From IMG/VR virus record IMGVR_UViG_2706794685_000007: a stretch of 20,000 nt of DNA. One strand, 5' to 3'. The translations under genes were made by a program, and so were the position numbers. The notes under the pieces were generated by a model. The model was not told where the DNA came from. It saw only the letters and a program-made list of their open reading frames with translations, and made no database searches. Position 1 is the first letter of the stretch, and every line of letters starts with the position of its first letter. Below are positions 1 through 20,000 of the stretch, one piece after another. The stretch comes from an uncultured virus (IMG/VR IMGVR_UViG_2706794685_000007) (lineage: Duplodnaviria > Heunggongvirae > Uroviricota > Caudoviricetes).

Positions 1-75
1 AATCAAATTTTGCGGTGTAAATTCTGGACTCATCCACACATTACCATTTGACTGAGTAATTGACATCCCGAACAT
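1..75 (-). CDS. N-terminal fragment of a probable phage tail-tip accessory protein (runs off the window)
   Basis: Manual translation from ATG at 75 gives MFGMSITQSNGNVWMSPEFTPQNLI, open to the window edge. It starts 5 nt after the stop of 81..362. The N-terminus resembles proteins found beside phage host-specificity genes (from memory). Confidence 0.55.
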   Translation of the reverse strand, partial: MFGMSITQSNGNVWMSPEFTPQNLI

Positions 76-80
76 TATTG

Positions 81-362
81 TTATCCCCAATATGTATATA
101 TATAAGATCCAAGTCCCTTGTATAAATTTGACCAACTTACTGTATTGCCGTTAATAGTGATAGTTGGTGTAGGTATATTTACATGGTTATCGTTATTTAA
201 AGGCATCAATGAGCACACAGCATGTAATGATTTGCCAGGTGGTGGATTTGGGTAAGTCTTAGAGCCTGACGTGGTTGTAAATCGATCAAGAAAAAAAATA
301 GGAGTAAGGAAGCCGGTAACGTTAACTCCCTTATTATTGTAGATCCCTGTACCGTATGCCAT
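81..362 (-). CDS. hypothetical protein, possibly a phage tail-associated small beta-rich protein
   Basis: 93 aa ORF (MAYGTGIYNNKG...YIYTYWG) with AAGGA RBS upstream; AT-rich DNA. Confidence 0.6.
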   Translation of the reverse strand: MAYGTGIYNNKGVNVTGFLTPIFFLDRFTTTSGSKTYPNPPPGKSLHAVCSLMPLNNDNHVNIPTPTITINGNTVSWSNLYKGLGSYIYTYWG

Positions 363-388
363 TTTTCATCCTTGTTTTTATCAACATA

Positions 389-412
389 ATATGGCCGATC
401 ATGCGGCCATAT
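389..412. terminator. hairpin between genes (possible terminator or processing site)
   Basis: ATATGGCCG-atcatg-CGGCCATAT inverted repeat just after the stop of 417..986; weak U tract. Confidence 0.4.
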
Positions 413-416
413 CAGA

Positions 417-986
417 TCAATTAGAGCTTTGAAAGGCTTTGTGTGGCTGTGTTGCGAGGTTATGTCGATGGCTTAACTCACGCATCATGTCTTCAAGGCG
501 ACTCTTTGTGTCGTCGAGTTGGTCAGCCATTGCTCCTAAAAGCTGACGAACTACCATCGGATCGTCGCTGTTTAGTGATGGCATTTTATAACCCGCCTGA
601 GAAGACATCAGATTGAATGCTGACATCAACATCGTTAGAGAGGATTTAAGCCCGGCAATTTCACGATCTTTGCTGGCAATAATCGTCTCACTTTTGTTAC
701 TGTCATGAGTTCCTTGAGTCTCGATCACCATATCCAAAGTCTCTTGCAACTTATCAGCTCTCTGTTTTTCAGCAAGATAATGAACACCGAAATGATGTGC
801 TAAAGCTACAACCTGAGTTGGCTCTTCAAAGGTGGACTCAAAATTAAGTGCTGTAACCACTCTCTCAAAAATGGAAACGTCTTCTATTCCTCGAAGAATG
901 GCTAACATTTTGACAAGTTCATTAGCATCCATTTCTTCGAATAGGGCGTTTTGTTCATCAGCTATTGCTTTGCATTTCTCGCACAT
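417..986 (-). CDS. hypothetical helical/coiled-coil protein
   Basis: 189 aa ORF with AAGGAAAACAT-ATG RBS, N-terminal CxxC and heptad-like C-terminal half. Confidence 0.75.
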   Translation of the reverse strand: MCEKCKAIADEQNALFEEMDANELVKMLAILRGIEDVSIFERVVTALNFESTFEEPTQVVALAHHFGVHYLAEKQRADKLQETLDMVIETQGTHDSNKSETIIASKDREIAGLKSSLTMLMSAFNLMSSQAGYKMPSLNSDDPMVVRQLLGAMADQLDDTKSRLEDMMRELSHRHNLATQPHKAFQSSN

Positions 987-1004
987 ATGTTTTCCTTAAT
1001 GCTT

Positions 1005-1017
1005 AAACAAGTTGTTT
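1005..1017. promoter_or_regulatory. palindromic motif B (AAACAA-G-TTGTTT), copy 1
   Basis: Palindrome just upstream of the RBS of 417..986; recurs at 1733-1747 and 11953-11963. Confidence 0.6.
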
Positions 1018-1125
1018 TCTTATTGGCTTTATTGTGATGTGGCATAAAAGGGGAGCAAGCTAAACGTAAAGGTGCAAACTCTCTATTTCGGTCAACGAAA
1101 CACAATGGCCATTTGACCCTTGTCA

Positions 1126-1284
1126 TTAACACGTTGCTTTACGGACTAGCGGATAAGCGAAGTAGATCGCCAGACCAATGAGGACGCCATCAGAAATGAC
1201 AGACATCATCTTTCCCGTAAAATCCACCAACACCGCCATCACCAGAAGAGCAATGACGGTCACAAGCCGGAATCTCTCAAGCAT
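1126..1284 (-). CDS. small two-TM membrane protein, DUF3927-like (missed by the ORF track)
   Basis: Manual translation MLERFRLVTVIALLVMAVLVDFTGKMMSVISDGVLIGLAIYFAYPLVRKATC* (52 aa). Its ATG overlaps the TAA of the TerB-like gene (TAATG). The VDFT..MSV..DG pattern matches the DUF3927 family as I recall it. Confidence 0.75.
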   Translation of the reverse strand: MLERFRLVTVIALLVMAVLVDFTGKMMSVISDGVLIGLAIYFAYPLVRKATC

Positions 1285-1709
1285 TAGAGATAAGCATCCA
1301 GTGACAACTGAAGCGCCTGGGCGATCTTTTTCAGCGCCTGCTCTTCTGGTTCATCAATGCCGTCTTGGTCGGCAATATCAAGGCACAGACAAAGTACATC
1401 TACTGCATCATCAGTCCCGGCCACATCCGCCAGCTCACGTAAAGCCTGGGCATTAGCACGGCGCGGTGAGGCTTCGTATTGAGCGCGGATATTGGCGCTC
1501 ATCTGGGCAATCTCACCAGCAAAAGGAGAAAATGCAGGCAGAGCTGCAATTGTTTTCTCAAGAATGGAAATTTCTTTTGCATCGCATGTACCGTTGGCAT
1601 AGGAGATCATGTACCCACCCCACACGGTGGCTTCAACCGCATCACGGTTCTCCATTTTTTTGACTTCGATAACTGCTTTACGAGTTTTCTTTTTGAAGAA
1701 ACCTAACAT
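1284..1709 (-). CDS. TerB-family (tellurite resistance-like) phage protein
   Basis: 141 aa with TerB-like motifs (ISYANGTCDAKE; IADQDGIDEPEEQALKKIAQAL) and AAGGAAAACAC-ATG RBS. Confidence 0.8.
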   Translation of the reverse strand: MLGFFKKKTRKAVIEVKKMENRDAVEATVWGGYMISYANGTCDAKEISILEKTIAALPAFSPFAGEIAQMSANIRAQYEASPRRANAQALRELADVAGTDDAVDVLCLCLDIADQDGIDEPEEQALKKIAQALQLSLDAYL

Positions 1710-1732
1710 GTGTTTTCCTTTTGTTATTGGTC

Positions 1733-1747
1733 AAAACAAGTTGTTTT
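1733..1747. promoter_or_regulatory. palindromic motif B, copy 2
   Basis: AAAACAA-G-TTGTTTT upstream of the TerB-like gene RBS. Confidence 0.6.
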
Positions 1748-1802
1748 CTAGTTAAATAAATTGCTTACGCAAAGACGGTCAATGCATATGCACTAACAAC
1801 CG

Positions 1803-1991
1803 TCAGAAATAACCAAGTACCGAACCGACTGGAAAAATAAAAATCCCAACTACACGAGCCAAGGTCATGCCAGCCTGAAACTGGAGATCGCCAGAGCAAA
1901 CAAGTTTTATAATGTTCGATACCCAACCGGCGGCCATGAGGGCAAGAATTGCCAGCCAAATTTTTCCAAAGTGATTTGAAAACCAGTTCAT
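1803..1991 (-). CDS. small membrane protein (two hydrophobic segments)
   Basis: 62 aa, IWLAILALMAAGWV and LARVVGIFIFPVGSVLGYF; starts 9 nt after the upstream stop. Confidence 0.7.
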   Translation of the reverse strand: MNWFSNHFGKIWLAILALMAAGWVSNIIKLVCSGDLQFQAGMTLARVVGIFIFPVGSVLGYF

Positions 1992-2000
1992 ACAACCGCC

Positions 2001-2495
2001 TTAGTCACAGCATGATCCTGAGTAACTGGATGAACTTGAGGTATCGCATCCACCGTCATCCCATCCAGAGTGACAGGTCGCTCTACTGGAGTGGTGGTAA
2101 TTGTCGTCGACGGAGGTGTGGTGATGGATGAATCCGGCATCAAAAGGCTCTGACCGGCTGGAACGGCTACCGTCGCCAGTGAAACTATAATGAGAACGTA
2201 GGCCATTGGTTTCAGCCTCTTTCTTTGAAAATTTTCCATTCGAACTGTCCTTGTTGTTTTTCTCCTTCACTAAAGGCCGTGCATTTTTCGCTTCGCGTGA
2301 AGAACCAGAGGCAACAATCGCCCACACGTTCGCAACAACTGACGCTTGATTATCTAAACGTTCATTCAGCAACCGAACGGTAGTCTCTAGTTCATCAAGG
2401 CGTGACATAACACGACCGCTAAATAATTCGGCCAAAATTTGACGTAAAGAACGAGGACGTTTAGTTACAGAAGTGAAATAGGTTTGACGTGCCAT
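2001..2495 (-). CDS. hypothetical phage protein with His/Ser/Asp/Cys-rich low-complexity tail
   Basis: ORF track 2001..2516; a better start is ATG 2495 after GGAG. Short coiled coil, C-terminus HHH...DDGGCDTSSSSSYSGSCCD. Confidence 0.7.
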   Translation of the reverse strand: MARQTYFTSVTKRPRSLRQILAELFSGRVMSRLDELETTVRLLNERLDNQASVVANVWAIVASGSSREAKNARPLVKEKNNKDSSNGKFSKKEAETNGLRSHYSFTGDGSRSSRSEPFDAGFIHHHTSVDDNYHHSSRATCHSGWDDGGCDTSSSSSYSGSCCD

Positions 2496-2524
2496 GTGGA
2501 CTCCATCCAGTGTCATAAAGAGTT

Positions 2525-2546
2525 GCGGCTGGCAATCGCCAGCCGC
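2525..2546. other. GC-rich hairpin downstream of rnhA / in the leader of 2001..2495
   Basis: GCGGCTGGC-aatc-GCCAGCCGC perfect 9 bp stem. Confidence 0.5.
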
Positions 2547-2625
2547 CTTTCTCGTTCCATCCTGGAACTGTGTCTTACCGACACATTGTCATCCTGACGC
2601 CGATAAGATACATGATTTATAATGA

Positions 2626-2643
2626 TAGGTAAACACTTACTTA
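2626..2643. promoter_or_regulatory. operator-like motif A (TARRTA-N6-TAYYTA), copy 1
   Basis: TAGGTA aacact TACTTA, overlapping the rnhA stop codon; four more copies in the window. Confidence 0.65.
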
Positions 2644-3234
2644 CTGTTTGTTATAAACAAAACCAATATCTTTCTTGTGAGGCATATCTGCTGCTGAAAA
2701 AGCTGCGATCTTCGCGAGTCGATCACATATTTCATTTTCACGATGCCCGGCGTGACCTTTAACCCACTTCCAGCGAACATTATGTCGACTTGCGGCCTCA
2801 TCCAGACGCTTCCACAGATCAACATTCTTTACCGGTTTTTTGTCAGAAGTCATCCATCCATTGCGTTTCCACCATTTCATCCACTGTGTCATGCCGTTTT
2901 TCAGATACTGGCTATCAGAGTGCAAAATAACGTTGCATGGATATTTCAAACGCTCCAGCCCGATAAGTGCCCCCATCATCTCCATGCGGTTATTGGTGGT
3001 GCTATGAAAACCATCTGAGAACTCGCGTTCCTCGCCACGATACTGGAGAACGATACCGTAACCGCCCGGGCCACCCGGATTTTTAAGGCAAGAGCCATCA
3101 CTAAAGATTTTCACGGTTTTAAGCTGGGGATTGAACTCTACGACAGGCGTTGTGGGATTGGTGCGGGGAGAATTTTTGTTTTTGTCTTTTTTGCGAGTTT
3201 TTGCTTGCGGTCGGGCTGGTGTCTTCGTTGTCAT
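2641..3234 (-). CDS. rnhA: ribonuclease HI with basic N-terminal extension
   Basis: RNase HI motifs FSDGS..NPG, TTNNRME, SDSQY, WVKGHAG..NE.CD.LA with all catalytic acidic residues present. Start at ATG 3234 after AGGAG (the ORF track start at 3318 runs into the structured non-coding element). Confidence 0.95.
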
Positions 3235-3321
3235 ATAAACTCCTGAATCAAGCGCCGCGCCGATTTTTCCTCGCGCGTGCGCACACGCGTGCGTGTTAAT
3301 AATTATTAAAATAAACAAATT

Positions 3322-3763
3322 ACTTCCCAGAACAGGTTTTTATAAACCTGAACTGAACGAACGAAGTGAGTGAAGTTCACCTCGAACGAAGTGAGAGGTT
3401 GTCTTTTCAGGTAATACTCTCCCAGGGAGGTGAGTATAAAATTCCTCACCAACCTGGTCGTTTCATAACCTGAAAAGCTATGGTCTAAGTCTACTGCCAG
3501 CTTAGACTTGGGAAGTTATGGATGACAGCACCCCAGAACCGAGATCTTCCCACACTTTATGAAGGGGAGTACTGGATTCAACCTCTCGAAACACCCCAGA
3601 CTCGACAATCATAAAGTGACCCTTGTCTCCGCTCACTTTGGTTCCCCCTTCCCCGACACCTAAACGGCACCGGTTCTACGCTGGTAGTGAGCTTTTTTAA
3701 ACCTGACGCCAGTGACGCTTACCCCCACCCATCAGGTCGAGTCTCCAGTCTACGACTGGAAAC
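3322..3763 (-). ncRNA. putative large structured non-coding element (RNA and/or ssDNA) upstream of rnhA
   Basis: No ORF of 60 aa or more. At least ten helices read by eye: 3322-3329/3509-3516, 3333-3350, 3350-3378, 3379-3399, 3403-3412/3468-3477, 3483-3489/3501-3507, 3553-3562/3609-3618, 3598-3606/3736-3744, 3631-3637/3686-3692, 3744-3760. Predicted promoter immediately upstream. Confidence 0.65.
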
Positions 3764-3769
3764 TATCAG

Positions 3770-3798
3770 ATCTTAGCACTTACAATTCATCTTATGAA
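3770..3798 (-). promoter_or_regulatory. predicted sigma70 promoter for the structured element and rnhA
   Basis: Minus strand TTCATA (3798-3793), 17 nt spacer ending in TGC, then TAAGAT (3775-3770), i.e. an extended -10. The predicted TSS near 3763 falls just before the first hairpin. Confidence 0.55.
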
Positions 3799-3815
3799 TA
3801 GTTTGTACTTATCTA

Positions 3816-4046
3816 TCATTTCGATTGATTATTTTCTCGACCATGTAGTTGAACATTCAAGGCAAACACCTCGTTGATCAACTCACCTAAAAGCTGTTCA
3901 ACAAGTTCGCGATGCTCCCCAAGATGCAAGCACTTAATTGCCCACTCGTACAAGTTGAAAGCCTGCTCACGATCTTTCATCATTTCACGAGCCTGGGCCA
4001 GAAAATCGCTGTCTACGAGCGCAACGACATTAGTCGGGTATGACAT
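3816..4046 (-). CDS. hypothetical small helical protein
   Basis: ORF track 3816..4070; a better start is ATG 4046 (MSYPTNVV) after AAGGAAACCAAC. Confidence 0.7.
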   Translation of the reverse strand: MSYPTNVVALVDSDFLAQAREMMKDREQAFNLYEWAIKCLHLGEHRELVEQLLGELINEVFALNVQLHGRENNQSK

Positions 4047-4152
4047 GTTGGTTTCCTTAAAGTGGTTCATAAAATCGATTTTAAAGCGTCTGGGAAGGGG
4101 GGTCTAGTGGATTCTGTAGTGATGTTCAGGTCTGGAGTCTCTGATACAAAAC

Positions 4153-4213
4153 AGCCTGCTTCCGTATATTAATAATTAATATGTAGTTATTTATATATAT
4201 ACAGAAGCAGGCT
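4153..4213. repeat. long inverted repeat with AT-rich centre
   Basis: AGCCTGCTTC-c-GTATAT ... ATATAC-a-GAAGCAGGCT around an almost pure A/T spacer. Confidence 0.7.
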
Positions 4214-4234
4214 AATTACAGACGCCAGAACAAA

Positions 4235-4828
4235 CTAAGCAGCCTTCTTTGATGGTCTTTTTTTCCTGATCACATTCGCAGGATCATACCCTCCCAGACT
4301 TTTCATGACGTCCAAAGGGATCTTGCTTATAGAGTGCCCAGCGTCCTGACAGAATCCTCGAAAAACAACGAGCATACTGCCACCGGGGTTGATGTTTACT
4401 TCTACCTGACCCAAATTGACGTCAGGCTCGACAAACGCTACGCGGCCACCAGACAGAATAATCGTCTCATTCGCATACTCTGTTGCACGCTCATACCACT
4501 TTGTATCGAGGGATTGAGGAATTAGCATCACTGTAGTAACTCCGCGAGCCTGCTCACGTATAGCAGCATCAATCCAGGGGGAGATTTTGGAGTAGGGTGG
4601 ATTGAGGAAGGCAATTGTACCTGGCTGTCCCCATTCAGATTTCAAAGCATCACGCTCAATGCCTATGAAATTAGGCAGCTTTGCGTTGTCCTTGTTGCAG
4701 GCAACGTCAACATCAAATGTCACTCCAAGATAACGTTGAATGGCAGAAAACAGCCAATCAGGTGTTCTCCAGAGGTCACGAAGAGAGTTGTCGCGCTTTC
4801 GCTGTTTGATTTTTTCGGCTGCAATCAT
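4235..4828 (-). CDS. phage DNA N6-adenine methyltransferase (phage Dam family)
   Basis: DLWRTP..LF, FDVDVA, FLNPPYS catalytic motif, VMLIP, GRVAF; no cognate restriction gene adjacent. Confidence 0.9.
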   Translation of the reverse strand: MIAAEKIKQRKRDNSLRDLWRTPDWLFSAIQRYLGVTFDVDVACNKDNAKLPNFIGIERDALKSEWGQPGTIAFLNPPYSKISPWIDAAIREQARGVTTVMLIPQSLDTKWYERATEYANETIILSGGRVAFVEPDVNLGQVEVNINPGGSMLVVFRGFCQDAGHSISKIPLDVMKSLGGYDPANVIRKKRPSKKAA

Positions 4829-4840
4829 CTTCTTTCTCGA

Positions 4841-4858
4841 TAGGTAAGTAAATACCTA
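4841..4858. promoter_or_regulatory. operator-like motif A, copy 2
   Basis: TAGGTA agtaaa TACCTA (perfect half-sites), 12 nt upstream of the methyltransferase ATG. Confidence 0.7.
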
Positions 4859-4892
4859 TTTTTGCATTTGATTTTATGTATGGCAATCAAAT

Positions 4893-4970
4893 AAAACGCG
4901 CCAGAAATGCGAACAAGAAGCTCTCTGGCGCGTTTTTTTGGTGCTGGGTATGGGTTATCTTACCCAGCAC
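4893..4970. terminator. tandem hairpins, probable bidirectional terminator after 5011..5820
   Basis: AAAACGCGCCAGA/TCTGGCGCGTTTT (4893-4936) and GTGCTGGGTA/TACCCAGCAC (4941-4970). Confidence 0.55.
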
Positions 4971-5010
4971 TATAAAGCTCTCTATGGGCTTTATTTTCAG
5001 TAGGGGAACG

Positions 5011-5820
5011 TCATCCAATAGTGTACTCCGCGACAAACTTCTTAACGATCGGTGATTCTTCGTTCAATGTTAGATTTCCACCGTCTCTAACGGCAATTCC
5101 TGTAGCTGGAAATACAGCCATCATTTGCCCAGCCTGAGTTGACGCAGTGTTAAGCGGATACGGTTTTTCTGGATTGCTCATTAAAGCAATCTTAATACTA
5201 TTACTTGTAGCCTTCTTTTCTGTAAGAAGGTGTCTCATGGAAATTACCGTGTAAACACTAATATCTGGACCTCCGCTAAACCAATTAAGAAGGTTTAATA
5301 TCTTATCCTTCGCTTTGACAGGCGCGTTTTCGTAAGCGTCTAAGAAAATATCTTTTTCTAAGCCTGCTTTATTGAAAAACGAATCATCTTTATCACTTAA
5401 AGTAAAACTAGGACCTCTTGCAGCACGAGTTTTTTTATTTGTATTGCTATCATTTGACTGTTGAACTTTTAATTCATCATTAACCTCAACACAATCTTCA
5501 ACCTCAATGATCCCCAACTGTTCTGGCTCATTTTCGGCAGCTTCACCACTTTCAGCGTTAATTACGTTTATAGGCTCATGCGCTAACTCCAACTCATTTA
5601 AAGCAGAGCTGAAATCACCTGCTTTTTCTTCATTGAACAGTTCTTCGGCAACATCATCAGAACTCATGGCTACGCCAGCATCGATGCCGAGAAGCAGATC
5701 GTCAATATCATCAGTATTTTCAACCTGTGCAGCTTTTTTTACTGGTTCATCAAGTGATTGCAACATGGCTGTCAGCTCATCCAGATCATCATTTGTCATT
5801 ACATTTTCAACCGAACTCAT
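5011..5820 (-). CDS. hypothetical protein with highly acidic N-terminal half and globular (possibly winged-helix-like) C-terminus
   Basis: 269 aa ORF with AAGGAG RBS; the first ~120 aa are D/E-rich. Confidence 0.8.
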   Translation of the reverse strand: MSSVENVMTNDDLDELTAMLQSLDEPVKKAAQVENTDDIDDLLLGIDAGVAMSSDDVAEELFNEEKAGDFSSALNELELAHEPINVINAESGEAAENEPEQLGIIEVEDCVEVNDELKVQQSNDSNTNKKTRAARGPSFTLSDKDDSFFNKAGLEKDIFLDAYENAPVKAKDKILNLLNWFSGGPDISVYTVISMRHLLTEKKATSNSIKIALMSNPEKPYPLNTASTQAGQMMAVFPATGIAVRDGGNLTLNEESPIVKKFVAEYTIG

Positions 5821-5941
5821 GTAAGTCTCCTTCTGTTTAGTTGCATTTGCGTTTCGATGGCTACATTTTGACTAAACCTATCAGGCGGAAAAGTATTAAA
5901 TACAGGCAGGAAATGATTGAAAGGCGACTGTTCTTTAAAAG

Positions 5942-5976
5942 AAAGCCTGCTTCAAACTCTCTTTAAAGCAGGCTTT
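5942..5976 (-). terminator. probable intrinsic terminator after the exonuclease
   Basis: AAAGCCTGCTT...AAGCAGGCTTT stem followed on the minus strand by CTTTT, 4 nt after the stop. Confidence 0.55.
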
Positions 5977-5980
5977 TGTT

Positions 5981-6538
5981 TTACACAATTTCAGAGGGTA
6001 ATTTAAAAAATCCGTATTTATTACGTGCCTTAAAGAAGCATTGCATCATTAAGTTTGTGTCATATAAGGCACTATGTGCTTTGGCATGATCGTATATAAA
6101 GCCAAGAGAGAAGGCCAATTCTTCAAGGCGAGGACGTTTACCGTCTTCTGTGGCCCACAATCCCGATAACATAGTATCTATAACGGGAACGTCTGGCAGT
6201 CTTACTCCATACCCTGAAAACTCGTGTCTAATAAATGGTATATCAAACGCTTCGCCGTTATGAGCAACCCACGCACTACATGCCTCCATATAAGCGCCAA
6301 TTTCGCTAGCATGATTTGACAACAAAGGTTCAGCTGCGAGCTGTTCTAATGAAATGCCATGAACGGCTTGAGCTTTCGGATCTATGTTTCTGCGAGGGTT
6401 AAAACGCATCTCCAGACTATCAATATGTCTCTGTGTCTCCAGTTCATAGCGGGTAATTGCGATTTCAATAATTTTATGACCAGCAAGGAAATCCAGTCCC
6501 GTAGACTCGATATCGATGCCTGCAACAATCGTTGTCAT
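5981..6538 (-). CDS. DEDDh 3'-5' exonuclease (DNA polymerase III epsilon-like)
   Basis: ExoI IDIESTGL, ExoII AHNGEAFD, ExoIII HSALYD. Confidence 0.92.
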   Translation of the reverse strand: MTTIVAGIDIESTGLDFLAGHKIIEIAITRYELETQRHIDSLEMRFNPRRNIDPKAQAVHGISLEQLAAEPLLSNHASEIGAYMEACSAWVAHNGEAFDIPFIRHEFSGYGVRLPDVPVIDTMLSGLWATEDGKRPRLEELAFSLGFIYDHAKAHSALYDTNLMMQCFFKARNKYGFFKLPSEIV

Positions 6539-6547
6539 CAGAACTCC

Positions 6548-6967
6548 TTACAACTTCTTAGCGCCCTTAAGTAGTGCGCTACGTACAAATTGAGCCGCTT
6601 TTTTCAAAGTTTCTTCACTGGTTTCACAGACAATCGGATCTTTCCACTTACCTGACGCAGTGTTGAGAATATTGATTTGGTTGCTATCCAGACAAACAGA
6701 GATATAAAGCACCGTGCCACCAGCCAGCATCAAATGCATAGGAAACAGAGGCTTTTTACTGTCTTCACTGAACTGAGACATGGCGATGTTAATGGCTTCA
6801 CCTACTTGTGCGCCAACAAGCCCCTGCGCAGTTTCGAATATGGCACGAATAGCCAGACGAGCCTCTCGATCGCTCATAAGCGACCGGGAATGTTCGTCCG
6901 CTACACGAATCAAAGCCTCTGTTGTTTTCCGATCCAGTTCATCTTCAAGCAACATTTCACTAAACAT
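6548..6967 (-). CDS. hypothetical protein
   Basis: 139 aa ORF with AAGGA RBS, fits the operon spacing. Confidence 0.75.
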   Translation of the reverse strand: MFSEMLLEDELDRKTTEALIRVADEHSRSLMSDREARLAIRAIFETAQGLVGAQVGEAINIAMSQFSEDSKKPLFPMHLMLAGGTVLYISVCLDSNQINILNTASGKWKDPIVCETSEETLKKAAQFVRSALLKGAKKL

Positions 6968-7028
6968 TTTTTATCCTTAACCCATTTTGAGAGTTTTATT
7001 GTCGCAATGTCGAAGAGGCGAACAATTT

Positions 7029-7673
7029 CTAATGAACGGTCACTCGACCACAGAACCGGTTTTCTATCTTTTCTACAGCGTTATCTAGCATTCTCATCAC
7101 TGATCTGGCTCTTGCTTCAACCGTGCGATATCGGTTGGAAACGACGAAGGTTTGCAGATCCCCCCTTTGCGGATGCAGGTGAATTTTTGTCAGTTCCCCG
7201 CACATCAACGCATCAATACGAGCGACATACAGACGGTCTAATGATGCTCGTTGTGATCGCAAGTAATCTCGCTCTGAGAGAGCGACTCCCGGGCGTAGGC
7301 CAGCAATGGCGTTAAAGTTTGAAATAGCAGTTTTGTGGCAAAACTTTTCGATATCGAGGGCTAACTCAATACATCGATCTTCATTGGTATGGCCGACCAA
7401 ATCCAACGTGTAGGCCATAACATCAGCAGGTGTGCGATCGATAACAAAGCCTTCAACACCACGCGTAAGTAGCTCTATATGCTTTGCGATTTCCATTTGA
7501 ATCTGAAGCCGCTCATATAGAGGCATAGACTCACCTACTCGAACACCGAGTCGGCTCATCAAACTTCCGACACCAGCATCCACGTAAGGGATTCCGTAAT
7601 GTTTGTCGATATATTTTGCCAGGGTTGTTTTCCCACTGCCCTGAGCACCAGTGATCCCAATCCGGTAATCCAT
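7029..7673 (-). CDS. P-loop NTPase, probable nucleotide (dNMP) kinase / AAA_28-like
   Basis: N-terminal Walker A GAQGSGKTT and IDRTPAD motif; translationally coupled to DHFR (TAATG). Confidence 0.8.
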   Translation of the reverse strand: MDYRIGITGAQGSGKTTLAKYIDKHYGIPYVDAGVGSLMSRLGVRVGESMPLYERLQIQMEIAKHIELLTRGVEGFVIDRTPADVMAYTLDLVGHTNEDRCIELALDIEKFCHKTAISNFNAIAGLRPGVALSERDYLRSQRASLDRLYVARIDALMCGELTKIHLHPQRGDLQTFVVSNRYRTVEARARSVMRMLDNAVEKIENRFCGRVTVH

Positions 7674-8149
7674 TACGACCTTCTGTATACGATCTGCGAA
7701 AAGCCAGGCTCTTCCTCGCTGGCTCGTTGGGTAAAAACTGTTTCAACAGGCACAAAGCCTAAATTACGCATCATGCTTGCCGGGAAGAATGCATCGGCGT
7801 TTGGCACATCAACGCCGATGTGGGAGAGCCAAATCTCTTCAACATGCGGCATGAATAGCGAGTAAATTTGTTCCCCGCCAATCACCCACACAGGCTCTGG
7901 TAATCGCAACACATCATCCACACCAGCAGGGTAGAATCCATTTGGTACAAAGCCATGAGAGCGCGTCAAAACGAGGTTATGACGCTCTGGAAGAGGGCGT
8001 TTGAGACTTTCCATCGTTTTACGCCCCATAACGACAGTGGCGTTTTTGGTGAGTCTCTTAAATAGCTTCAGATCGGTAGAACAACGCCAGGGCAGTTCGT
8101 TCGCTATGCCGATCTCATAGTTACGGCCAACAGCAGCTATCATCTTCAT
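7673..8149 (-). CDS. dihydrofolate reductase (phage-type)
   Basis: IAAV..NYEIG..NELPW..DL..FK, VVMGRKTMES, RPLPER.N.VL, VIGGEQIY, ADAFFP. Confidence 0.95.
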   Translation of the reverse strand: MKMIAAVGRNYEIGIANELPWRCSTDLKLFKRLTKNATVVMGRKTMESLKRPLPERHNLVLTRSHGFVPNGFYPAGVDDVLRLPEPVWVIGGEQIYSLFMPHVEEIWLSHIGVDVPNADAFFPASMMRNLGFVPVETVFTQRASEEEPGFSQIVYRRS

Positions 8150-8559
8150 TTGCTCACCTCATAGATGACCGGTCTATGATGAGAGTCAGCTAAAGCGGCA
8201 CGGAGTCGAGGATCGTGCACCAGCGCAGCGATAAGCAGATCGCCTTTATGCTCCGCTAATGTGCGCTTAATATGCTTCTCATAACTGGTGCCATTCGGTA
8301 CGAGATGAAGCCAGTCGTAATCAACGCCAAAATCTTTCAGCCATCGTTTAGTGGGCGCTTCAAGAGTTTCAGAGCGGCTACTGATAAGCACCACTTCAGC
8401 CCCTGAGCGAGCAAAACCACGCAACATACGGCTGGTGGGGAAAATGAGTTCATCACCGGCAATGAGCTGGCCTGCATCCGTGTCAGGTACAGATTTACGA
8501 TGGCTGGTATTTGCCAGCACACCTTCAATTTCGCATAAGACATACATACCTCTTGCCAT
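8146..8559 (-). CDS. HAD-superfamily / polynucleotide-kinase 3'-phosphatase-like protein with degenerate catalytic motif
   Basis: Start at ATG 8559 (MARGMY). VLCEIEGVLA replaces DxDG; ISSRSE and T..WL...GV.YD.L are typical of phage PNKP-C-like HADs. Confidence 0.65.
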   Translation of the reverse strand: MARGMYVLCEIEGVLANTSHRKSVPDTDAGQLIAGDELIFPTSRMLRGFARSGAEVVLISSRSETLEAPTKRWLKDFGVDYDWLHLVPNGTSYEKHIKRTLAEHKGDLLIAALVHDPRLRAALADSHHRPVIYEVSK

Positions 8560-8560
8560 A

Positions 8561-9664
8561 TCACACCGCCACTGGAACCTTGATCCACGGTAGAGGGTCA
8601 TAGCCAAGAATCAGAATATCGTCCCATTTGAAATCATCCAGCTCAGACCATTCATGAGGGAAAATAACGACCGGATCTGAATGCTCTGGAGCCTGTCGTT
8701 TCATTAGCTCACACACACCTTCCATGTGGTTGTTGTACAAATGCACGTCAAAGCCAAAATGCACAAATGCACCGGCCATGTGACCCGTAATCTTCGCGAG
8801 AAAATGAGTGAGAATGCCATAGCCAGCAATATTGAATGGCATACCAACAAAAGTGTCTACGCTACGCTGTACGAGGCAGGAGTTGAGGATGCGTTTGGGG
8901 ATTCCAAGTTCATCCAGTTCAGTTTCAGTAACACTGCCGTCCATCTCCAGATCGTATAGCATCTTGGTGTAGATAGACTCATAACCGAAGCGACTGTGTT
9001 GAAGACCAATGTCAGTTGCCATCGTTAAACGGGTTTCAAAATCAAGCTCACGACTCCACAAAGAGAAGACAAAGTGGCAAGGTGGCAGTTTCATATCCTC
9101 AAGCTCGCCTACGTTCCATGCGTTAAGCATGATGCGACGATCGGTAGGGTTCGTGCGCAGTGTGTCGACAATACGCTGTAGCTGATCGATTTCACGGGAC
9201 AGCACTACGCGATCTTCACTGATACCCAGGTATCCCTCGACTTTGTACCCGCGTTCACGGAAAGTAGCGATCTTGCTCAGATATTCACTATGGCTCACGA
9301 TGCGGGTATCTTCCCATCGACGCCACTGCTTACCGTAAACCGGCCCCAAATCGCCATTCTCATCGGCCCATGCATCCCAAATCTTAACGCCGTTATCCTT
9401 AAGAAATTGGATGTTGCCCGTGCCTTTCAGATACCACTCAAGTTCGACAAGCAGTGGCTTAAGATTTACCGCCTTTCCAGAAATAAGCGGCACAGTCCCA
9501 CCAGTAAGCATGTAGTAAGAGGGAACGTAGCAGGTGCTTAAAGTACCAGTGCCTGTGCGATCATCAGTCTGCACGCCGCTTTTAAGCACCGTCTCAATAA
9601 CTTTTGCATACGATGCGTTTGTTACCTGACCGTTCGTATGCTCACGATTCAAAAGGAGTGACAT
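8561..9664 (-). CDS. thyA: thymidylate synthase with two insertions
   Basis: DRTGTGT, IWDAWADENGDLGPVYGKQWR, DRRI, LPPCH, QRSVD..GMPFNIA, HLYNNH. Confidence 0.96.
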   Translation of the reverse strand: MSLLLNREHTNGQVTNASYAKVIETVLKSGVQTDDRTGTGTLSTCYVPSYYMLTGGTVPLISGKAVNLKPLLVELEWYLKGTGNIQFLKDNGVKIWDAWADENGDLGPVYGKQWRRWEDTRIVSHSEYLSKIATFRERGYKVEGYLGISEDRVVLSREIDQLQRIVDTLRTNPTDRRIMLNAWNVGELEDMKLPPCHFVFSLWSRELDFETRLTMATDIGLQHSRFGYESIYTKMLYDLEMDGSVTETELDELGIPKRILNSCLVQRSVDTFVGMPFNIAGYGILTHFLAKITGHMAGAFVHFGFDVHLYNNHMEGVCELMKRQAPEHSDPVVIFPHEWSELDDFKWDDILILGYDPLPWIKVPVAV

Positions 9665-9679
9665 AAAACCTCACGAAGA

Positions 9680-9697
9680 TAAGTAATCAATTATTTA
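9680..9697. promoter_or_regulatory. operator-like motif A, copy 3
   Basis: TAAGTA atcaat TATTTA (flanked by GA...TC), just upstream of the thyA RBS. Confidence 0.6.
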
Positions 9698-9740
9698 TCA
9701 CGTGAGTTTACATTCATTGATAAAACAAGACCAGATAGAT

Positions 9741-9765
9741 AAAAAATGGTGGCCATAGGCCACCA
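9741..9765 (-). terminator. intrinsic terminator after the MazG-like gene
   Basis: TGGTGGCC-ata-GGCCACCA stem followed by T6 on the minus strand. Confidence 0.75.
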
Positions 9766-9831
9766 AAAAGAATAGTCGTTCCAGAGTTTTATACGCAAAT
9801 CAAATATACATTAGTAGATAATCACCTACAA

Positions 9832-10701
9832 TTATTTTTTGATCATTCCGTACATTGCTGAGGCTTTAGCTTGCTCAACAAAGGAGGATAAATCGACATC
9901 ACTATAGGTTGGAGACTTCAGAATCTTTCCATCGGAAATTCGAAAACCGATCATCTTATCGGTGCCATCAGCATGGCGAAATCCCAGGTCTGAAGAGTCG
10001 TATTTGCAGTTGGCCACAGCCTGGCGACGTTCCTCTACATCAGCAGGCCATAATTTTGTCATGTTAGACCGATGAATTTCGCCAACCAGCTCGACTACAT
10101 TGATACCGAGGAAATCAGCCAGTCGATAGGTCATCATGCACGCCACATAGATTTTGTTCATGACACGGCGCAGTTCCTGAATCAGCTCAGAATCCTTAAC
10201 AGTCTTGTTCTCAAGTTTATCTGCCAGCTCTTCGAGCATACATGACGCCTCACGAGCTTCCTGAAATGGCATTGCCATATCATCGAAAACAGTGTTACCG
10301 GGCACAAAAATTGTCTGCATAAAGCGATCAATGCTCTGTTCCTGCGTGTAATAGGTCATGCCGGTAGAAATACCACCTTTGATGGCGACCATCGTACCAA
10401 CACCAACGTATAAAAAGTCGGCCATTGCATCCAGCAGTTGCTCAATATCCCCATTCATTGCAGCTGGAATACCTTCCACTACAGCTTCTTCATGAATCAG
10501 GCTTGCACGGAGACGAAGCAGCTCTGGTGTCGGCATAACGCGTCTCGGATGCTGGAAGAGTTCATGAAACTGATCGACCATCTTGTAAATACTTTCAGTA
10601 GCTACACCATGACCTTCATGCAACTCATATGGTTCTGGCTTAAATCCAATGAGACGATCGGTGGCAAGTTTCAGGTGGTCAGTCAGTTTGGTAAAGTTCA
10701 T
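9832..10701 (-). CDS. MazG-like all-alpha NTP pyrophosphohydrolase (DR2231 / dUTPase-like)
   Basis: Start at ATG 10701 (MNFTKL) after AAGGA. Motifs V..FH..F, LR..LIHEE, DAMADFLYV, EIHRSNMTK, DGKILKSPTY; sits between nrdB and thyA. Confidence 0.8.
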   Translation of the reverse strand: MNFTKLTDHLKLATDRLIGFKPEPYELHEGHGVATESIYKMVDQFHELFQHPRRVMPTPELLRLRASLIHEEAVVEGIPAAMNGDIEQLLDAMADFLYVGVGTMVAIKGGISTGMTYYTQEQSIDRFMQTIFVPGNTVFDDMAMPFQEAREASCMLEELADKLENKTVKDSELIQELRRVMNKIYVACMMTYRLADFLGINVVELVGEIHRSNMTKLWPADVEERRQAVANCKYDSSDLGFRHADGTDKMIGFRISDGKILKSPTYSDVDLSSFVEQAKASAMYGMIKK

Positions 10702-10778
10702 GCTAGTTTTGTTCCTTCTTAATTCTTGTGATCCATTGTGGCCCAGCGTTGCCAGGTCACATAATGCTTTGTATCGGT

Positions 10779-11921
10779 TCACAGGTCTGCAAACTGGCTT
10801 AGAGAAGCCTTGTCCACGGTAGAATCGATCTGACCTACCAGATATGTGCTTTGCTCTGCCTCTTGTGGTGCAATTTGCAGTGTGTCGGTTAACAACCACT
10901 TGTTCATCCAGACCAGCGGATCGGTGGTAACCTCTGGAAATAAAGCCTTCAGGCCAAGACGATTCATAGCCAGATTGGTGCGGTATTTTACATAGGTCTT
11001 CAAAATATCCGCGTTTAAACCAATCATCGAACCGTCTTTGAAGAGATACTCGGCCCAGTTCATTTCTTGTTCGGCGACTGATTTCATGGTGTCGTAAATG
11101 ACGTTTTCTTCATCAGCAGCAATCTCTTTCCACAATAAACCTTCGCGACCGGTACGCATGAAGCGGATCATGCGTTCAGTTCCTTCGCAATGCAGAGCTT
11201 CATCACGGGCAATAAAGCGCATAATTTTGGTGTTACCCTCAAGCAACTTCCGTTCGCCAAAGGCAAACGTACATGCAAAACTTACATAGAAACGGATCGC
11301 CTCAAGCGCATTAATGGACACCAACGTGCGGAAAAGCTGACGGTGCAAAGGATATGGCTCCCAGCCATATTCATTTACGTACAGACGCTCAAATTCCTTC
11401 TCGCCTAACGACTGGCGCTCGCAGGTCATCCCATAAAGCCTGTCATATTCAGCAGAGATACTGATCGCTCGGTTGATGATTTCTTCATCCGTAACAATAC
11501 CGTCAAAAACAATGCTCGGATCGTCCACCATGCCACGAATAATGTGGGTGTAGCTGCGGCTATGGATAGTCTCAGAGAAAGACCATGTTTCAACCCACGT
11601 TTCCAGTTCAGGAATAGAGATAAGCGGCAGCAGCGTTGCATTTGGGCTACGTCCCTGAACTGAATCGAGTAACGTTTGATAACGGAGATTGCTCAGAAAA
11701 ATGTGACGTTCGTGGTCCCGCAGCTTCGTGTTGAAGTCGATACGATCGCTCGAAATATCAACTTCTTCCGGCCGCCAGAAGAAAGACAATTGACGTTCAA
11801 TCAACTTTTCAAAATCACGGTATTTTTGCTGATCGTAACGTGCCACGTTGACAGATTGTCCGAGGAACATAGGCTCTTTGGTTGCATCATTAGCACCCAA
11901 ACGGAACGTTGAATATGACAT
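10779..11921 (-). CDS. nrdB: ribonucleoside-diphosphate reductase class Ia beta subunit
   Basis: [28 protein letters not shown] (radical Tyr), [16 protein letters not shown]. Start at ATG 11921 after AAGGAAAAACAC. Confidence 0.97.
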
Positions 11922-11946
11922 GTGTTTTTCCTTTTGCTTTTTGATG

Positions 11947-11982
11947 TGTTTAAACAAGTTGTTATCCTATTTGTTTAAACAA
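11947..11982. promoter_or_regulatory. palindromic motif B, copy 3, embedded in two TGTTTAAACA palindromes
   Basis: TGTTTAAACAAGTTGTTatcctatTTGTTTAAACAA between nrdA and nrdB. Confidence 0.55.
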
Positions 11983-12002
11983 GGCTTACAAATCAAAGAG
12001 AA

Positions 12003-12021
12003 GGTGGGGATACACCCCACC
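12003..12021 (-). terminator. hairpin/terminator after nrdA
   Basis: GGTGGGG-ataca-CCCCACC followed by TTCTCTTT on the minus strand. Confidence 0.6.
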
Positions 12022-12026
12022 ATATG

Positions 12027-14342
12027 TCAGATTTTGCAGGCTCCGTCGCACTCATCTTCTGGCTCGACGGCTACAGCTTGCGTCAGTGGATTCTGCGGTT
12101 CGTCGTCATCACGCTTTCCTGCCCCATCTCTGGTGTTGTGGTAGTAAAGCGTTTTAACTCCCATCTTGTAGGCGAGAAGCAAATCTGACAGTAGCGTCAT
12201 CATTGGGACTTTATCGCCTTCAAAGCGAGAAGGGTCATAGTTGGTATTGGCCGAAATAGCCTGGTCAAAGAACTTCTGGATGATCGCCACCTTTGTCAGA
12301 TAGCCGCGGTTGTCCGGCATATCCCACAGGTATTCATACTGTTCCTTCAGTTTTTCAATCTCAGGCACGACCATCTTAACGATGCCGTCCTTAGAAGATT
12401 TCACCGACACCGGTCCACGAGGCGGTTCGATGCCGTTTGTGGAATTAGTGATCTGGCTGGAAGTCTCGCATGGCATTTGTGCCGTCAGTGTGGAGTTGCG
12501 AAGACCGTATTTTGCAATACGTTCACGCAGTTCTTCCCACGGCATCTTTAACTCAAAGTTGGTTTCGCCACTTTCGTCTAATGAAGAACGGTAATGGTCG
12601 ATCGGCAACTGACCAATTGCGTACTTGGTCTGCTCAAACCAGTCACACTCACCTTTTGCTTCAGCAAGTTGGCAGCTGGCATCAAGAAGGTAATACTGGA
12701 TAGCTTCGAACGTTTCATGCACCAGTTTATTACCAGCGGTATCAGAATAACGAATGCCATTCTTTGCCAGGTAATAAGCAAAGTTGGTTACACCGATCCC
12801 CAGGCTACGACGAGCTTTGGCAGGCACTTCGGCTGCCTCCATCGGATAGTCTTGATAATCCAGTAACGAATCCAGTGCAGCAACGGCATAGAACGCCACC
12901 TCTTTAAGAGACTCCAGTGAACGGATGGCTCCGAGGTTAAAAGCGGATAAAGTGCATAGCGCGATCTCACCGTTCGGGTCGTCGGTAAATGCCAGTGGAC
13001 GGGTAGGTAGGGTGATCTCCATACACAGGTTTGACTGGCGGACAGGTGCAAGAGCAGGAATGAAAGCGCCATGCTCATTAATATGATCGACGTTCGCAAT
13101 ATAAATTCGGCCCGTGGACGCTCGTTCCTGCATCAGAGATGAGAACAGCTCAATGGCAGGTACTGACTTCTTGCGAATTGAATCATCGGCTTCGTATTTA
13201 TGGTACAGCTTTTCAAACAGCTCCTGGTCTGTGAAGAAGGCTTCGTACATATCAGGCACATCATGCGGGCTGAACAGAGTGATGTTCTCGCTTCTGACGA
13301 GTCGACGGTACATTAGACGGTTACTCATGACGCCGTAATCAAGATGGCGAACGCGGTTTTCATCAATACCACGGTTATTTTTCACCACCAGCAGACTTTC
13401 AACTTCAAGATGCCAGATCGGGTAAAACGCTGTTGCTGCGCCACCACGAACACCACCTTGCGAACAAGATTTAACAGCCGTCTGGAAATGCTTCAGGAAT
13501 GGAATAACTCCGGTATGGGTGGCTTCACCATTGCGGATCTCGCTGCCCAGCGCACGGATACGGCCAAAACCAATACCAATTCCAGCACGACGTGAAACGT
13601 AGTCGATAATTGCGGCTGAAGCTGCACTAATCCCTTTCAGACTATCGCCAGACTCAATCAGCACACAACTGGAGAACTGACGGGTTGGAGTACGGACGCC
13701 GGCCATGATTGGTGTGGGCAGAGACAGTTTGAACGTACTTGTAACGTCATAGAAACCTTTGACCATCTCCATACGTGTTTTGCCAGCGCAGTCGTCTTCC
13801 CAATTCTGGAACAGACACATGCCTACCAGCATATAGATATGTTGCGGCCCCTCATGAATCTCACCAGTAACACGGTTTTGAACGAGGTATTTGCTTTGCA
13901 ACTGCACCGTAGCTGCATAGCCAAAAAGATCGTCACGTTTCGGCTTAATGTAATTACCGAGTTCTTCGATCTCTTCAAACGAATAATGTGTCAGCAAATC
14001 CTTGTCATAAACGCCCTTGTTAACGTTCTTGACAATGTGTTGGTAGAAGTTCGGATAGTCGTAACGACCGAAGGCATCTTTGCGGATTTTAAAAATGTTC
14101 AGGCGGGCAGCCACCTGTGAGTAATTTGGTGCTTCTGGTGAGATCAAATCAGCGGCAGATTTAACCAAAGCCTCATGCAACTGGCTGGTGGTCATCCCAT
14201 CAAAAATGCTGGCCGCAGCTCCCATTGCTACAGCGGATGCGCTTACACCACGAATGCCTTCTACGCCATACATTACGACGCGGTTGTATTTTTCTTCGGA
14301 TAACGGCTCTGTTTGGCCGTTACGTTTTACGATGCTTATCAT
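12027..14342 (-). CDS. nrdA: ribonucleoside-diphosphate reductase class Ia alpha subunit
   Basis: N-terminal ATP-cone (VKRNG), QFSSCVL, SQGGVRGG, QSNLCMEI, KTLYY, C-terminal CDGACKI. Confidence 0.98.
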   Translation of the reverse strand: MISIVKRNGQTEPLSEEKYNRVVMYGVEGIRGVSASAVAMGAAASIFDGMTTSQLHEALVKSAADLISPEAPNYSQVAARLNIFKIRKDAFGRYDYPNFYQHIVKNVNKGVYDKDLLTHYSFEEIEELGNYIKPKRDDLFGYAATVQLQSKYLVQNRVTGEIHEGPQHIYMLVGMCLFQNWEDDCAGKTRMEMVKGFYDVTSTFKLSLPTPIMAGVRTPTRQFSSCVLIESGDSLKGISAASAAIIDYVSRRAGIGIGFGRIRALGSEIRNGEATHTGVIPFLKHFQTAVKSCSQGGVRGGAATAFYPIWHLEVESLLVVKNNRGIDENRVRHLDYGVMSNRLMYRRLVRSENITLFSPHDVPDMYEAFFTDQELFEKLYHKYEADDSIRKKSVPAIELFSSLMQERASTGRIYIANVDHINEHGAFIPALAPVRQSNLCMEITLPTRPLAFTDDPNGEIALCTLSAFNLGAIRSLESLKEVAFYAVAALDSLLDYQDYPMEAAEVPAKARRSLGIGVTNFAYYLAKNGIRYSDTAGNKLVHETFEAIQYYLLDASCQLAEAKGECDWFEQTKYAIGQLPIDHYRSSLDESGETNFELKMPWEELRERIAKYGLRNSTLTAQMPCETSSQITNSTNGIEPPRGPVSVKSSKDGIVKMVVPEIEKLKEQYEYLWDMPDNRGYLTKVAIIQKFFDQAISANTNYDPSRFEGDKVPMMTLLSDLLLAYKMGVKTLYYHNTRDGAGKRDDDEPQNPLTQAVAVEPEDECDGACKI

Positions 14343-14359
14343 GTATCACCAAATAAAGA

Positions 14360-14381
14360 GGGCCACTAAATATAGTGGCCC
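14360..14381 (-). terminator. hairpin between the resolvase and nrdA
   Basis: GGGCCACTA-aata-TAGTGGCCC followed by TCTTTATTT on the minus strand. Confidence 0.55.
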
Positions 14382-14388
14382 ATGTTAA

Positions 14389-14406
14389 TAGATAAGCACT
14401 TACCTA
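14389..14406. promoter_or_regulatory. operator-like motif A, copy 4
   Basis: TAGATA agcact TACCTA upstream of nrdA. Confidence 0.65.
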
Positions 14407-14415
14407 TCAATGAAA

Positions 14416-14985
14416 TCAAATGAGAGACTTAAGAACATCGCGCACCTGGCGGAACTGATCTGTTTGCATACCGGTATGGATGGCAGCCACCGCATCAGCC
14501 AAATGTTCGTTTTTGTTCACGAGAACATCCTGTCCAGATTGCTTACGACGCAGCCACGGTGCTTTAGAGTGTTTTTTCGTAGCCCACTGGATAATCTCTT
14601 CTTTCGATGTAGTAAGTTTATTGCCGACAAAATGCTTGATTTCGTTTGGAGTAACCTGGATCAATGGCTTATCCACACACGCAAGTACACCGATACAAAT
14701 ACCGTAAGACGTCTGCGAACGAGAGTTTTGGCTCCCAACCGGTAGCTCACAAAAAACCATATTTGCCTTATCAATGATTGGCTTCGCAACACGCCATATT
14801 TCACTGGCTCGGCGCAGATCGTCACTGTTCACACGAACGGTCTTTTTGTTACTCCCCGCTTTAGTCTCAACAAGAGTAAGGTCGTGAATCTCAAGTTCGT
14901 CCGTTTCAAGGTCTAAAGTGCCCACAGCAAGCCCAAAGTTGCTCATTGAGGGATCAACACCAACTACGCTGATTTTTTTACTCAT
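14416..14985 (-). CDS. RuvC-like Holliday junction resolvase
   Basis: VGVDPS.SNFGLA, CE, P..IK..VG...SKEE, HLADAVA acidic-residue pattern of the RuvC fold. Confidence 0.85.
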   Translation of the reverse strand: MSKKISVVGVDPSMSNFGLAVGTLDLETDELEIHDLTLVETKAGSNKKTVRVNSDDLRRASEIWRVAKPIIDKANMVFCELPVGSQNSRSQTSYGICIGVLACVDKPLIQVTPNEIKHFVGNKLTTSKEEIIQWATKKHSKAPWLRRKQSGQDVLVNKNEHLADAVAAIHTGMQTDQFRQVRDVLKSLI

Positions 14986-14994
14986 ATAGTCTCC

Positions 14995-15738
14995 TTACCA
15001 TGTTCCCCATATAGGGTTTTCCAATAATCTCGCCTCCAACGAATTGGTTACTATTGCCGTTTGCAACGTTGGTTGGGGAGAGTTTGCAAAGTCTGAATAC
15101 TCATTTTCCTGCGTGACACGTTTATCTACGGCATGTTTAACGCCACTTGCTATGAAATGACGCATGATGCCCAACAGCCTCCGACTGTCTGCACTATCGT
15201 TTGCTAAAACATGCGGGAGCTGAAGTTCGATTTCTACCATTTCTCCATACTTACCAACAAACTGTAGTTTGTCCGCACTGTACTTTTTATCCCTCCTTTG
15301 GATAAGGAAACCAGTAAAAGCATCACCTGGCGATGCCAAACTATCCACCCGCTTATTGGCAAGTCGAATAAGGTTGGTGAAAGCCATACAGTGATGCGCA
15401 CCCATTCCCCCAAAGAACCCTTCGCTATTAATGTTAAGATCTTCATTTTCATGGGATGCAATAAACCCAGGCCCGACGTTGGGAAGATATCCCCCCTCAA
15501 CAAAAGGATTAATCAGGATCGGCGCAATACATCCAGGTGGTAGTGATTTCAAACTTTGCATCAATGGCGTCTCGGATATTAGACCAAGCAACGCGGCAAA
15601 TTGTACTCCGTCAATATTGTTGCTGCCCCACAGAATACGTGGAGCCGCACCATTGGAAGTATGCCCATTGATCAGTTTTATCGACTGCATCACTGCAAAT
15701 ACCTGCAAAAACTGCGAGCGGCTTAATTTAAACGACAT
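14995..15738 (-). CDS. hypothetical protein
   Basis: 247 aa ORF overlapping the end of the SbcC-like gene by 11 nt; operon context. Confidence 0.75.
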   Translation of the reverse strand: MSFKLSRSQFLQVFAVMQSIKLINGHTSNGAAPRILWGSNNIDGVQFAALLGLISETPLMQSLKSLPPGCIAPILINPFVEGGYLPNVGPGFIASHENEDLNINSEGFFGGMGAHHCMAFTNLIRLANKRVDSLASPGDAFTGFLIQRRDKKYSADKLQFVGKYGEMVEIELQLPHVLANDSADSRRLLGIMRHFIASGVKHAVDKRVTQENEYSDFANSPQPTLQTAIVTNSLEARLLENPIWGTW

Positions 15739-17644
15739 AGCTGCGCCCCTCTTTAACTTCCAGCGTAATAGTTTCCCGGAACCATGACTTCATCTCTTTA
15801 TGGGAGATAATCAGCACAGTACCTCGCTCGCGAGCTTTGGACTCCAGAATACCCATGAGGCGTTCAAGACCGGCTGTATCGAGTGCATCGTCAATTTCGT
15901 CGCCGATAAACAAATCGATGTTTTTACTCGCCCGGTTACTAACCAGATCCTGCAATGCCAAAGAACACGCAATGCGAACCTTCCGCTTCTCACCACCAGA
16001 GAGGGTCTGGAACGACTTACTTGAACCTTTCTTCTGCACACTAATGTTGAATTTGTCGCGATACTCACCTTTTTTGGTGACATCCATCGTCGACCACTCA
16101 GCAGTAATATTCCCGTCAGACAACGTATTGAGATACTCGGCAGTGCGTGTATTCAGGAAAGGCGTAACAGACGTCAAAATATGAGAACGCACCCCGGCAG
16201 GAGAGTAGACCTGACGAGCTTTTTCCAATAGCAACGTTTGTTCCTGAATAGCCTTCAACTCATCTTTTAAGGACTTGAAGGTAGACTTACTGGATACCAG
16301 GTTATCTTCGTGTCTGGCGATAAGAGCAATAAACGGATTAATCTCTTTTGATATACGATCGACCTCAGTACGAGCACGAGTCACAAGAGACTCAATAGCA
16401 ACAATCTCCTTCTCACGATGACGCAAAGATGAGAGTTGTTTCGTAAGCTCTTCAATCCGGGCAATGATAGCCGTTACATCAGGTGTCGTTTTAACAAGGG
16501 CAGACTCAATGCTTAACGCTTTCTCAAGATTCGTTTTGTGTTTAGCCATTGCCTCTGCAAGTGTCTTCGCCTGACCAATTTCCTGACGTGCTTGTTCAAT
16601 GAAATTCTCCTTCACCGTTGATAGATCTTCTTCGCAGTAGGCTTTGCCACAAGTAGGGCATGGTGATCCCACTTTAGTACCAACCTCTTCTGCTTTGGTC
16701 TTAAAATTACGCGCGCGGTTCATTGCATCAGCCTGACTATTTTCTGTAGCTTTGATGCTTGCCCGAATATCAGTTATCGCACCACGAACTTTGAGCAACT
16801 TGGCGTCATGTTCTTCTTTTGAGGCTAACTTTTTGCGCTCACTTTCGATTGCCTTCTCGGTATCACGGATCTGTTCGGGAAGAGTGCGGATCTCAAGTTC
16901 AACTTCCGTTAACTCAACTTCGGCACTTGCCAGCCCAGCCAGGGCATCGTCATAACGTTTAGAACGCTCTTGTTCCCATGATTCAGAGGAGGCTTTCGCG
17001 GACTCAATTTCTGACTGTGTTGCCTCAATGGTCGAGATTGTCGACTCCAATTTGGTTTTAACCACATCCATACGTGCGGCAGCTGCATTAGCTCGCTCAC
17101 GAGCAATAGCGTAGGCGCGTGTCAGTCTGTCAACGCCAGCGGCTTCTTCTACGATGGTTTTGAGGTTTTTGTCGGACATTCCAGGTAAATCTGGCATAGC
17201 TTCTTGGCTCGCATAGATGGAAGCCATGAAAACCTCTTTAGATGCACCGATCAGACGCTCGACGAACTCTTGCGTCAGCGCATCTTTGCCTTTCGTCATA
17301 TCGCCGTCTTCACCACGAACGATAAGCCGATTTTTGAACTCTTTGTGTTTACGGTGACGAATGATCGCATATCTCTTGCCTTCATCCTCGATGGTTACTG
17401 CAACACGACAGTTCTTTTCATGGTCGGTAGACAACACATCGTCACCCTTCACACCATGAGCTGTTTCGCCATAAAGACACCACATCAGGCTATTCATTAG
17501 CGTTGACTTTCCAGAGCCATTACTTGATGCGGAACTATCATCACTATTAACACCCTGAATGAGCACTAAACCACGCTGATCTAACTCGACCTCCGCGCTA
17601 GCGATAGCCATAAAATTCTCAACCTGGAGCTTTAAAAACTTCAT
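15728..17644 (-). CDS. SbcC/Rad50/gp46-like SMC ATPase (recombination exonuclease subunit)
   Basis: Walker A NGSGKST, coiled coils, zinc-hook CPTC, signature LSGGEK, Walker B IGDE, H-switch IISH. Confidence 0.93.
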   Translation of the reverse strand: MKFLKLQVENFMAIASAEVELDQRGLVLIQGVNSDDSSASSNGSGKSTLMNSLMWCLYGETAHGVKGDDVLSTDHEKNCRVAVTIEDEGKRYAIIRHRKHKEFKNRLIVRGEDGDMTKGKDALTQEFVERLIGASKEVFMASIYASQEAMPDLPGMSDKNLKTIVEEAAGVDRLTRAYAIARERANAAAARMDVVKTKLESTISTIEATQSEIESAKASSESWEQERSKRYDDALAGLASAEVELTEVELEIRTLPEQIRDTEKAIESERKKLASKEEHDAKLLKVRGAITDIRASIKATENSQADAMNRARNFKTKAEEVGTKVGSPCPTCGKAYCEEDLSTVKENFIEQARQEIGQAKTLAEAMAKHKTNLEKALSIESALVKTTPDVTAIIARIEELTKQLSSLRHREKEIVAIESLVTRARTEVDRISKEINPFIALIARHEDNLVSSKSTFKSLKDELKAIQEQTLLLEKARQVYSPAGVRSHILTSVTPFLNTRTAEYLNTLSDGNITAEWSTMDVTKKGEYRDKFNISVQKKGSSKSFQTLSGGEKRKVRIACSLALQDLVSNRASKNIDLFIGDEIDDALDTAGLERLMGILESKARERGTVLIISHKEMKSWFRETITLEVKEGRSYVV

Positions 17645-17877
17645 ATAACACCTTTGATACCGTGTGTTAGCTTTTGACCTTCTTTCAATCTGAACTCCGT
17701 ATGCGCCGGGAAGGATCTGCGCCTCAATACGCCTTTTCTGGTTAACCTTCCAAGATAAAACGCTACGGGATTTCCTTGTGGCGGGTAGGGCTTGTGAAAC
17801 ATCACCGTCTGGCCTCGTTCAAGTCTTTTCATCGTGATGGCAAAGTCTCGAAAGCTCCCATAACGACTTTGTCTCAC
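17641..17877 (-). CDS. small basic hypothetical protein between the SbcD-like and SbcC-like genes
   Basis: Likely GTG start at 17877 overlapping the SbcD-like stop (GTGA) after GGAGG; its stop overlaps the SbcC-like ATG (ATGA). Confidence 0.65.
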   Translation of the reverse strand: MRQSRYGSFRDFAITMKRLERGQTVMFHKPYPPQGNPVAFYLGRLTRKGVLRRRSFPAHTEFRLKEGQKLTHGIKGVI

Positions 17878-18959
17878 ACAGCCTCCGAACTCTCCGCTTC
17901 GGTGAGGATTTCCTGACACAAAATATCCAACTTGCTCAGATCAAATCCGCCGTCAGTATCGTGGACAATCTTGCAATAAGCAGATACCGACTCTCCCAGG
18001 CTATCGATTTTGCTGGTTTCAGTTGTGCTGGCTGTCCCTTCCATCATTGATGACTTACGGATGAAGTTGCACACGACACCTTTTGCGCCCATTGTTTTGA
18101 GGATGTTCTGGTACTTAATGCCTTCTTCATCGTTCTCAATTACGGCGCGGAAACGCACGTAGTTGCCGCGAATTTGGTCATCAGCAACATCATCTTCCAG
18201 GTTAATGAATTTAGGCGCACTGGTTTCGTAGTGACTGAAACTGCCGTCCGGGTTTACGATCATGTAACCAGCCAGAGATCCAACATCTCCCCAATTTTGA
18301 TGGGTCAGTGCACCGACACTGATAACTCCAGGAATGACCTCTTTGTGGTTGTGGTAATGCCCACTAAGCACGAGACGAAAGCCGATATCCTTTAACTCCT
18401 GCGCATCGATACCGACGTCAGGCATTGTTGGAATGGCTTTGTTAATGGATGTATGGATAACAACGTCATGATTATCACCTTCTACGCTCTTACGTAATGC
18501 TTTCAGATCGCTGATAAGCTCCGCATGATTGTTACGCCAGCTAATCAGGTGGACAGTCACATCACCAATTTTTATTGAGTGTGGGCGTTTGCCACATACG
18601 ATTACCACGCCGATAGAACTCAGCGATGCTGCTGCGTTGGCGCTATATACTGAATCGTTGGTTTCAAGATCGTGATTACCGGCCAGCATTACTACTGTCA
18701 GATCAAGCTCGTTGATAATCCACTTGTACGTTTCAGTTACGTAATGCAAAACAGAAGGGGACACAGTTCCTCGGACGTGAAATGTATCACCGGCAACCAA
18801 CATGTACTTACAACCGGCCTTCTTCATGGCGATGGCTGCTTCTTTCGTTGCTTCCAACTGTATTTCAAGTCTGGAGTTAAGCCCCTCTGCGTTCGTCGTG
18901 GAGAACGCATCCCATTTGTGGTAGTGGCAGTCAGAAATGACGCCGTATGGCAAAGTCAT
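17874..18959 (-). CDS. SbcD/Mre11/gp47-like metallophosphoesterase nuclease
   Basis: SDCH, AGDTFH, AGNHD, H, SGHYH calcineurin-like motifs; upstream of the SbcC-like gene. Confidence 0.92.
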   Translation of the reverse strand: MTLPYGVISDCHYHKWDAFSTTNAEGLNSRLEIQLEATKEAAIAMKKAGCKYMLVAGDTFHVRGTVSPSVLHYVTETYKWIINELDLTVVMLAGNHDLETNDSVYSANAAASLSSIGVVIVCGKRPHSIKIGDVTVHLISWRNNHAELISDLKALRKSVEGDNHDVVIHTSINKAIPTMPDVGIDAQELKDIGFRLVLSGHYHNHKEVIPGVISVGALTHQNWGDVGSLAGYMIVNPDGSFSHYETSAPKFINLEDDVADDQIRGNYVRFRAVIENDEEGIKYQNILKTMGAKGVVCNFIRKSSMMEGTASTTETSKIDSLGESVSAYCKIVHDTDGGFDLSKLDILCQEILTEAESSEAV

Positions 18960-19072
18960 GTGTTTTTCCTTTGTGGTTATTTTGATACAAATTTTAAGAG
19001 CAATGAGAAGGTAAACAACTATGCATAACGGTATGTTAGGAATGAAACGAGCGTCTTAATATACAAAATTTA

Positions 19073-19090
19073 TAAGTAAGTATATACCTA
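19073..19090. promoter_or_regulatory. operator-like motif A, copy 5
   Basis: TAAGTA agtata TACCTA upstream of the SbcD-like operon. Confidence 0.65.
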
Positions 19091-19213
19091 TTTATTGTGG
19101 CGCAACTTTGCTTGTCTGTATGACTAAAAATAAGACAGGATCACTGTAGAACGCTATGAGAGCTATTTTGAGGAGGCGTAGATTCTATCTACGCCAATAT
19201 ACGATCTGGAGGG

Positions 19214-19858
19214 TTACAGCGCGTCAGTGGGCTTTTTACGCGCTGCGTTTATGCTTATGACGCCAGCTTTTGGACGTGGGTCAACAAGGTTAAGCTCTTC
19301 TTCGCTGTGGTATTCGAGGTCGAACTCACGTTTTACATGTCTGATGTAGATTGCGGTGAGCAGGCTATCTTTGGTCAGAAAGTGTCCGTAGGATTTGCGG
19401 ATCACTTCTTCTACCTTCTCGATTTTCTCACCACCCATACAGAGATGATTAAACCGGCTGTGTTTCCGCAACATTTCGTCTACTGGGCCTGAGTAAACCT
19501 TGTCTACTTTCCCAAAACGGATGATTTTTCCTGTGTCTGCGGATACGAGGCAAATCAGCTTGTCTGGTGATAAACGATCTCGCCACGTCACACCTGAACG
19601 GAGTGTGTTGAAGTAGGGGGCATCCAATCCGATGATCGGTTTACGAAATGCGAGTAATGGAACGTACCTGATGCAACTGTTTAAATGAAAATTCACACCA
19701 GCCTTATCAAGTTTAATTCTGGTTTCGTAGATCGGGCACTTCGCCGCTATACCGCAGATGTCACAAAGCAACTTCTGCTTATTCAGGTTGGAATTTGATT
19801 CGATAGTGTAGGAGCCGTCTTCAAGACGACGAACCCAGCGCGTGCGTTTTAGATCCAT
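19214..19858 (-). CDS. hypothetical protein with Cys cluster (possible Zn-binding and nucleic-acid-binding domain)
   Basis: 214 aa, CDIC...KC...C near the N-terminus, then NTLRSG..W; basic. Confidence 0.75.
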   Translation of the reverse strand: MDLKRTRWVRRLEDGSYTIESNSNLNKQKLLCDICGIAAKCPIYETRIKLDKAGVNFHLNSCIRYVPLLAFRKPIIGLDAPYFNTLRSGVTWRDRLSPDKLICLVSADTGKIIRFGKVDKVYSGPVDEMLRKHSRFNHLCMGGEKIEKVEEVIRKSYGHFLTKDSLLTAIYIRHVKREFDLEYHSEEELNLVDPRPKAGVISINAARKKPTDAL

Positions 19859-19936
19859 ATGTCATTTTTCTGTGATTGTTAGCCGAGGCAACGATAACCC
19901 ACCAGGTGCGCCGAAGGTAGTAAATGCCTGTTTTAA

Positions 19937-20000
19937 TTATTCACATATCCACAGGATAGATCCTAATAAAGAGATCCATAGATAGATCCTTATATAGATC
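19937..20000 (+). other. left end of a P1 oriR / IncFIB-type plasmid replication origin
   Basis: DnaA box TTATTCACA (19937-19945) and near-box ATATCCACA (19945-19953), followed by AGATCC repeats at 19958, 19972, 19984 and AGATC at 19996. Confidence 0.75.

Follow-up and report, generated by a model that had tools for sequence, protein, structure and literature searches.

A conserved two-domain structured element beside rnhA in SSU5/pHCM2-type phage-plasmids as a candidate non-coding RNA gene

The window analysed here, meaning the whole stretch of 20,000 nucleotides, belongs to an uncultured virus of the Caudoviricetes (IMGVR_UViG_2706794685_000007). Within a block of DNA-metabolism and replication genes it contains a 581-nt non-coding gap (3235-3815, minus strand), which is bounded by rnhA and by an ORF of 84 amino acids (Table 1). 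The rnhA product is an RNase HI that carries a basic N-terminal extension of ~37 amino acids. The 84-aa gene precedes the element in 110 of 111 loci, and the AlphaFold model of its product (pLDDT 77.7) is helical throughout. No Pfam or PADLOC match was found for this protein, its sole match being the unnamed family PHROG 5343, and a comparison of the model with the PDB returned no match at an E-value of 0.001 or better. A role like that of Rop is therefore unsupported.

Table 1. Features of the element and its flanking genes, in the direction of transcription (positions refer to the window)
Feature	Position	Strand	Evidence or description
Backbone gene upstream of the element, 84 aa (76 aa from the second Met)	3816-4070	-	Helical; PHROG 5343, an annotation without function
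Sigma-70-type promoter	3770-3798	-	-35 TTCATA (3798-3793), 17-nt spacer, extended -10 TG-n-TAAGAT (3778-3770)
P1, 5'-terminal hairpin	3741-3763	-	Starts 6 nt past the -10; covarying pairs
P2 hairpin, inner part G-rich	3700-3738	-	Both sides change in 5 of 15 pairs
Remaining G-rich 5' domain (P3 and helices 4-11)	3517-3692	-	Covariation, G runs, strand-specific fold
3' domain (helix 12 closing four hairpins)	3322-3516	-	Low diversity, fold energy, covariation in hairpin 13
T-rich tail of variable length after helix 12	3301-3321	-	Rich in indels; possible non-canonical termination region
Tail module (alternating purine-pyrimidine tract, purine run AGGAAAAA, TCG)	3261-3296	-	Present in 18 displayed loci
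RNase HI gene rnhA, 197 aa	2641-3234	-	Pfam RNase_H, E 1e-44, residues 40-178

The gap was originally predicted to lack a real ORF and to be rich in helices, and both parts of this description agree with the alignment of 86 copies of the element and with the folding calculations. No intact ORF of at least 22 amino acids is common to all 86 copies; 59 of them keep the annotated 44-aa ORF (3636-3502) intact, and 23 have frame-shifting indels in it. Folded as minus-strand RNA, the whole gap reaches -213.9 kcal/mol (z -7.1), a value that none of 100 shuffled sequences equalled, and the plus strand reaches -175.4 kcal/mol (z -6.95). The gap also contains inverted repeats of 10-13 nt. When the two domains are folded separately, the 5' domain (3517-3763) gives -90.8 (z -2.5) on the minus strand vs. 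-61.7 (z -1.1) on the plus strand, and the 3' domain (3318-3516) gives -78.5 (z -7.5) vs. -72.6 (z -6.3). The asymmetry that had been proposed between the domains thus holds for the 5' domain, which folds strand-specifically on the minus strand, but not for the 3' domain, which folds on both strands with a small advantage for the minus. No feature marks out folding as plus-strand DNA, and the suggestion that the 3' domain consists of DNA-type hairpins on that strand is not borne out.

The element was found in 687 plasmid records (PLSDB) and in 12 phage records, all of the SSU5/pHCM2 type, and its carriers include pHCM2 of Salmonella Typhi CT18. Nucleotide diversity is 0-0.09 in the core of the element (0-0.08 in the 3' domain), whereas the flanking genes range from 0.11 to 0.22, and invariant runs of 12 nt or longer are confined to the element. 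Among the plasmids, the identity of the element is mostly 80-95%, with two records at 60-80%; for rnhA, 362 of 679 records fall between 60 and 80%, as do 543 of 727 for the upstream gene and dam. The same holds in lineages other than E. coli, where the element is mostly 80-95% identical and its neighbours 60-80%. Outside this group, nhmmer detected no related RNA upstream of RNase H in distant phage loci (L074-L082), and a protein search for RNase H in genome contigs returned chromosomal rnhA genes only, all without the element. Two Bacteroidetes and two metagenome contigs, which showed only a common pattern of 20-26 nt, were set aside as chance or unrelated matches.

Conservation extends from the sequence to the pairing. 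The consensus structure has 120 pairs, and 99.7% of its cells in the alignment are paired. Both sides change in 14 of these pairs, against 7.4 +/- 0.9 after shuffling (0 of 500 shuffles reach 14) and 2-5 in slid controls, and the cells changed on both sides number 199 vs. 47.5; the comparison is biased in favour of the structure, which was predicted from the very alignment on which it was tested. In helices 1-4, 7, and 13, compensatory changes keep pairing rather than sequence. As judged from these homologous copies, the fold of the element is under selection. The invariance of the 3' domain means that covariation cannot tell an RNA role from a DNA role there. The strand can be read from the G:U pairs, which point to the gene-sense (minus) strand as the RNA: 99.8% of the pairs are canonical in the sense orientation (12% of them G:U) vs. 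87.9% in the antisense orientation, in which 13 pairs are broken, and the corresponding consensus fold energies are -144.95 and -114.88. Fold, conservation, and covariation together support the large, two-domain, structured, non-coding element of the original prediction.

A TANNNT hexamer occupies the aligned -10 place in all 86 copies, 6 nt before the 5' hairpin, with the variants TAAAAT (31 copies), TAAGAT (29), TAGAAT (22), TACAAT (3), and TAGGAT (1). The -35 box is poorly conserved among the aligned copies, and a generic promoter scan did not flag the site. P1 differs in sequence in every lineage and is always kept as a hairpin, with covariation at pairs 17:38 (CG/UA/AU/UG) and 20:35 (CG/UA/UG/GC). 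Judging from the positions of the promoter and P1, transcription probably starts at about 3763. The two-sided changes in P2 include 43:80 (AU/GC), 44:79 (CG/UA), and 48:75 (AU/GC); beyond P1 and P2, the 5' domain covaries at 94:178 (UA/CG/UG), 113:151 (GU/GC/AU), and 195:257 (CG/UA). P3 is a long-range helix that joins 3692-3687 to 3636-3631. The 5' domain has a GC skew of +0.26, and runs of three or more G occur in it at 3.2 per 100 nt vs. 0.7 across the window. In the 3' domain, helix 12 pairs 3516-3509 with 3329-3322 and encloses an invariant 43-mer (3400-3358), which carries the direct repeat CACTTCGTTCG at a spacing of 25 nt. Hairpin 13 covaries through G:U intermediates, at 305:329 (GU 57, GC 25, AU 5) and 306:328 (CG/UA/UG).

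Downstream of helix 12, no clear terminator had been noted ahead of rnhA, and a scan from the promoter to rnhA found none of the canonical type and left the T-rich tail unflagged. The 16 nt that follow helix 12 contain a median of 10 T, a figure that drops to about 5 in the Klebsiella clade; transcription may end in this tail. The tract of the tail module, 25 nt of perfectly alternating purines and pyrimidines (3296-3272), varies in length among loci, and the module as a whole is kept in all 18 displayed loci, 9 of which lack rnhA.

Expression of the element in lysogens can be taken from a published study of an E. coli LF82 lysogen (PMC9928086), whose stranded RNA-seq is deposited as GEO GSE154648. 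Inside the element lies CYRAN_81, which is expressed 12-fold over the local background, with normalised values of 113-121 vs. 9.5 for CYRAN_80, 8.4 for rnhA, and 8.3 for CYRAN_83, the count being of fragments over a 135-nt annotated ORF, so that FPKM is somewhat inflated (PMC9928086). It exceeds these three genes in all five conditions, and separate profiles for the + and - strands are displayed (PMC9928086). The element thus stands ~12-14-fold above both neighbours, rnhA included; with ~117 for the element against 8.4 (rnhA) and 9.5 (upstream gene), steady-state levels are therefore decoupled. The RNA level and the -10 hexamer in 86 of 86 copies favour the earlier proposal of a promoter belonging to the element itself, the start at about 3763 being placed by position. 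A promoter of its own and accumulation apart from its neighbours, as looked for in a structured non-coding RNA gene, are both found here.

On balance we lean towards the gap being an independent, previously undescribed non-coding RNA gene of ~440-460 nt, transcribed from the same strand as its neighbours and with approximate ends suggested by the features above. According to this reading, the sigma-70 promoter with its conserved -10 would start the transcript right at the 5'-terminal hairpin, a type of structure by which bacterial RNAs are stabilised. Two domains would then fold, a G-rich, covarying 5' domain and a nearly invariant multi-hairpin 3' junction with a long-range closing helix. The RNA builds up in the plasmid (lysogenic) state, at a time when the lytic genes of DNA metabolism around it are silent, and most of it would terminate or be processed ahead of the downstream gene. 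As for its activity, our guess is that it might work in trans and serve as scaffold or decoy for some partner that is conserved throughout Enterobacteriaceae, either a host factor or a backbone protein; such a role would explain why the 3' domain is nearly frozen amid drifting neighbour protein genes. A search of the nearest complete replicon revealed no second copy of the element and no complementarity longer than 12 nt elsewhere. No partner or target for the RNA was found.

Searches of the literature found no description of this RNA; a preprint on heteroresistance concerns another phage-plasmid family. The element matches no described Rfam family either. With 4227 models and E-values up to 1, the whole window gave two weak matches, both outside the element, and the element alone at E-values up to 10 gave four, which scored 15-21 bits vs. 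thresholds of 47-79 and belong to unrelated families. The closest parallels in general character are OLE, GOLLD, ROOL, raiA, and HEARO, large non-coding RNAs of bacteria and phages whose functions are unassigned or were found recently. These RNAs are several hundred nucleotides long, multi-domain, and backed by covariation, and they often reside on phages or mobile elements; to our knowledge, they occur mostly outside Enterobacteria. The present element shares with them its length of several hundred nucleotides, its multi-domain covarying fold, its phage-borne location, and its non-coding nature. Unlike them, it matches no Rfam model, is unusually invariant, and is confined to SSU5/pHCM2-type phage-plasmids of Enterobacteriaceae. 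Regulatory RNAs that are expressed from prophages in lysogeny are represented by c4 of P1/P7, CI of P4, and CA of N15 (Rfam C4). Like these, the RNA of the element comes from a dormant phage/plasmid genome, has its own promoter, is structured, and does not code for protein. On the other hand, it is 4-6 times longer, does not match Rfam C4, and has no complementary sites of more than 12 nt in the replicon.

The place directly 3' of the element is a cargo slot, which usually holds rnhA (104 of 115 loci) and can be refilled. Other cargo replaces rnhA in the remaining 11 loci, namely JukAB, an LprI lipoprotein, or betT, and homology between these and the rnhA-type loci stops just past the tail module. 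One complete plasmid has the element and lacks any gene of the RNase H family. The element is independent of rnhA, and the obligate tie to RNase H that an RNase H-coupled device would imply is not supported. An autoregulatory leader specific to rnhA, which had also been proposed, is unlikely because the levels are decoupled, other cargo occurs, and one plasmid is devoid of RNase H. A more general role in cis is unlikely as well: as a leader, attenuator, or insulator, the element would be an entry platform for the cargo slot that is active in lysogeny, with most transcripts ending where the RNA ends and a regulated fraction of read-through, and it may block leaky transcription from the lytic operon upstream. 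This would suit the varied cargo that follows it behind a common junction, mostly in the same orientation, and the 12-14-fold fall in level from the element to rnhA in the lysogen. Both rnhA and the element are also up in macrophages, with log2FC of 3.0 and 3.5, but other flanking genes rise equally, with log2FC of 2.7 and 3.1 (PMC9928086), so that no specific read-through is visible. Moreover, ~450 nt with a frozen 3' domain far exceeds what known leaders need, JukA starts ~200 nt past the element and so has room for a promoter of its own, and in one locus (L167) the gene that follows runs in the opposite direction.

A second alternative, which we consider doubtful, is that the transcript primes a second, R-loop-dependent origin for lytic replication. 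RNA II of ColE1 is such a primer, a promoter-driven, folded, G-rich RNA of ~500 nt that is processed by RNase H. By analogy, the G-rich transcript would remain paired with its template near the AT-rich, alternating tail, RNase HI of the phage or host would cut it, and its 3' end would prime synthesis. The likeness to RNA II lies in a promoter-driven, folded, G-rich transcript, in the usual neighbour rnhA, and in an AT- and purine-rich 3' side; the AT-rich stretch, GC tract, and purine run downstream are kept in all displayed lineages, G runs in the 5' domain are 4-5 times the background and add to its GC skew, and the element lies among replication genes. The element differs from RNA II, however, in lacking homology and origin hallmarks. 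DnaA-box-like sites are at chance level (22 vs. 20.8 expected), iterons are limited to one two-copy repeat of 11-13 nt, and the cumulative GC skew shows no turn at this position. No antisense promoter of the RNA I type leading into the element was found by the promoter scan, a weak, consensus-based test in which the single nearby plus-strand site resembling a promoter (3757-3786) points away, and there is no Rfam RNAI match. The upstream protein, as noted, has no Rop-like structural match, and at least one plasmid with the element does without an RNase H gene, although RNase HI of the host could serve there. In addition, Pol I is missing from the replicon, whose polymerase is of the DnaE type, and the RNA is made in lysogens, where lytic replication is off. 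The fuller version, in which the RNA would both prime and activate a second, RNA-primed origin, with an R-loop at the tail, trimming by RNase HI, and a phage DnaE-type replisome, is slightly more doubtful; if true, a phage of 110 kb would be using a principle like that of ColE1 (or of herpesvirus oriLyt).

It is improbable that the element is mainly a site at the DNA level, for packaging, recombination, protein binding, or a cruciform, with an incidental transcript. The near-perfect hairpins of the 3' domain do fold on either strand, the invariant 43-mer contains a direct repeat, and the element adjoins a recombination-prone cargo slot. Against this, compensatory changes preserve pairing in the helices listed above, their G:U intermediates function only as sense-strand RNA, the promoter is conserved, a stabilising hairpin stands at the 5' end, and the RNA accumulates. 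Still less probable is a small protein gene: the 44-aa ORF is annotated as a CDS (hypothetical protein) in phage Cyrano and is listed in PMC9928086 as an expressed 'moron', but its disruption in many copies and variation that tracks base pairs argue otherwise. The retron idea, in which a reverse transcriptase would copy an msr/msd-like template or decoy, draws on the resemblance of a structured non-coding RNA beside RNase H function and can be dismissed for an enzyme encoded in cis, because no RVT_1 (PF00078) match was found in any of five complete replicons, although positive-control genomes responded; no Rfam retron family matched, and the RNase H link is not obligatory.

If the gap is a non-coding RNA gene, as we favour, an RNA of ~450 nt that is better conserved than the neighbouring protein genes and is made in dormancy likely matters for persistence or for the dialogue with the host. 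Phage-plasmids of the SSU5/pHCM2 type are common among Enterobacteriaceae of clinical and environmental origin, and in them the element forms the fixed border of a slot whose cargo can include defence genes, JukAB among them. Few large structured RNAs without an assigned function are found in the best-studied bacterial family, in which genetics is easy, and the present RNA would be one of them.

The gap between the 84-aa ORF and rnhA most likely encodes a stable, structured non-coding RNA (~440-460 nt) of the kind known from other phages or plasmids, which is transcribed independently while the phage-plasmid is in its dormant state. Folded as minus-strand RNA, the gap reaches -213.9 kcal/mol (z -7.1), which none of 100 shuffles equaled; the plus strand gives -175.4 (z -6.95). 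As originally predicted, the region is rich in helices and non-coding: none of the ORFs of at least 22 aa stays unbroken across the 86 aligned copies, and 59 of these copies keep the full 44-aa ORF annotated in phage Cyrano as CYRAN_81. The 5' domain (3517-3763) also proved to fold better as minus-strand RNA (-90.8, z -2.5, vs. -61.7, z -1.1). DNA-type hairpins had been proposed for the plus strand of the 3' domain (3318-3516), but its near-perfect hairpins fold on both strands (minus -78.5, z -7.5, vs. plus -72.6, z -6.3). The RNA has no Rfam family, and part of it is annotated as a hypothetical protein in one phage record. A scan of the whole window (E up to 1) returned just two Rfam matches, both outside the element, and the element alone (E up to 10) gave four matches of 15-21 bits, far under thresholds. 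No tRNA or tmRNA was found, nor was a published description of the RNA in full-text literature searches, which had bioRxiv supplements outside their scope.

Coordinates of the element, its neighbors and the genes found in place of rnhA
Feature	Sequence	Position	Strand	Remark
rnhA	window	2641-3234	-	RNase HI
Intergenic gap	window	3235-3815	-	581 nt
Upstream ORF	window	3816-4070	-	84 aa
-35 box	window	3798-3793	-	TTCATA
Extended -10 box	window	3778-3770	-	TG-n-TAAGAT, 17 nt after -35
P1 (5'-terminal hairpin)	window	3741-3763	-
P2 (next hairpin)	window	3700-3738	-
Replacement cargo	locus L210	2029-2970		LprI-domain lipoprotein
Replacement cargo	locus L184	1837-3020		JukA/JukB anti-phage defense genes; JukA E 6e-65
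Replacement cargo	locus L216 (plasmid pECL-90-1)	4765-8104		betT and DUF2254 protein
Replacement cargo	locus L167	484-1293		opposite-strand 269-aa gene

Covariation supports this fold on the sense strand. The alignment drew on 87 distinct copies. Full copies on contigs (viral, metagenome or genome) account for 82 of these; the others are the window itself, three copies taken from named phage records, and a Buttiauxella copy truncated at its 5' end. The RNAalifold consensus holds 120 pairs, with 99.7% of cells paired. Fourteen pairs are altered on both sides, vs. 7.4 +/- 0.9 in 500 shuffles (none reaching 14) and 2-5 when partners were slid by 1-3 columns, and 199 cells are altered on both sides vs. 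47.5; these figures come from a structure predicted on the same alignment of related sequences. P1 differs in sequence in each lineage and yet always forms a hairpin. Covariation is also seen in P2, in helices 4 and 7, in a separate long-range helix that joins 3692-3687 to 3636-3631, and in hairpin 13, in which one pair goes from G:C through G:U to A:U. Helices 14-17 never vary and are thus uninformative. On the sense strand 99.8% of consensus pairs are canonical (12% of them G:U), vs. 87.9% on the antisense strand, where 13 pairs are broken in most copies; the consensus energies for 25 representatives are -144.95 and -114.88, respectively.

The sigma70-like promoter of the original prediction is supported by a TANNNT hexamer at the aligned -10 place in 86/86 copies, 26-29 nt ahead of P2. 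Since P1 starts 6 nt past the -10 box, the RNA would begin at this terminal stem-loop. Segments 3516-3509 and 3329-3322 pair into the 8-bp closing helix of the 3' domain, after which comes a T-rich run (median 10 T in 16 nt) that is weak in the Klebsiella clade; in agreement with the prediction, a scan found no canonical terminator before rnhA. The tail that follows is conserved and comprises an AT-rich stretch that varies in length, an alternating purine-pyrimidine tract, and a purine run. The alternating tract (3272-3296, minus strand) is perfect over 25 nt here and is retained even without rnhA; in relatives it spans 9-33 nt, as expected of a repeat prone to slippage. Invariant sequence contains two copies of a 14-nt motif (UCG-NN-UCUGGGGUG on the sense strand; 3529-3542 and 3592-3605) at a distance of 63 nt, and the closing helix includes a shorter UCUGGG copy (3322-3331); these copies could be repeated binding sites.

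Expression in a lysogen is indicated by an RNA-seq re-analysis of E. coli LF82 carrying phage-plasmid Cyrano (PMC9928086), which plots + and - strand profiles, so that the library appears stranded. CYRAN_81, which falls inside the element, stands at 12x local background in overnight LB, with normalized values of 113 and 121 (means of 9.5 for CYRAN_80, 8.4 for rnhA, and 8.3 for CYRAN_83), and is the highest of these four genes in all five conditions given there. In macrophages at 6 h, the same source reports a log2FC of 3.5 for CYRAN_81, its neighbors likewise rising (2.7-3.1).

The window belongs to a phage-plasmid of the SSU5/pHCM2 type from Enterobacteriaceae; over the element region it shares 100% identity with Escherichia phage CMS-2020a, 97-98% with phages PhiR41_1 and Cyrano, and 87% with Salmonella phage SSU5. 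The minus strand carries every gene of the 20 kb, a phage DNA-metabolism block ordered as SbcCD-like proteins, NrdAB, ThyA, DHFR, a Pol III epsilon-like exonuclease, Dam, the 84-aa protein, the gap, RNase HI, and small proteins including a TerB-domain protein. The Pfam match of the thymidylate synthase (8561-9664, minus strand; 367 aa) is split in two, suggesting an insertion that the usual enzyme lacks. RNase HI has a Lys/Arg-rich N-terminal extension of ~37 aa (3124-3234, minus strand) before its Pfam domain (residues 40-178), and rnhA nucleotide diversity peaks in this part. On the minus strand at 2499-2620, where rnhA gives way to the next gene (start 2516), short hairpins carrying GGA in the loop precede a strong terminator-like hairpin (2546-2525), all just ahead of that gene's ribosome site; this stretch, a weak Rfam CsrB match (17.6 bits vs. 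a threshold of 71, E 0.29), may be a putative CsrA-binding region or small RNA. The small helical upstream protein gave no structural match, Rop-like or other.

The element is present in 12 of 50,697 phage records and 687 of 72,556 plasmid records. Its hosts are Klebsiella, Escherichia, Enterobacter, Salmonella (including pHCM2 of Typhi CT18), Citrobacter, Cronobacter and others. In 30-nt bins over 61 distinct copies of the upstream gene, gap and rnhA, diversity is 0.11-0.22 in both coding genes, 0-0.09 across most of 3655-3359, and 0.35-0.42 over the promoter and P1. Only inside the element are 12 or more consecutive nt invariant, the longest such run being a 43-mer (3400-3358). Most PLSDB copies of the element have 80-95% identity (two records at 60-80%), while identities of 60-80% are found for rnhA in 362/679 records and for the upstream gene with dam in 543/727. 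Across 53 divergent loci, median identity is 88% (nucleotide) for the element vs. 80% (amino acid) for both neighbors. A Buttiauxella gaviniae contig (L163:1443-1776) has a copy lacking the promoter and first ~175 nt, with the 84-aa gene and rnhA both absent nearby, and looks like a recombination remnant. Distant phage rnhA genes showed no remote homolog of the element on their upstream side, and neither a second copy nor an antisense target turned up in the replicon.

The link to rnhA, proposed as an RNase H coupling, stood only as a frequent association: of 115 loci with sufficient flanking sequence, 104 have rnhA 3' of the element, but the remaining 11 have an intact element and tail with other genes behind, nine sharing a ~35-nt junction between tail and replacement genes. 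The complete plasmid pECL-90-1 (106,755 bp) has no RNase H-family match, vs. matches in 9/14 control genomes, which argues against an obligatory coupling. A close rnhA relative occurs without the element in two viral contigs. Given this exchange and the 84-aa gene upstream in 110 of 111 loci, the element belongs to the backbone, and rnhA is the gene that most often fills the cargo slot directly 3' of it.

A cis role at the cargo slot is one main rival to a role in trans. The other is an R-loop primer, as in a ColE1-like origin. The G-rich 5' domain (GC skew +0.26; 3.2 vs. 0.7 G runs per 100 nt), the conserved AT and purine tail, the position within the replication block, and the frequent rnhA neighbor are consistent with such an origin; however, DnaA-box-like sites are at chance level, repeats are limited to one short two-copy repeat, the skew has no turn, no antisense promoter was found, the element is transcribed in lysogens, and the polymerase encoded by the replicon is of DnaE type, with no Pol I. 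An autoregulatory leader specific to rnhA is unlikely, because cargo is exchanged and RNA levels are decoupled. A retron-like element is rejected, as none of the five complete replicons searched yielded a reverse transcriptase.

The favored mode of action is instead that the RNA would act in trans, as a scaffold or decoy. Its 3' domain is frozen across hosts while every neighboring protein drifts, which suggests that the partner is itself conserved, and a conserved partner would favor such a role.

Follow-up and report, generated by a model that had tools for sequence, protein, structure and literature searches.

Twin GA-core hairpins lie within a conserved minus-sense RNA gene of SSU5-type phage-plasmids and belong to a module found in unrelated genomes

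Background

What is the role of two adjoining hairpins, built from tandem G.A pairs and lying between two genes of a phage-plasmid, and does the module act as DNA or as RNA, and on which strand? The stretch of DNA analysed here (20,000 nucleotides of an uncultured Caudoviricetes virus, IMG/VR record IMGVR_UViG_2706794685_000007, hereafter the window) belongs to an SSU5/pHCM2-type phage-plasmid. Positions 3200-3900 are 100% identical to the E. coli O104:H4 plasmid p09EL50 and have matches, nearly all of them plasmid-borne, in 232 of 5426 complete E. coli genomes, and the SSU5-type locus is found in 685-687 PLSDB records. All of the 20 scanned window ORFs are on the minus strand and make up a T4-like DNA-metabolism block (SbcCD-like, NrdAB, ThyA, DHFR, exonuclease, Dam and RNase HI); the replication and repair set of the phage-plasmid itself comprises DnaE, a DnaB-like helicase, ligase, RecA, FEN, RNase HI and an SbcCD-like protein. 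A gene for a RepB-family initiator lies about 16.7 kb to the right of the hairpins (record positions 60566-61780, the window position being the record position minus 40504). A tRNA scan of the window found none. The hairpins are located in a 580-bp gap between two genes:

2641..3237, minus strand: rnhA (RNase HI), the next gene downstream of the RNA block described below
3816..4070, minus strand: small conserved ORF (annotated length 231 nt), upstream of the RNA block

Results

Reading of the sequence found the two adjoining hairpins at 3350-3399 exactly as they had been described in the original prediction, together with the following elements:

3350..3378, plus strand: hairpin 1, with a 5-bp stem (GAACT/AGTTC), two tandem G.A tiers, two 2-bp AC/GT steps and a C-GAA-G triloop (GAACT-GA-AC-GA-AC-GAA-GT-GA-GT-GA-AGTTC)
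3379..3399, plus strand: hairpin 2, with a 5-bp stem (ACCTC/GAGGT), one tandem G.A tier, an AC/GT step and a GAA triloop (ACCTC-GA-AC-GAA-GT-GA-GAGGT)
3358..3395, plus strand: direct repeat of the 13-nt core CGAACGAAGTGAG, with a period of 25 nt
3400..3408, plus strand: T-rich run TTGTCTTTT, directly 3' of hairpin 2; it doubles as the 5' arm of a long helix whose other arm is 3468-3477
3358..3388, minus strand (RNA sense): alternative inter-unit hairpin of 8 bp including one G.U, with a 7-nt loop and 2 outer pairs

The copies of CGAACGAAGTGAG (3358-3370 and 3383-3395) are GA-rich cores of the C-GA-RC-GNA-GY-GA-G type, and the GNA triloop closed by a C-G pair is present as C-GAA-G in both hairpins. 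These two exact matches in the window compare with a mean of 0.00 in 200 shuffled sequences, none of which contained any copy. With RNA parameters the minimum fold of the plus-strand 50-mer is the twin hairpins (-14.2 kcal/mol, z -3.0, equalled by 3 of 200 shuffles), while with DNA parameters the twin hairpins were not recovered (z -0.42), presumably because neither tandem G.A pairs nor GNA loops have terms in that parameter set. On the minus strand the tandem G.A positions of both hairpins become UC/UC, as predicted, and for the same 50 nt the twin fold reaches only -6.6 kcal/mol compared to -13.0 for the different, inter-unit hairpin; when that helix is transferred to the plus strand, an A.C mismatch takes the place of its G.U pair. 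A search for a base-pairing target of the hairpin block elsewhere in the replicon gave none above chance.

The hairpins are part of a much larger conserved element that has no annotation:

3316..3747, minus strand: conserved structured RNA gene, unannotated, about 430 nt (~430-450), noncoding, with no Rfam match
3333..3350, no strand assigned: A+T-rich hairpin P0 (CAGGTTT/AAACCTG), with compensatory changes from T-A to G-C
3320..3332, minus strand: invariant box, UUCUGGGAAGUAA on the RNA, able to base-pair either with ACUUC segments in the hairpin block or with CUUCCCA (3509-3515)
3300..3319, minus strand: tract that is A-rich on the plus strand and U-rich on the RNA, sequence-variable and just beyond the conserved block, likely the terminator tail of the RNA

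The block at about 3316-3747 is nearly invariant, with both flanks diverged, among SSU5, pHCM2 and relatives from Klebsiella, Enterobacter, Salmonella and Cronobacter. Of 79 viral loci collected through their RNase H protein, 67 contain the block; the 12 loci without it are one that has no upstream DNA (L110), two with a close RNase H but a different context (L143 and L144) and nine in which RNase H is at most 49% identical. The neighbourhoods of the distant RNase H genes held no homologous element, nor a comparable gap except for an unrelated one of about 360 nt (L159). Rfam gave 0 matches to the window at gathering score, the best E-value in 3150-3950 being 0.054, to an unrelated viral family.

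A consensus fold of 21 representatives gave -141.1 kcal/mol and 128 pairs for the minus strand compared to -114.4 kcal/mol and 113 pairs for the plus strand, and covariation scores of 0.083 (31 extra pair types) and 0.062 (19) respectively, figures which are limited because the sequences are related and represent roughly four deep lineages. Where a helix exists on both strands, its intermediate states read as G.U on the minus strand but as A.C on the plus; at pair 60:117, for example, the minus strand has UA in 8, CG in 7 and UG in 5, where the plus strand has UA in 8, CG in 7 and other combinations in 5. On these G.U-type substitutions, the block is a minus-sense structured RNA. In P0 the strand signal is mixed (its pair 407:416 is UA in 15 and GC in 5), and the RNA-strand helices assigned to the hairpin block are unsupported by covariation, because those helices never vary. 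Downstream, A predominates at 10 of the 11 positions from 3309 to 3319, and a U-rich tail stands behind the conserved block in most lineages and is absent from the Klebsiella lineage. A simple terminator scan made no call at the hairpins or at the RNA end, and the proposed terminator stem is branched.

Published expression data bear on this gene. CYRAN_81, a 135-nt ORF call in phage Cyrano of E. coli LF82, maps within the block (window ~3504-3638) and has its orientation, and in Table 1 of PMC9928086 it stands 12-fold above the local background of the prophage in an LB-grown LF82 lysogen, by counts which that table does not state to be strand-specific. CYRAN_82 (rnhA) and CYRAN_80 are missing from the list of genes at least 5-fold up in the same table (PMC9928086). 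This table shows that the RNA gene is transcribed on its own in lysogens, and suggests that expression drops before rnhA. Three RNA libraries contain the region as contigs without strand or ends, which span window positions 3010-4101 or more, one 1092-nt contig being exactly that stretch, and one raw-read RNA run had 0 reads on the region.

Within this noncoding block of about 430 nt, conservation is highest over the 50 nt of the hairpins: they have 1 informative variable site, compared to 62 in the 342 positions of the rest of the element (56 unique sequences; Fisher p 0.0016), and hairpin 2 is invariant in all 56. Inspection of 82 sequences gave 59 identical to the window, 16 with 3357 A>G, 4 lacking one base of the T-run and 3 that were incomplete, and a 71-nt query against 685 plasmid records matched 359 at 99% identity or above, 325 at 95-99% and 1 at 80-90%. 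The sole variable site, 3357 A>G in hairpin 1, turns an A-T pair into G.T on the plus strand, and on the minus strand it is an unpaired base in the inter-unit hairpin model; it is also seen in one E. coli-type plasmid, and one clade has A>G at both 3334 and 3357, which makes the plus-strand pairs G.T and their minus-strand counterparts C.A. Cronobacter pFS2 carries an insertion of exactly one 25-nt unit and hence three cores. No other or inverted copies of the module were found in the replicon, where the only copies are those on the plus strand of this locus in the window and in a near-identical record (G001); the latter has 2 exact core copies, both at this locus, and 3 matches with two mismatches compared to 2 for a reversed control pattern.

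The hairpins were also found in other phages. Four T4-like contigs (with gp23, UvsY, UvsW and gp55-like and gp47/46-like proteins) have a nearly identical hairpin 1; the stem of their hairpin 2 has another sequence, CATC/GATG, but remains complementary. As in SSU5, about 100 nt separate their module from a minus-strand gene downstream of it, and a second, inverted twin module stands across 135 A+T-rich bp, near uvsW/uvsY. A profile of the whole element matched these contigs in the hairpin block only, and a third phage context (L412) has the stem GTCCAC/GTGGAC.

Beyond these, at least 140 unrelated loci, in Bacteria, Archaea and phages of other kinds, have the same core on covarying, lineage-specific stems. 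Requiring two cores separated by 13 nt, a scan of metagenomes gave 71 loci, 47 with and 24 without SSU5 markers, one of the 24 (L177) being an SSU5-type fragment, which leaves 23 non-SSU5 loci. Scanning one genome per prokaryote species with a gap of 6-30 nt gave at least 120 loci, from Halobacteria, Woesearchaeota, Altarchaeum, CPR bacteria, Actinomycetota, Bacteroidota, Acidobacteriota, Clostridia, Planctomycetota, Chlamydiota and others, and scanning viruses added at least 12 loci outside the SSU5 type. The flanks of the core pair with each other at positions 2-5 in fractions of 0.80, 0.45, 0.46 and 0.45, against 0.32, 0.26, 0.25 and 0.25 for shuffled partners (248 unique instances from 128 loci), and 27 distinct 4-bp stems occur among the instances.

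Because every locus was selected for two exact cores, only neighbouring units are unbiased, and the 124 variant units used here are such neighbours, which differ from the core by 1-3 substitutions. Among them few changes fall on G1 (9), A2 (10), G10 (4), A11 (7), A7 (3), C4 (8) and G8 (13) and many on A3 (37, mostly to G), T9 (35, mostly to C) and G5 (26, mostly to A); A6 changed in 27 (to any base), C0 in 38 and G12 in 22. Across the class, pair 3:9 is A-T in 433, G-C in 59, G.T in 10 and A.C in 6, and the loops are GAA (411), AAA (50), GCA (19), GGA (10) and GTA (8). The signature predicted for such a structure is thus seen across unrelated genomes: the tandem G.A pairs and loop base A7 vary least, pair 3:9 covaries and any base is accepted at loop position 6. 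The proposed check, that the G.A positions should hold while stems covary, therefore comes out positively across unrelated loci, while within the SSU5 family nothing varies, and the family homologues are silent on which strand folds because the block is invariant. With stems that covary in unrelated genomes, the hairpins are a genuine structural module with constraint on the GA strand.

Relative to the flanking genes, the GA strand is sense in 31, antisense in 15, convergent in 12 and divergent in 7 of the 65 loci that have clear ORFs on both sides. T-runs after the class hairpins are no commoner than in controls (14 of 133, compared to 9-14), so a terminator role is not a property of the class, and the class stems allow no strand call because G.T is not favoured over A.C (14 compared to 17 as the lone non-Watson-Crick stem pair, and 10 compared to 6 at pair 3:9). 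No recurrent small-ORF family was found beside the repeats among 420 ORFs, and no nuclease, transposase or RAYT-like gene recurs beside them in the loci examined. tRNA genes are present in 16 of the at least 120 genome loci, which is above chance by a rough estimate only. The sole Rfam match among 20 non-SSU5 loci was a tmRNA (L166), and a search of the open-access literature for the core strings found no mention of them.

Discussion

We tentatively favour, with slightly less than even confidence, the explanation that the SSU5 twin hairpins are GA-core repeat units within the 3' or terminator domain of a lysogen-expressed minus-sense RNA, with both strands constrained. The units would be tandem 25-nt mini-hairpin repeats of the C-GA-RC-GNA-GY-GA-G type, two here and three in the Cronobacter relative, occupying the last ~90 nt or so of the ~430-450-nt RNA gene. 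Together with P0, the invariant box and the U-rich tail, the hairpin block would form the 3'-terminal/terminator domain of the RNA and separate it from rnhA, so that the hairpin domain probably has a terminator or insulator role. On the RNA strand neighbouring units would pair as the 8-bp hairpin with its G.U, and on the plus strand each unit would fold as the GA hairpin that defines the class; the constraint on the block thus appears to be a dual-strand one, and the 50 nt may be frozen because they are read on both strands. GA hairpins of the plus strand are a modelled structure. Against the terminator part of this explanation stand the branched stem, the lack of a U-tract in the Klebsiella lineage and the silence of the terminator scan, and against folding as minus-strand RNA stand the A>G changes at 3334 and 3357, which leave C.A on that strand.

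The original prediction had placed the function in plus-strand single-stranded DNA, as the transcription template or a reverse transcript. At the SSU5 locus this was not supported: the RNA gene has the plus strand as its template, and no reverse transcriptase was found in a Pfam scan of the 20 window ORFs or among the product names at record positions 37704-50404 and 50000-99999 (about 62 kb of 109274). The proposal of plus-strand ssDNA is here unproven and geometrically awkward, as comparison with ColE1 brings out. The prediction had placed a similar GA motif in ColE1, on the strand of primer-RNA sense and so opposite in orientation to the SSU5 module, and both points were right: GAGCGTAGCGAG lies at 1332-1343 on the plus strand of the ColE1 record, and RNA I is placed by Rfam at 645-749 on the minus strand, which makes RNA II plus-sense. 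With the origin placed by the length of RNA II, which we take to be 555 nt, the ColE1 core lies about 135 nt past it. Use of the ColE1 primer RNA depends on RNase H. ColE1 resembles SSU5 in having a GA tier, a 2-bp step and a GNA loop in a GA-rich stretch, and in the position of the core near an RNA gene, that of the ~550-nt primer; it differs in having one unit where SSU5-type elements have two to three, and in that its GA strand is the displaced, RNA II-sense strand beyond the RNA end, whereas in SSU5 it is the RNA template strand, inside the 3' part of the gene. For a fork from the RepB-type origin, the plus strand at the hairpins would be the leading-strand template. Membership of the ColE1 type fails because the GA strand of SSU5 is not the primer-RNA-sense, displaced strand, which is a defining feature; this lowers the case for a ColE1-like pas, but not the case that GA hairpins can act as ssDNA.

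GNA and GNNA mini-hairpins are documented at the G4 origin, at RSF1010 ssiA (CCGAAGG) and at the N4 promoter (GCGGAGC) among the examples given in PMC13037366, where GNA mini-hairpins are also described as much less stable in RNA than in DNA. The mini-hairpin DNA GCGNAGC / GCGNNAGC of Hirao and co-workers (treated in PMC13037366) shares with SSU5 the C-GNA-G triloop and its sheared G.A pair. The pair below the loop-closing C-G is A-T in SSU5 and G-C in the GCGNAGC class, as it is in 59 members of the GA-core class, and the tandem G.A tiers that flank the SSU5 loop are not reported for the GCGNAGC examples in that source (PMC13037366). RSF1010 ssiA and ssiB, which the RepB' primase recognises, are hairpin ssDNA signals, and they have in common with the SSU5 module a GNA mini-hairpin. 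They are paired signals on opposite strands, a layout resembled by the inverted twin modules of the T4-like contigs, whereas in the SSU5 replicon the module is on one strand only; the SSU5 protein annotated as "RepB family" is moreover an initiator, unlike the RepB' primase of RSF1010.

A role of the plus-strand hairpins as ssDNA in lytic replication, as an ssi or primosome-assembly signal or an entry site for primase or helicase, could be coupled to an R-loop from the neighbouring G-rich RNA, trimmed by the adjacent RNase HI. It would draw on the much greater stability of GNA mini-hairpins as DNA and their occurrence at ssDNA initiation sites (in the examples of PMC13037366), on the same type of core just past the ColE1 origin, on a GA-strand constraint without fixed gene orientation (65 loci), which fits a DNA-level structure, on the DnaE-to-SbcCD-like set of proteins that the element encodes and on the origin-like layout of the T4-like inverted modules around their A+T-rich 135 bp; we nevertheless regard it as unlikely, since the geometry is the opposite of ColE1, with a GA strand that serves as RNA template and, we infer, as leading-strand template, and since the replicon has the module at a single locus in a single orientation. 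Less probable again is that the GA hairpins work as plus-sense RNA, in an antisense RNA of about 90 nt running from ~3320 to hairpin 2 and UUGUCUUUU, or in a terminator that works in both directions, stopping also the antisense transcription that would enter the RNA gene. The stable RNA fold of the 50-mer (-14.2 kcal/mol, z -3.0) and the T-rich run after hairpin 2 agree with such a product, as do the G.U pairs that the 3334 and 3357 substitutions keep on the plus strand, the class GA strand being sense twice as often as antisense, and what we read as -10-like hexamers offered in most lineages by the A+T-rich stretch before the block; but there is no conserved promoter, the promoter scan lists none on the plus strand before 3757, all 20 scanned ORFs and the RNA gene read on the minus strand, the T-run doubles as an arm of a conserved helix, and the RNA contigs over the region carry no strand information.

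Two further explanations seem to us very improbable. The units might be a selfish REP- or MITE-like hairpin repeat that landed here or expanded by slippage and has no function for the phage-plasmid, as could be suggested by arrays with a period of 25-50 nt, the one-unit copy change in Cronobacter, the inverted terminal copies in the T4-like phage and the tRNA genes noted near 16 of the at least 120 loci; however, no part of the element is as conserved as this block, judged on 56 unique sequences and 685 plasmids, and its flanks diverge, the replicon has no further copies, and no nuclease or transposase ORF recurs beside the repeats. REP/BIME elements do resemble the GA-core class as short imperfect palindromes that are intergenic, in tandem arrays, in both orientations and variable in copy number, yet what the class conserves is a hairpin tip with G.A tiers, common to domains of life, in the SSU5 replicon there is a single locus with no dispersed copies, and no RAYT-like gene was found near the repeats. 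Equally, the two 13-mers could be double-stranded direct-repeat sites for a regulatory or replication protein, for which an exact direct repeat with every base invariant would be typical of protein contacts; against this, the 25-bp spacing is off helical phase, and a lineage-specific DNA-binding protein is no explanation for a core that keeps its hairpin geometry in Archaea and many bacterial phyla. The PeSL elements of T4-type phages, which are terminator-promoter cassettes between early genes, invite comparison because the hairpins directly precede the promoter of the following gene, standing about 100-115 nt before a minus-strand gene in both SSU5 and the T4-like contig, but unlike PeSL they lack a canonical G+C stem and U-run, and their core is common far beyond T4-type phages.

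Conclusions

What is new here is that at least 140 unrelated loci have the GA core, on stems that covary and are specific to their lineage. A bolder reading, which we think doubtful, is that GA-core hairpins are an undescribed, domain-spanning class of strand-specific ssDNA modules, with the paired units of phages as ssDNA entry signals; the SSU5 twin module, its G-rich RNA and RNase HI would then make up an R-loop-type lytic origin, of which the inverted modules of the T4-like contigs would be a bidirectional version. A 13-nt core with G.A tiers common to phages, Bacteria and Archaea, with its stems free, would, if true, point to a recurrent physical optimum or a universal reading process. 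For the SSU5-type phage-plasmids, which are common in clinical Enterobacteriaceae, the locus is a clean test bed for a GA hairpin as DNA or as RNA, since different structures are predicted for its two strands and the GA strand is not the RNA-sense one; and the hairpins would, if the explanation we favour is true, mark the end of a conserved, lysogen-expressed RNA gene that has never been annotated.

Structure of the RNA gene and its edges

Three features mark out the RNA gene and its flanks in the window:

3316-3747, minus strand: conserved structured RNA of about 430 nt, unannotated
3746-3760: hairpin bordering the RNA block on its upstream side, its complementarity kept but its sequence different in every lineage
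3270-3297: GC tract of alternating purine-pyrimidine, separating the RNA gene from the ribosome-binding site of rnhA

The RNA block has no match in Rfam and its RNA strand is rich in G; a published table (PMC9928086) gives it as expressed in lysogens. Within it the motif CTTCCCA occurs twice and TGGGAAG only once (sites 3323-3329, 3509-3515 and 3546-3552, all invariant), and since either CTTCCCA copy is able to pair with the single TGGGAAG, this one partner is contested by the 3' box of the RNA and an internal arm. The hairpin at 3746-3760 is either the 5' hairpin of the RNA or the transcript end of the preceding small ORF, and in our reading a promoter-like TTCATA-17-TAAGAT lies on the minus strand immediately upstream of it. 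At the other edge, the RNA strand of the 3270-3297 tract can fold into a G+C hairpin.

RNase HI proteins encoded by two viral contigs (L143 and L144) are 89% identical to that of the window across residues 25-185, with the N-terminal extension unmatched, and the RNA element is absent upstream of the RNase HI gene in both. Elsewhere in the window, the RefSeq annotation of the DHFR gene (7673-8149) is trimethoprim-resistant DfrA51.

GA-core hairpins in other genomes

Among the matches listed from prokaryote genomes (L232-L351), tRNA genes often adjoin GA-core hairpin arrays (for example at L344, L237, L249 and L320), and in several such arrays the hairpin stem is built from the acceptor-stem sequence of the tRNA or from a duplicated piece of the tRNA 3' end. 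In the T4-like phage contig L446 the twin module is present in two inverted copies, one on each strand (5996-6222), flanking 135 A+T-rich bp inside a 900-bp gap that runs from a uvsW-side gene to a gp55-like gene; this pair looks origin-like or MITE-like, and the module is likewise inverted in three further T4-like contigs (L447-L449). Cronobacter pFS2, a relative in the SSU5 family, carries one additional hairpin unit of exactly 25 nt, aligned to window 3355-3380, giving three cores compared to two, which shows that the number of units has changed within the family by slippage.
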